NCBI RefSeq assembly: GCF_003945235.1
Contig: NZ_RSDW01000001.1
Coordinates: 4,770,001 to 4,802,000 of the forward strand
Direction of reading: 5' to 3'
Source of the DNA: Edaphobacter aggregans
GTDB lineage: Bacteria > Acidobacteriota > Terriglobia > Terriglobales > Acidobacteriaceae
DNA: 32,000 bases
Part shown: positions 1-32,000 of the stretch, one piece after another
Layout: the number at the start of each line of letters is the position of its first letter
Position numbering within the stretch: position 1 is the first letter of the stretch
Program-made: the position numbers and the translations under genes
Notes under the pieces: model-generated
What the model was told of the DNA's origin: nothing
The model's database searches: none
What the model saw: only the letters and a program-made list of their open reading frames with translations

Positions 1-382
1 TGTGCGCTGCCACGTAAACCAATCCGACAACTGATGGATCCGTGCCTGCTTCTGTAATCACGGATCCCCCATAGCTGTGGGCGACAAGGATGCTCGGTCC
101 ATCCTGCAGGGCGAGCACACGCTTCGTCGCAGCCACATCATCCTTGAACGACGTCTCCGGCTCCTGAACGACACTAACGTTGTAGCCATCCTTTACAAGA
201 ATTTCGTAAACGCCTTTCCACCCAGAGCCATCTGCCCAGGCTCCGTGCACCAAAACAATATTCCGAACGCGATGCTCCTGGTTCTGCGCTGAGAGCACGC
301 GGCAGGTCAACAGCAACAAAACGATGCACAAGGACTGAGAGATTCTCACTACCACTTGCAAAGGCTTCATAGAATTACTCAT
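1..382 (-). CDS. alpha/beta hydrolase with signal-like N-terminus (partial; 3' end runs off the window start)
   Basis: This ORF is absent from the ORF track because it is open at the window edge. The reverse-strand ATG (rc of 380-382) is preceded by GGAG (rc of 390-393). The translation is MSNSMKPLQVVVRISQSLCIVLLLLTCRVLSAQNQEHRVRNIVLVHGAWADGSGWKGVYEIL...SILVAHSYGGSVITEAG. It shows a hydrophobic leader, an HG oxyanion motif and a nucleophile elbow (HSYGG). Confidence 0.75.
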   Translation of the reverse strand, partial: MSNSMKPLQVVVRISQSLCIVLLLLTCRVLSAQNQEHRVRNIVLVHGAWADGSGWKGVYEILVKDGYNVSVVQEPETSFKDDVAATKRVLALQDGPSILVAHSYGGSVITEAGTDPSVVGLVYVAAH

Positions 383-557
383 TTTGATTCTCCTTTCGTT
401 ACGCTCTGATCAAAGGTTGCCACGCGTTTTCCCATAGCTGCGTGTGAAAGGCTTGTCATCCCGGCCTGGCGAACTTCGGCAGCGTCTGTCTTCTGCAATT
501 TCCCAGGCTGCTATGGTCATCCAGTTGTGCGTCAAGCCGTTCGGGTTTTGCCGTCAA

Positions 558-980
558 TTATTGGGTTATTCTTTGGTTTGGAATTGGGTTCTCCTGAAAA
601 AGCCGAGCCACGAGAGCCGAATCCAGATACGCACGTACTTGCGCGATCTCGCCGCCCGCGAACCGGCAGACCCAGCAGTAACGATTGTCGAATCTGAGCC
701 CGTTCTTCGCGGTGGCCAGGGAATGCAATTCAACTACCGCCCAATCTCCGCTCACGAGTACATTTTCAACATGCAGCTCCGTGCCCTCCGGCAGCACCTT
801 GGCCAGTTTGGCGAAGGTACCTGCGATGAATGCCTGCTTGCTGAGGTAATGACCGGCAAGCGGGTGCGTTCCCTCCACAATCCAGTCCACCTTGTCGGCT
901 ACATGCTCAAAAAACGCGGCGCCATCGCCCTGCTCCAGCCCCTTGAAAATCTCGCGAACACGCTCGGATGGAACGGCCAT
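558..980 (-). CDS. SnoaL-like / NTF2-fold (ketosteroid-isomerase-like) protein
   Basis: The ORF track gives 558..1058(-). I place the start at the internal ATG (rc 978-980), which is preceded by GGAG (rc 988-991). The 26 codons upstream of it would overlap the 3' end of the PrpD-family gene. The sequence MAVPSERVREIFKGLEQGDGAAFFEHVADKVDWIVEGTHPLAGHY...RYCWVCRFAGGEIAQVRAYLDSALV is typical of this fold family. Confidence 0.75.
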   Translation of the reverse strand: MAVPSERVREIFKGLEQGDGAAFFEHVADKVDWIVEGTHPLAGHYLSKQAFIAGTFAKLAKVLPEGTELHVENVLVSGDWAVVELHSLATAKNGLRFDNRYCWVCRFAGGEIAQVRAYLDSALVARLFQENPIPNQRITQ

Positions 981-1002
981 CTCATTTCTCCTTTCTTGTG
1001 GT

Positions 1003-2406
1003 TCATCTGCTACTTCCGGATGACGCGGCGCCGCGCTGGCTCGCTTTGACGGCCCCAAGCAGCTTTGTCAGGTCCCTCACCTGGATATTTTCCACCGACC
1101 GTGCGGCGTCCTTGATTTCGCCGCAAAGCGCTTCATCGGCACGCCCGGCCACGAGCCGATCGAACTTCTCCACGGATTCTTCCCATGTGAACGGTTCGGA
1201 CGCGAGTCCCGGATAGGCCTGTACTTCGTGCTCGATGATTTTTCCGTCCAGCAGCCGCACGGTGATCTTTGCAGGCATCTTCGCTGGATATTCAGCCGTG
1301 TATTCCTGGTTCGGGCGGACCGAAACCTTCTTCAACAATGTCTGCACGTCAGCTCTCGCAATGCGCTCCGGCTGGAATTGCGCGGGCATCACGTCGCCAT
1401 CCAGCAGCGCCACAGCGAGCAGGTACGGCAGGCTGTGATCCGCCTGTTCCTTGGTGCGGATGAATTTGTCCACGCCGTAGAGGCCGCCGCCGGCGAAGTC
1501 GTAAGCGAGTTGGAAAACCTCAGCCTCAATGGAAATCACCTTAGCGGGATCGATCTTGTTCTGCGAAGCGAGTTCGACCATGCAGTGCACGGCGGACTGC
1601 GTGTGGATCATCGAGTTGTATTTCTTAATGGTGCTCTCGACGACGCCCTCGTACCCCTGCTTGTCCCAGTCAATGTTGACCTTCATTCTCAGGAGATGGT
1701 CGATGCCCAGTGGGCCCTCGATCACTTGCAGGGGACCCTCCACACCTCGTCGTGCGAGGAACAGCGCGTTCATCGAGCCGAGCGCCGACTGTGCCGAGGC
1801 GAGTCCTTTCCATTGCGAAAGCGGCTTCGCGCGAACGACAGCGAAGGACGCATCGCTGACCGCAGCCATAGCGATGGCGTTCGCGATCTGCTGCTCGCTC
1901 AGGCCGAGTAGCCGTCCAGCTGCGGCATTATGTGAGAAGGCCAGTTGCGAAGTGTGGTCGAAGCCGCTGCTCATGAAATTGGCGTGATCGACGAATCGTG
2001 ACTGCACCGTGTAGCCCAGAGCCACGCCCAGCATCAAGTCACGGCCGCTGCCGCCCACGTAGTCGGTGATGGTCAAAGCCACGCCGAAATTATCCGCCGT
2101 GTGGCAAGTCTCGGTCGGCGCCAGGAAGTTATCCATGAAGTCCAGATAGCGTACCAGCGCCGTGTGCCAGAACGCCGCGTAGATCGGGTTCGCCTGTCCG
2201 CCGCCGGTCAGCGCACACGGGCCGTTGCCCCCGAACTCGGCGACTTGCTCGCGACACGCCTGCACCGGGCCCGCACCCAGCGCAGCGATACAGCAACCCA
2301 GCGAATCAAGGATGTGAATCGGCAATTGCCTGCGCGACTCCTGCGAGAGGTCCGCGAATCCGGCGCGCGCGGCGTACTGTGCAAGCGCTTCAACTTGAGT
2401 CGTCAT
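1003..2406 (-). CDS. MmgE/PrpD family protein (2-methylcitrate dehydratase superfamily; substrate unknown)
   Basis: A 467-aa ORF. The N-terminus (LAQYAARAGFADLSQESRRQLPIHILDSLGCCIAALG) and the full-length pattern (...FDHTSQLAFSHNAAAGRLLGL...SQWKGLASAQSALGSMNALFLARRG...) are characteristic of MmgE/PrpD proteins. It lies in an operon with the flanking minus-strand genes, separated by 22-nt and 36-nt gaps. Confidence 0.85.
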   Translation of the reverse strand: MTTQVEALAQYAARAGFADLSQESRRQLPIHILDSLGCCIAALGAGPVQACREQVAEFGGNGPCALTGGGQANPIYAAFWHTALVRYLDFMDNFLAPTETCHTADNFGVALTITDYVGGSGRDLMLGVALGYTVQSRFVDHANFMSSGFDHTSQLAFSHNAAAGRLLGLSEQQIANAIAMAAVSDASFAVVRAKPLSQWKGLASAQSALGSMNALFLARRGVEGPLQVIEGPLGIDHLLRMKVNIDWDKQGYEGVVESTIKKYNSMIHTQSAVHCMVELASQNKIDPAKVISIEAEVFQLAYDFAGGGLYGVDKFIRTKEQADHSLPYLLAVALLDGDVMPAQFQPERIARADVQTLLKKVSVRPNQEYTAEYPAKMPAKITVRLLDGKIIEHEVQAYPGLASEPFTWEESVEKFDRLVAGRADEALCGEIKDAARSVENIQVRDLTKLLGAVKASQRGAASSGSSR

Positions 2407-2442
2407 TTCAATCCTCCTTTTCTATTCCGTGAGGTCACTTGT

Positions 2443-3432
2443 CTATCGTGTTAGGGCGATGAAAACCCCCATCGTTACGACCGAGCCCATCATGCTGAAG
2501 AACACGGCGGAAGCGGCCTCCGCCTGCGCGATGCGATACTGCAGAGCAAACATAATCACAATCGGCATGGTCGGAATCGCCGTCGTAAGAACCGCCTCGC
2601 TCACGACGGGACTGCCATAGCCGAGCCATCGCAAACCACCGAGCACCAGGGCGGGCTGTATGACGTTTTTCAGGAATACAAAAAACAAGATCTGCCAGGT
2701 GACTTTGATTTTGCCGGATGCAAGCACGATCCCGCAGGCAAAGAGCGCGACGCCTCCGGATGCCTGGCCCAGCAGGGAAAGCGAGTGGACGATGACTTGA
2801 GAAATGTGAAGACCAGTGAGCACGATAACGAAAGCAATAAGAGGTGCCCATACGATCGGTTCTTTGACAGTTTCCACGAGTTTGGCAGCGAATACCGAAA
2901 GGTACGACCTGGGAGACGATTCCGATTGCTCTCCTCCCTGCGCAGCGGGAGTGTTTTCCGTTGGTTCTCTCCCGGTCGAGTTCAGCGCCAGAAGCAGAAT
3001 CGTGATTGGCACGACGGTGAGGTTAATGACGAGACCGCCGAGCGCGATCGGAATGGCGCTGAGCCCGCCGAACAAATCGCCGAGCACAGCTGGACCCACG
3101 AACGGCACCGCCGGCGCGGAGGCTGTGAGCGCTGCGAGTGCGCTCATGCTCACTTGCATGCGAAGAACGATACGAGAGAACAGAAACACCACACCATAGA
3201 ATCCAATGATGCCCGCGCACAAGGCGATCACCAGTGGGATGTCCTTACTGAGTGCGGCGCGTGACGTCGTAACGGTTCCAGCAAAAAGCGCCAGGGGCAC
3301 GGCGTAGTGCAGCACCATCCGATTCAGGGTTGGGGCATCCTTCGAACCAAAATCGTGTCGCCGCGCCGCCACGAAACCGAGCAGGAACGTGACGACCATT
3401 GGCAGGAGTGCGCTCAAAATAATGTCTAGCAC
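2443..3432 (-). CDS. AEC (auxin efflux carrier) family transporter
   Basis: A 329-aa ORF that is hydrophobic throughout, with multiple predicted TM helices and a central polar loop. The N-terminus MLDIILSALLPMVVTFLLGFVAARRHDFG is typical of AEC/MdcF-like permeases. Confidence 0.8.
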   Translation of the reverse strand: MLDIILSALLPMVVTFLLGFVAARRHDFGSKDAPTLNRMVLHYAVPLALFAGTVTTSRAALSKDIPLVIALCAGIIGFYGVVFLFSRIVLRMQVSMSALAALTASAPAVPFVGPAVLGDLFGGLSAIPIALGGLVINLTVVPITILLLALNSTGREPTENTPAAQGGEQSESSPRSYLSVFAAKLVETVKEPIVWAPLIAFVIVLTGLHISQVIVHSLSLLGQASGGVALFACGIVLASGKIKVTWQILFFVFLKNVIQPALVLGGLRWLGYGSPVVSEAVLTTAIPTMPIVIMFALQYRIAQAEAASAVFFSMMGSVVTMGVFIALTR

Positions 3433-3769
3433 GTCCGGTCACTCTCCGCGGGAGGCTTGTATTGCAGGAACCTCCGAATCCATTCAAGAGTGGATGGAGT
3501 CCCTTTCTTAGGCCTCGTTGATTCGTTTGTCAAGCTAGTGGACTGGCTCGGACTGACGATCTCTCTGCCAGACTTCAAATGCAAAGTGTGAGTGCGTACC
3601 GGAGACGATCAAGTGGAACTTTTCCACCGATTTCGCGCGGATGGCAGGCAACCTAGAAGCCATACCTCGTGACTGGGACCTAGGGGAGTGCCTCGGAATC
3701 GGCAGTCATAAGCTCGCGAAGTGTGATCTAATTGCCGGGCATTAACTGCCAATGGTCAAAGGAGTCCAC

Positions 3770-4594
3770 ATGCCCACCATCACAACCAAAGACGGCGTTG
3801 AGATTTTTTATAAAGACTGGGGTTCAGGGCAGCCGATCGTATTCAGCCATGGGTGGCCGCTTTCGGCCGATGATTGGGACAACCAGATGCTGTTCTTCCT
3901 GGGTAAGGGCTATCGCGTGATAGCGCATGACCGGCGTGGGCATGGACGTTCGACGCAGGTGGCCGATGGGCACGATATGGATCATTATGCGGATGACCTG
4001 GCGGCGCTTACAGCGCATCTCGGCCTGAAGGACGCGATCCATGTGGGACACTCGACGGGCGGCGGCGAGGTGGTGCACTATCTGGCCCGGCGTGGGCAAC
4101 AGGACGTGTACAAGGCTGCGATTATCAGCGCGGTGCCTCCGCTAATGGTGAAAACGGCGACGAATCCGGAGGGCCTGCCGAAGTCAGTGTTTGACGATCT
4201 GCAGGCGCAGCTTGCGGCGAACCGGTCGAAGTTCTATCGCGATCTGCCGGAGGGGCCTTTCTATGGATTTAACCGGCCAGGGGTGAAGTCGTCGGAGGCC
4301 ATCATTGCGAATTGGTGGCGGCAGGGGATGATGGGCGGCGCCAAGGCGCACTATGACGGGATTGTGGCGTTTTCGCAAACCGACTTTACCGAGGATCTGA
4401 AGAAGATCACGATTCCGGTACTGGTGATGCATAGCGAGGATGATCAGATTGTCCCGTATGTGGCGGCGGGGCCGAAGTCGGCAAAGCTGCTGAAGAATGG
4501 GACGCTGATTACATATAAGGATTTCCCGCATGGCATGCCTACTACGCAGGCGGAGAAGATCAACGCCGACCTGCTGGCATTCCTCAAGAGCTGA
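3770..4594 (+). CDS. alpha/beta hydrolase of the non-haem haloperoxidase / arylesterase type
   Basis: The ORF track gives 3752..4594. I moved the start to ATG 3770, which sits 5 nt after AAAGGAG (3758-3764). The sequence MPTITTKDGVEIFYKDWGSGQPIVFSHGWPLSADDWDNQM...IHVGHSTGGGEV contains the HGWP oxyanion motif, a GHSTG nucleophile elbow and a C-terminal His (FPHGM). Confidence 0.85.
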   Translation: MPTITTKDGVEIFYKDWGSGQPIVFSHGWPLSADDWDNQMLFFLGKGYRVIAHDRRGHGRSTQVADGHDMDHYADDLAALTAHLGLKDAIHVGHSTGGGEVVHYLARRGQQDVYKAAIISAVPPLMVKTATNPEGLPKSVFDDLQAQLAANRSKFYRDLPEGPFYGFNRPGVKSSEAIIANWWRQGMMGGAKAHYDGIVAFSQTDFTEDLKKITIPVLVMHSEDDQIVPYVAAGPKSAKLLKNGTLITYKDFPHGMPTTQAEKINADLLAFLKS

Positions 4595-4615
4595 AGATGC
4601 AGCCCCCGGATGGTC

Positions 4616-5575
4616 TCAAACGCCCTGGTACACGAGCGCAATGAAGTTACTTGGATTCTGAAACAGGTTGCCCCACTCCGCGTCATAGCGCGCACTAGGC
4701 TTAGCCGCGATCACTTCGGGCAGGAGCTTACCTTGTTTCTTGAGAGCCGCAACCTTATCGCGAATATCAACCAAAACGTCTCGAAATAGGATCAGGTCGG
4801 CTTTGCCGCCCACGGCTCCATGCCCAGGAATCACGATCGTCTTGCTCGTCACCTTTGCGATGTTCGCTTCTGCCGCGCGTATCTGGCCGTCGATGCTTCC
4901 TCCGGTCCAGTAGTCGATAAAGGGGTAATCGCGGTTCCAGAAGGTGTCTCCCGTGTGGAGAATATCGGCCTCAGGAAAATGCACGGAGATATCCGAGTCC
5001 GTATGGGCAGGTAAGTAGTGCTTTAGCGTGAGAGTGGTGTTGTTGATATGCAGAGTGTGTTCGTCGTTGAAGACGGTGGAAGGAATCGCACCCGCCGGCG
5101 CGGCTGGGAAAGTGTACTGAAAGTTTCCTCCGACGAACGTGGCCTTGGAAAGATGTTTGCGCGTATTTTCGTGCGCCAGGATACTGGCCCCGGCTTCATG
5201 GACCCACTCGTTGCCACCAGTATGATCGAAATGCCAGTGGGTGTTGATCAGTTGTTTGATCGGATCCGCGTTGATGCTTGCGAGGGCTTTCGAGACGTTT
5301 GGACGTGCGGTGACGATCTCCGCATCCACCACCAGCTTTCCGTCAGGGCCTGTCAGAACGGCGATATTTCCACCAGCGCCTAAAAGGATACTGACGTTGC
5401 GTCGAAGGTTTTGAATCGTGACCTTTGCTGTTGCAGCTTCCTTGAAGGCACCCGGAACGATGCTACTTGTCTGGGCGATCAGGTGTCTTGGAGCAAGGCA
5501 AGCCGCGGCGACCGTCAGGCCTCCAGCAGTAAGAAACTGACGGCGTGAAATGTCGAGTGACGCCTCGGGAAGCAT
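4616..5575 (-). CDS. MBL-fold metallo-hydrolase, Tat-exported
   Basis: A 319-aa ORF with a twin-arginine leader (DISRRQFLTAGGLTVAAA). It carries the HxHxDH motif (HWHFDHTGGN) and later His/Asp ligands (PAHTDSD, IPGHG). Confidence 0.85.
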   Translation of the reverse strand: MLPEASLDISRRQFLTAGGLTVAAACLAPRHLIAQTSSIVPGAFKEAATAKVTIQNLRRNVSILLGAGGNIAVLTGPDGKLVVDAEIVTARPNVSKALASINADPIKQLINTHWHFDHTGGNEWVHEAGASILAHENTRKHLSKATFVGGNFQYTFPAAPAGAIPSTVFNDEHTLHINNTTLTLKHYLPAHTDSDISVHFPEADILHTGDTFWNRDYPFIDYWTGGSIDGQIRAAEANIAKVTSKTIVIPGHGAVGGKADLILFRDVLVDIRDKVAALKKQGKLLPEVIAAKPSARYDAEWGNLFQNPSNFIALVYQGV

Positions 5576-5887
5576 CCTAAGATTCTCCTATCGCTTTCGC
5601 CTTGGATTTAGAGCACATCTTTGGCTTTTCCGTCTAAATCCGGAACAAAATCATACACCGACTCTTCACCAAATGATGAAATGATGCTAATTGCTGTGGC
5701 GGAAGCTGCCACACCCACGCATATGGCGTTTTTCTTGAAATGATACTGGATTGTCGAACTTTCGCTTTCGAGCGTTTGGCTCCCTCGAAGCGCTAATATG
5801 TACAGATTTCCACATCGGCACGCGATAGCGCTCATAGAGAAGGGCCCTGCAGGAATCAGCCGTTGCCCATGGATCAAGGAGGTATTG

Positions 5888-6898
5888 ATGAAAGCACTGA
5901 TCTTCCGCGAGACCGGTGAACCGAAGAGTGTATTGAAACTGGAAGAGATTTCTCCTCCGCCTTTAGCCCCTGGCGAAGCGCTCGTCCGAGTGTTGCTGAG
6001 CCCGATCAACGCATCCGACCTGCACATGGTGCGCGGGCGCTATGGCTATCAACCGGAGTTGCCGGCCAGCCCCGGCATTGAAGGAGTGGGCATTGTGGAG
6101 GCCGTAGGGCCGAGCGCGCAAGGCCCGATGGTCGGAACTCGCGTAGTTTTCGTTGACACGTGGAACACCTGGCGCGAGCAGATCGTGTGCCCAGCAGACA
6201 AACTCGTGCCCGTTCCAGACGGCATGGACGATTCGGCCGCCGCCGCTTCCTACATCAATCCTTTGACCGCGTGGGCATTGACCAAATCAACTCACAACCT
6301 CAAAGAGGGGGACTGGCTTCTGCAGACGGCAGCTGCCTCCAGTGTGGGGAAGTTTGTGCTTCAGCTGGCGCAGCAATATCGATTCAGGACAATCAACGTC
6401 GTCCGGCGGCGCGAGCAGGAGTCAATCATCCGCAACCTCGGAGGCGATGAGGTCATCTGCACGGCCGACGAGGATCTGAGATCGCGCCTGCAGGAATTGA
6501 CCGCGGGCAAAGGCGTTGAACGAGCGATTGACTGCGTTGCCGGAGACCTTGGCGCCGAGATTGCCCGCAACCTCGCTCCCGCGGGAACCATGCTGGTGTA
6601 CGGAGCCCTTTCCAGTCATCGGCAGACGGATCCTGCGAAATTCCTCATGCCGCTGTTTGCTCCGCGGTTGATTTATTCCACAGCAACGGTTCGCGGCTGG
6701 TGGCTTCCGCGTTGGGTGCCTTCCCAGCCGCTCGCCGAAGTACGGGCCGCGACGAGCGATCTTCTCACCATGTTTTCGAAGGGAGCACTTACGCCGCCAG
6801 TGAGTGTGCGGTATTCAGTGAAGGACTTCCAGGAGGCAGTAAGCCTCGCCGATGGTGAGGCAGGACAGGAAAAGGTGTTGCTAGATTTCTCCGATTAA
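5888..6898 (+). CDS. medium-chain dehydrogenase/reductase (quinone oxidoreductase / enoyl reductase-like)
   Basis: The ORF track gives 5798..6898. I moved the start to ATG 5888, which follows AAGGAGG (5876-5882). The sequence MKALIFRETGEPKSVLKLEEISPPPLAPGEALVRVLLSPINASDLHMVRGRYG...GIEGVGIVEAVG has a GroES-like N-domain followed by a Rossmann domain (LLQTAAASSVGKFV). Confidence 0.8.
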   Translation: MKALIFRETGEPKSVLKLEEISPPPLAPGEALVRVLLSPINASDLHMVRGRYGYQPELPASPGIEGVGIVEAVGPSAQGPMVGTRVVFVDTWNTWREQIVCPADKLVPVPDGMDDSAAAASYINPLTAWALTKSTHNLKEGDWLLQTAAASSVGKFVLQLAQQYRFRTINVVRRREQESIIRNLGGDEVICTADEDLRSRLQELTAGKGVERAIDCVAGDLGAEIARNLAPAGTMLVYGALSSHRQTDPAKFLMPLFAPRLIYSTATVRGWWLPRWVPSQPLAEVRAATSDLLTMFSKGALTPPVSVRYSVKDFQEAVSLADGEAGQEKVLLDFSD

Positions 6899-6942
6899 TC
6901 TGTTGAGAGAGTCCGACTGGGCAGGCCGGAATCTGCAGCTTT

Positions 6943-7581
6943 TCAGAAAGCGCCCGAGGTACGCTCTTCAAGTAGCTTTTCAAGCAAGATTTTTGTGGCT
7001 GGCCACTCCTTCATCGTGAAGGAGTAATTCACAGTGTCGCGAACAAAACCATCCCGCATGATTGTGTGACAGCGTAAGACTCCGTCGCGCACAGCGCCGA
7101 GTCGCTCTATGGCGCGTTGCGAACGGACATTTCTTGCATCAGTATTCAACTCAACTCTGTTAGCTAAGATCATTTCGAAAGCATGGTCGAGCATCAAATA
7201 CTTCGCTGCAGTATTGATCCGTGTTCTCCGATAGGGCGCTCCGAGCCAGGTCTTTCCCAGTTCGAGCCTCTTGTGTTCAGGTACGACCCGGTAAAAGCTT
7301 GTTGTACCCACCGCTAACTGAGTAACTTCGTCGATGATGGCAAAGTTCAGCTCCGTACCGCGTTCATTGGCACTCATGGCGCTGCCAATCCAAGTCTGTA
7401 ATTCGTCCCTCGATGCGAGGTATGCAAATGTCATATACCGCCAAATATCCTCATCCACCGACCAACGATAAAGCTGATCGAGATGTGAGTAGTCGACGGG
7501 AACAAGGCGAACCGAATAGCCCTGCAGCATTATTCTTTGCAGGGGCCACTGAAAAGCCCTCTCAGAAAGCCGGATTGACAT
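6943..7581 (-). CDS. GNAT family N-acetyltransferase (RimJ/RimL-like)
   Basis: A 212-aa ORF. The pattern LVPVDYSHLDQLYRWSVDEDIWRYM...LELGKTWLGAPYRRTRINTAAKYLMLDHAFEMILANRVELNTDARNVRSQRAIERLGAVRDGVLR is typical of RimJ/L-type GNATs. Confidence 0.8.
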   Translation of the reverse strand: MSIRLSERAFQWPLQRIMLQGYSVRLVPVDYSHLDQLYRWSVDEDIWRYMTFAYLASRDELQTWIGSAMSANERGTELNFAIIDEVTQLAVGTTSFYRVVPEHKRLELGKTWLGAPYRRTRINTAAKYLMLDHAFEMILANRVELNTDARNVRSQRAIERLGAVRDGVLRCHTIMRDGFVRDTVNYSFTMKEWPATKILLEKLLEERTSGAF

Positions 7582-7892
7582 GTTGAAACCACCTAATTTG
7601 TTCCGAACGATTTTAGTGAACGTATGAATGCTTTCTCGTTTCGCGGTTCAACGGGAACACTATCGTCAATTGAGCTACTGCCGAACGCTCTCTAGAATCG
7701 CATCCCCAAGTTGAGGACCTCAAGGTGCATCGGCTTGCCATGCCCAGGCGGAGGGTGTCAGTCTGGCGGTTGCTCGCGACATACTGGGTACCGTAGCGGT
7801 GATGCCTGTCTTGGGGTCGGGTGCCCTCCATAACCTTTATGGAGTGAGCGGGTTACAGAATAATCGGGCCTAGCTAAATCTTTCTGAATCTC

Positions 7893-7908
7893 TAGACCGA
7901 CTGGTCTA
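7893..7908. promoter_or_regulatory. palindromic candidate operator (TAGACC-N4-GGTCTA) upstream of the SDR-SDR-TetR operon
   Basis: The sequence tagaccgactggtcta has perfect 6-bp inverted arms. It lies about 50 nt upstream of the first SDR start (7961), and the operon ends with a TetR-family gene. That arrangement fits an autoregulated TetR operator. Confidence 0.3.
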
Positions 7909-7960
7909 CTCTATTTAGGTACGAGGCGAAATGCCTCGGGAATTTAGGAGGATTCACACC

Positions 7961-8761
7961 ATGTCAGCACCCACATCCAAAGGCACCGCTCTTATCACGG
8001 GCGCTTCCACCGGCATCGGCGCAGTCTACGCCGATCGCCTTGCCAAGCGCGGATACGATCTCATTCTCGTGGCTCGCAGCCTGGAGAATCTCTCTGAAGT
8101 TGCCGCACGATTGAAGTCCACCGGTCGCAGAATCGAAACGATCGCTGCCGACCTGACGAAGGCGGAAGATGTTCGGAGCATCGCCGAGCGTTTGCGCACC
8201 GACCCGGCAATCACTGCGTTGGTAAACAACGCCGGCCTGGGCAGCGCAGGGAAACTTCTCGATGCGAACATCGACGATCTCGAATCGATGATCTATTTGA
8301 ATGTCACCGCTCTGACGCGGCTGGCCCTTGCCGCCCTGCCTGCTTTTGTGGCGCGCAAGAACGGTCTGCTGATCAACATTGCGTCCGTCGTTGCACTTGC
8401 GCCAGACCTTCTGAACGGCACGTACAGCGGTACAAAGGCGTACGTCGTGAACTTTACGCAGGCGCTAAAGAACGAATTGGATGGCACAGGCGTCACTGTC
8501 CAGGCCGTGCTGCCGGGCGCAACTGCAACGCCGTTCTGGGCAAAGGCCGGTCGTCCGGTGGAGGACCTGCCGAGCGAGATCGTGATGACCGCCGAGGATA
8601 TGGTGGATGCATCCCTCGCCGGTCTCGACCAGCATGAGCTGGTTACCATTCCGGCTCTACCGGATAGCGCCGACTGGGAAAAGTACGATGCGGCGCGCAA
8701 AGCTCTGGGGCCGAACCTTTCCCACCAAAAACCCGCAGCACGATACGGCATCCAAGGCTGA
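7961..8761 (+). CDS. SDR family oxidoreductase
   Basis: The ORF track gives 7931..8761. I moved the start to ATG 7961, which follows AGGAGG. The protein carries TGASTGIG (TGxxxGxG), NNAG and YSGTKAY (YxxxK). Confidence 0.85.
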   Translation: MSAPTSKGTALITGASTGIGAVYADRLAKRGYDLILVARSLENLSEVAARLKSTGRRIETIAADLTKAEDVRSIAERLRTDPAITALVNNAGLGSAGKLLDANIDDLESMIYLNVTALTRLALAALPAFVARKNGLLINIASVVALAPDLLNGTYSGTKAYVVNFTQALKNELDGTGVTVQAVLPGATATPFWAKAGRPVEDLPSEIVMTAEDMVDASLAGLDQHELVTIPALPDSADWEKYDAARKALGPNLSHQKPAARYGIQG

Positions 8762-8796
8762 TCTCGTCACAACACCACACTTTAAGGAGCAAAGAA

Positions 8797-9588
8797 ATGG
8801 AACTCACAGGAAACACAATCTTCATCACGGGCGGTGGCTCCGGTATTGGAAGAGCACTCGCAGAAGCGTTACACCAGCGTGGAAACAAGGTCATCATCTC
8901 TGGGCGGCGCAAGGCCAACCTGGCAGCGACAATTGAGGCGAATCCAGGAATGGACTCGATTGAGTTGGATATTGCAGACCCGGCCAGCATACGGCGCGTC
9001 TCTGCGGAGCTGATCTCCAGGTATCCCAAGTTGAATGTTCTGATCAACAACGCCGGCATCATGTATGTCGACGAGGTTGCAGGCAATGTCGATGACGAGC
9101 TCATTTCCTCGACGATCACCACGAATCTCATAGGGCCCATCCGGCTTACAGGCTCCCTTATCGAGCACCTGAAGAAGCAGGAATCAGCCGCGGTGTTGAA
9201 TGTCTCCTCTGTTCTGGGCTTCGTACCGATGGCGATAGCGGCGGTGTACTCCTCGACCAAGGCAGCTCTTCACTCTTATTCGCAGTCTCTGCGCTTCAAG
9301 CTTCGGAAAACGCGGGTCCGCGTGCTTGAGGTGATTCCGCCGTGGGTACGCACGGAACTTCTTAATAGCAGCGAAGAGTCCCGCGCGATGCCGCTCGACG
9401 AGTTCCTGATGGAGACCATGGAGGTTCTCGAGACAGACGCGGACGAGATCATGGTCGCGCGGGCGAAGTTTCTGCGCGATCAGGCTGGGCCTAACGAGAG
9501 CGCGTTCGTGAATACTTTCAACGAACGGTTCGAGCTCCAGGGACCCCCTGACGCTGCGCCTGTGCAGGAGATTGTAAGCGGAGACTGA
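8797..9588 (+). CDS. SDR family oxidoreductase
   Basis: A 263-aa ORF with TGGGSGIG, NNAG and YSSTKAAL (YxxxK). AAGGAG lies upstream of the ATG. Confidence 0.85.
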   Translation: MELTGNTIFITGGGSGIGRALAEALHQRGNKVIISGRRKANLAATIEANPGMDSIELDIADPASIRRVSAELISRYPKLNVLINNAGIMYVDEVAGNVDDELISSTITTNLIGPIRLTGSLIEHLKKQESAAVLNVSSVLGFVPMAIAAVYSSTKAALHSYSQSLRFKLRKTRVRVLEVIPPWVRTELLNSSEESRAMPLDEFLMETMEVLETDADEIMVARAKFLRDQAGPNESAFVNTFNERFELQGPPDAAPVQEIVSGD

Positions 9589-9632
9589 TGCACGAATTGC
9601 TCACATGCAAGACGAGCAACAAGGAGACTCTT

Positions 9633-10229
9633 ATGGCAACCAAATCAACGCGCGATCACCTGATCGACACAGGCCTGAAGCTGATGCACCAACAGGGCTA
9701 CAACGCTACAGGCCTGACGGAGATTCTGAAAGCAGCGGATGTGCCCAAGGGCTCGTTTTATCACCATTTCGGCAGCAAGGAAGATTTTGCCGCGGCTGCG
9801 CTTGAGAGATACACCACGCGCGAGGCGAAGCACGCGGCCTCCGTTTTGATTGGTTCGAAGATGTCGCCGCTCAAGCGCCTGAAGCAGTACTTCATTGACC
9901 TTGTAAAGTTCTATGGCCAGAAGGGAGAGATTCCCGGATGCTTGATGGGCCGCTTCAGCCTGGAGATCGCGGCAGTGAATCCGCAACTGAGAAAACAGAT
10001 CAGCGCTACGTTTACGCACTGGCAGCACACGATCGCAACGGTCCTTGAGCAGGCAGTCGCACAGAAAGAATTGCCTGCAGGTACCGATCCCGAATCGCTG
10101 GCAGGTTTTCTGCTCAACGGCTGGGAGGGAGCACTGTTGCGCTCGCAAGCGGAAGCGAGCGACGCTCCGCTTGAAGTCTTCATGCAGATCGCATTCGATC
10201 AATTGCTGAAAAAACACTCAAATGCCTGA
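9633..10229 (+). CDS. TetR/AcrR family transcriptional regulator
   Basis: The ORF track gives 9588..10229. I moved the start to ATG 9633, which follows AAGGAG (9621-9626). The N-terminal HTH is TRDHLIDTGLKLMHQQGYNATGLTEILKAADVPKGSFYHHFGSKEDF. Confidence 0.85.
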   Translation: MATKSTRDHLIDTGLKLMHQQGYNATGLTEILKAADVPKGSFYHHFGSKEDFAAAALERYTTREAKHAASVLIGSKMSPLKRLKQYFIDLVKFYGQKGEIPGCLMGRFSLEIAAVNPQLRKQISATFTHWQHTIATVLEQAVAQKELPAGTDPESLAGFLLNGWEGALLRSQAEASDAPLEVFMQIAFDQLLKKHSNA

Positions 10230-10378
10230 TCTCGCGCCATAACCCTAGGCAATACAGGACCGGTATTACGGCCATGAGCCTGGGCAAGGCATAGCCGGCT
10301 ACAAAGCCGGACGCGGAGTCACGCGCAAAAACAGGGCGAGTACCCCTCAACAAAAGTTACTCAAAGGAGAACGCTGTT

Positions 10379-11719
10379 ATGGAACAAGTAGGCAACAATT
10401 CACGTCGCCGTTTTCTCAAGGCGAGCACCATGTTGGGTCTGGGAGCTGCATTTAGCGAGGGGATGATTGGACAGGCATTTGCAAACTCCCAACCCATCGC
10501 TATCAACGAGGGACAGATTGGACAAAATTCAATCCGCCTATTTCACGTAAAGATTCCGGAAGTCGAACTTACTGAATTGCGCAGGCGAATTCGAGCGGCT
10601 CGGTGGCCTGAGCAGGAACTCGTCGGGGATGCATCGCAAGGGGTCCAGCTCAACACAATGCAGAAGGTCGCCCAGTATTGGGCAGACGAGTACGACTGGC
10701 GTAAGGTCGAAGCGAGATTGAATGCTCTTCCGCAGTTCACCACCAAAATCGATGGTCTTGAAATTTTTTTCATTCACGTTCGCTCGAAACATGAAAATGC
10801 GTTGCCGCTCATCGTCACTCACGGATGGCCCGGTTCAATCATCGAGCAGCTAAAGATCATCGATCCGCTTACTAATCCCACCGCCCATGGCGGCAGCGCA
10901 TCGGATGCGTTCGACGTCGTGATTCCATCGCTGCCGGGCTACGGATTCTCGGGCAAGCCCACCACAGCGGGCTGGGACATTGCCCATATCGCACGCGCGT
11001 GGGTGATGCTGATGAAGCGCCTTGGATACACACGCTTTGTTGCGACGGGCGGCGATGTGGGTGCACAGGTCGTCGACGAATTGGGCGTGCAAGCGCCCCC
11101 GGAACTGCTTGGCATTCACTCGAACATGCCGGGGACCGTTCCGGCCGACGTTTCCAGGGCACTCACTAACCACGAGCCGCCACCGTCCGGCCTATCCGCC
11201 GAGGAACGGCACGCCTGGGATCAGCTCGACTTCTTCTACAAGAAAGGACTCGGTTACGCGATCGAGATGAGCAACCGTCCCCAGACGCTCTATGGTCTTA
11301 TGGATTCGCCTGTCGGACTGGCGGCCTGGATGATCGATCACGACGCACGCAGCGAGGAGCTCATCACGCGTGCCTTCGACGGAAAAACCGAAGGCTTGAC
11401 GCGAGACGACATCCTCGACAACATCACGCTTTACTGGCTGACGAACACGGCGGTATCTGCGGCGCGCTCCTATTGGGACTATAGCGCCACGGCGAAGAAA
11501 GGGTTTTTCGACGTCAAGGGTGCCACCGTTCCGGTAGCCGTGAGCGCCTTTCCGGATGAGATTTATACCGCACCGCGCAGCTGGGCCGAGAAAGCCTATC
11601 CCAAGCTCATTCACTACAACAAGCTTCCCAAGGGAGGGCACTTCGCGGCCTGGGAACAGCCGAAGTTCTATTCTGAAGAGCTTCGTGCGAGTTTCAAACC
11701 ATTGCGGGACAAAGCGTGA
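10379..11719 (+). CDS. epoxide hydrolase family protein (EHN N-terminal domain + alpha/beta hydrolase), Tat-exported
   Basis: A 446-aa ORF with a twin-arginine leader ([19 protein letters not shown]). It has the N-terminal EH motif ([26 protein letters not shown]), the HGWPGS oxyanion motif, an Asp nucleophile elbow (GGDVGA) and a C-terminal [10 protein letters not shown]. Confidence 0.85.
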
Positions 11720-11769
11720 GTACCATTCGCTTTTACGTAATCAACAGATTGAACTGAAAGGAGAAACCC

Positions 11770-12237
11770 ATGTCCACCATCTATCTTCACCAAACAACTA
11801 CCCTGACCCCCGAGCAGTACATCGCCGGGCTTACCGACTTCGGGCCGGGCCGTTCGAAGCTTTTTGGCAACAGCGCCGACGAGTACCTCAAGGTGCATCA
11901 GTTGGGCCGCACACAGGCTGACGTGACGGAAGGTTCGGGCGGCATCTGGGAGCGCCTGCACTACGACTGGTCCGATCCTAACCAGGTCGTCCTCACGACG
12001 ACTGACTCCAATCTGTGGGGAGGCGCATCCGGCCACACCTACACCTTTACGCGTCGTCTCGACGGAATTACCGACATTGATGTAACAGTCGTACGTGAGG
12101 GCAAGAACTTCAAGGGACACTTGCTCGGCTTCGTGCTCGGCAGCATCGGCAAAGGCGTGTTGGAAAAGGCGTTTGTAAACAGCGTCAAGGCTATTGAAAC
12201 TCGGTACGGCGCGGCGAATGAGGAACGCGCAGCGTAA
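11770..12237 (+). CDS. SRPBCC (START/polyketide-cyclase-like) family protein, putative
   Basis: A 155-aa ORF with AAGGAG upstream of the ATG. The size and the pattern (TPEQYIAGLTDFGPGRSKLF...VTEGSGGIWERLHYDWSDPN...) resemble small SRPBCC proteins. No catalytic motif can be named. Confidence 0.5.
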   Translation: MSTIYLHQTTTLTPEQYIAGLTDFGPGRSKLFGNSADEYLKVHQLGRTQADVTEGSGGIWERLHYDWSDPNQVVLTTTDSNLWGGASGHTYTFTRRLDGITDIDVTVVREGKNFKGHLLGFVLGSIGKGVLEKAFVNSVKAIETRYGAANEERAA

Positions 12238-12531
12238 CCAAGCGGCAATTGCGTGGGATTAAACGTGCACCTCGCCGATGCATTCATCGACAGAGCGATT
12301 ACCAACACGCTTACCTTCGCAAAGAGCTTCGATCCCAACCGGCCGGATTAGCACGCCGAGTACATGGTGTGCGAGCAGTCCGGCCCGTGGTTTGGCACAA
12401 TGAATGCCCTAACGCGGTCGTCTCCTCTCTACCGCCCGTTTCACGCAACTTGCCCTGGGACGCGCTGTGGCATTTCATCCCGACGGGAGCCGTGTGTACA
12501 ACGTTGCCCGAGATTAGGAGAATAGGAAGAA

Positions 12532-13569
12532 ATGTCTGGATCTATCAATCAAGATCGCCGTTGGTTTCTCACCACTGCCGCAATGACCTTGGCTGCCGCC
12601 CAATTTGGCATTGTCAGCCGGACAATCGCTGACTCAGCGAGAACGGTGCGACTGTCCAATGAGGGCAGCTTCCCATCTCTTGGTGGCGCGACAGGTTGGC
12701 TGAACTCGCTGCCGCTGACACCCGCCGCACTTCGCGGAAAAGTCGTCCTCGTCAATTTCTGGACCTACACCTGCGTCAATTGGAGGCGCACACTCCCCTA
12801 TGTCCGCGCGTGGTCTCAAAAATACAAAGATCACGGCCTGGTGGTTATCGGTGTGCACACACCGGAGTTCTCGTTTGAGCACAACGTCGACAACATTCGA
12901 TGGGCTCTAAAGAACATGGGAATCGAGTATCCGGTCGCCGTCGACAGCGACTACGCGATTTGGCGGGCCTTCGGTAACGAATATTGGCCAGCAAACTACT
13001 TCATTGATGCCAAGGGGCACATCCGACATCATCAATTCGGCGAGGGCGAATACCTGCAAGGCGAAGCAGCAATTCAGCAACTGCTAACCGAGGCAGGGTT
13101 CGACGGATTCACCTGCGAACCAGTTCCGGCTAATGCTTATGGCGCCGAGGTTGGCGCGGACCTCGGTAATTTGAGATCTCCGGAGACTTACGTAGGCTAT
13201 CAACAGACTCAGAACTTTACATCTCCCCACGGTGCCGCATGGAACAAGCCGCATACTTACAGTTTCCCGGCGCGGTTCGACCTTAACTCGTGGGCGCTTG
13301 CCGGCAACTGGACTGTTGGGAAAGAGGCCGTTACCCTCAATCAGGATGACGGACAAATCGCGTACCGGTTTCACGCGCGAGATCTCAATCTCGTCATGGG
13401 TACGGCAGTGCAAGGGAAGTCGGTTCGTTTTCAAGTACTCCTCGATGGACATCCGCCGGTGGACTCACATGGCGCGGACATCGACGATCAAGGCAACGGC
13501 ATCGTCGTCGAACAACGGCTCTACCAACTCATCCGGCAAAAAAGGACAGATCGCCGATCGCCGGTTTGA
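12532..13569 (+). CDS. DipZ C-terminal-like thioredoxin-fold redoxin, Tat-exported, with a probable frameshift at its 3' end
   Basis: A 345-aa ORF with a twin-arginine leader (QDRRWFLTTAAMTLAAAQF). The redoxin core is VVLVNFWTYTCVNWRRTLPYV...VVIGVHTPEFSFEH...YPVAVDSDYAIWRAFGNEYWPANYFID. The protein-like sequence continues in the +1 frame from the A6 run (13538-13543) to 13621 (GQIADRRFEIQFLDSGPEAFDFTFG). Confidence 0.75.
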   Translation: MSGSINQDRRWFLTTAAMTLAAAQFGIVSRTIADSARTVRLSNEGSFPSLGGATGWLNSLPLTPAALRGKVVLVNFWTYTCVNWRRTLPYVRAWSQKYKDHGLVVIGVHTPEFSFEHNVDNIRWALKNMGIEYPVAVDSDYAIWRAFGNEYWPANYFIDAKGHIRHHQFGEGEYLQGEAAIQQLLTEAGFDGFTCEPVPANAYGAEVGADLGNLRSPETYVGYQQTQNFTSPHGAAWNKPHTYSFPARFDLNSWALAGNWTVGKEAVTLNQDDGQIAYRFHARDLNLVMGTAVQGKSVRFQVLLDGHPPVDSHGADIDDQGNGIVVEQRLYQLIRQKRTDRRSPV

Positions 13570-13784
13570 GATCCAGTTTCTCGATTCCGGACCTGAAGCC
13601 TTCGACTTCACTTTCGGCTGATGGAGCTGGCTCGAAAAAAAGGAAATACAGCATGAAGCAAACGTAATTGACCAATATTTCCCGGCGTCGTTTCGCACAG
13701 GCAGGTCTTTCCGTTGGAGCCACCCTGTTTGCCACAATACGATAACATCGCCACGAATGAAATTGCTGCACTACGGGAGGGTTC

Positions 13785-14528
13785 ATGACTCATCCATTGG
13801 AGTCTCCGAATGGAACAACCACAGACCTCACACGACGCGAAGCGATTAGCCGATTTGCCTTGTTCGGGACGGTTATGGCGATTCTTCAAGGCCGTGTGGT
13901 CGCGCAGAGCGGAGCGTCAGGAAGCTACAGCAATGCCGCGATAGCGTTACCCCAGCGAACACAATTGATGGAACCAGAAAACGACCCGGACAAGGATGTG
14001 AAAATCGCACGTGCGATGCGCGCCGGCCCGGCTGAGATCACACGCGATGCGACGGTCGCCGAAATGGACCATCAAGGCAAATTGACAGTGCTTCGCAAAG
14101 GCACTAACGGTTGGATATGTACTCCGGGAAACGAGAATAAAGTTGGCGATCCGCCGATGTGCGTATACGAACTCGGAATGCAGTGGTTTATGGACGCCCT
14201 TGCGGGAAAGCCCGCACCTACCAATCGTGCGCCAGGGCTCTGTTACATGCTTTGCGGAGCTACACAGCATAGCAATGATACCCCTTTCGATCGGACGAGC
14301 CCGGCCATCCCAATAGGGCCGCACTGGATGGTTCTTTGGCCGTTTGATGCAAAGCATTGCGGCCTCCCCACTACGGTTCGGGATGCGGGTGCATGGATCA
14401 TGTTCTCCGGCACACCGTACGCATACCTTCATATCTGCGGAACACCTTGGGATGGTATCGAATATTCACCTGGTGATGAGGCGAGGTGGACCATGCAATA
14501 CACCAAGCCAAGGATTGTGCGTACATGA
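13785..14528 (+). CDS. exported hypothetical protein
   Basis: A 247-aa ORF with GGGAGGG upstream of the ATG. The N-terminus (TRREAISRFALFGTVMAILQGRVVAQS) looks like a Tat or Sec leader. The Cys-containing mature part shows no motif I can name. Confidence 0.65.
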   Translation: MTHPLESPNGTTTDLTRREAISRFALFGTVMAILQGRVVAQSGASGSYSNAAIALPQRTQLMEPENDPDKDVKIARAMRAGPAEITRDATVAEMDHQGKLTVLRKGTNGWICTPGNENKVGDPPMCVYELGMQWFMDALAGKPAPTNRAPGLCYMLCGATQHSNDTPFDRTSPAIPIGPHWMVLWPFDAKHCGLPTTVRDAGAWIMFSGTPYAYLHICGTPWDGIEYSPGDEARWTMQYTKPRIVRT

Positions 14529-14623
14529 TCGATCCAGCGAGGGAGGAGCCCTCCTCCCCAACCACGAAAACGATCTTCCTCGAAACTTATCGATTCCGCT
14601 GTTCCACATGGCGGTTGGCTATC

Positions 14624-15016
14624 ATGGGTCGGGGAAGGGAACCGTGCCATCGAGATCAGCCGTCGAATCTCCGAGCAACGAAACACGACGAAGCAACGTT
14701 CTCCGAGGTCGTCCGGCTGATAGCCGCCTCCCGTGAGAGGGCCGTCAATACCGAGTTGATTGATCTCTACCGGCAGGTCGGCGCAACCATCAGCCGCAAG
14801 ATCAAGGCGGCAGAATGGGGAGATGGGGTCGTCGAACGGCTCGCTGCCTATATTGCGAAGACGCAGCCTGGCTGACGTGGTTTTACCAAGACTAACTTGT
14901 TCCGCATGAGGCAGTTCTAGGAGACTTACCAAGGCGACAAAAAAGTCGCACCACTGGTGCGACAATTGCCGGGGTCGCATCACCTCATCATCCTGAGAGA
15001 GCAAACGTTCGGATGA
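14624..15016 (+). pseudogene. DUF1016/YhcG-type nuclease, N-terminal fragment with two in-frame stops and truncation
   Basis: One reading frame gives MGRGREP...ATFSEVVRLIAASRERAVNTELIDLYRQVGATISRKIKAAEWGDGVVERLAAYIAKTQPG*RGFTKTNLFRMRQF*ETYQGDKKVAPLVRQLPGSHHLIILREQTFG*. This matches the conserved N-terminal pattern of DUF1016 proteins (compare the intact paralogue at 16194-17252). TGA at 14873-14875 and TAG at 14918-14920 interrupt it, and everything after about codon 130 is missing. Confidence 0.7.
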
Positions 15017-15042
15017 ACTGAGAGAGCAAACGTTCGGATGAA
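14993..15042. repeat. perfect 25-bp tandem duplication (ctgagagagcaaacgttcggatgaa x2)
   Basis: Read directly from the sequence: 14993-15017 and 15018-15042 are identical. The repeat sits exactly where homology to DUF1016 ends and the AT-rich integrase upstream region begins. Confidence 0.95.
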
Positions 15043-15180
15043 CGTAAATTCTGTCTGGATTTTATGAGAATAATTCAGAGCAATGGCGTGTCGCTCGCGT
15101 CTATTGTTGCGATTCTAACCCTTTTATAATGAGCGTATATTACCTACGATAGTGCCGCTTGTCAGGGGTAAAATCATTTC

Positions 15181-16117
15181 ATGACGAGCGAGCTCATTTT
15201 GGCGCCTGTACCACCTGAAAACAGGGAAGGGGAGCCCCTGACCCTCACCCCGGCCCAGACTGTGCTGCGCAAGATGGTCCTCGACACCGTACCGTCGCCG
15301 CACTCCAAGCGCAACTACGGGAAAGCCCTCGACGACCTCTTCGCCTTCTGTGCCAGCCGACCTCTCTCCCGGTCCTTATTAATGGAGTGGCAGGCGGGCA
15401 TGGAGCCACTCTCGCCCTCCACTATAAATGTCCGGCTCTCGGCGGTGCGGAAGTCGGTGGGCGAGGCCAGGCGGAACAACATGATCGGATCGGAGGAGGC
15501 GGCCAGCCTGACCGACATCCCCAACATCCGGCAGAAGGGAACCCGGCTGGGGAACTGGCTGACCCGCGAGCAGGCCAAGGAGCTGCTGGCCGTCCCCGAC
15601 CGCTCGACGCTCAAGGGCAAACGCGACTACGTCATCCTGGCGCTTCTTGTTGGCTGCGCCCTGAGGCGGAACGAACTGGCCGAGCTTGACGTCGCGACCA
15701 TCCAACAAAGGGAGGGGCGCTGGGTCCTGGCCGACCTGGAGGGCAAAGGCCGCCGCATCCGCACCGTTGCTGTCCCGATCTGGGTCCAAGCAGGGCATCA
15801 ACGCGTGGATGACCGCGGCCGGCATCGAAGACGGACGGCTGTTGCGGTCGGTTTCGAAGAGCGGGAAGGTCAATCGCGACACCTTGAGCGACTGGGCGGT
15901 CTGGTCGGTAGTTGAACAGTCATCCAAGCAAATCGGAATCGAACGCTTCGGTGCCCACGACCTCCGCCGTACCTGCGCCAAACTCTGCCGCAAGAATGGC
16001 GGGGATCTGGAGCAGATCAAGTTCCTACTGGGACACTCCTCCATCCAGACGACCGAGCGGTACCTGGGATCGGAGCAGGATATCGAGATCGCGGTGAACG
16101 ACAACCTGGGGCTGTAG
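15181..16117 (+). pseudogene. tyrosine recombinase/integrase with a single-base frameshift
   Basis: Two ORFs (15181..15915 and 15686..16117) join into one integrase if the C at 15787 is skipped: ...GRRIRTVAVPIWV|KQGINAWMTAAGIEDGRLL.... All catalytic motifs are intact: Arg in GCALRRNEL, HxxR in AHDLRRT, and His/Tyr in LLGHSSIQTTERY. Confidence 0.85.
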
Positions 16118-16193
16118 TGGAGAAGGAGATTCGCTCTGAATCTGGGGACCTTCATCCTCTATACGAGCAGATAGGATGAGGAAGAGAGGTGCG

Positions 16194-17252
16194 ATGGCAA
16201 AGGATTTACGCAAGTTGGTCGAAGCGGACGAAGGCGCGTCAGAGCTCCTCCGTAGCCTTCGCGAACTCATCCAAGGTGCTCGGCAGAGGGCGATTCGGGC
16301 AGTCGATGTCGTTCAGGTGCAGACCTGCTGGGAGATCGGCCGGCATATCGTAGAGTTTGAGCAAGGCGGCCTCGCTCGGGCGGAATACGGAACGCGGCTG
16401 CTGCAGACTTTAGCCTCGTCGCTGGCAGCCGAGTTCGGAAGAGGTTTTGACGCCTCGAATCTTCGCTACATGCGGCTCTTCTATCAGGTCTTTCCAATTC
16501 GTGACGCATTGCGTCATGAATTGAGTTGGACCCATTACCGCACCCTCCTCCGGGTTGAAAGCGAATCCGCACGGCAATGGTATATGAACGAAGCTGCCAG
16601 CCAGGGATGGACAACCCGCGCCTTGGAGCGGCAGATCAACACTCTGTACTATGAGCGGCTCCTTAGTAGCTACGACCGTCCGGCCGTGGAGTCGGAGGCT
16701 AAAAGCAATGTAGCGCCTCTGCAGACGCCTCGCGATTTCGTGCGCGACCCGGTCATGCTCGAATTCCTCGGTCTGCCTGGGGCCGGCAAGCTGCTCGAGG
16801 CGGATCTCGAACGGGCGTTGCTCGATAATCTACAGGCATTTCTACTAGAGCTGGGTAGAGGCTTCGCGTTCGTGGCTCGACAGTACCGCATCAGTTCCGA
16901 ATCCAAGGATTTTTACATAGACCTGATCTTTTATAACTACCTGCTCAAGTGCTTCGTGCTCTTCGACCTGAAGTCAGGCGAGCTAACCCACCAAGATATC
17001 GGGCAGATGGACATGTACGTTCGCATGGTCGACGATTTGAAGCGGGCGCCTGACGACAACCCAACTGTGGGGATCATTCTTTGTACCGATAAGGATGCGT
17101 CGGTTGTCCGCTATTCAGTGCTGCACGAGAACGAACAAATATTCGCCAGCAGATACAAACTCGTCCTTCCATCTGAAGAGGAGTTGAGGGCAGAGCTAGC
17201 TCGAGAACGTAGTGAACTCGCAAAACGAGTCAAACCTTACACTGAGGACTAG
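16194..17252 (+). CDS. DUF1016/YhcG family PD-(D/E)xK nuclease
   Basis: The ORF track gives 16176..17252. ATG 16194, preceded by AGAGG, is my preferred start; 16176 is also possible. The N-terminal pattern is ...GRGFDASNLRYMRLFYQVF...LSWTHYRTLL...WYMNEAASQGWTTRALERQI. The C-terminal nuclease core is FAFVARQYRISSESKDFYIDLIFYNYLLKCFVLFDLKSGELTHQDIGQMDMY, with D...D-x-K. Confidence 0.85.
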   Translation: MAKDLRKLVEADEGASELLRSLRELIQGARQRAIRAVDVVQVQTCWEIGRHIVEFEQGGLARAEYGTRLLQTLASSLAAEFGRGFDASNLRYMRLFYQVFPIRDALRHELSWTHYRTLLRVESESARQWYMNEAASQGWTTRALERQINTLYYERLLSSYDRPAVESEAKSNVAPLQTPRDFVRDPVMLEFLGLPGAGKLLEADLERALLDNLQAFLLELGRGFAFVARQYRISSESKDFYIDLIFYNYLLKCFVLFDLKSGELTHQDIGQMDMYVRMVDDLKRAPDDNPTVGIILCTDKDASVVRYSVLHENEQIFASRYKLVLPSEEELRAELARERSELAKRVKPYTED

Positions 17253-17337
17253 CCTCACGTGTCGAGTTCTCAACATTTGCTTCTTCAAAGCTTGCCGTAG
17301 TATACGGTCGACGTAATGCTGGTATTCGGGAGATATA

Positions 17338-18603
17338 GTGGTCAAGCCAATCGTCAAACCAGTTATTCCAAGTGATCTCCAATCAAGAATAGAGATTCCC
17401 GAAACGTTGATCCGCGACTTCGTCTCGACCTTAAATCCGAGCGAGAGTGCCGACGTGCTTCAGTTGTTTGTGGATGCCAAGACGCTTGCGCTTTATTGTG
17501 AGTGCCATGTCTTCGCCAGCAAACTTGTGCCTAATTCAACTATCGACGTTCCATTAGATCCGGAGGAGCAAGCTGAATATAGGGCAAACCGAGAGGTTGT
17601 TGCGGACGCGGCGGCCTTTAAGGCGATGAAAGAGGATGCTCGTGAGCGTCGCAGTTTTAGCAATATAGTCACTGAGTTTACGAAAGAATTCGATGAAGAA
17701 ACTCCATTGAAGATCATCGGCGGTCAGCATCGTTTCGAATCGATTCGCGAGGCTTTAGCGAATGGCATCGACGAAATACATGGCATCAAGGTTTATTTCG
17801 GCCTGACACAGGAACAACGTCTAGATGCGCAGCTTATCTCGAATACGGTAATCGCGGTTCCCACTGATTTGTACGATCGCATGCAAGAGACGATGCGCGG
17901 CCCACAGTTAAGAAATTGGTGTCAGAAGGTCGGGCTTTTGGACAGCGATAAAGACTTTTCTGAAAAGCGACAACGGGGAGGGCAAATCACCGTAAGCGCT
18001 GCTCGAACATTCATCCTCAACTATTATCGCGGGGAGGCTGACGCAAAATCTCCCTTTGAGCAGATTGACACGTCACCGAAATTGTCGAAGAGCGGAAGCG
18101 ACGATGCTGAATGGGACAAGCTTCGCGCAACCGGTAAAGCATGGAAGGACGCCAAGCTAGAAGTCGCAGGTCGAGAATTTGCAGCGTTAGTCAAAGCGCA
18201 GAGACAAGCCTTTGAGAACAAGAAATCTGTCCCCATCGATTCTCGCGAAAAAGCTATGAACTATGCTGTTCTATCCGCTTGGGCGTATGTTGCAGGAGTC
18301 CTCCAAGGGGCAAACAATATTGTTAGAGCTGACCGACACTACGCATTGAAAGATCAGGCGGGACGCGACCCGCTAAATGCGCCCGAACTTGCGAAAGGCA
18401 AGCACACGACCGATCCCGACAATTATCGAGGGCTCGGCTATCGCACGGATGCGAAAGAGCGTGGTCGACTGGTCGAGTTGTTCTATCTACAGGCGGAAAG
18501 TGGCAAAGGGATCACGAAACCACTGATTGAATTGGCGATTAAGAAATACCACGCAAAGCTTGCGAACCTCGACGTGCAGAACGCCGAGAAGAAGGTTGTC
18601 TAA
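17338..18603 (+). CDS. ParB/sulfiredoxin-fold protein of the DndB / DGQHR-like type (motif GGQHR) with a long helical C-terminal region
   Basis: A 421-aa ORF starting at GTG 17338, 5 nt after GGGAG; there is no ATG for more than 90 codons. The core RRSFSNIVTEFTKEFDEETPLKIIGGQHRFESIREALANG matches the ParB N-terminal / DndB 'DGQHR' signature with D replaced by G. The remainder is Lys/Glu-rich and looks helical. Confidence 0.6.
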   Translation: MVKPIVKPVIPSDLQSRIEIPETLIRDFVSTLNPSESADVLQLFVDAKTLALYCECHVFASKLVPNSTIDVPLDPEEQAEYRANREVVADAAAFKAMKEDARERRSFSNIVTEFTKEFDEETPLKIIGGQHRFESIREALANGIDEIHGIKVYFGLTQEQRLDAQLISNTVIAVPTDLYDRMQETMRGPQLRNWCQKVGLLDSDKDFSEKRQRGGQITVSAARTFILNYYRGEADAKSPFEQIDTSPKLSKSGSDDAEWDKLRATGKAWKDAKLEVAGREFAALVKAQRQAFENKKSVPIDSREKAMNYAVLSAWAYVAGVLQGANNIVRADRHYALKDQAGRDPLNAPELAKGKHTTDPDNYRGLGYRTDAKERGRLVELFYLQAESGKGITKPLIELAIKKYHAKLANLDVQNAEKKVV

Positions 18604-19148
18604 TGGCGGCGTTGCCAGAATTCGCAGCCGGCCTATGGGAAGAAGCGAAGCGATTTCTTGAAAAGGCAGAGGAAGACGGACCTTCAGACGGTGCGATTGC
18701 GTTCGTCCACGCCGCTCTCATGCTTGGCTTCGCCTCCTTTGAAGCCCACGTAAACGCGATGGCCGATGATTTTCTCACGACATCGTCTCTCAATCCGCAC
18801 GAGCGAGGGCTCTTGGGCGAACATATCGTCGAGCTTGTCGATGGCGAGTTTCAAGTTAAGGAAGTCCTCAAGGTTCAACGCCTAGAAGACAGGGTACTGT
18901 TCCTATGTAGGAGATTCTCGAAATCGCCGATTGATAGATCCTCGAGTTATTGGGGAGAATTTATGGCGGCTGCCAGACTGCGAAACCGGCTGACGCATCC
19001 TAAGCCGGGAGCACTTGTAATCGAGTTGGAGGAAGTACGCCGGGCGCTGACCGCGATAATCGAACTTCTCAACGTCATGTGCCTAAGCCTCTATCGGAAG
19101 AAGCTGCCTACCCATGGGCGAGGCCTGTCGTCGAAACGAAGTTTCTAG
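18603..19148 (+). CDS. HEPN-domain protein (putative RNase), R-x4-H motif RNRLTH
   Basis: A 181-aa ORF whose ATG overlaps the upstream stop (TAATG at 18601-18605). The sequence looks all-helical. The canonical HEPN R-[ND]-x3-H motif (AAARLRNRLTHPKP, residues 127-132) is encoded at 18981-18998. Confidence 0.6.
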   Translation: MAALPEFAAGLWEEAKRFLEKAEEDGPSDGAIAFVHAALMLGFASFEAHVNAMADDFLTTSSLNPHERGLLGEHIVELVDGEFQVKEVLKVQRLEDRVLFLCRRFSKSPIDRSSSYWGEFMAAARLRNRLTHPKPGALVIELEEVRRALTAIIELLNVMCLSLYRKKLPTHGRGLSSKRSF

Positions 19149-19201
19149 CGATTCGCACCGTTATTTGGTGGGTGATCGCAAATAGAGAGGTTCCAAATAA
19201 C

Positions 19202-19858
19202 ATGGGTCGGGAGTTCTCAATGACAGACGCAATACAGGCCGACCTTTTACGCGCTCAACAGATGCATCAGATAATTTCGGATACCTTGGCCGGAAACTAC
19301 GACGCAGACACACGAAGCACCCTTTTCGCAGGGTTTATGTCGATTTGTCTCTGTCATCATGAGGCTATCCTTTCTTTGCTAACGAACGATAGGTTGACCG
19401 CTTCTGCCTTGGCCTTAATGAGGCCCCTAGTGGAAGCGGGATGCCGTGGTTTGTTCGTCAAGTTCGAGGCAACGGAGGAAGAAGTTGAGATCGTCAGAAC
19501 TGGCGGCGAACCGTATCCCACTTTCCGCAAATTGATTGAGGTTCTCGATAACCGCTTCGGCACCGATAAATTGTTCGGTCAATACGGAGACATGTGGAAA
19601 CTACTAAACGATTTCACGCATACCGGAATAGAGCAACTCTCCAATCGATTCGATGAGAACGGCTCGATCGGATCACATCACAGCGAAGCGACAATCTGCG
19701 AACTGATCAACAGCTCCACATCCACCATGACGCGCATCGCAATTCCTTTTCTCGGTTCGCAAAAGAGCCCAGAAGCGGCAACCATAATCAATGACGCTTA
19801 TGTCGGTCTATATCCAATCCCCGATCGATCACCAGCTACCTCAACACCAAACCGTTAA
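19202..19858 (+). CDS. hypothetical helical protein (possible degenerate HEPN/AbiV-like fold)
   Basis: The ORF track gives 19079..19858. That N-terminus overlaps the HEPN gene, so I prefer ATG 19202 (AGAGAGG upstream) or ATG 19220 (GGGAG upstream). The motifs LALMRPLVEAGCRGLF and WKLLNDFTHTGIEQL resemble the conserved helices of Abi-type HEPN-like proteins but lack the Arg. Confidence 0.5.
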   Translation: MGREFSMTDAIQADLLRAQQMHQIISDTLAGNYDADTRSTLFAGFMSICLCHHEAILSLLTNDRLTASALALMRPLVEAGCRGLFVKFEATEEEVEIVRTGGEPYPTFRKLIEVLDNRFGTDKLFGQYGDMWKLLNDFTHTGIEQLSNRFDENGSIGSHHSEATICELINSSTSTMTRIAIPFLGSQKSPEAATIINDAYVGLYPIPDRSPATSTPNR

Positions 19859-20145
19859 ATCCCAAAATAACTTGAGTCTTGCCTGGCTTATGTCACAGCA
19901 AAGATAGCTCTGGAACAGTAGCCAGAATAATTATGAGAACACGCCTCAGCCTGTAGCTCTGATCGCTAAGTGGCGTAGTTTTTCAGCGGTATTTGACGTA
20001 GCCTCTAAGATTTGACGAACAATGTGGACGGTCGAGGCGTCGGCTCGACCGAAATCAAAGATGCTCGGCGCAGGGTAACTATTTGATTGCGCGCGGATAT
20101 TGATCAAAAGTTCTGTCTGGCTCTTTGCGAGCGAAAAGGTAACAG

Positions 20146-20188
20146 TACGCCAAATAATTCTGAAACATTACGCCAGATAATTCTGAAA
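20146..20188. repeat. two 20-nt direct repeats (tacgccaAataattctgaaa / tacgccaGataattctgaaa) offset by 23 nt
   Basis: Read directly from the sequence: 20146-20165 and 20169-20188 differ at one position. They lie inside the ORF-free gap. Confidence 0.9.
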
Positions 20189-20946
20189 GCAACAAACATA
20201 GTGTTTGGCTCCGTTTCTTTTGGTTGTGTCCGCTGTCTGCGGTACATGCTTGCCCGGAGGGTGTGCCGTCGCGACCCACTCCCTCGGCGACTGGACGGAA
20301 TCTGGGGAAGGGGACCCAAACTTGCTTTGGGGCAGGAGTCCGCACCTTGCAGAGGTGCGCAGCGGATTCTGGGAAGGAGAGCGTGCGTCCGAAGGGCGGG
20401 GGTGTCTTGAGCGTGGCACGCTGAACGCAGATAGAAAGGCAAACCGGAAGGGAGCCGTCTTGTTCAACGGGCGTTACCTCATGGCGCGAGTAGCAAAAGC
20501 CAGGTCAGAATCTAGAAGAGTCAATCCCAATGCAACAGAGAAGAATGACAAAGGGAATCGAAGCAGCGATGGTATCGCTCGGCCGGTCCATCTCCTCGTC
20601 TTCTCCATAGTTCTATGTACGCGAAGCGAACGCGATCTTTGGGCTCATGACTCCAATGTCTGTGTGGTCGGCAAACAGGAAGCAACGCGCCCGTACCAAG
20701 AGGATTAGTCGCGAAATTGGTTCAAGTCCCAACTTCCGTGTAGCCGTCATACGGCCAGAACGCCGTCGATAAGTGCAGTGGCGATTTACCCCTCGTCGAA
20801 AATCGACATCGTTGGGAGGGGATTTCGATCCGATCGCTCGATTGAAATCGGTGGTCAATTAATTCTTTGCTGTAAGATCAAGTTCAATTGGTCGGGTGAG
20901 CAGGAAAGTGGGCCGGATGTTCAGTGTGTATCGGAGGGTAACATTT

Positions 20947-21264
20947 ATGCAAAACTTTGATCTGCAACTGGAAGGCATTTCGGAAGCCGACTTGGAGAAG
21001 GTATTGAAAGATGCGCGGCTGTCGCCAGACGCATATAAAGTCAATACACCCAGTCGAAGTACCGGCAACACAATTGTCGACATTATGCTCGAGCTGTCTA
21101 AGATCGATCTCAACGCACTTTCGGTTGTTATCGGCTATCTGATGGGAACTGGTGTGGCGCTGTTTTATATGGAAGGTGTCCGCAAGAAGATCGGGTCCGT
21201 TTCTGATGCCCACAAATTGCTAAAGAAGCTTGAAAAACTAAATCAGGCCGACGAGGATGAATGA
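20947..21264 (+). CDS. small single-pass membrane protein, hypothetical (architecture reminiscent of EACC1-type 'effector-associated constant component')
   Basis: The ORF track gives 20896..21264. I moved the start to ATG 20947, which follows GGAGGG. The 105-aa protein has an acidic N-domain (MQNFDLQLEGISEADLEKVLKDARL...), one hydrophobic helix (LNALSVVIGYLMGTGVALFYM) and a charged tail. Its stop overlaps the next gene's start (ATGA at 21261-21264). Confidence 0.55.
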   Translation: MQNFDLQLEGISEADLEKVLKDARLSPDAYKVNTPSRSTGNTIVDIMLELSKIDLNALSVVIGYLMGTGVALFYMEGVRKKIGSVSDAHKLLKKLEKLNQADEDE

Positions 21265-22616
21265 GGTTTTCTACCCAATCTCTTTCACTCACAACACCTC
21301 CGATTAGCCAATCGTTTGTGGCCTTTGTCGATCGAAAGACGTACCCGCCTGTACGTCCCAATCAAATTCTTGAAGCAGCTGTGGCCTCCGTCGAATCGAC
21401 GCTGTCTGCGATCCGCTCCGGCATCTGGCCGCGCGACGTTCCGTTCCCGCATATCTTCGTTGTTTCGACCATTTACAGAGATTCGTGGGCGGAGCCCAAG
21501 GAGTTGCTGGTATTCCACGACGAGGGAGCGCAAGACATTGCCGTTTCCACCGCGGAGGCCATCAACTTCCCCTCCAGGCAGAGCGCGAGCTTCCCTACTT
21601 TCCTATTCATGGCGGAACAGCTAGTGGCACAAGACCGTGCGGATATTGCAATTTTACTGCTCCGTCGACTCTTTCCCTTGAATGGCCCAAGCCACCCAAT
21701 CTTTTCAAACCCGGACACCACTCCGTGGCGCCAATTTATAGGCGAAGAATGCCAATTTGAACTGCACCCTCCCGCAAAAGGGTTCGCGGGGGTATTATTG
21801 CACTCCAATAGGGAGGTTCAGTTCCAGTCCGTGGGCCGCATCATCATCCTTGCCCATGAGTTGGGACATTACCTCGCCAGCCTCCCTGAAGCGGAGAAAA
21901 TCCTCGTGAAGCTGAAAGTCCCTTCTGACGTTTTGCAGGATCATGAGGCATCCGCCGATCTAATCGGTGTGGTTCTCGCCGTCGGGGCGCTTTCTCGCTC
22001 CGTCGATTTTCGGCAGCCCGGTGCAATGACATGGCTTGTGGCGAAGGCTAACTTATTGCTCCAAATTCATCATGCATTTGTCGAAGTTCGCCGGATGACT
22101 ATGAAGGTGATCGGTCTCAAACCGTCCCCCGAACTGGGCAATCGCGCGAAGCTCGTATCCAGGGAATTGGCCGATCCCGACACGGTACGGAGTGTTTTTC
22201 GGCTTGGTGGCAGCCGCGCCAAGGTGATTGAGGAAACACTTGCTCATCATCAGAAGTATGTGAGTATCGTGGTAAGTTCCATTCTTCAATCCGCATCCGT
22301 AATGGTCGAGTCGATTGTTGAAGCCCGGACGATTGTGAATCCCCCCGGTGCTTCCGCGAACCGGCGAAACTCGGACGACGAACCAGACCATCAAGCAGTG
22401 TTGCAGGTCGTGCGCAACGCGCTGGGAGATGACATTTTCCGAGTTTTGAGTGTTCACTCCAATCAAGCTCCGGGTAACTGGAGCGAGCCTCACCGGCTGG
22501 CGGATGGGCAGAATCTGGACCTGTGGGGACAGCGCTCTGTCGGCATGAAAGCATTGCAGCTCACCAACGGGATCTTGCTAGATGTGAGCGACTGGCGCTT
22601 GGAGCGCGCCTGGTAA
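21261..22616 (+). CDS. HExxH zinc metallopeptidase-like protein (possibly ImmA/IrrE-like core)
   Basis: A 451-aa ORF. HELGH (IIILAHELGHYL) is encoded at 21855-21869. It is followed about 27 residues later by DHEASADLIG, which resembles the E-x-x-A-[ND] third-ligand helix of COG2856-type peptidases. There is no signal peptide, and I could not identify the rest of the protein. Confidence 0.6.
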   Translation: MRFSTQSLSLTTPPISQSFVAFVDRKTYPPVRPNQILEAAVASVESTLSAIRSGIWPRDVPFPHIFVVSTIYRDSWAEPKELLVFHDEGAQDIAVSTAEAINFPSRQSASFPTFLFMAEQLVAQDRADIAILLLRRLFPLNGPSHPIFSNPDTTPWRQFIGEECQFELHPPAKGFAGVLLHSNREVQFQSVGRIIILAHELGHYLASLPEAEKILVKLKVPSDVLQDHEASADLIGVVLAVGALSRSVDFRQPGAMTWLVAKANLLLQIHHAFVEVRRMTMKVIGLKPSPELGNRAKLVSRELADPDTVRSVFRLGGSRAKVIEETLAHHQKYVSIVVSSILQSASVMVESIVEARTIVNPPGASANRRNSDDEPDHQAVLQVVRNALGDDIFRVLSVHSNQAPGNWSEPHRLADGQNLDLWGQRSVGMKALQLTNGILLDVSDWRLERAW

Positions 22617-22755
22617 TCCTGCTGCGAAGATACGTCCGGCTCAATTGGCGATAACAGTCAGTATGGAGTGACCGGCGCCGATGCGCTGATCGTGGTTTAG
22701 GCTGTGTGTTTATTAGGGCACGCAGTTCAGAGCCACAGGCGGAAGGGAGCCGGTC

Positions 22756-23682
22756 ATGAAGGAGAAGGTACGATTTATAGGTTTGGATGTCCATGCCGAG
22801 ACCATCGCCGTAGCGATAGCCGAACCGGATGGTGAAGTACGGAGTCTGGGAACGATTCCGAACCGTAGCGAGTCGCTCCGCAAGCTGGTTAGGAAGCTTG
22901 GTCCAGCAGAGAAGTTGAGAGCCTGTTATGAGGCAGGACCGACGGGCTACGTGGTGTATTGGCAACTGACAGAACTGGGTGTACCGTGCGAGGTGGTAGC
23001 GCCTACTCTGGTACCGGTTAAAGCGGGTGATCGAGTAAAGACGGATCGGCGAGATGCGGAGAAGTTGGCACGCTGCTACCGATCTGGAGATCTGACAGCG
23101 GTATGGGTTCCGGACGAAGGTTCCGAGGCCTTACGCGATCTCGTGCGTGCCCGCGAAGCAGCCAAACAGGATCAGATGCGAGCGCGGCATCGGTTGAGCA
23201 AGTTTCTTCTTCGCTCCGGCCAGCGTCCACCAACCGGAGTTCGACCATGGACACGCCCCTATCTGATCTGGATCGCGCAGCTACGTTTCACACAGATCGC
23301 CCAGGAATCCACGCGACAGGATTACCTGCACGAGGTCGAGCACATGCGGGAACGGGTAGCGCGTCTGGAGCAAGCCATCACGGAAGCGGTGAAGCTGGCC
23401 TCCCCCGCGTTGCAGCAAGTCATTAACGATCTGCAGGCACTGCGCGGTATCGCGGATATCTCAGCTGTAACCATTGCGACCGAGCTGGGCCAGGTATCCC
23501 GTTTTCACAGTGCCCGGCAACTGATGGGCTATTGCGGTGCTGTGCCCAGCGAAGACTCCAGTGGCAAGCGAACCAGACGCGGTGGCATCACTAAAACCGG
23601 CAACGCGCATTTGCGACGAATCGTTGTCGAAGCAGCCTGGAGCTGTCGGACTGCACTCAAATCCCGGAATTTCGGATTTTGA
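22756..23682 (+). pseudogene. IS110-family DEDD transposase, 3'-truncated by transposon insertion
   Basis: The sequence MKEKVRFIGLDVHAETIAVAI...CYEAGPTGY...VKTDRRDAEKLA...ALRGIADISAVTIATELG...GITKTGNAHLRRIVVEAAWS is typical IS110. Homology stops after codon 296 (23643), and the last 12 codons (CRTALKSRNFGF*) are read from the transposon's terminal repeat. The usual C-terminal segment after the AAW motif is missing. Confidence 0.85.
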
Positions 23683-23747
23683 TCTCATTTTCTGCACTCA
23701 AATCCCGGAATTCAAGACACTCTATGTACTCTAATCCCGGACGAAAG
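23644..23747. repeat. transposon left (tniQ-proximal) end with three transposase-binding-type repeats
   Basis: The repeats are ctgcactcaaatcccggaatttcgg (23651-23675), ctgcactcaaatcccggaattcaag (23692-23716) and gtactctaatcccggacgaaag (23726-23747), all in the same orientation. Confidence 0.8.
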
Positions 23748-24787
23748 AACCTGCCCCGGAACGGTGAAGATTGTGAACGACTGCGCACGTGTTGATTGAG
23801 TGCGGAGGCGAGACGTCGACGCAAAGCAGCTGGCCAGCGCTGGCTTGAGGTCTCGATCAAGCCTGCCTCCCGGTGCGAAAGAAGCGCTAGAACGCGGAGC
23901 CAGAGAACGCAACCATTTCGAAGTCTGTTTTGTTTTCCTCTTGGTACGGAGCCCGGAAGTGCATCCATGATGAGTGATCCGATGATTGTAAGAATCTCGG
24001 TTCTGAAAGCGAAATGCAGATTCCGGGGATCTGTGGATTGGATGGACAGCTCGTGGCTCGGGTACCAGGCGAGGAGCTGGAGAAGGTCTTCTACGAAGCA
24101 ACGAAGCTGTGTCCCAGTGGCTGCTCCCAGCAATGCAGCGTCAGGATTGGCGGCGCGCAGAGCTGCACGATAGATCTGTTCGACGAAGAGTTGCGCTCCG
24201 GCAATCTGCCGCTGACGGGAGCTTGAAGTGGTGAAAGTCAGTTTTGCTCCGCAGCTCCAGCAGAGGACTGGCGCGACGGCGGGAGACGAGCCGAATGGTA
24301 GCGGGTTGTCTTCGCCACACGTAGGACAACCGTGTCGTAGCGGGCTCTTGTGGATATGACATCGCAGCAGGGCGGGGAAGGCCCACTCCCAACGGACGTG
24401 CACATAGGCTTGAAGCGAGATGCAGGGTGGACAAAAGGCATAGCCCGTCCGCAGTCTACGAAGCCGCTGGGATCGATCGGAGACGCCCCAACGCAGGAGA
24501 AGCGCACGTTCCGATTGCGGCAAACGCTTCCGGAGATCAAGTCGACCAAGGCTGCTTACAGACGTTCTAGAGAATGTTGCCATAGCGTTCAAGAACGCGA
24601 GCGGGAGGCCCCAGTCGAGCGAACTAAGACTTGGGAGATCTGAATGGCGACATTGGAACCCGATCATGAGTTCTTCAGGTGATACGCAGTTTGCATGAGC
24701 GATGCGGAGTACCCATGACGAAAATAGCTCGTTTGGGAGCGGTCTCGGAGCAAAGGGCAGTTGAGATGGCGCGGATGCCGTTTTCAT
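23657..24787 (-). CDS. tniQ: TniQ family transposition target-selection protein
   Basis: A 376-aa ORF. The N-terminal TniQ domain is PLPNELFSSWVLRIAHANCVSPEEL. Cys clusters follow (FCPPCIS...CPTCGEDN...CWSCG). Its start overlaps the tniB stop (ATGA). The last ~30 codons run through the terminal repeats. Confidence 0.85.
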   Translation of the reverse strand: MKTASAPSQLPFAPRPLPNELFSSWVLRIAHANCVSPEELMIGFQCRHSDLPSLSSLDWGLPLAFLNAMATFSRTSVSSLGRLDLRKRLPQSERALLLRWGVSDRSQRLRRLRTGYAFCPPCISLQAYVHVRWEWAFPALLRCHIHKSPLRHGCPTCGEDNPLPFGSSPAVAPVLCWSCGAKLTFTTSSSRQRQIAGAQLFVEQIYRAALRAANPDAALLGAATGTQLRCFVEDLLQLLAWYPSHELSIQSTDPRNLHFAFRTEILTIIGSLIMDALPGSVPRGKQNRLRNGCVLWLRVLALLSHREAGLIETSSQRWPAALRRRLASALNQHVRSRSQSSPFRGRFFRPGLEYIECLEFRDLSAENEIKIRNSGI

Positions 24788-25698
24788 CGTGCGGAGACGC
24801 GCCGGTTACGGCGGTCAGCAATCGAGACTAGAGATCCTGTGACTAGATCGTCTTTGAGTAGGCTAAGGCTGATGTGCTCCTGCCCGCTGTGAATCGCTTC
24901 TGTCGCCGCTGTTTCGATTAGCCGACAGATGCGCACAAGCACTCCTTCACTGAGACTTAGAATTCGCTGATGTACTTTGGGATCGCGGAACTCGGATGGT
25001 AGCCGCAGTGGAAGTATGGACTCAAAACTTAGAAGCAACTGCTGAAAGCTGGAATCGTTCTCCCAGGCTGGCAGTTCCGCCGCCTCGAATCGATCGGCAA
25101 GTTGCTGGTCAGTCATGAGCGCTTGCTTCGCTTCGTGAGTTCCCGCACAGACCAATGGCAGTCGCAGATCGTTGGCGAGAAAGCGGATCGAGTTGAGCAG
25201 TATTCGCTGTTCGCGATAGGTGCCGGCGAGAACCGAATGGATCTCGTCGATCACCAGTAGCCGCACTTCAAGTTGACGCGCCAGTGCGCGAATGCGGTGG
25301 CGTAAGGTTGTCACGCTTGTGCCGTGAGTGAAGATCCCGCCCATCGCCGCCAGGATCTCTTCGTAGAGATCACGTTCGCTTGGTGAGGGAGGCATCTGGA
25401 TCGAGACCACAGGAAGTCGGGTTCTTCCAAGCTTTTTGTCGAAGTGAGTTCGATTGTCGCGCAAGAACTTCTGGATGATGCGAGTCTTGCCCATACCAGT
25501 CGAGCCGTAGAGGACGAGGCACGGCATACGGTCGCGTGGAGGGTAGTCGACCAAATCCATCAAGCGTTCCAGAATACGTTCGGCACGAGGATATTGAATC
25601 CAGCGCTCCTGACGTAGCCAATGAATACGTTCAGTATCTGACAGCAGGGCCGCTTCGCGGCAAGGAGGTTGGAGGTGCCCCAGTTCGCTGACGGTCAT
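24784..25698 (-). CDS. tniB: TniB AAA+ ATPase (TnsC-like transposition regulator)
   Basis: The ORF track gives 24784..25710. I prefer ATG 25698 (MTVSELGHLQPP...), which lies 5 nt after GGGAG and just past the tniA stop. The protein carries Walker A (LYGSTGMGKT), Walker B (LLVIDEIH) and the N-terminal ERIHWLRQERWIQYPRA typical of TniB. Confidence 0.85.
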   Translation of the reverse strand: MTVSELGHLQPPCREAALLSDTERIHWLRQERWIQYPRAERILERLMDLVDYPPRDRMPCLVLYGSTGMGKTRIIQKFLRDNRTHFDKKLGRTRLPVVSIQMPPSPSERDLYEEILAAMGGIFTHGTSVTTLRHRIRALARQLEVRLLVIDEIHSVLAGTYREQRILLNSIRFLANDLRLPLVCAGTHEAKQALMTDQQLADRFEAAELPAWENDSSFQQLLLSFESILPLRLPSEFRDPKVHQRILSLSEGVLVRICRLIETAATEAIHSGQEHISLSLLKDDLVTGSLVSIADRRNRRVSAR

Positions 25699-25700
25699 TC

Positions 25701-27338
25701 TTACTCCCAAATCTCGACCGGAAAAGGTTTGATTTCGGTGGGACGAGCTTCGCTTCTTCGAGGCTCGAAGGAGACCGGAGAGGGTTCTGCTGTCGAGGGT
25801 AATTTCGCTTGCCGGCGGCGCTGTTTGGCTAGCGAACCAGCCTGCCGAACAAGCTGTCGCTGCTCCAGGATGTTCGCGAAGATGGCCTCTTCCGTGTTCA
25901 TCCGTCGCCCGCTTTCTCGTGCTTGCTTATTGGCCGACTCTATCTCCCAAAGCGCGATTGGAGGCTGCCGCAGATCGGCGTATGGAACGGGCCAGTGCCG
26001 TCCGTTCGGGTCTTGCACATAGATTCGCGACAAATTCCGTGGGTCGTACTTAACCAACAGCGGATCCTTCAACCGTCCGGCCCATGGGCTGAGCACATTG
26101 TCCCAATAGCGGATGTTGTAAAAATGAATGCCGTCTCTACGAATCTGTCTTGGGACCGCGGGCAGAAAGTTGAGAAAGAACTCCGTTTCGTCGAGCGGGT
26201 CCCGCAGCGACGACGACTTCGTTTGTTCCACCTCCGCTTGCCATGCCGCGAGAGGAGTCGTGCCGAGAGCGGAATGAGTTGAGAGATGGTAGACGCCAGC
26301 GATCTGAAGCGCCAGCCACCGCTCGAACTCTGGTAGCGTCAACGTTGCCCGAGCCTCCGACGCATAAGAACCCTTCTCGACGACATTGGAGAACGTCGTG
26401 CCTGGCAAGAGATGGACTGCCCCCATCGTCGTCCCAATCAACCGCTCGATGTGGCCTCCGAAGTGCGGCCGCCCAGGCGGACGGTGCTCCAGACGGATGC
26501 CATACTCCTGGCACCCCCGAACCAACGCTTCGGCATAAAACTCCTTGGCGTTGTCGACGTGAATCGTTCGCGGGAGGCCATGGACAGGCCATTCGAGTGT
26601 CTGGAGCTCGCGGTCGGCCAACCAACACGTCTTCGGGAGAACAGCTTGGGACAGCGCTAAAGAAACAGATATCGTCGAAGGCGACCAGAGAGAAACGTGA
26701 AAGCCCGCAACCATTCGTGTCCGCACATCGATCGCAAGCGTAAGCCACGGACGCCCGATCGGGAGCCGCTTGTGTTGGTCGACCACGATGATGTCCACCG
26801 GTGTATGGTCGATCTGCAAAAGTTCCATCGGGTGTTCGGGCTGCAAGGTTGAGATCGCAACGGGCCCTAGCAGTTCTCGGGCCTTCTTGCCACCCTCGCG
26901 CTTTGCGGTCGCCAACCGAAGGTCTAGCGCCTCAACCCGGCATACTACGGTGCGATAGTTCGGAGGTGGCATTCGTTGTTCGGCGAAGCGGCGACGAACC
27001 TCGAGCATAAGTGCCGACAGCCGCGGCCGTTCCGGCTTCAAATAAAACTCATGGATGCACGCGCTCAGCAATTGCTCGCGGTCCGCGCCAAGAAGCGGTA
27101 CTTTGGATTCGTGGCCCCGCTTGCCTGGAAGTAAAGACGAGGTTTGGGACCGTTGGCGGTAGCGCCTGAGCAAGTCGTAAACGACGCTCCGTCCTAGGCC
27201 GAGTTCCCGTGCGGCCTCTCCGACACGTTGGGCGCCGGGCCTTGATTGAGCGGCCAACGGGCCGATCACCGACTCGCGCTTCAAAGCCACGAGCCAGTCC
27301 GCTTCCCCCGCGGCTTCCAAGTTGCGCCACTTTTGCAT
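25701..27338 (-). CDS. tniA: TniA DDE transposase (TnsB/MuA-like)
   Basis: A 545-aa ORF with an N-terminal HTH (GEAARELGLGRSVVYDLLRRY). The DDE triad is LQIDHTPVD, TIHVDNAKEF and, 36 residues later, GGHIERL (D-x35-E spacing). Confidence 0.9.
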   Translation of the reverse strand: MQKWRNLEAAGEADWLVALKRESVIGPLAAQSRPGAQRVGEAARELGLGRSVVYDLLRRYRQRSQTSSLLPGKRGHESKVPLLGADREQLLSACIHEFYLKPERPRLSALMLEVRRRFAEQRMPPPNYRTVVCRVEALDLRLATAKREGGKKARELLGPVAISTLQPEHPMELLQIDHTPVDIIVVDQHKRLPIGRPWLTLAIDVRTRMVAGFHVSLWSPSTISVSLALSQAVLPKTCWLADRELQTLEWPVHGLPRTIHVDNAKEFYAEALVRGCQEYGIRLEHRPPGRPHFGGHIERLIGTTMGAVHLLPGTTFSNVVEKGSYASEARATLTLPEFERWLALQIAGVYHLSTHSALGTTPLAAWQAEVEQTKSSSLRDPLDETEFFLNFLPAVPRQIRRDGIHFYNIRYWDNVLSPWAGRLKDPLLVKYDPRNLSRIYVQDPNGRHWPVPYADLRQPPIALWEIESANKQARESGRRMNTEEAIFANILEQRQLVRQAGSLAKQRRRQAKLPSTAEPSPVSFEPRRSEARPTEIKPFPVEIWE

Positions 27339-27485
27339 TCAAATCCCGGACAAACTTTCGCCCGAACTTCGTCCGGGATTTGAGTGCAACATTCCGGGAT
27401 TTCAATGCCGTAAAACTGCAGTGAATTATCGGAAAACGATTGATTACAAAAGGCCGATATTCCGGGATTTGAGTGCAGCGTGACA
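27334..27485. repeat. transposon right (tniA-proximal) end with four copies of the same motif
   Basis: Three copies are inverted relative to the left end: gtccgggatttgagtgcaac (27371-27390), attccgggatttcaatgccg (27391-27410) and ccgatattccgggatttgagtgcagcgtgaca (27454-27485). One copy has the opposite orientation: tgcattcaaatcccggacaaa (27334-27354), which overlaps the tniA start codon. Confidence 0.8.
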
Positions 27486-28005
27486 GTTGGGCGAACCGAC
27501 GATGGCTGGCCGATGGTCCGGCGACACGCGGACTGCAATCATGTCCTTCTCGATGTACTCACCGAAATGAATGCCAGCATCGAAGCCGTCCGCGACGATG
27601 TCCCGCCGGCTGTCATCCGTTGTTACGTCGAGTACGATCTCTGGATATTCCTTGTGCAACCTGCCCAACTTTGGCGCGAGGACAGATGACACTGCGAGAC
27701 GCGGGAGTAGTAAACGCAAACGTCCCGCTGCTCTGTGCGTCTGGCCGGATATCTGGTCGAGCGTTTCCTCGACTTCGGTGAGTGCGGGTTTCAGGCGAGC
27801 GAGAAGTCGCTCTCCGGCTTCGGTCAGCGCAACACTCCTGGTGGTACGCGCAAGCAAACGGACGCCCACTTCTTCTTCAAGCGCCCGCATGGCGTGACTC
27901 ACGGCTGAAGGCGAAACGCCTTGGCGCTTCGCAGCTCGCGTAAAGCTACGTTCTTCGGCAATGACAAGGAACGTGGCGAGAGATCTGAGATCGCTAGGCC
28001 AGCAT
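27486..28005 (-). pseudogene. LysR-type transcriptional regulator, 5' frameshift and 3' truncation by the transposon
   Basis: The translation is DLRSLATFLVIAEERSFTRAAKRQGVSPSAVSHAMRALEEEVGVRLLARTTRSVALTEAGERLL...RLRLLLP...EYPEIVLDVTTDD...IAVRVSPDHRPAIVGSPN. It then reads into the transposon end (CHAALKSRNIGLL*). Only about 173 of the roughly 300 expected codons remain. The only ATG (rc 28003-28005) gives M-L-A-stop and is out of frame by one base (extra base at 27996). Confidence 0.8.
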
Positions 28006-28118
28006 TAGTGAATTGTACTCACAAGCGCATGCACATTAAACCGGCTTATCAAACGTCCGAAAGAGGTTCATCCTGAAATAGTCCGCTGCCATACAGGCGC
28101 GTGCAGAGAGGAGCCAAC

Positions 28119-28346
28119 ATGCCCCACGTAATTGTGAAGCTGTGGCCCGGAAAAACTGAGAAACAGAAGACTCAGCTCGCGGAAGAGATCACGCAGAGCG
28201 TAATGCACATTTTGAACTACGGAGACGAGTCGGTGTCGGTGGCATTCGAAGAAGTCGAAGCGAAAGACTGGGCCTCGAAGGTGTGCCGGACAGATATCGT
28301 AGGCAACGAGGACAAGCTCTACAAGAAACCCGGCTACACGATGTGA
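28119..28346 (+). CDS. 4-oxalocrotonate tautomerase family protein
   Basis: The ORF track gives 28101..28346. I moved the start to ATG 28119, which follows GAGGAG. The sequence [32 protein letters not shown] has the Pro-1 catalytic residue and the beta-alpha-beta pattern of the family. Confidence 0.8.
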
Positions 28347-28381
28347 GCTAGTGCTCACCGCAGACGGGAGGAGGAAAACTG

Positions 28382-29149
28382 ATGAACAATCCATTCGACT
28401 TTCGCGGCAAGATCACCCTGGTGACGGGAGCCGCGTCGGGCATGGGACTTGCGACCGCGACGGCCTTTGCTGAGGCCGGCGCCGCCGTCGTCATGGCGGA
28501 CTTCAGGGAAGAAGCAGTCACCACGGAAGCCAGTAAGTTGACGTCCCTGGGGCACATAGTGATCGCGTTGCGCTGCGACGTAAGTGACGATGTACAGGTC
28601 GAGCAGATGGTGCAGCGCCTGGTCGCCGAATTCGGCCGCCTCGATGCCGCTTTCAACAACGCAGGCGTGATGGCACGTATTGTGCCAACCGCTGATAGCA
28701 CCCGCGAAGAGTGGGATCGCGTAACGGGCATCAACCTGCGGGGCGTCTGGAGTTGCATGAAATACGAACTGCGCCAGATGGAGCGACAAGGCAGCGGAGC
28801 GATCGTCAACAACGCTTCCGTCGGTGCACTCACCGGGAATCCCGGCATCGGCGCTTACATCGCCTCAAAGCACGGCGTAGTCGGTCTAACGCGTACAGCT
28901 GCTCTTGAGTACATCAAGAAGGGGATTTATGTGAACGCGGTGAACCCCGGACTCATTGACACGCAAATCGCTCGCGACGTGGTCAGCGGAAATGAGCAGG
29001 CATACAGCGACATCGCGGATCAGGTTCCCATCGGCCGTGCAGGACGGCCGGAGGAGATCGCTTCAGCGGTCCTTTGGCTCTGCAGTCCCGCCGCCAGCTA
29101 CGTCGTAGGACAGGCGATCACCGTGGATGGCGGCATGACGGTTGGTTGA
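28382..29149 (+). CDS. SDR family oxidoreductase (FabG-like)
   Basis: A 255-aa ORF with [12 protein letters not shown] and YIASKHGV (YxxxK). GGAGGA lies upstream of the ATG. Confidence 0.85.
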
Positions 29150-29404
29150 ACGGCCTACCCAACCCCGGTTTCAAGCGAGACAAGCATTTGACGAGGAAAA
29201 GATATGCGCGGAACTACAGACATTGGGCAGAGACAACGTGTGGGTTGGAATTCGATCCTGTGGTCTCGATCGCCATCAAAGCGCAAGCGCGACAGAACGC
29301 AGCGAATGGTAAGCAGGCAGAGCTAGATGAGATGCGCAAGAACGCACTGGATGTCGTCGAAAAGCAGCCCAGTAATGCGAGCAAAATCAAGGAACCCATG
29401 CCTC

Positions 29405-29866
29405 CTATTGCCGGTGAAAGTAGAAGGACTGCTTCAGGCTAGTGACCCATACGACCATTCTGCCGCCCTCGTGAAAGCTAAACTTCCAGCTATAGTTCGG
29501 CTCTCCCATGACGGTACTCTGCCATGTTACGGCCTGCGGGATACCTTCGTTGTTCACCTCGCCTGAAGTGATCTGCGCGTCCGTGTGCTTGCCGTTGAAG
29601 TTGGATTTCATCCATCCATGAAGGTCATAGAGACTGCCGTCGTGCCACCATGTGGCCTCTATCGGTGTTGGCCTCCTGACCACCTCCAGATGAACGATCA
29701 CATTCCAGTTATTAGACTTAAGTATAGGTCTAGGCGCGAGCATCGGTTTCCATGAATCCATAACGTAGGTAGCTTGACTGACCACCACCTCTTTTGGCTT
29801 CTGTTCCTTTGTGCAACCCGTCATCGCGGATACGCCGAGTAGAGCTACGACTAATGAATACTTCAC
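29405..29866 (-). CDS. putative lipoprotein, hypothetical
   Basis: The ORF track gives 29405..30007, but that N-terminus is Arg/Ser-rich and overlaps the upstream gene. GTG (rc 29864-29866), 7 nt after GAGGAG, gives VKYSLVVALLGVSAMTGC, a lipoprotein-type leader with a lipobox Cys. Confidence 0.6.
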   Translation of the reverse strand: MKYSLVVALLGVSAMTGCTKEQKPKEVVVSQATYVMDSWKPMLAPRPILKSNNWNVIVHLEVVRRPTPIEATWWHDGSLYDLHGWMKSNFNGKHTDAQITSGEVNNEGIPQAVTWQSTVMGEPNYSWKFSFHEGGRMVVWVTSLKQSFYFHRQ

Positions 29867-29885
29867 TGTTCTTCTCCTCGTATCA

Positions 29886-30404
29886 CTACTTCTGGCAGAC
29901 CTGCGCCTCGACGGCCGGGGAGAATTTTCCTTTACCGCACAGGGCGGTCGTGTTTGTCTGGGCGACATTCGGCTGGTACTGCCCCTGAGTCTTGATTTCC
30001 TTGCCAACCTTGTCCGGATTAGGGAGCCAGAAGGTACAGTTGTTGTGTTTGTCGCACTGGGCTGCGAACAGGATCTGATCGCCCTCGCGAAGCTGGTCCA
30101 TGAACCACTGCTTATGAATGTCGGCCATCGCTGTATGTGTCAGTGACTCAACGAGGATCGTCTTACCTACAGCGGTCGGCGACTCGATGGCGTAGGTCCC
30201 ATCGCTCGTCGATACATAGTGGACATTGTGAGCGGCGGTCTGCGTTACTATGCCACGCCCTAGTCCGTTCGAGTAGGTGCCATCGTTCACTTTATTAGTC
30301 GCCGAGAACGTCCCGGCCATATAGCTTGCTGCGTGATCGCTGGCAAAGGCCGACGCGGTTGATAGAGCCAAGGCGAACATGATTACGGTTTTTGCGAACT
30401 TCAA
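29886..30404 (-). CDS. secreted hypothetical protein
   Basis: A 172-aa ORF with GGAGAGA upstream of the ATG. It has a classical signal peptide (MKFAKTVIMFALALSTASAFA/SD) and four Cys in the mature part. Confidence 0.65.
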   Translation of the reverse strand: MKFAKTVIMFALALSTASAFASDHAASYMAGTFSATNKVNDGTYSNGLGRGIVTQTAAHNVHYVSTSDGTYAIESPTAVGKTILVESLTHTAMADIHKQWFMDQLREGDQILFAAQCDKHNNCTFWLPNPDKVGKEIKTQGQYQPNVAQTNTTALCGKGKFSPAVEAQVCQK

Positions 30405-31225
30405 TTTATTTCTCTCCTGTGTTGAGAGCCTCGCGGCCGGTTGCGGTTAAATGACAGGTACAGCTGCATAGCCGGACCGAGAAGGTTCCGTCAGGCCATA
30501 GTGCTGACTCTGACTCCCACGCATCGGAGATGAGGCGGCCTATTTGTATGAGATTTGCCAGTTTTCGCCGGATTTGTAGAGCCAACGAGCGTTAGGCATT
30601 CGAGCTGCGATTCGCGCGCCTTGATTAACAGACGCGATTCGGCTTAATAGTTGGACGAAGCGAAACAAGCTTTGTAATGGATAGCCCACCGGGTTGTGCT
30701 TTGAAAGCCCATTTAAATCGAATGAATGAAATGAATTGATATCAGTCGCCCGCCATCAAGACTTTCGGGACTAATTCTCATGGCTTCAATCGTTTATAAA
30801 ACACAGGGGCGATAAAATACCGCGCCATGTTAGCAGGATGTTCGCATTTGCCATGCCGAGCCAGTGTTAGCCAGAGCTTGACGCGACGGCTGCAGTTCGA
30901 GCGGGCGCGCTAATCAAATCATCAACTTACGTCAGGCTTATTGTGGAGGGCTCGGAGGGACCGCAGTATGCCGCTAAACCTAGTGTCATCAATGTCCGTT
31001 TTGCTTAGCGTGCGAGAAAATCCGAATTCTGATGGGACCCAATAAAGCGGAACTCTTTGGAAGCCTCCTTCGGATGACTGCTCAGCACCTGTGTCGGGAA
31101 ATACAGCAGGCTGTTCGACTGGAATCGATTTTGGCGCGGTTTTTTGGCCTTGCTGACTTTCATTTGGAGAGACGGTGTCATTGCCGTCCGAATCGTCCGC
31201 GAGGTAAAGCATCCTTCGATCATCA

Positions 31226-31701
31226 ATGTCGAGAGGCGCTCCCGCGCGGCGGAGAAGAGCGTGGTCGATTCCTAAGGGCGAATACAAGGGGAGCGAAAAG
31301 CGTCTGGAGGCTGCCCAGCGTGAATTTCGTGAGGAGACAGGATTCGTTGCTGAGGGGCATTTCGAGCATCTGGCGAAGTGAGACAGGCTGGAGGAAAAAT
31401 CGTTACCGCCTGGGCTGTTGAAGGCGACTGCGACCCCGGCAAACTGATTAGCAACACCTGCCAAATCGAATGGCCTCCGCGCTCTGGTCGTCTGCTGGAA
31501 TTTCCCGAGGTTGATTGCGGCCGCTGGTTTTCGCTTCATGAAGCGAGAGAACCCATCCTCAAGAGTCAGGAACCTTTCTTGTTTATCGCCGCACTCTTCA
31601 CCTCTGCTTGTTTGCATCATTGTGGTAGCAGTAAGAAATCATCGGTCGTCATTTTCCTTTCAATGGCAACCTACACGGGAGATGGAGATGAGGGATGTTA
31701 G
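31226..31701 (+). pseudogene. Nudix hydrolase (COG4119-like), frameshifted and N-terminally eroded
   Basis: Frame A reads ...AWSIPKGEYKGSEKRLEAAQREFREETGFVAEGHFEHLAK*, which includes the Nudix box REx2EETGF. Frame B, starting at 31378, continues (E)VRQAGGKIVTAWAVEGDCDPGKLISNTCQIEWPPRSGRLLEFPEVDCGRWFSLHEAREPILKSQEPFL. The two join if one G is restored in ctggcg (31370-31375). Only about 12 codons precede WSIPKGE, and no upstream frame supplies the expected N-terminal strands. Confidence 0.7.
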
Positions 31702-31851
31702 AGCAAGCAGCTAGTAAGACGCCCAATATTTTTACTTGACAGCCTGATGGTTCATCTCATAATGTGCCTACCTGTAGCCGCATAGTTGCTATTCCAGAAA
31801 CATTAGACTTCCTATATTTATCGGCCCCTTATTCCAGAGCGTGAGGCTGAC

Positions 31852-32000
31852 ATGGGTAAATCTGTCTATTGCTTTTTAGTTCTTTTCGTCGCAACTGTGA
31901 CAACCAATATGGCGGTGAGCCAAAAGCATGTGGTTTATCCAACTGTGCCGCCACCACCTCATACTTCGCAGGAAATCCTGCTTCTGTTCTCCGGCAATAG
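31852..32000 (+). CDS. hypothetical exported protein (partial; runs off window end)
   Basis: ATG 31852 follows GAGG. The translation MGKSVYCFLVLFVATVTTNMAVSQKHVVYPTVPPPPHTSQEILLLFSGN is still open at the window end and has a signal-like hydrophobic N-terminus. It is too short to classify. Confidence 0.4.
   Translation, partial: MGKSVYCFLVLFVATVTTNMAVSQKHVVYPTVPPPPHTSQEILLLFSGN

Follow-up and report, generated by a model that had tools for sequence, protein, structure and literature searches.

A conserved, uncharacterised two-gene module of a ParB/DndB-like protein and a predicted HEPN protein in Edaphobacter aggregans, probably of toxin or defence type

In GmrSD, BrxU, SspE and HEC-06, which represent type IV restriction and related defence, a DUF262 domain (a ParB-like NTPase with a DGQQR motif) is fused to a DUF1524 HNH domain, and mutations in the DUF262 DGQQR motif of the GmrSD-like HEC-06 abolish defence. 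According to Makarova et al. 2013, DndB is a fusion of a ParB-like domain and HEPN. Furthermore, Table 1 of Anantharaman et al. 2013 (Biol Direct 8:15) lists 'Ribo L-PSP-HEPN' as 'operon with ParB', in a single line that neither describes nor names the ParB partner. The same work regards RiboL-PSP-HEPN as distantly related to AbiD/AbiF.

The window analysed here is a stretch of 32,000 nucleotides from Edaphobacter aggregans, in which a first-pass annotation had proposed a four-gene defence cassette next to an integrase. The four open reading frames (A, B, C and D) were all present on the + strand where they had been placed, and the GGQHR, RNRLTH and LNDFTH motifs of B, C and D, respectively, were confirmed. 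The AT-rich character that had been noted by eye corresponds to a dip in GC content to 0.49-0.53 over 17-21.5 kb, compared to 0.55-0.61 in the flanks. A tyrosine integrase (15181..16117, + strand; local context only) indeed lies directly upstream, but is split by a frameshift into two overlapping ORFs (15181-15915 and 15686-16117) that match positions 2-71 and 102-168 of Pfam Phage_integrase, respectively. The reported IS and transposon debris was recovered as a DUF1016_N remnant (14486-14875), an IS110 transposase (22756-23682) and tniQ/tniB/tniA (23657-27338, minus strand), and the site of B-C in this genome is a mobile island.

Within this island, the stop codon of B overlaps the start codon of C in a TAATG (18601..18605, + strand), as expected for the translational coupling read earlier from the sequence, and the junction at other loci is mostly an overlap of 4 nt or 1 nt. 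Among 166 other loci from more than 10 phyla, 152 had enough sequence downstream of B, and C followed directly 3′ of B in 149 of these. Counted separately, and again at loci with room downstream, C was the next gene in 74 of 76 species-representative genomes and in 75 of 76 non-HNH metagenome or viral loci. In the reverse direction, the C homologues P0209 and P0198 are preceded by a gene of ~410 aa that has no Pfam matches and is matched by the B profile. B and C are correlated in their pairwise identities (r = 0.85, with 0 of 999 Mantel permutations as high), and clustering of the neighbours at 82 loci revealed no other conserved gene beside the pair. B and C therefore constitute a real and conserved, yet uncharacterised, two-gene module, on which we found no experimental work in the literature. 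As a separate observation, the mean pairwise identity of B (51%) exceeds that of C (36%); a sensor that evolves fast would not usually be the better conserved partner, which counts against reading B as one.

The distribution of the pair is rare and patchy, as would fit conflict genes that spread horizontally, and covers Acidobacteriota, Proteobacteria, Bacillota, Actinomycetota, Bacteroidota, Planctomycetota, Patescibacteria and several archaeal lineages. No homologue was found on the 72,556 plasmids of PLSDB, the phage search yielded no match, and only 4 loci were present in 2.9 million viral contigs. The suggested enrichment near defence genes held only sporadically: GajA, MADS or methylases occur at some loci, and an MmeI-type methylase and an SNF2 helicase adjoin B-C in Tunturiibacter, but most neighbourhoods consist of housekeeping genes rather than defence islands, with MFS transporters as the commonest neighbour family. 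Proximity to an integrase likewise did not turn out to be a general trait, with tyrosine recombinases within 10 kb at 10 of 80 loci and a TrwC relaxase at one locus. A search of PADLOC-DB v2.0.0 returned zero matches at E<=1 for B and C, whereas their neighbours in the window corresponded to the candidate families PDC-S02 (A) and, weakly, PDC-S52 (D).

Gene B (17338..18603, + strand) encodes 421 aa from a GTG start preceded at 4 nt by a Shine-Dalgarno-like GGGAGA (17328..17333, + strand), and from this GTG its N-terminus aligns with homologues from residue 1. The family comprised 1367 matches, all of them lacking a Pfam domain, and formed 316 clusters at 50% identity. The GGQHR motif (17719..17733, + strand; residues 128-132), which is the ParB/Srx signature loop with G instead of D as its first residue, did not vary among 18 relatives at 31-52% identity or in any of 67/67 orthologues. 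In the AF2 model (pLDDT 80.5) it follows the strand at 124-128, and the helix at 130-141 begins there. The polar residues D46, C56, R85, D100, R105, K125, Q130, H131, R132, H148, N169, D180, R181 and E184 were also invariant in the alignment of these 18 relatives. Foldseek yielded 7 matches in BFVD at E<=1e-3 (best 5.5e-6), and the named matches, lying within and just past this threshold, were mostly DndB-like, GmrSD-N/DUF262 and ParB/Srx proteins, together with ParB-like nuclease proteins. Against the PDB, only PadC (probability 0.91, E 0.5) and SspE were returned by structure, and a profile search gave no match. TIGR03187 (DGQHR) matched 8 of 18 diverse relatives (best E 9.9e-4) and Pfam DndB matched 2 of 18 (best E 0.036). 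The window protein itself scored 12.3 bits (E 0.11) with TIGR03187, below the curated cut-off of 58.85, and did not reach the curated Pfam DndB/DUF262 thresholds. Pfam revealed no nuclease domain in it, and no HEPN similarity was detectable in its C-terminal half. The earlier view of B as a DndB-type protein is thus upheld, in that sub-threshold profile scores and structural matches assign it to the DndB/DUF262 (DGQHR) branch of the ParB/sulfiredoxin superfamily. We propose that B may serve as the NTP- or DNA-binding sensor or regulator of the module, and its motif, together with the literature on GmrSD, BrxU and HEC-06, suggests that it could bind or hydrolyse NTP.

Gene C (18603..19148, + strand; 181 aa) had been annotated as an all-helical HEPN protein. 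Its AF2 model (pLDDT 91.9, pTM 0.88) retains the HEPN assignment but contains a beta-hairpin at residues 74-89, so that C is not purely helical. A Foldseek search of the PDB returned the HEPN chains 7bxo_F (TMt 0.65, probability 0.89), 6m6w_B, 2hsb, 1jog and Csm6, with the best TM-scores belonging to the HepT toxins 7bxo_F and 6m6w_B, and with E-values that are weak (about 0.5-1) for both B and C. The HEPN Rx4H motif RNRLTH (18981..18998, + strand; residues 127-132) is intact, and in species-level orthologues R127, H132 and E47 were each conserved in 67/67 and N128 in 63/67. The RiboL-PSP-HEPN profile PF18735 matched 15 of 30 family members at E<=0.01 (best 8.3e-6), while the window protein scored 12.1 bits (E 0.19), below the cut-off of 28.4. 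By sequence and model, C is a divergent RiboL-PSP-type HEPN protein rather than a threshold-passing member of PF18735, and we propose it as the predicted RNase effector or toxin.

Some distant relatives of B (P0247, P0262, P0264 and P0273) carry an N-terminal HNH nuclease. The HEPN gene was absent from all three HNH-B loci with room for it, compared to its presence at 149 of the 152 non-HNH B loci (Fisher p = 3.3e-5, with three informative loci only). The absence of a HEPN gene beside these HNH-bearing relatives suggests that B is a core for sensing or regulation whose nuclease effectors can be exchanged, in the manner of GmrSD, BrxU and SspE. Other relatives have an N-terminal segment that resembles ribbon-helix-helix (weak Pfam RHH_6 match, E 0.01), and L081, which by eye shares this N-terminal sequence pattern, retains C.

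B-C is probably a toxin- or defence-type module. With slightly better than even confidence, we favour the reading that it is self-contained and that B silences C until an invasion signal arrives, whereupon C aborts the infection. The observations behind this reading are the fold and family assignments, the motif invariance, the obligate linkage, the co-evolution and the fused HNH that takes the place of HEPN in relatives; from them we infer physical contact between B and C, NTPase and RNase activities, a trigger and an anti-phage role. If C resembles other HEPN proteins, it would dimerise to form a composite Rx4H active site and, when left unchecked, would halt growth. The stop/start overlap may ensure that B and C are made in a fixed ratio, and the invariant GGQHR loop of B would bind a nucleoside triphosphate, which it probably also hydrolyses, and/or touch DNA. 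B bound to C would hold C silent. When a phage or mobile element invades, a signal perceived by B, for instance DNA that is foreign or modified or a perturbed nucleotide pool, would release or activate C, which could then cut RNA and abort the infection.

The strongest competitor, which we consider rather unlikely, reads B-C as a toxin-antitoxin addiction module of the classical kind: B, as a large proteinaceous antitoxin and autorepressor, would counter the toxin C, and the module would stabilise mobile elements or islands instead of acting against phages. The antitoxin-first gene order with its stop/start overlap, the stand-alone occurrence of the unit in unrelated and mostly housekeeping contexts, and the recombinases and relaxase near some loci would all fit such a module, as would the RHH-type N-termini of some B relatives, which are usual for antitoxins, and the reported role of DndB as a DNA-binding transcriptional regulator. 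However, the 421-aa length of B and its numerous invariant polar residues point to an enzyme rather than a labile antitoxin, and the HNH-fused B cores without HEPN are better explained by a sensor with swappable effectors. The absence of homologues from the PLSDB plasmids also argues against addiction, and the degraded copies show no asymmetry, with C disrupted at 2 loci and B at 1. Since the boundary between toxin-antitoxin and abortive-infection systems is blurred, this explanation overlaps with our favoured one, and whichever of the two roles is assigned to B-C is one that we infer.

Far less probable is the original proposal that A, B, C and D act jointly as one defence system. Gene A (16176-17252, + strand; 358 aa) is the DUF1016/YhcG PD-(D/E)xK nuclease it was taken for, with full-length Pfam matches to YhcG_C (6.3e-58) and DUF1016_N (2e-43), an IDL...DLK sequence and a match to the PADLOC single-gene candidate PDC-S02 (7.8e-143). 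Gene D (19220..19858, + strand, within an ORF of 19079-19858) probably starts at ATG 19202 or 19220, giving 218 or 212 aa, and matches Pfam DUF6988 (1.4e-11) and, weakly, PDC-S52 (1.8e-10). Its LNDFTH had been viewed as an Arg-less version of the HEPN helix, a relation not supported by hhalign, which aligned D and C with a probability of 0.3%. The location of the four genes on one strand with short gaps (85 nt between A and B, 53-71 nt between C and D) and no + strand terminator-like site between them, the flanking of B-C by two candidate defence families, and a B-C-D block kept at 99.2% identity in a contig from another sample could all speak for joint action. Nevertheless, homologues of A and D were missing from 172/172 other B loci searched, and D homologues of 79%, 51% and 43% identity sit without B-C. 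The contig from the other sample is the only recurrence of B-C-D and, being near-identical DNA, does not count as an independent observation. The co-occurrence data thus largely refute the four-gene reading; the best explanation is that A and D are neighbours outside the conserved module, unrelated cargo that came to lie beside B-C by chance.

Finally, although the ParB/Srx fold of B, its best coherent PDB match (PadC), a Noc-like phage 'Occlusion protein' among its BFVD matches and the position in a mobile island could suggest that B serves an integrative element in ParB/KorB-type partition or as a nucleoid-associated protein, with C as an accessory, this is highly improbable and was looked for but not borne out, as B-C differs from ParABS/KorB loci in having no recurrent ParA-type neighbour and no PLSDB match, viral occurrences are confined to the few contigs above, the motif is of the DGQHR/Srx type and not a ParB GERRxRA box, most of the structural matches that carry a name belong to DndB/DUF262/GmrSD-N, and the obligate partner C has an intact predicted RNase active site.

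Compared to GmrSD, BrxU, SspE and HEC-06, the putative sensor domain of B belongs to the same superfamily and motif class, a ParB-like nucleotide-binding domain would likewise govern a nuclease, and some B relatives carry HNH. Unlike these fusions, and in line with the first-pass annotation, the window effector is a separate HEPN protein (a predicted RNase) and not a fused DNase, while the HNH of B relatives is N-terminal instead of C-terminal, B lies below the DUF262/DGQHR curated thresholds, and the target of B-C is probably RNA rather than modified DNA. The likeness to DndB extends beyond the ParB-like N-domain, as structural matches of B named 'DNA-sulfur modification-associated protein' span 262-314 alignment columns, and the family shows weak DndB/DGQHR profile matches. 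Moreover, the ParB-like plus HEPN pairing ascribed to DndB (Makarova et al. 2013) is the same as that of B plus C. The differences are that the HEPN of B-C is a separate polypeptide, that the motif begins with G and not D, and that the C-terminal half of B does not resemble HEPN. As the annotation had also held, no dndACDE or ssp genes (sspBCD included) lie beside B-C in the 82 clustered loci or among the commonest neighbour families.

With HEPN-MNT (MntA-HepT), B-C shares a small HEPN protein, in C a predicted RNase, coupled to an upstream gene for a nucleotide-binding partner. It was rightly kept apart from that system: B has a ParB/Srx fold with no NTP_transf match and is not a minimal nucleotidyltransferase, and C falls in a different HEPN family. 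To our knowledge, AMPylation-type chemistry is not known for the ParB/Srx fold. The statement that no named system matches holds for PADLOC, which has no model for B or C, but not for the HEPN-ParB operon of Anantharaman et al. 2013. The window C differs from RiboL-PSP-HEPN in falling below the Pfam cut-off and in having no L-PSP fusion, and the family of its partner B still has no Pfam or PADLOC model. However, the C family matches PF18735, the Rx4H motif is conserved and the gene forms an operon with a ParB-superfamily gene, and B-C is very probably the association that they tabulated.

An ORF scan recovered four plus-strand ORFs where the first-pass annotation had drawn its cassette: gene A (16176-17252; 358 aa), coding for a DUF1016/YhcG PD-(D/E)xK nuclease; gene B (17338-18603; 421 aa), for a ParB/DndB-like protein; gene C (18603-19148; 181 aa), for a putative HEPN protein; and gene D, a DUF6988 gene inside the ORF at 19079-19858, with ATG 19202 or 19220 as its probable start. 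The GTG start of B is preceded at 4 nt by a GGGAGA ribosome-binding site, and its stop codon overlaps the start of C in TAATG, as annotated. The motifs that had been read by eye were also present, with GGQHR at residues 128-132 of B, RNRLTH at residues 127-132 of C and LNDFTH in D. Promoter and terminator scans remained at chance level.

The proposal that these four genes form one unit was examined in 80 species-representative genome loci and another 86, of which 80 came from metagenomes, 4 from viral contigs and 2 from Logan run assemblies; each was searched in six frames with B and C profiles. C was located directly 3′ of B in 74 of the 76 genome loci offering at least 550 nt beyond B, usually with an overlap of 4 nt or 1 nt, while both loci without an adjoining C carried a truncated B. 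In the second set, this arrangement was found in 75 of 76 non-HNH loci, and a search begun from C gave the matching result, with B upstream. Moreover, the pairwise identities of B and C were correlated across 67 loci (r = 0.85, with none of 999 Mantel permutations as high), which together with their linkage indicates that both genes are inherited and transferred as one unit.

All-against-all clustering of neighbours revealed no third recurrent gene beside B-C, and no homologues of A, D or the two ORFs downstream of them could be detected in any of the other B loci surveyed. Homologues of D (79%, 51% and 43% identity) were found elsewhere without B-C, and in the sole other B-C-D block the DNA is 99.2% identical, with the similarity breaking off 44 nt short of the end of D. 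The unit thus comprises two genes rather than four. This corrects the unit of study, because an experiment on all four genes together would mix up three independent candidates (DUF1016/PDC-S02, B-C and DUF6988). In the window, A matched the PADLOC single-gene candidate PDC-S02 (E 7.8e-143) and D weakly matched another, PDC-S52, with the B-C pair in between.

All 1367 homologues of B are unnamed and lack Pfam domains. The B protein of the window itself had no Pfam match and in NCBIfam only DGQHR (E = 0.11), and profiles of both its full length and a 166-residue core gave only chance matches to PDB chains. Across 18 relatives with 31-52% identity, GGQHR and ~30 further residues were invariant, and 8 of them matched TIGR03187 (DGQHR domain; best E 9.9e-4). 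The AlphaFold model of B (pLDDT 80.5), searched at full length with Foldseek, had no PDB match at E<=1e-3, and those to PadC (probability 0.91) and SspE, the only ones in the PDB, were both weak. Predicted viral structures were the sole library with significant matches (seven at E<=1e-3), and the names of these and of the matches just below them were mostly DNA-sulfur modification-associated protein, GmrSD N-terminal domain, DUF262, ParB/Sulfiredoxin and ParB-like nuclease. B can thus be assigned, as a remote relative, to the DndB/DUF262 branch within the ParB/sulfiredoxin superfamily, which bears out the DndB-type assignment of the first-pass annotation. That the helical C-terminal half of B might be a degenerate HEPN pairing with C was rejected (hhalign probability 0.2%).

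For C, the model was confident (pLDDT 91.9) and its coherent PDB matches were HEPN toxins and Csm6 HEPN domains, with TM-scores up to 0.65, albeit at weak E-values. Half of the C relatives matched Pfam HEPN_RiboL-PSP, and R127, H132 and E47 were invariant in 67 of 67 orthologues. C is a HEPN protein, as suspected earlier, and apparently an active one; many toxins and abortive-infection proteins share this RNase fold. The suggestion that D is an Arg-less HEPN did not hold up (hhalign probability 0.3%).

In four distant relatives of B, the N-terminus carries an HNH nuclease. A further three share an N-terminal extension, and one of these weakly matched ribbon-helix-helix. None of the five HNH-fused B loci examined carried a HEPN gene, and for the three of these with ample downstream sequence the comparison with non-HNH B gave 0/3 versus 149/152 (Fisher p = 3.3e-5). 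C was retained at L081, the locus with the ribbon-helix-helix-like variant. A B core combined with either HEPN in trans or HNH in cis is what would be expected if B were a sensor or regulator whose nuclease effectors can be exchanged. The one intact B homologue with ample downstream sequence and no HEPN partner (locus L161, 3773-6339) has an N-terminal extension and is followed after 174 nt by a gene for a 326-aa OB-fold and HD-domain protein, possibly a third kind of effector. At another locus (L100, 2432-9542), an HNH-fused relative (P0247) adjoins an N6/N4 DNA methylase, and nearby genes with a faint GemA match and an AAA_22 ATPase hint at a Mu-like prophage context.

The surroundings of the cassette in the window are indeed AT-rich (GC 0.49-0.53 over 17-21.5 kb versus 0.55-0.61 in the flanks) and strewn with transposon and IS debris, as had been noted. 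The annotated upstream tyrosine integrase is present on the plus strand (15181-16117), but as two overlapping ORFs owing to a frameshift at ~15775-15875, so that it is probably inactive, unless the frameshift is a sequencing error. Upstream of it lies a DUF1016 N-terminal domain remnant (14486-14875; E 5.8e-7), rejected as a duplicate of A (only 25% identity, E 0.73), after which a 25-nt sequence is perfectly duplicated in tandem at 14993-15042 (CTGAGAGAGCAAACGTTCGGATGAA, twice). Just downstream of D are two tandem 23-nt repeats (20141-20186; 91% identical), with weaker copies directly after D (19914-19936) and at the integrase frameshift region (15915-15937). The same low-GC stretch holds genes for 122-aa and 451-aa proteins (20896-21264 and 21261-22616; 4-nt overlap), which matched nothing significantly in Pfam, NCBIfam or PADLOC and had no homologue near other B-C loci, and which may be a further cargo module. 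An IS110-family transposase (22756-23682) is then followed by minus-strand tniQ, tniB and a Mu-type, tniA-like transposase up to 27338, forming a Tn5053/Tn7-like transposition module at the boundary of the island. Neither a tRNA gene nor convincing att-like direct repeats were found at its borders. The metagenome contig with the near-identical B-C-D block (L087, 1-10780, compared with 17479-19814 of the window) encodes a 2312-aa RHS/YD-repeat protein in its new flank, and its point of divergence indicates a recombination breakpoint within the 3′ end of D.

B-C occurs in Acidobacteriota, several proteobacterial classes, Bacillota, Actinomycetota, Bacteroidota, Planctomycetota, Elusimicrobia, Nitrospirota, Patescibacteria and several archaeal lineages. 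Only 191 stretches were confirmed in 185,579 species genomes, and 2.9 million viral contigs yielded just 4 loci. Its neighbours are mostly housekeeping genes; 10 of 80 loci have an integrase no more than 10 kb away, and neighbour scans, run without a proper background for enrichment, showed only sporadic defence genes (GajA, MADS, methylases). Although the local island in the window does look like defence cargo, the module in general does not share this feature. In Tunturiibacter psychrotolerans, the closest cultured relative (loci L003 and L008), B-C has what looks like a defence-island setting: ~2 kb upstream are genes encoding an MmeI/Eco57I-type methyltransferase-nuclease (1145 aa) and an SNF2 helicase (1053 aa), and just downstream is a truncated integrase.

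Given the precedent of GmrSD, BrxU, SspE and HEC-06, and the biology of HEPN toxins, we infer that B, via its predicted GGQHR nucleotide- or DNA-binding site, would keep the co-translated RNase C inactive. Invading DNA or a disturbed nucleotide pool, once sensed by B, would cause it to release or activate C, which would then cleave RNA and stop growth. The main rival is that B-C is a plain toxin-antitoxin addiction module; a search for the corresponding asymmetry in gene decay found C disrupted at 2 loci, B at 1 and both lost at 2, HMM coverage being unreliable in divergent copies. Rather improbably, B could do more than inhibit passively or sense DNA: as an NTP-using enzyme, it might control C catalytically by covalent modification or by reading or depleting a nucleotide pool. 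Around GGQHR, B has many invariant polar residues that recall the phosphotransfer site of sulfiredoxin. In the case of covalent modification, B would act on C much as MntA AMPylates HepT in HEPN-MNT, but with a ParB/sulfiredoxin fold. If true, B would represent a biochemically new kind of nuclease switch, common to the HEPN-in-trans and HNH-in-cis variants of bacteria and archaea. A role of B as partition ParB was rejected, given no recurrent ParA-type neighbour and no plasmid or phage matches.

The claim that this pairing lacks precedent goes too far, as Anantharaman et al. [quoted passage not shown] Makarova et al. (2013) further described ParB-like COG1479/DGQHR domains as often fused to HNH, PD-(D/E)xK or HEPN, and DndB itself as combining ParB-like and HEPN domains, so that the pairing was foreseen computationally. 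In the HEC-06 DUF262 system, the equivalent motif DGQQR is required for defence. PADLOC-DB v2.0.0 contains no model for B-C, and our literature search found neither a name nor an experimental paper for the pair. B-C is real, well delimited and worth cloning, though not a categorically new system. Compact (1.8 kb) and strictly conserved, present in ~190 bacterial and archaeal genomes at species level and absent from PADLOC-DB v2.0.0, it makes a cheap and well-defined cloning candidate, and as a natural two-part system it renders sensor and effector separable for study. In defence enzymes, a role of ParB/sulfiredoxin-fold domains as nucleotide-dependent switches is becoming apparent, and to our knowledge those in GmrSD, BrxU and SspE are always fused to a DNase. 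In contrast, the B family pairs a like core with a separate, putative RNase, while some of its relatives carry a fused HNH nuclease instead.

Follow-up and report, generated by a model that had tools for sequence, protein, structure and literature searches.

Gene pair and stop/start junction

The window, the whole 32,000-nucleotide stretch of Edaphobacter aggregans DNA that was analysed, carries two forward-strand genes joined at a TAATG stop/start junction, the upstream one encoding a 421-aa protein with a predicted ParB/Srx fold and the downstream one a putative HEPN protein of 181 aa. The features of the locus, in window coordinates, are as follows.

17338..18603, + strand: gene of the 421-aa predicted ParB/Srx-fold protein, with a GTG start (open reading frame and translation)
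17719..17733, + strand: GGQHR motif, residues 128-132 of the 421-aa protein (conservation in relatives; hhalign)
18586..18595, + strand: purine-rich GAGAAGAAGG, possible Shine-Dalgarno site of the HEPN gene (read from the sequence)
18601..18605, + strand: TAATG stop/start overlap of the two genes (read from the sequence)
18603..19148, + strand: gene of the 181-aa predicted HEPN protein, divergent RiboL-PSP type (open reading frame and translation)
18981..18998, + strand: RNRLTH, predicted Rx4H catalytic motif with Arg127, Asn128 and His132 (in-frame CGA AAC CGG CTG ACG CAT)

An earlier note on this DNA had reported the overlap between the ParB-like and HEPN genes, and direct reading of the sequence confirms it. 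In the junction sequence ...gttgtcTAATGgcg... the TAA of the upstream gene (18601-18603) and the ATG of the HEPN gene (18603-18605) have one base in common. GGGAG lies ahead of the GTG start of the 421-aa gene, and the encoded protein aligns with homologues at its N-terminus. The purine-rich GAGAAGAAGG ends 7 nt before the HEPN ATG, within the 3' end of the upstream gene, and could serve as the Shine-Dalgarno site of the HEPN gene; comparable purine-rich stretches lie at this position in loci L001, L010 and L012. Promoter and terminator scans of the locus yielded nothing above chance.

Genes often overlap by 1 or 4 nt, and as the window holds other overlaps (9588, 21261-21264, 24784-24787 and 25701-25710, at least four junctions), the TAATG overlap alone is no more than would be expected by chance. 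Conservation of the junction, unlike the overlap itself, exceeds chance: manual inspection of 11 loci placed the HEPN start, in every case, between -7 and +5 nt relative to the final base of the upstream stop codon, with the genes overlapping in 7 of the 11. The coupled translation proposed in the earlier note is supported by the overlap, whereas the fixed stoichiometry proposed along with it was an extrapolation, and the downstream gene has a Shine-Dalgarno-like site of its own.

The 181-aa HEPN protein

The RNRLTH motif lies in frame at residues 127-132, with the Arg and His intact as previously described. By our own estimate chance alone would give about 0.2 Rx4H motifs in a protein this long, which makes a lone motif weak evidence. 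Among the full-length partners of the family, which come from many phyla and include archaea, Arg127, His132 and E47 are each present in 69/69 proteins, and position 128 is Asn in 65/69 and otherwise Asp or His. Homologues routinely without the Arg or His, which would have spoken against the motif, are therefore not what the family contains, and this invariance fits the active enzyme that had been predicted in place of a decayed domain.

Searched by itself, the 181-aa protein reaches 12.1 bits (E=0.19) against PF18735, below the Pfam gathering threshold of 28.4 bits. Within its family, 15 of 27 members match PF18735 at E<=0.1 (best E 2.1e-5), and several homologues have a precomputed hit to this model. 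An hhalign comparison of the HEPN family with 14 bona fide PF18735 proteins extended over 125 columns (P=0.0018, probability 15%) and paired LRNxLTH with RRNxIAH. AF2 models the protein (pLDDT 92.4) as a bundle of helices into which a beta-hairpin is inserted. Foldseek found no significant match to this model in the PDB (best E 0.29); among the compact matches HepT, Csm6 and further HEPN chains predominate, all of them non-significant and including HepT 7bxo_F (TM 0.65 by target length, probability 0.8), SO_3166, AF_0298 and Csm6. A profile sequence search of the PDB with the HEPN family returned designed helical repeats only, and no PADLOC family was matched at E<=1. We assign the 181-aa protein as a divergent RiboL-PSP-type HEPN (PF18735) and a predicted RNase.

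The earlier note had also remarked that no MNT/nucleotidyltransferase is present, and had taken this as a clue to the regulator. The first part is correct, with no such gene among the window neighbours and none conserved in the 80 loci surveyed below. The absence loses its value as a clue, as MNT is the usual partner of HepT-type HEPNs only; the usual partner of RiboL-PSP/Abi-like HEPNs is a ParB-superfamily (DUF262) protein, and the absence of MNT is therefore expected.

The 421-aa ParB/Srx-fold protein

No Pfam, NCBIfam or PADLOC model matched the 421-aa protein (PADLOC at E<=1), the Pfam families PF03235, PF14072 and PF02195 included, and a profile sequence search of the PDB with its family found nothing. 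The protein, modelled by AF2 at pLDDT 92.3, begins with a beta-rich region, continues into a ParB-like core that contains GGQHR and is helical over its C-terminal half. A Foldseek search with the AF2 model gave five BFVD matches at E<=1e-3, the best at 1.9e-6, with probability 1.0 and alignments of about 400 columns, and the named BFVD matches were GmrSD_N/DUF262, DndB, AIPR and ParB/Srx proteins (E up to about 6e-3, probability 0.98-1.0). Significant matches came from the BFVD library only; the top PDB match, the pNOB8 ParB N-domain, was not significant (E 0.12, probability 0.77). These structural matches uphold the earlier description of the upstream protein as ParB-like and assign it, as modelled, a ParB/Srx fold.

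The GGQHR motif is invariant in 77/77 relatives, as are about 20 further polar residues. Strong conservation of this kind is unusual for a phage sensor, which is a point against a role in defence. The TIGR03187 model finds residues 116-165 of the protein weakly (E=0.11, 12.3 bits where the cut-off is 58.85), and hhalign against TIGR03187 members aligns GGQHR with DGQHR (P=2e-4, 60 columns); a TIGR03187 profile search of the window's own genome found nothing. From these alignments, GGQHR is the predicted equivalent of nucleotide-binding motif II (DGQHR / DGxQR / GGCHR), a phosphate-binding loop of GxxR type, of DndB/DUF262 proteins. Candidates for the other two DUF262 motifs are likewise invariant. 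For motif I (QRxxxW) the candidate is Y-R-x-N-R85, which precedes motif II by about 45 residues and was assigned by position only; for motif III (FxxxN) it is I-S-N169-T, whose N169 is paired with the IN of DGQHR proteins in the alignment. An hhalign comparison with the DUF262 partners of PF18735 HEPNs gave P=0.33. A DndB-like HEPN motif in the C-terminal half was considered and rejected, as R330-x3-H334 occurs only in close relatives, does not have the Rx4-6H spacing and is unconserved in a 60-sequence alignment.

Compared with the Burkholderia pair, the 421-aa protein shows 60% identity and the HEPN protein 43%. The size of the larger protein, its roughly 20 invariant polar residues and a divergence slower than that of the HEPN speak for an enzyme or switch and against a simple antitoxin.

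Conservation and genomic context of the pair

In order to survey the pairing, the best 80 relatives were drawn from 185,579 species genomes. A HEPN homologue lies directly downstream on the same strand in 74/80 of these loci; the six exceptions comprise four contig ends and two truncated remnants, and the loci fetched through protein look-ups all have the pair. The two genes are an obligate, tightly abutting pair and form a self-contained two-gene cassette, with no third conserved gene (the largest flanking cluster covers 3/80 loci). The cassette is rare, yet spread through bacteria and archaea across many phyla, and was present in 0/400 other genomes sampled within the phylum. Identity between phyla is 50-60%, which together with the patchy distribution indicates horizontal transfer. 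Searches of 72,556 plasmids and 50,697 phage records gave no relatives of the 421-aa family.

In the window, the direct neighbours of the pair encode a YhcG PD-(D/E)xK nuclease and a DUF6988 protein, and the remaining small open reading frames between 17000 and 20000 are antisense ones embedded within these genes. The surrounding island contains an integrase fragment, YhcG (PDC-S02), DUF6988 (PDC-S52), IS110 and TniABQ; no tRNA gene marking it was found. A four-gene cassette of YhcG, the pair and DUF6988 was discarded, since neither neighbour recurs in other loci and flanking families reach at most 3/80 loci. Other copies adjoin RM, ApeA-HEPN, toxin-antitoxin or AbiH genes, Schlafen genes or C5-methylases, and surroundings of this kind favour a defence reading. 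Many copies lie amid housekeeping genes and not in defence islands, which counts against a defence reading.

Distant relatives of the 421-aa protein carry an N-terminal HNH nuclease (PF01844), and in both HNH-fused loci examined (2/2) the HEPN gene is absent, an arrangement that appears to be an effector swap. Some relatives have an N-terminal ribbon-helix-helix/CopG-like extension (RHH_6 E=0.01), among them one named "CopG family antitoxin" by JGI, and one locus with such an extension retains the HEPN partner.

Comparison with known systems

The closest architectural parallel is PD-T4-2, a two-gene anti-phage system from E. coli ECOR65 (Vassallo et al. 2022; PMC9519451) that is described as "DUF262, HEPN" and was validated against T4 in K-12 and in the native strain (PMC9519451 text, Table S1; PMC10952713). 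In both, a ParB-superfamily gene of about 360-430 aa is followed at once by a small RiboL-PSP-type (PF18735) HEPN gene, and the pair stands alone without a DUF1524/HNH domain. The same layout was found around bona fide PF18735 HEPNs: in 15/18 loci a DUF262 gene of 360-430 aa directly adjoins the HEPN gene on its upstream side, and these DUF262 partners match the PADLOC models NsnA and PD-T4-2_A. Unlike PD-T4-2, the large protein of the window is not a detectable DUF262 (no PF03235, PD-T4-2_A or NsnA match), has GGQHR instead of DGQQR and possesses an extra beta-rich N-terminal region, and its HEPN falls under the PF18735 cut-off with no PD-T4-2_B match. The analogy is one of architecture, not of mechanism.

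A "Ribo L-PSP-HEPN ... operon with ParB" had been listed in a computational study by Anantharaman, Makarova, Burroughs, Koonin & Aravind in 2013 (PMC3710099, Table 1). The window pair agrees with that entry in its HEPN clade, its Rx4H motif and its ParB-superfamily gene neighbour, and differs from it in that the ParB partners of the entry are DUF262 proteins in sampled genomes, whereas the partner here belongs to a family without a model in the libraries searched. The ParB-superfamily and HEPN architecture was therefore described in 2013 and validated as PD-T4-2 in 2022, and it is the partner family that is uncatalogued.

In GmrSD, BrxU and SspE, a DUF262 domain acts as the NTPase or sensor that controls a nuclease (PMC10952713; PMC12065111). 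These systems resemble the window pair in coupling a nuclease effector to a ParB/Srx-fold domain that has motif II and leads into a helical domain, and their combination of ParB and HNH recurs in the HNH-fused relatives of the window protein. They differ in that the effector in the window is a separate predicted HEPN RNase and not a fused DNase, and that the HNH of the relatives is N-terminal and of PF01844 type, as opposed to a C-terminal DUF1524. The DndB/AIPR/DGQHR proteins (TIGR03187, PF14072) have (D/G)GQHR, come closest in profile-profile comparison and also turn up in the structural search, and fusions of ParB-like and HEPN domains have been reported in this clade (PMC3632139). The window protein, in contrast, is far under the cut-offs of these models, its HEPN is separate and of another subfamily, and no dnd genes are present; in a sample from the phylum, canonical DGQHR (TIGR03187) genes had a HEPN neighbour in 0/25 loci. 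The HepT/MntA type VII toxin-antitoxin system likewise combines a small Rx4H HEPN RNase with a neutralising partner in one operon. Unlike it, the window has no MNT, its HEPN is of another subfamily, and the partner has a predicted ParB/Srx fold and is four times larger.

Proposed mechanism and alternative explanations

The gene pair and its strict conservation, the two folds recovered in the models and the invariant catalytic-type residues are the observations on which an interpretation can build. By analogy, we lean, at slightly better than even confidence, towards a PD-T4-2-like module in which a nucleotide-dependent ParB-fold sensor or regulator would control an RNase effector in phage defence or abortive infection. 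For such a module we infer complex formation, NTPase activity, RNase activity, a trigger and a defence phenotype. The 421-aa protein would be the nucleotide-binding sensor or switch, with GGQHR in its pocket and a helical C-terminal half that is probably DNA-binding, and the 181-aa HEPN would be the effector RNase, for which dimerisation would be needed to form the Rx4H active site. The two would be translated as a coupled pair and would probably form a complex that holds the RNase silent, until a cue sensed by the ParB-like protein frees or activates it; as with GmrSD, BrxU and SspE, the cue may be linked to the binding or hydrolysis of NTP. Candidate cues are a phage product or DNA that is foreign or modified, and the activated RNase may then cut cellular or phage RNA and so stop the infection.

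A more unusual form of control, to which we give little credence, is that the 421-aa protein is neither a passive antitoxin nor a DNA sensor of DUF262 type, but a nucleotide-dependent, sulfiredoxin-like enzyme covalently modifying the HEPN by phosphoryl or NMP transfer, or an NTP-driven clamp, similar to ParB CTPases, that gates HEPN dimerisation. If true, covalent or clamp control would be a new way to control a HEPN toxin, following the logic of HepT AMPylation by MntA with a different fold. In the fused relatives, this control core would in addition have been put to use with an HNH DNase.

The main rival to the PD-T4-2-like reading is an ordinary toxin-antitoxin addiction pair, in which the HEPN is the toxin and the 421-aa protein a proteic antitoxin, able to bind the HEPN and to autoregulate the operon. 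Such a pair would stabilise mobile DNA and not sense phage. This is a real though distinctly less probable alternative. An upstream neutraliser and a downstream toxin with translational coupling are the typical toxin-antitoxin layout, the RHH/CopG-like extension of some relatives is typical of autoregulating antitoxins and occurs once beside a HEPN, and copies of the pair adjoin other toxin-antitoxin genes and IS elements. Decayed copies bear on the question from both sides: in L092 and L130 a frameshifted HEPN lies beside an intact upstream gene, as expected if the toxin were lost first, while in L125 the upstream gene is broken and the HEPN intact, a case that may be a MAG assembly error. 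With 421 aa, about 20 invariant polar residues, a nucleotide-binding-type motif and slower evolution than the supposed toxin, the upstream protein is unlike labile antitoxins, and as the HNH-fused relatives exist without any HEPN, the ParB-like core has a function of its own. The toxin-antitoxin and abortive-infection readings are not mutually exclusive.

We consider it improbable that the two proteins are unrelated effectors, a ParB-like DNA nickase or nuclease and a HEPN degrading RNA in parallel, or that the pair has a DndB-like housekeeping role linked to DNA modification. Nicking activity has been reported for some ParB/Srx proteins (cited in PMC12839542); the structural matches include DndB-like and AIPR proteins; and C5-cytosine methylase genes make up 4/150 neighbouring open reading frames scanned across 53 loci. 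A HEPN RNase whose active site is intact would, however, be expected to be toxic if left unregulated, and the strict 1:1 adjacency and overlapping codons point to functional dependence. Also against these readings are the absence of dnd, ssp, dpd or any other conserved third gene with the pair, and the lack of HEPN neighbours in all 25 canonical DGQHR loci. Finally, short overlaps of this kind and chance Rx4H motifs are both frequent enough that a chance juxtaposition or annotation artefact with a meaningless motif might have been suspected from the window alone. This reading, to which we attach practically no weight, is refuted by the retention of the pair in 74/80 loci and the invariance of the motif in 69/69 partners, and both proteins are modelled at pLDDT >92.

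Significance

Pairs of ParB-superfamily and HEPN proteins are among the recurring, mechanistically unsolved architectures of prokaryotic immunity. The family described here is a good model for it, because it is unusually well conserved, strictly paired and present in both bacteria and archaea, with natural HNH- and RHH-fused variants, and it could help to clarify the means by which a ParB/Srx nucleotide switch governs a separate nuclease. An entire branch of these systems is overlooked by Pfam, NCBIfam and PADLOC 2.0, and on present evidence about 0.1% of species genomes carry in this pair an unannotated candidate defence or toxin module.

Gene pair and junction

The two genes lie on the forward strand, as follows:

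17338–18603, +, large-protein gene (P0001, ParB/Srx fold), GTG start, 421 aa, TAA stop at 18601–18603
7 nt 5' of the HEPN ATG, purine-rich GAGAAGAAGG
18603–19148, +, small-protein gene (P0002, HEPN), ATG at 18603–18605, 181 aa
18981–18998, +, RNRLTH, in frame with the HEPN gene, residues 127–132

Positions 18596–18609 read GTTGTCTAATGGCG, and both the one-base sharing of TAA and ATG and the in-frame catalytic-type motif are exactly where the earlier note had placed them. The overlap by itself is unremarkable because the same window holds at least four further overlapping junctions (9588, 21261–21264, 24784–24787 and 25701–25710), and a lone Rx4H motif is not rare by chance.

A divergent HEPN protein and a conserved ParB-fold partner

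The P0002 model (pLDDT 92.4) is a helical bundle with a beta-hairpin insert; a Foldseek search of the PDB gave no significant match, with HepT, SO_3166, AF_0298 and Csm6 among the hits. P0002 scores below the Pfam cut-off for PF18735 (HEPN_RiboL-PSP; E 0.19), and 15 of 27 relatives match this family (best E 2.1e-5). Profile–profile comparison with bona fide PF18735 proteins aligned LRNxLTH with RRNxIAH (P 0.0018). Arg127, His132 and Glu47 are invariant in 69 full-length HEPN partners spanning all carrier lineages, with N, D or H at position 128; the retention of Arg and His claimed earlier extends across these partners, with no routine loss. We conclude that P0002 is a divergent RiboL-PSP-type HEPN protein with an intact catalytic dyad and, judging from these residues, a predicted RNase.

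Pfam, NCBIfam and PADLOC contain no model that the large protein matches, its profile found no PDB sequence, and HMMER, run exhaustively against 1.84 billion representatives, returned only 259 relatives. The description of this protein as ParB-like was borne out by structure: its AlphaFold model (pLDDT 92.3) gave significant Foldseek matches in BFVD (best E 1.9e-6), the named ones (E ~1e-3 to 6e-3, probability 0.98–1.0, ~300–440 columns aligned) being GmrSD N-terminal (DUF262) proteins, DndB-type "DNA-sulfur modification-associated" proteins, one AIPR protein and ParB/Srx proteins. The top PDB match was a ParB N-domain (E 0.12). With hhalign, GGQHR...ISN aligned on DGQHR...IN of 25 TIGR03187 (DGQHR) proteins (P 2e-4), and comparison with DUF262 partners was insignificant (P 0.33). 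All 77 relatives compared keep GGQHR and some 20 other polar residues unchanged, among them D46, R85, D100, R105, E113, K125, N169, D180, R181, E184, R192, Q288, D359, Y363-R364-G365 and R369. Divergence is also slower in the large protein than in the HEPN protein (identity to Burkholderia cepacia, for example, is 60% versus 43%). The large protein has the look of an enzyme or a nucleotide switch on the DndB/DUF262 side of the ParB/Srx superfamily, with a helical C-terminal half. By position, that half may be the counterpart of the DNA-binding domain termed "ParBDB" in NsnA, SspE and GmrSD (PMC12065111).

Obligate pairing and variants

Homologues of P0002 form a small family (125 clusters among 5.8 billion proteins), and each contig retrieved for them encodes a homologue of P0001 immediately upstream. 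Starting from the large protein gave the same pairing, as its loci also have the small gene, including one where the gene caller had overlooked it. A pattern scan of one genome per species (185,579 species) gave 191 large-protein relatives, and among the best 80 loci, some from metagenome-assembled genomes (MAGs), a HEPN homologue lies immediately downstream on the same strand in 74; of the other six, four end at a contig edge and two retain only a truncated remnant of the large gene. At 11 loci inspected by hand, the distance from the final base of the preceding stop codon to the HEPN start ranges from −7 to +5 nt; the genes overlap in seven. There is no conserved third gene, the largest family of flanking open reading frames being common to three of the 80 loci. 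Pairing is obligate, and the module is self-contained. Decayed copies also occur, most of them in MAGs, so that a frameshift may reflect misassembly: a frameshift splits the HEPN gene while the large gene is whole (L092, L130), the converse holds in L125, both genes are broken in L134, and L122 and L137 are remnants without HEPN; L121 is a further decayed copy.

Distant subfamilies (35–45% identity) still pair with a HEPN protein bearing RNxxxH or RDxxxH (L014, L016, L017). Some distant relatives carry an N-terminal HNH nuclease (CxxC...HH...CxxCH, PF01844), and others an N-terminal ribbon-helix-helix/CopG-like extension of ~50 aa:

L015:5001–6533 and L018:5001–6626 (P0433, P0284), also P0252, P0267, P0271 and P0274, HNH-fused
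L016:5001–6413, also P0257, P0262, P0264, P0266, P0397 and P0444, ribbon-helix-helix-extended

Neither of the two HNH-fused loci examined (L015, L018) has a HEPN gene downstream, and both lie amid housekeeping or biosynthetic genes (SelA, PurS). These two loci fit an exchange of effectors on a constant control core, RNase in trans versus DNase in cis. The ribbon-helix-helix-extended locus L016 retains its HEPN partner; the extension could bind DNA in autoregulation or could supply a further sensor, as in NsnA.

Distribution and genomic context

In the 185,579-species scan, carriers were found among the bacterial Acidobacteriota, Pseudomonadota, Bacillota, Actinomycetota, Bacteroidota, Planctomycetota, Verrucomicrobiota, Nitrospirota, Elusimicrobia and Patescibacteria and the archaeal Bathyarchaeia, Aenigmatarchaeota, Micrarchaeia and Methanoregula. 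The archaeal loci (L140, L143, L146, L148) come from MAGs of Bathyarchaeia, Aenigmatarchaeota, Micrarchaeia and Methanoregula, the last lying at a contig end; their large protein is ~40% identical to P0001. Large proteins are 50–60% identical between phyla. The Edaphobacter aggregans genome holds one copy, 400 other sampled genomes of its phylum (13 of the same genus) hold none, and no member turned up among the 72,556 plasmids and 50,697 phage records searched. Such a distribution is typical of a rare accessory cassette that moves horizontally and is under strong purifying selection.

The pair is part of a mosaic island of the window, where GC content falls to 0.49–0.52 between 17 and 22 kb, versus 0.55–0.60 in most flanking sequence:

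15181–15915, tyrosine-integrase fragment
16176–17252, +, YhcG/DUF1016 PD-(D/E)xK nuclease, intact, directly upstream of the pair (PADLOC PDC-S02, E 8e-143)
19079–19858, +, DUF6988 gene, next downstream (Pfam E 1.4e-11; PADLOC candidate single-gene system PDC-S52, E 1.8e-10)
22756–23682, IS110-family transposase
23657–27338, −, TniQ-TniB-TniA set (Mu-type transposase)

The YhcG protein has a weak ParB-HTH-like match (E 3e-4). The listed GTG start of the DUF6988 gene (19079) gives a 70-nt overlap with the HEPN gene; ATG 19220, preceded by GGGAG, looks the likelier start. A four-gene cassette of YhcG, the pair and DUF6988 was rejected, as flanking families are common to at most three of 80 loci; neither gene is conserved beside the pair elsewhere, and with no third gene conserved, both are regarded as island neighbours rather than system parts. 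Other copies adjoin restriction–modification, ApeA-HEPN, toxin–antitoxin, AbiH, Schlafen or C5-methylase genes, and many lie amid ordinary genes, so that context gives only moderate support for defence. Among 150 flanking open reading frames (L070–L127), the commonest family was C5-cytosine DNA methylase (four hits), and one cluster combined Vsr-like and methylase domains; this may point to a tie between the module and DNA modification, although the numbers are small.

Relation to known systems and interpretation

A "Ribo L-PSP-HEPN ... operon with ParB" appears in Table 1 of Anantharaman et al. 2013 (PMC3710099), and the ParB-like COG1479/DUF262/DGQHR core is often fused to HNH, PD-(D/E)xK and HEPN domains (Makarova et al. 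2013, PMC3632139). PD-T4-2, listed as "DUF262, HEPN", has two CDSs that together span ~1.5 kb; its action against T4 was validated in K-12 and, through deletion, in the native strain ECOR65 (PMC9519451, text and Table S1), and PF18735 has been assigned to it (PMC10952713). The DUF262 domain of GmrSD, BrxU and SspE acts as an NTPase/sensor governing a nuclease fused to it (PMC10952713; PMC12065111). Across the 400 genomes of the phylum, 15 of 18 PF18735 genes above cut-off (L044–L061) have an abutting upstream gene of 360–430 aa; the four upstream proteins scanned all matched PF03235 (GmrSD_N/DUF262) and PADLOC NsnA and PD-T4-2_A. As these score higher on NsnA (Menshen) than on PD-T4-2_A and none of their HEPN partners matched a PADLOC model, PADLOC 2.0 seems to under-detect PD-T4-2-like pairs. 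Our pair resembles PD-T4-2 and the 2013 class in build and probably in workings, yet it falls short of the sequence models for DUF262, PD-T4-2_A/B, DGQHR and, for the window's own HEPN, PF18735. It is therefore filed as a distinct, uncatalogued ParB/Srx branch with a divergent HEPN.

The main rival to a defence role, a plain addiction-type toxin–antitoxin pair, draws on the gene order, the coupling of the two genes, the ribbon-helix-helix fusions and the copies with a frameshifted HEPN; the size and conservation of the large protein, and its existence independently of HEPN, make it rather unlikely, although the two readings are not mutually exclusive. That the proteins act as independent effectors, or serve DNA modification, appears improbable, as neither a dnd/ssp-type gene nor any other partner is conserved and none of 25 canonical DGQHR loci has a HEPN neighbour. 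We lean, with limited confidence, towards a PD-T4-2-like defence or abortive-infection module, in which the ParB-fold protein would restrain the HEPN RNase and, on a DNA- or nucleotide-linked cue, may release or activate it.

Follow-up and report, generated by a model that had tools for sequence, protein, structure and literature searches.

Gene structure of the pair

The window, i.e., the whole 32,000-nt stretch of Edaphobacter aggregans DNA that was analysed, contains a gene for a 105-aa protein followed by a gene for a 451-aa protein (Table 1). The small ORF starts with an ATG at 20947 and ends with a TGA at 21262–21264, which bears out the coordinates given in the initial annotation for a translationally coupled pair with an ATGA overlap at 21261–21264. 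The Shine-Dalgarno sequence lies 9 nt ahead of the small-gene ATG, and the leader DNA is near-identical to that of two other loci (L009/L010) from ~115 nt upstream of this ATG, with an abrupt onset of similarity. A convincing promoter (including sigma-70) or terminator was looked for in the cassette and the window and none was found; tRNA and Rfam elements are absent across the window.

Table 1. Position and description of the features of the two-gene cassette in the window
Feature	Position	Strand	Description
Cassette 5' leader, conserved	20832..20946	+	Includes Shine-Dalgarno GGAGG, 20933–20937
Small partner gene, 105 aa	20947..21264	+	N-terminal acidic alpha+beta region, hydrophobic GYxxGxG core, variable charged tail
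Loop residues 35–41 (PSRSTGN), candidate cleavage region	21049..21069	+	G40 nearly invariant; predicted non-regular, low pLDDT
Hydrophobic glycine-rich segment, residues 55–75, LNALSVVIGYLMGTGVALFYM	21109..21171	+	KD19 1.76 in the window copy
ATGA stop/start overlap, translational coupling	21261..21264	+	4 nt common to both ORFs
451-aa zincin-type metallopeptidase gene, cytoplasmic	21261..22616	+	Start ATG 21261; 17-representative family
HDEGxxD motif	21516..21536	+	Residues 86–92, end of three-stranded sheet; D87 and D92 invariant, H86 nearly so
HELGH zinc-binding/catalytic motif, H199 E200 H203	21855..21869	+	Residues 199–203; invariant in 14/14 members
EASAD, "glutamate helix"	21945..21959	+	E229, third zinc ligand by alignment with CapP E129, and D233, aligned with CapP D133; both invariant
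Peptidase C-terminal ~200 residues	22023..22613	+	Long helical bundle 255–395, small four-stranded beta unit 424–449

Conservation and genomic neighbourhoods

The peptidase family is extremely rare, with 17 representatives among 1.84 billion proteins. Family-alignment scans of genome, metagenome, and viral contigs revealed no new members, and tblastn of both proteins against phage and plasmid collections gave no match. The initial annotation had allowed that the pair might fail to co-occur elsewhere, or that the small ORF might be unconserved or untranslated. The same gene order, however, with the small partner 5' of the peptidase, is kept in 12 of the 12 independent loci having enough sequence, and homologues of the small ORF directly precede the peptidase gene in all loci. 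At the junction the two genes overlap by up to 35 nt or are separated by up to 70 nt; an ATGA-type overlap occurs in six loci, and the 4-nt overlap of the window is found in L008, L011, L009/10, L016, and L018. Divergences of the small and large proteins are correlated (r = 0.92; Mantel test, 0/5000 permutations). According to dN/dS values of 0.23–0.31 for each gene (about 0.3), both are under purifying selection, and the small protein is conserved as well as the large one rather than being faster-evolving. Given the homologous pairs in all testable loci and the purifying selection, both ORFs are real genes.

When the ORFs of the loci were compared all against all, neither a third shared gene nor a conserved regulated gene next to the pair was found. 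Downstream genes encoding 84–87 aa in L001, L016, and L017 were considered as a third conserved component and rejected, being mutually non-homologous. The pair is best read as a horizontally mobile, self-contained two-gene cassette.

As for the neighbourhoods, the pair is accompanied in the window by PDC-S02, PDC-S52, IS110, and a Tn. Transposon cargo was considered as well, but tniQ-tniB-tniA is an element with both of its ends (~23643–27486) and no cargo, so this reading was rejected. The nearest integrase in the window is a fragment 5 kb from the pair, apparently in a separate islet. In L016 the neighbours are an integrase, AbiE, TrwC, and ParB, and the pair lies directly downstream of the integrase in an ICE-like segment with TrwC and ParB. 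ParE and ParA are found near the pair in L018, and an antitoxin (Unstab_antitox) in L007. The neighbourhoods are mobile or defence/TA-like, and the pair is a conserved unit within them, which agrees with the conflict-type setting originally proposed; the association with defence islands is anecdotal, because it comes from only 12 loci.

Active site and scaffold of the peptidase

According to the alignment of 14 family members, the invariant residues of the peptidase are P63, D87, D92, H199, E200, H203, E229, D233, and G317. HExxH, E229, and D233 are kept down to 19% identity; the last two belong to DHEASAD (residues 227–233; E229 codon at 21945–21947). HDEGxxD may form part of the active site or substrate cleft.

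Both proteins of the pair give nothing significant, and no HTH, against Pfam, NCBIfam, PHROG, and PADLOC. The sole recurrent Pfam family is M78, with weak matches below threshold: the best PF06114 score is 13.2 bits (E 0.08–0.16), and matches come from 3 of the 14 full-length proteins and from 4 of the 10 catalytic cores. The gathering threshold of 22 bits is reached by no family member. The window peptidase itself has no match to PF06114. A full-length peptidase profile against PDB sequences returned nothing useful. The best PDB sequence match is CapP, in which HELGH...IEAQADLFA aligns with HELGH...HEASADLIG. In both this search and hhalign, H199, E200, H203, E229, and D233 pair with CapP H96, E97, H100, E129, and D133, where H96, H100, and E129 are the CapP zinc ligands (10.1101/2022.04.27.489752). 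The spacing between H203 and E229 is 26 residues, compared with 29 in CapP. Against nine CapP-like peptidases, hhalign probabilities are 72% for the full length, 84% for residues 54–250, and 91% for the core, over only 48–49 columns; E-values range from 3e-5 to 9e-7, and column-shuffled controls have probabilities of at most 2.9%. Judging from these alignments, the 451-aa protein is best read as a zinc endopeptidase whose catalytic core would be a divergent relative of ImmA/IrrE/CapP (M78). The ImmA/IrrE resemblance that the initial annotation had seen in HELGH and DHEASAD is thus supported by the recurrence of M78, the CapP match, and hhalign. Its cytoplasmic location holds as well: neither a signal peptide nor a TM segment is present (maximum KD19 hydropathy 1.59).

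The AlphaFold model of the peptidase (pLDDT 83, pTM 0.88) contains the strands E64–68, E76–78, and E83–87 and an insertion of ~100 helical residues that separates the beta-sheet from the active-site helix. Neither PDB nor BFVD gave a Foldseek match to this model at E<0.001, and TM-scores were ~0.1; IrrE and CapP are not among the 50 best PDB matches listed. The C-terminal half also does not resemble the CapP C-terminal domains (hhalign probability 0.3%), so that the ~250 residues first described as unassignable remain so in these searches. A sensor domain is not recognisable; the last ~200 residues, which have no known relative, are a candidate sensor or regulatory region. On the predicted structure, the scaffold outside the catalytic core is best read as novel and mostly helical.

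The small partner protein

Within the hydrophobic core of the small protein, G63 is invariant, and Y64, G67, and G69 are nearly so. The window copy has a 21-residue uncharged stretch with a positive C-flank, the KD19 of which is barely above the 1.6 used as a rule of thumb for TM segments. In 8 of 13 family members, however, the homologous stretch is broken by K, R, or D after 11–13 residues, and an uncharged run of at least 19 residues is found in only 5 of 13. In addition, the low-confidence AlphaFold model (pLDDT 48) places a helix and a beta-hairpin at this segment. Anchoring by a constitutive TM helix thus does not appear to be shared by the family, and it is the GYxxGxG core that is conserved. 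The description of the partner as a single-TM protein consequently fits the hydropathy of the window copy, but does not extend to a conserved single-pass membrane protein. The partner has the appearance of a small alpha+beta protein whose glycine-rich hydrophobic helix-hairpin is buried. Its tail is variable, charged, and probably disordered; it is lysine-rich in distant members and acidic in the window copy, and the lysine-richness is not conserved.

Regarding other functions, alignment of the small-protein family (A4) with nine Xre partners gives an hhalign probability of 0.5%, and none of the 13 members has a Pfam match to a DNA-binding domain (HTH, RHH, AbrB, or Phd), in accordance with the earlier statement that the peptidase has no Xre HTH partner. 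The small-protein profile has no match among PDB sequences, and similarity to known pore formers is not detectable. By analogy with KrEACC1 Asp49, the loop of residues 35–41 may be the cleavage site.

Comparison with known systems

The layout of the small protein had been likened to that of EACC1. EACC1 was first described by Kaur et al. (2020, PMC7159879) as a small protein encoded 5' of its partner, with a conserved TM helix and a central glycine patch, and their Table 1 gives 671 organisms for it; the partner is a caspase superfamily peptidase or is displaced by a cNMP cyclase (PMC7159879). Later work found it to be a pro-toxin that is soluble, not a membrane sensor (Evans et al. 2025, 10.1101/2025.11.14.688446). 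The same study provides a precedent for small proteins encoded 5' of a protease being cleavage-activated pore formers.

The window pair resembles EACC1-caspase modules in that a non-enzymatic protein of ~105–115 aa is encoded just 5' of a peptidase gene, although the gap in the Ktedonobacter reference locus is 16 nt, compared with the 4-nt overlap here. Both small proteins have an acidic N-terminal alpha+beta part and a hydrophobic small-residue/glycine segment (KD19 of 1.71 in EACC1 vs 1.76 in the window), followed by two predicted strands and a helix. In contrast, the window protease is a zincin rather than a caspase-fold cysteine protease, no sensor such as STAND or Avs is fused to the pair, 17 representatives make the family tiny beside the 671 organisms reported for EACC1, and no sequence or profile similarity between the small proteins is detectable. 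PF19953 (EACC1) matches 0 of the 13 small-protein family members at E<=10, while the KrEACC1 control matches at 2e-6; the hhalign probability is 0.4%, and pairwise z-scores are about 0 (−1.5 to 2.4). Two references underlie this comparison, the Pfam model and one sequence, since only the Ktedonobacter locus itself was recovered for an EACC1 profile. What is left of the EACC1 parallel is a likeness in layout, with a small gene 5' of a tightly linked peptidase gene and a conserved hydrophobic glycine-patch segment; homology is not supported.

In comparison with ImmR/ImmA, DdrO/IrrE, and CapH/CapP, the peptidase shares HExxH and a downstream E-x-x-A-(N/D) glutamate helix at similar spacing, is likewise cytoplasmic, and is found on mobile elements and beside defence genes. 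M78 systems also have a partner gene of ~100–125 aa immediately 5' of the peptidase, often with a 4-nt overlap; in canonical CapH/CapP-type loci a gene of this size lies immediately 5' of or overlaps the peptidase gene in 9 of 9 fetched. The window partner, however, has no HTH, and the peptidase stays below the Pfam M78 threshold, carries the predicted helical insertion before its active-site helix, and is without the HTH-like linker and GAF domains of IrrE/CapP. The pair also has no conserved adjacent operon to regulate. As for Xre-COG2856 type II TA pairs, the likeness is that a small gene overlaps the zinc-peptidase gene on its 5' side and that the distribution is mobile and patchy; the difference is the DNA-binding HTH of the antitoxin, which is absent from the window partner.

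Pepco/Trypco-trypsin and bacterial gasdermin-protease pairs similarly have a protease gene and a small latent effector gene side by side in conflict islands, but the proteases are of the serine or cysteine type and the effectors have unrelated folds. A survey of ten protease-effector families apparently includes no M78-type metallopeptidase (10.1101/2025.11.14.688446).

Interpretation

The small partner occupies the position taken in M78 systems by the substrates ImmR, DdrO, and CapH, and is most likely the dedicated substrate of the peptidase. We tentatively favour a conflict module that stands alone: the M78-like peptidase would cleave its co-translated partner and thereby activate a small, possibly membrane-active effector. 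The steps of the following scheme, from the trigger through the substrate and its cleavage site to membrane activity, are inferred. The C-terminal ~200 residues would probably hold the peptidase off until a signal comes; the activated peptidase would then cut the partner at a site that probably lies in the tail or in the conserved S/T-G40 loop. The cut may free the hydrophobic C-terminal half for oligomerisation or membrane insertion, and the freed fragment could stop growth, amounting to abortive infection or addiction. Such logic would parallel that of caspase-EACC1, trypsin-Pepco, and protease-gasdermin modules. The shortness of the hydrophobic segment and its interruption by charges in most relatives make a membrane role less likely. 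A bolder and rather doubtful version makes the pair the first metallopeptidase-gated small death effector: an M78-like zinc protease, no longer tied to its customary repressor substrate, would have gained an unrelated ~105-aa pro-toxin, the cut would release a glycine-zipper-like membrane-permeabilising helix-hairpin, and the C-terminal ~200 residues would be a new kind of sensor.

Somewhat unlikely is a TA-like pair, in which the peptidase would be a growth-arresting toxin cutting host proteins and the small protein its stoichiometric inhibitor, kept in excess via coupling and lost first under stress or element loss. In type II systems the classic arrangement is likewise a small 5' gene with a 4-nt overlap into a larger 3' gene, and a TA nature has long been predicted or assumed for Xre-COG2856 pairs (PMC10538038 and PMC4963859). 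The TA/Abi neighbours (Unstab_antitox, ParE, and AbiE in L007, L018, and L016, respectively), the tight co-evolution of both genes, and the charged, probably disordered tail, as in many antitoxins, point in the same direction. Most type II antitoxins, however, carry the HTH, RHH, or AbrB domain that the small protein does not have, and the latter is as conserved as the large protein, with the best-conserved part being the hydrophobic Gly-rich core and not the tail.

An ImmR/ImmA-style switch of a mobile element is improbable. Here the small protein would be a non-HTH regulator (a repressor, an anti-repressor, or anti-sigma-like) that the peptidase inactivates on DNA damage or another cue, changing transcription of the element. 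The catalytic core and gene layout do match ImmR-ImmA, DdrO-IrrE, and CapH-CapP, the position behind the integrase in L016 resembles immR-immA-int, and the lysine-rich tails of distant members could bind nucleic acid. Against this, no DNA-binding domain is detectable (0.5% against the nine Xre partners), lysine-richness of the tail is not conserved, the window copy having an acidic one, neither a regulated gene nor a third component is conserved beside the pair, and the integrase fragment nearest to it in the window apparently belongs to another islet. Finally, an EACC1-type single-pass small protein that recruits the peptidase to the membrane and activates it is very improbable: the uncharged segment and positive flank of the window copy and the conserved GYxxGxG patch, with EACC1 described as having a TM helix and central glycine patch (PMC7159879), are set against the charge breaks in 8 of 13 members, the EACC1 homology that was looked for and not found, and the nature of EACC1 itself, a soluble pro-toxin (10.1101/2025.11.14.688446).

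Significance

As for the conflict module favoured above, the licensing of death effectors by proteolysis is a rule recognised only recently, and the proteases for which it has so far been reported are caspase-like and trypsin-like. If the partner is a cleavage-activated effector, a metalloprotease branch would be added to these systems. A metallopeptidase-gated effector, if true, would mean that the EACC1/gasdermin logic was invented independently on another type of protease and another effector fold. The pair would also contribute two new folds, that of the confidently modelled peptidase scaffold, which has no structural neighbour, and that of the small partner. The extreme rarity of the family limits its general importance, yet it provides a clean and easily tested two-gene system.

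To our knowledge, M78 (ImmA/IrrE/CapP) proteases act almost only as cutters of Xre-type repressors, switching prophages, ICEs, DNA-repair regulons, and CBASS. A conserved lineage with the layout and the zinc site unchanged, but with a small non-DNA-binding protein in place of the repressor, would mean that the switch protease can be rewired to another output. Because the protease probably cleaves its small partner, the pair suggests a protease-triggered defence or addiction switch of a kind undescribed so far.

Gene structure and co-evolution of the pair

The two open reading frames (ORFs) and their overlap lie exactly where the initial annotation had placed them (see table); the last codon of the small ORF and the first of the large one interlock, so ATGA is common to both genes. 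The HELGH and DHEASAD motifs on which that annotation relied were confirmed, and the large protein is cytoplasmic as proposed, with neither a signal peptide nor a transmembrane-grade segment (maximum hydropathy KD19 1.59, the rule of thumb for transmembrane helices being 1.6). According to Pfam, NCBIfam, PHROGs, and PADLOC, neither protein has a match.

Features of the pair, its encoded proteins and the surrounding window
Feature	Position	Remarks
Tandem 25-nt repeat	14993-15042	
Integrase fragment	15181-15915	left islet
YhcG-like PDDEXK nuclease (DUF1016_N + YhcG_C)	16176-17252	left islet; PADLOC candidate PDC-S02, E 8e-143
Unassigned 421-aa ORF, unassigned 181-aa ORF, then DUF6988/PDC-S52 protein	17338-19858	left islet
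Tandem 23-nt repeat AACAGTACGCCAAATAATTCTGA	20141-20186	weaker copies at 19914 and 15915
GGAGG	20933-20937	9 nt 5' of small-ORF ATG
Small ORF	ATG 20947 to TGA 21262-21264	105 aa
Large ORF	ATG 21261 to 22616	451 aa
Truncated IS110-family transposase ORF	22756-23682	308 aa; right of pair; abuts transposon
tniQ-tniB-tniA transposon (Tn5053/Tn7-like)	about 23643-27486	right of pair; compact, cargo-less
LysR fragment	27444-27902	minus strand; partial HTH_1 + partial substrate domain; far side of transposon
Three-stranded sheet (AlphaFold)	large protein, residues 64-87	ends in invariant HDEGxxD
Inserted helices (AlphaFold)	large protein, after sheet, before active-site helix	~100 residues
Active-site helix (AlphaFold)	large protein, residues 187-206	
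HELGH	large protein, residues 199-203	
DHEASAD	large protein, residues 227-233	
Glutamate helix (AlphaFold)	large protein, residues 228-244	
Long helical bundle (AlphaFold)	large protein, residues 255-395	C-terminal part
Small four-stranded unit (AlphaFold)	large protein, residues 424-449	C-terminal part

The peptidase family is among the rarest one can meet: a search of 5.8 billion clustered proteins returned only three relatives, and when 1.84 billion representative proteins were searched exhaustively with a profile, the family came to 17 representatives, with none in the plasmid, phage, and IMG/VR collections. In every locus open to inspection, the peptidase gene is directly preceded by a small-gene homologue in the same orientation, which amounts to 12 independent loci (L001-006, L007, L008, L009/010, L011, L012, L013, L015, L016, L017, L018, and the window). 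The spacing of the two genes varies between a 35-nt overlap and a 70-nt gap, with a 4-nt overlap in six loci, and when all ORFs of these loci were compared with one another, no third gene proved common to them. Pairwise identity among the small proteins correlates with that among the large ones (r=0.92; 0/5000 Mantel permutations as high), and the dN/dS values are 0.23-0.31 (small gene) and 0.28-0.31 (large gene). Thus, the two genes are inherited and evolve together as a functional unit, and translation of the small ORF, whose conservation had been in question, is certain.

Catalytic core and predicted structure of the peptidase

P63, D87, D92, H199, E200, H203, E229, D233, and G317 are unchanged in all 14 members compared, whose identity falls as low as 19%; HExxH with a glutamate 26 residues downstream marks a gluzincin-type metallopeptidase. 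Peptidase_M78 (the ImmA/IrrE/CapP metallopeptidases) is the sole recurrent Pfam family, matching 3 of the 14 full-length sequences and, when catalytic cores were used, 4 of 10. The matches always span the HExxH-to-Glu stretch and reach ~13 bits against a threshold of 22. The best PDB sequence for the core profile is CapP (7T5T), an ImmA/IrrE-type protease regulating CBASS, with a non-significant E-value of 0.58 and HELGH...HEASADLIG aligned on HELGH...IEAQADLFA.

Against nine annotated CapP-type ImmA/IrrE peptidases from plasmids, hhalign reports a probability of 72% with the full-length alignment, which rises to 84% with residues 54-250 and to 91% with the core (E-values 3e-5 to 9e-7), compared with at most 2.9% for thirty column-shuffled control alignments. 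It places H199, E200, H203, and E229 on CapP H96, E97, H100, and E129, which are the zinc ligands and catalytic glutamate in the crystal structure (10.1101/2022.04.27.489752). The match covers only ~48 columns, and hhalign detects no similarity to these peptidases in the N-terminal sheet or C-terminal half. The suspected ImmA/IrrE likeness therefore holds for the core: the active site is of the M78 kind, and the protein probably branched off the M78 clan at a great distance. Full M78 membership fails on both the curated Pfam threshold and architecture. As for the AlphaFold model, it is confident (pLDDT 83, pTM 0.88), and Foldseek finds no neighbour for it in PDB or BFVD.

The small partner protein

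Thirteen family members are alignable over their whole length, with L6, L20, G40, L50, L58, G63, Y64, G67, G69, G77, and A88 nearly invariant and a core motif L-N-x-L-S-L-L-I-G-Y-x-x-G-x-G. The transmembrane helix of the initial annotation corresponds, in the window's subclade, to a stretch of 21 residues without charge (KD19 1.76). In 8 of the 13 members a K, R, or D breaks this stretch after 11-13 residues (e.g., GYAIGKGFSIDK and GYAVGRDLRLYR), so the family does not conserve a constitutive single-pass anchor. The C-terminal tail varies in length and charge; the window's copy is acidic there, and those of L016-L018 are rich in lysine. The AlphaFold model, of low confidence (pLDDT 48), puts a helix and then a beta-hairpin over the hydrophobic segment. 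An Xre-type helix-turn-helix (HTH) identity was rejected, as had been anticipated: Pfam finds no HTH, and hhalign against nine CapH-like partners gives 0.5% probability.

The proposed resemblance to EACC1 ("effector-associated constant component") proteins survives as an analogy of layout. EACC1 is defined as a small 5' gene adjoining a 3' caspase gene, with a conserved TM-like helix bearing a central glycine patch (Kaur et al., PMC7159879). It is a soluble pro-toxin, cleaved near Asp49 by its protease to yield a pore-forming C-terminal fragment (Evans et al., 10.1101/2025.11.14.688446). The Pfam EACC1 model matches a control Ktedonobacter EACC1 from the supplement of Evans et al. at 2e-6 and 0/13 members of the small-protein family even at E<=10; hhalign gives 0.4%, and local and global alignments against shuffles have z-scores around zero, so homology is not supported. 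The two are alike in size, in an acidic alpha+beta N-terminal part, in a hydrophobic Gly-rich segment (KD19 1.71 for EACC1 vs 1.76) followed by two strands and a helix, and in gene position just 5' of a protease gene (Ktedonobacter gap 16 nt).

Genomic setting

A probable ~5-kb integrase islet lies left of the pair. Within it, the 421-aa ORF stop overlaps the 181-aa ORF start at 18603, and at 90% clustering, the 421-aa protein and the DUF6988 protein both have cluster members whose longest contig is 3509 nt, which hints that these two genes may travel together as a cassette separate from the peptidase pair. A 25-nt repeat at 15039-15063 resembles 20101-20125 (76%); the repeats near 15040 and 20100-20186 may be ends or arm sites of the islet, with its candidate defence genes. 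The ~1 kb at 19858-20832 has no ORF with a Pfam match and no Rfam or tRNA match; GC skew is locally high there. DNA similarity to the closest relatives, L009/L010, starts abruptly 115 nt 5' of the small gene (~20832), as expected for a mobile cassette.

On the right, the transposon has a 38-nt inverted repeat (23643-23680 and 27449-27486) and end copies of TGCACTCAAATCCCGGA at 23652, 23693, and 23725, inverted at 27372, 27393, and 27461. The IS110 ORF runs into the left transposon end, its C-terminal domain match ending before the Pfam-model end; the arrangement with the LysR fragment suggests nested insertions.

Elsewhere, L016 (3060-4756 and 5825-9389; 8.7-Mb genome contig) has the pair immediately 3' of a tyrosine integrase, with an AbiEi/AbiEii system ~3 kb away and a TrwC relaxase and ParB_N protein nearby, an ICE-like setting. 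The pair lies beside ParE, ParA, and ADP-ribosylglycohydrolase in L018, beside an antitoxin in L007, and among ordinary metabolic genes in L001. The conflict-type context suggested earlier holds.

Mechanism and meaning

In L020-L028, the plasmid reference loci, a 97-125-aa HTH gene precedes all nine fetched canonical ImmA/IrrE peptidase genes, ending 2-10 nt before it in five loci and overlapping it in the other four, by 1-8 nt (4 nt in two of these); CBASS cyclases, DUF3892, TIR, and Fic genes are among the genes nearby. These loci share with the pair a small gene tightly 5' of the peptidase gene. To our knowledge, the peptidase of each M78 system characterised so far has as its substrate the small protein whose gene lies immediately 5' of its own.

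Strict pairing, equal evolutionary rates, and the absence of a third gene argue for the partner as the peptidase's dedicated target or ligand. Since the partner has no DNA-binding domain and its best-conserved element is a glycine-rich hydrophobic helix-hairpin, we tentatively favour a protease-gated effector. In this reading, the novel C-terminal region would keep the peptidase inactive in the absence of a signal. Once triggered, the enzyme would cleave the partner, perhaps within the conserved S/T-G40 loop, and so yield a membrane-active fragment that arrests growth. A toxin-antitoxin-like pair, with a toxic peptidase and the small protein as its inhibitor, is the nearest competitor but unlikely; a non-HTH regulatory switch of a mobile element is less probable still. 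The membrane-sensor model of the initial annotation, with its interrupted anchor, is very improbable.

The extreme rarity of the family tempers interest in the pair, which is a clean two-gene test system and would link a well-known type of switch protease with a new partner.

Follow-up and report, generated by a model that had tools for sequence, protein, structure and literature searches.

The window, a 32,000-nucleotide stretch of the Edaphobacter aggregans genome, contains a compact transposon that lies between two unrelated half-genes, and the question it raises is how a complete element came to this position with no target-site duplication and without the missing half of either gene.

Ends and boundaries of the element

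The element is organized with all of its genes on the minus strand, and features of the locus are collected in Table 1. TGTC begins at 23644 and GACA finishes at 27485, as read directly from the sequence at both ends, and the two termini form an imperfect inverted repeat of 38 nt (84% complementary; arms 23643-23680 and 27449-27486). The 17-nt core TGCACTCAAATCCCGGA has seven matches at three or fewer mismatches, versus 0.09 expected from shuffles, and none of 100 shuffles reaches seven. A sequence-only reading of this locus had described clear TGTC...GACA ends with an imperfect inverted repeat, and extra subterminal repeats, three at the tniQ end and four at the tniA end; both descriptions are borne out.

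That reading also allowed that the repeats might belong to a larger element with its true ends elsewhere, which is ruled out by 99%-identical copies in other contexts. These copies (L098 to L103, in five other sequence contexts, from soil metagenomes) part from the window sequence exactly at TGTC and GACA, and the boundaries are thereby fixed. The 3,842-bp unit, present in at least four other contexts, shows 40 differences from the window copy over its 3,842 positions, and its occurrence there suggests recent mobility. A whole-genome search shows the window element to be the sole full copy in its own genome.

Table 1. Features of the TniABQ element and the genes that it interrupts (window coordinates)
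Feature	Coordinates	Strand	Remarks
Complete TniABQ element, 3,842 bp	23644..27485	-	tniQ end left, tniA end right
Terminal inverted repeat, tniQ end	23644..23680	+	TGTCGGACTGCACTCAAATCCCGGAATTTCGGATTTT; pair I1
Terminal inverted repeat, tniA end	27449..27485	-	TGTCACGCTGCACTCAAATCCCGGAATATCGGCCTTT, read on the - strand; pair I1
Three direct 17-nt repeats, tniQ end	23652..23741	+	Predicted TniA-binding; 23652-23668, 23693-23709, 23725-23741
Four 17-nt repeats, tniA end	27334..27477	-	Inward-facing, - strand: 27372-27388, 27393-27409, 27461-27477
Fourth 17-nt repeat of the tniA end	27334-27350	+	Opposite in orientation to the other three; overlaps the tniA start codon
tniA	25701..27338	-	545 aa; DDE transposase of TnsB/MuA type; Pfam rve and Mu-transpos_C
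tniB	24784..25710	-	304-308 aa; AAA+ regulator of TnsC type; PF05621, E = 1.6e-66
tniQ	23657..24787	-	376 aa; target-selector homologue; PF06527; CxxC zinc-ribbon motifs
IS110-family element, 5' part	22641..23643	+	PF01548 and PF02371
LysR-family regulator, N-terminal 173 codons	27486..27998	-	HTH_1 and LysR_substrate domains

Gene content

The element codes for TniA, TniB and TniQ only and has no cargo; neighbouring genes of the three share 10 and 4 nt, and the uncoded remainder is just 13 nt plus 147 nt. TniA residues D186, D261 and E297 sit in conserved DDE sequence contexts, and the protein matches TnsB entries in the PDB (E = 3e-45 to 6e-20), with ShCAST TnsB aligned over residues 36-541 (E = 2e-37). 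TniB, which starts either with the TTG at 25710 or with an ATG 12 nt downstream (the choice of JGI gene calls on relatives), has a Walker A motif (GSTGMGKT) and a Walker B motif (LLVIDE) and matches VchTnsC (E = 2e-21). A TniQ profile made from 34 family members matches PDB chains of both TnsD and TniQ. With full ends, three genes and intact catalytic motifs, the element is intact, and it is probably still active.

No resolvase is present within the element or adjoining it, the nearest serine recombinase (PF00239) in a genome search being at least 680 kb away, and there is no TnsA in or beside it, the sole PF08722 match in the genome lying 586 kb off at 4.207 Mb. The latter TnsA-like gene belongs to a different Tn7-like element. 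Pfam searches of internal and adjacent ORFs thus uphold the initial description of a tniA-tniB-tniQ element without TnsA, and that of an element with neither resolvase nor res, since the three genes fill it. A resolvase or TnsA hidden in antisense or neighbouring ORFs is ruled out, as these have no Pfam match, and the caveat that either might be encoded just outside the boundaries falls away, none being found adjoining.

Truncated flanking genes and lost DNA

The five bases outside the ends differ (GGAGC on the left versus GTTGG on the right), in agreement with the original observation that a target-site duplication is lacking, and no shift of the boundaries yields one of 5 bp. As that reading placed them, the left junction falls exactly after codon 296 of an IS110 transposase gene (ORF 22756-23643, codons 1-296) and the right junction is in a LysR gene; the comparison with an orthologue puts this second cut at residue 173 of 294. 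The LysR remnant matches residues 3-173 of a 294-aa orthologue at 81% identity; besides its truncation by the tniA end, it is frameshifted near its start. By reading into the symmetric repeats, the two cut ORFs gain the near-identical tails previously pointed out, CRTALKSRNFGF and CHAALKSRNIGLL, each ending at a stop.

Two further copies of IS110, 99% and 88% identical, are resident in the chromosome. The intact 99%-identical copy, at C1:167807-169100, reads TATCGTCG... beyond the junction point, and the window flanks are not contiguous within it. IS4321 and IS5075 insert into the inverted repeats of Tn21; insertion of IS110 into the transposon end is ruled out here because the intact copy runs 250+ bp past the junction point. 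A search of the complete 6.15-Mb genome finds neither an orphan IS110 3' part nor the LysR C-terminal half, both proposed to be missing. DNA adjoining the element has therefore been deleted, in support of the adjacent deletion or inter-copy recombination that had been suggested, and the complete sequence speaks against an inversion or a translocation that moved the two halves to another locus.

The two sides of the element are of different character. The tniQ-side flank is entirely accessory or mobile DNA, an island at about 14.5-23.6 kb with an integrase pseudogene, defence-type genes, an HExxH module and the truncated IS110, and no second element copy or plasmid replication gene is present in it. 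On the tniA side lie a chromosomal regulator gene and the operon divergent from it. A search for an empty site, comparing this right flank at the DNA level with 31 relatives, gave only LysR orthologues of 69-73% identity in non-syntenic positions. In two genomes of the same genus, the LysR orthologues are followed downstream by genes that lack a counterpart here.

A clade of cargo-less relatives

TniA is ∼40% identical to TniA of Tn402 (the tni module of class 1 integrons) over residues 15-500 (E = 4e-96). The phylogenetic placement of TniA, proposed earlier as a check, was carried out with Tn7-like elements that have TnsA (Tn6022 and Xanthomonas types) as the outgroup, and it puts the element outside Tn402/Tn5053, in a sister clade to that group (support 98/96). 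Members of this clade are cargo-less, measure 3.45-4.15 kb end to end, and are found in Acidobacteriota, Alphaproteobacteria and others; tniQ occupies the third gene position in 33 of 34 relatives. Miniature derivatives consisting of the two ends only, about 286-288 bp and also 322, 356 and 409 bp, are present in soil metagenomes. Carrying its own transposition genes only and having end-only miniature derivatives, the element is an insertion sequence by the operational definition, and within the Tn7 superfamily it is an insertion-sequence-like member of a branch of the Tn5053/Tn402 group that has no resolvase, TnsA or cargo. The architecture and missing duplication first noted at this locus are real, but they are no one-off: both typify a large clade that is sister to Tn5053/Tn402.

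The end pattern is rare within the host's family (3 of 251 genomes, with one or two sites each), and members of the clade are plentiful in Acidobacteriota of soil and on plasmids of Alphaproteobacteria. Tn7-like elements without both TnsA and a resolvase have already been noted, in general terms only (Benler et al. 2021, PMC8649781), and no paper found in literature searches describes or names this clade.

Target sites and rearrangements in relatives

The lack of a duplication is a clade-wide property and no accident of the window copy. Identical 5-bp flanks are present in 3 of 39 delimited relatives, versus about 0.04 expected by chance, and matching flanks in none of 34 acidobacterial-clade paired copies, short miniature elements included (7 of these 34 are also among the 39). 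Nonetheless, 122 distinct ends share a palindromic consensus, sCNGs, in the five flanking bases, with C at 64% in position -4, G at 60% in position -2, and background composition beyond -6. The palindrome is centred on position -3, indicating a 5-bp target, as a 5-bp stagger predicts; the flanks of the window copy, CCAAC and GGAGC when read inward, fit it partially. Two relatives have inverted 5-bp flanks (GCCAT/ATGGC in L076 and GCAGG/CCTGC in L087). ORFs flanking the acidobacterial-clade elements represent 70 different Pfam families, with integrases in only 4 of 149, and this diversity points to no preference for a recombinase site; the alphaproteobacterial sister group homes to the start of a tyrosine-recombinase gene.

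A Vannielia genome has exactly two copies, in direct orientation and 133 kb apart, with the layout TCCAT-element-TGGGG...TGGGG-element-GCGCA, which places a 5-bp duplication at the cointegrate junctions. An in-frame integrase N-terminus is regained when the inner flanks are joined, replication and partition genes of two replicons fall on the two sides, and the pair is an unresolved cointegrate; this cointegrate and empty-site evidence comes from relatives with TniA only 45-49% identical to that of the window. Closer to the window copy, the L098 and L099 elements have no differences between them and share a tniA-side flank (3 differences in 207 nt), with unrelated tniQ-side flanks, a one-sided flank replacement between near-identical copies. 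L146 was considered as an inversion junction relative to this genome and dropped, as the match on its left side extends over only about 120 nt of flank.

Origin of the window copy

The best reading of the locus, with a probability of roughly 0.7, is replicative transposition without resolution, in which insertion was followed by a deletion that left unrelated flanks. By homology, TniA would bind both ends of the element at their seven 17-nt repeats, nick the 3' ends after ...GACA and join them to the target across a 5-bp stagger, with TniB (TnsC-like) and TniQ (TnsD-like) licensing the target. Lack of TnsA would leave the 5' strands on the donor and so make transposition replicative, and lack of TniR/res would leave the products without site-specific resolution. 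Between molecules the outcome would be a cointegrate, and within one chromosome a deletion or inversion, each product copy keeping one old flank and gaining one new flank. Here, a first insertion into either the IS110 or the LysR gene would have been followed by an intramolecular replicative event into the other gene, removing all between, and the same outcome would follow from recombination with a second copy. The deletion would have carried off the 3' part of IS110 together with the C-terminal half of LysR, leaving one copy with unrelated flanks and no duplication; we infer both its size and the order of events. The element would thus sit between two half-genes because it copies itself without any means of tidying up. 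Some observations count against replicative transposition without resolution: RecA recombination between the 3.8-kb copies of a cointegrate should fairly often restore simple insertions flanked by duplications, the near absence of duplicated flanks, also around the ∼287-bp miniatures, is more extreme than predicted, the window flanks agree with the target consensus only in part, and the element is single-copy in this genome and rare in the family.

A possible extension, advanced tentatively, is that the whole clade is a Tn7-superfamily lineage that never resolves its products. If so, nearly every transposition, including those of the ∼287-bp miniatures, would leave a replicon fusion, inversion or deletion in place of a simple insertion, the main biological effect would be genome rearrangement and replicon fusion, and the diagnostic signature would be a clear 5-bp target consensus accompanied by hardly any duplications.

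The difference between the two flanks, mobile on the tniQ side and chromosomal on the tniA side, also suits a residual cointegrate, in which replicative transposition fused a foreign replicon, with the element on it, into the LysR gene, the left island is a remnant of the donor backbone, and a later deletion took the second copy and the LysR C-terminal half. The Vannielia pair provides a precedent within the element family, and the genes missing downstream of LysR are compatible with such a loss. This history is nevertheless unlikely: it needs more events than insertion and one intramolecular deletion, IS110 need not be foreign because two other copies are resident, and the left island has neither the second copy nor the replication gene of a plasmid.

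Two direct copies flanked by duplications, one in IS110 and one in LysR, could instead have recombined homologously with loss of the interval and no intramolecular transposition, a 3.8-kb repeat being an ample RecA substrate and the end product identical to that observed. We consider this quite improbable, since it requires two earlier simple insertions with duplications, which none of the 34 paired clade copies shows, and leaves the general lack of matching flanks elsewhere unexplained; it is really a sub-variant of replicative transposition without resolution, inseparable from it on this genome alone. Non-canonical integration, either blunt or with the two ends joined to separate targets, would make the absence of duplications intrinsic chemistry, in line with the 34 acidobacterial pairs, miniatures included, and the inverted flanks of L076 and L087, but it is highly implausible given the perfect 5-bp duplications in three relatives and the Vannielia cointegrate, the non-contiguity of the window flanks in intact IS110, and a consensus palindrome whose centre lies at -3 relative to each end instead of at the junction, a position that rules out the blunt, duplication-free form.

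Implications

The element is a natural example of a Tn7/Tn5053-type machine after loss of the 5'-cleaving nuclease and the resolvase, acting as a three-gene insertion sequence that likely deleted adjacent DNA here and fused replicons in relatives. Pipelines that require target duplications would miss or mis-bound copies of this clade. For annotation of this genome, the element accounts for two pseudogenes and for the missing right-hand edge of a genomic island, and it provides transposon biology, as well as tool-building on TnsA-less systems (type V-K CASTs among them), with a minimal TnsB-TnsC-TniQ set, naturally cointegrate-forming and with a broad target range.

Comparison with known systems

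The closest comparison is with the 'res-site hunters' Tn5053/Tn402 (tniA-tniB-tniQ-res-tniR), with which the element shares TniA homology, the gene order tniA-tniB-tniQ with TniB (PF05621) and TniQ (PF06527) downstream of tniA, TGTC ends, several ∼20-bp subterminal repeats, a 5-bp target stagger, and the lack of TnsA and hence replicative transposition. The tniA end of the alphaproteobacterial relatives adjoins a divergent recombinase gene, like that of the Tn5053-like L198. The window element differs in having no tniR, res site or cargo, no flanking 5-bp duplication, no targeting of resolvase-occupied res sites, and membership of a separate, sister clade in which duplications are almost never present.

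Tn7 and Tn7-like elements with TnsA likewise have TnsB-, TnsC- and TnsD/TniQ-type proteins, TGT...ACA termini, binding-site arrays and a 5-bp stagger, whereas the window element, lacking TnsA, would not excise by cut-and-paste and has no TnsE, cargo or evident attachment site. It is not Tn7-like in the strict sense of a heteromeric TnsAB transposase, as no tnsA lies beside the tnsB homologue. A broader usage asks for TnsB together with one or more further core genes (Benler et al. 2021, PMC8649781), and here a TnsB homologue lies beside TniB and TniQ homologues, with subterminal repeat arrays. Type V-K CASTs (TnsB-TnsC-TniQ-Cas12k) are also naturally without TnsA and form cointegrates, but the window element, at a tenth of the size, carries no Cas12k, CRISPR array, guide RNA or cargo; the tni genes fill all but 160 bp, leaving no room for Cas12k, CRISPR or tracrRNA.

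Published descriptions, on which alone the likeness is drawn, present Tn6049 of Cupriavidus metallidurans as similarly compact (about 3.5 kb) with TGT termini; it is multi-copy, every copy has the same ATPase gene, named gspA by the authors, and 12-bp inverted repeats and 4-bp direct repeats are reported (PMC2864759, PMC4739549). The IS26/IS6 family is an analogue and not a homologue. IS26 has an unrelated single-protein transposase, an 8-bp duplication, and no ATPase or target selector, but like the window element the family is cargo-less and resolvase-less; it forms cointegrates, many of its copies are without matching duplications, and its intramolecular events yield adjacent deletions and inversions.

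Organization of the element

On the plus strand, the left junction at 23644 reads ...ctggagc followed by TGTCGGACTGCACTC..., and the right junction at 27485 reads ...GAGTGCAGCGTGACA followed by gttggg..., and a repeat finder pairs the two ends as a 38-nt inverted repeat with 84% complementarity. The TGTC...GACA ends, the imperfect inverted repeat, and the differing 5-bp flanks (ggagc and gttgg) described in the sequence-only reading are thus all present. A 17-nt core, TGCACTCAAATCCCGGA, has seven matches with three or fewer mismatches in the 32-kb window (shuffled mean, 0.09; 0 of 100 shuffles reach seven), all of them within 150 bp of the element ends. Three direct copies are at the tniQ end, and three inward-facing copies plus one in the opposite orientation, which extends over the tniA start codon, are at the tniA end, matching the three-plus-four arrangement proposed earlier.

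The interior is organized as three overlapping minus-strand genes, tniA, tniB, and tniQ, with only 13 nt and 147 nt of noncoding DNA, and the Pfam assignments agree with the earlier claim that the element contains nothing else; antisense and neighboring ORFs have zero Pfam matches. The contexts of the TniA DDE triad (QIDH, HVDNAKEF, and GGHIER) are intact, as are the Walker A and Walker B motifs of TniB. There is no serine recombinase near the element, the nearest in the genome being at least 680 kb away, and the sole TnsA-like gene of the genome is 586 kb away and is part of a different, Tn7-like element; the reported lack of TnsA and resolvase therefore holds, including just outside the boundaries, where both were looked for.

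Features of the element, its flanks, and related loci. Positions without a prefix are window coordinates, C1 denotes the complete Edaphobacter aggregans genome, and L numbers are related loci, many from soil metagenomes.
Feature	Position	Strand	Description
TniABQ element	23644-27485		3,842 bp
Inverted repeat arms	23643-23680 / 27449-27486		
tniA		minus	545 aa; rve and Mu-transpos_C domains
tniB		minus	PF05621, E = 1.6e-66
tniQ		minus	PF06527
IS110-family ORF	22756-23643		PF01548 and PF02371
Frameshifted tyrosine integrase	15199-16117		start of accessory island
Intact IS110 copy	C1:167807		99% identical
LysR-family gene beside intact IS110	C1:166917-167699		~30% identical to window LysR
Decayed tniA-end fragment	C1:5078791-5079053		~280 bp, related end
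Distant TniA-like gene	C1:5121212-5123508		26% identity; divergent from integrase
Separate Tn7-like element	C1:4207166-4210461		TnsA-, TnsB-, and TniB-like genes
Relative in Tn3-family gene	L111, 5941-9777		3,837 bp, full length
Relatives with inverted flanks	L076, 466-4371; L087, 2957-6495		GCCAT/ATGGC; GCAGG/CCTGC
Miniature with matches to own genome	L146, 5445-5766		
Other miniatures	L105, L119, L121/L124/L156, L130, L133, L137, L139, L140, L142, L149, L168, L170-L172, L179		

Boundaries and copies elsewhere

A protein cluster 99% identical to the window TniA is encoded on seven metagenome contigs. Loci L098, L099, and L100 contain the 3,842-bp unit in a form that differs from the window copy at 40 positions, and the similarity ends exactly at TGTC and GACA; L101 and L103 provide two more tniA-side flanks, each different. 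Because similarity breaks at these points in other contexts, a larger element with its ends elsewhere is ruled out, and the proposed boundaries are upheld. A whole-genome search shows that the element is single-copy in its own genome, where the decayed tniA-end fragment is the sole other trace. The integrase adjacent to the distant TniA-like gene is a close paralogue of the integrase pseudogene in the window.

Truncated genes at the junctions

The IS110-family ORF left of the element is exactly 296 codons long, and the intact copy continues as TATCGTCGTCC... for more than 250 bp beyond the junction point, locating the cut after codon 296, as had been read from the sequence; a further copy at 5.828 Mb is 88% identical. 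The LysR gene on the right, also correctly recognized as truncated, retains residues 3-173 of a 294-aa orthologue (81% and 79% identical in two genomes of the same genus) and is frameshifted near its start. Neither an orphan IS110 3' fragment nor the LysR C-terminal half is present in the complete single-contig 6.15-Mb genome, in which the only other full-length LysR-family match is a paralogue (~50% identical) at 5.73 Mb. The flanks were therefore joined through loss of DNA, not inversion, in accord with the earlier statement that both halves are absent and with its proposal of an adjacent deletion or inter-copy recombination. The read-through tails of the truncated ORFs (CRTALKSRNFGF and CHAALKSRNIGLL, each ending at a stop codon) are near-identical as described, a trivial consequence of the symmetry of the inverted repeats. 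A LysR-family gene also adjoins the intact IS110 copy, which is possibly a coincidence, LysR genes being abundant.

Flanking duplications and target consensus

Identical 5-bp flanks are present in 3 of 39 relatives with delimited ends (GCGGC, CGGGC, and CCCGG), compared with a chance expectation of ~0.04, and a 5-bp duplication is therefore generated in at least some cases. Such a duplication is missing from all 34 distinct paired copies of the acidobacterial clade, a set that comprises full-length elements and miniature derivatives consisting only of the two ends, recovered from metagenomes by the end pattern; seven of the 34 are also among the 39. When 122 distinct ends are read toward the element, their five flanking bases give the consensus s-C-N-G-s, with 64% C at -4, 60% G at -2, and background composition from -6 outward. 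A palindromic consensus centered on -3 from each end is the prediction of a 5-bp staggered attack, and the base composition thus shows that integration is by a 5-bp stagger; blunt insertion is rejected, since it would place the center of symmetry on the junction. It follows from the same consensus that each flank is half of a genuine target duplication, with the left and right flanks of a given copy originating in separate events. In L076 and in L087, the two flanks of the element are reverse complements of each other (2 among 39, above chance), which may reflect the palindromic target consensus.

Cointegrates and one-sided flank changes

Mismatched half-duplication flanks are what replicative transposition should produce when its products stay unresolved, as a Shapiro-type event would leave both copies with one old and one new junction. 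The elements in L098 and L099 are identical (0 differences) and share a tniA-side flank (3 differences in 207 nt), whereas their tniQ-side flanks are unrelated. A Vannielia genome (L038 and L045; G280, contig C111) has exactly two copies, with 45-49% TniA identity to the window copy, in direct orientation and 133 kb apart, bracketing a plasmid-like segment and arranged as TCCAT-element-TGGGG...TGGGG-element-GCGCA. Joining the inner flanks over one TGGGG restores an in-frame integrase N terminus, and RepC and an integrase are outside one copy, with ParA, a resolvase, and an integrase body just inside the other. This pair is an unresolved cointegrate of two replicons. The outer flanks of the donor copy (TCCAT and GCGCA) were already mismatched.

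In the Rhodobacterales, the empty site is present on 137 plasmid records (with RepC, a tyrosine recombinase, DUF1403, and ScpB; examples are L194-L196), and at occupied sites the left flank matches an empty site exactly, the right flank being only ~70% similar to it; such flanks are hybrids of two plasmid lineages. The near-total lack of duplication-flanked copies, miniatures included, is stronger than the simple model predicts. The relative in L111 truncates a Tn3-family transposase gene, the remainder of which is missing from the opposite flank, and is another copy with noncontiguous flanks.

Target choice and miniature derivatives

L024, L034, L039, L043, L058, and ~25 more Rhodobacterales loci, with TniA 45-49% identical, share one fixed plasmid site between the tyrosine-recombinase gene and DUF1403-ScpB, beside RepC. 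Insertion is in or adjoining the recombinase start codon, and the tniA-end repeat TGTCGTTCTTGTTCCAT gives an in-frame ATG, changing MSENNEK... to MEQERQSENNEK.... These alphaproteobacterial relatives home to the start of the plasmid recombinase gene; the acidobacterial clade does not, and for 119 distinct ends, ORFs up to 700 bp away matched 70 Pfam families, with integrases accounting for only 4 of 149 ORFs. Some insertions are inside other mobile elements, including IS110 in the window, a Tn3-family tnpA (L111), and an IS5-like gene (L172), and may simply reflect tolerance there.

Two-end miniatures are numerous in soil metagenomes, mostly 286-288 bp with others of 322, 356, and 409 bp, and no 5-bp duplication surrounds those listed. 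In L119, two miniatures bracket a fragment of a DUF1016/YhcG-type gene.

Probable history of the locus

The simplest history is insertion followed by intramolecular deletion. The first insertion would have been in one of the two genes, IS110 or LysR, and an intramolecular replicative event into the other would have excised the interval as a circle that then disappeared; a transient second copy recombining with the first would have done likewise. Either way, a single copy would remain, its flank old on one side and new on the other. The loss probably took in the right-hand portion of the accessory island, which begins near 14.5 kb, and probably also some chromosomal genes downstream of LysR. 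The genes following the LysR orthologues in the two same-genus genomes have no counterpart here, although synteny with both is poor. Alternatively, a donor replicon may have joined the chromosome as a cointegrate and left the island as its remnant; this is rated lower, since the chromosome has resident IS110 copies and no replication gene lies in the island. The intactness of the motifs, together with 99% identity to copies in other contexts and the L098/L099 pair with zero differences, argues for recent activity in the lineage.

In three metagenome contigs (L173, L176, and L178), a related element is represented by its truncated tniQ end, which lies 25 bp past the stop codon of a homologue of the window integrase (87% DNA identity, measured in L173). 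The L146 miniature is flanked by ~120 nt (left) and ~170 nt (right) that match the E. aggregans genome at 4,812.8 and 4,781.6 kb, inverted; these positions bracket the studied region, and no synteny is seen over the remainder of the contig.

Relationship to known transposons

TniA matches the TnsB part of an artificial PseCAST TnsA-TnsB fusion chain (E = 3e-45) and other solved TnsB proteins (Tn6677, 1e-38; ShCAST, 2e-37, nearly full length; Tn7, 6e-20); TniB matches TnsC, and the TniQ profile matches TnsD and TniQ. Thousands of plasmid matches at ~40% identity (E = 4e-96) correspond to class 1 integron/Tn402 TniA, as checked at one locus (L197), and L198, also retrieved, is a canonical tniA-tniB-tniQ-tniR element. 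In a maximum-likelihood tree with TnsA-bearing elements as the outgroup, Tn402/Tn5053 form one clade, and all 36 genome-sampled relatives, including the window copy, form its sister clade (support, 98/96). The TGTC-to-GACA unit is 3.45-4.15 kb in the 39 delimited relatives (a weakly matching 6.3-kb end pairing in L028 was set aside), 33 of 34 relatives have TniQ as the third gene, and several assemblies have 3.5- to 3.8-kb contigs consisting of the element alone. The tree, sizes, and gene content show that the window element is typical of a large branch that lacks cargo and a resolvase, with hosts in Acidobacteriota, Verrucomicrobiota, Rhodobacterales, Sphingomonadales, Azospirillum, and others.

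Some TnsA-less Tn7-like elements have been stated, in general terms, also to lack a resolvase, with resolution in trans or by RecA suggested (Benler et al. 2021, PMC8649781); no published description of this clade was found in the literature. The analysis adds the proof of the boundaries and of the loss of both gene halves from the genome, the one-sided flank replacement between identical copies, the miniature derivatives, and the 5-bp palindromic target consensus, which distinguishes unresolved replicative products from noncanonical chemistry. The clade is abundant, without a name, and mechanistically clean. The window element lacks both tniR/res and flanking duplications, which are defining features of the Tn5053 family, and, as it also falls in a separate sister clade, it is not counted as a member of that family, although its parts and logic are already known from Tn5053/Tn402, Tn7, and the cointegrate-forming type V-K CASTs.
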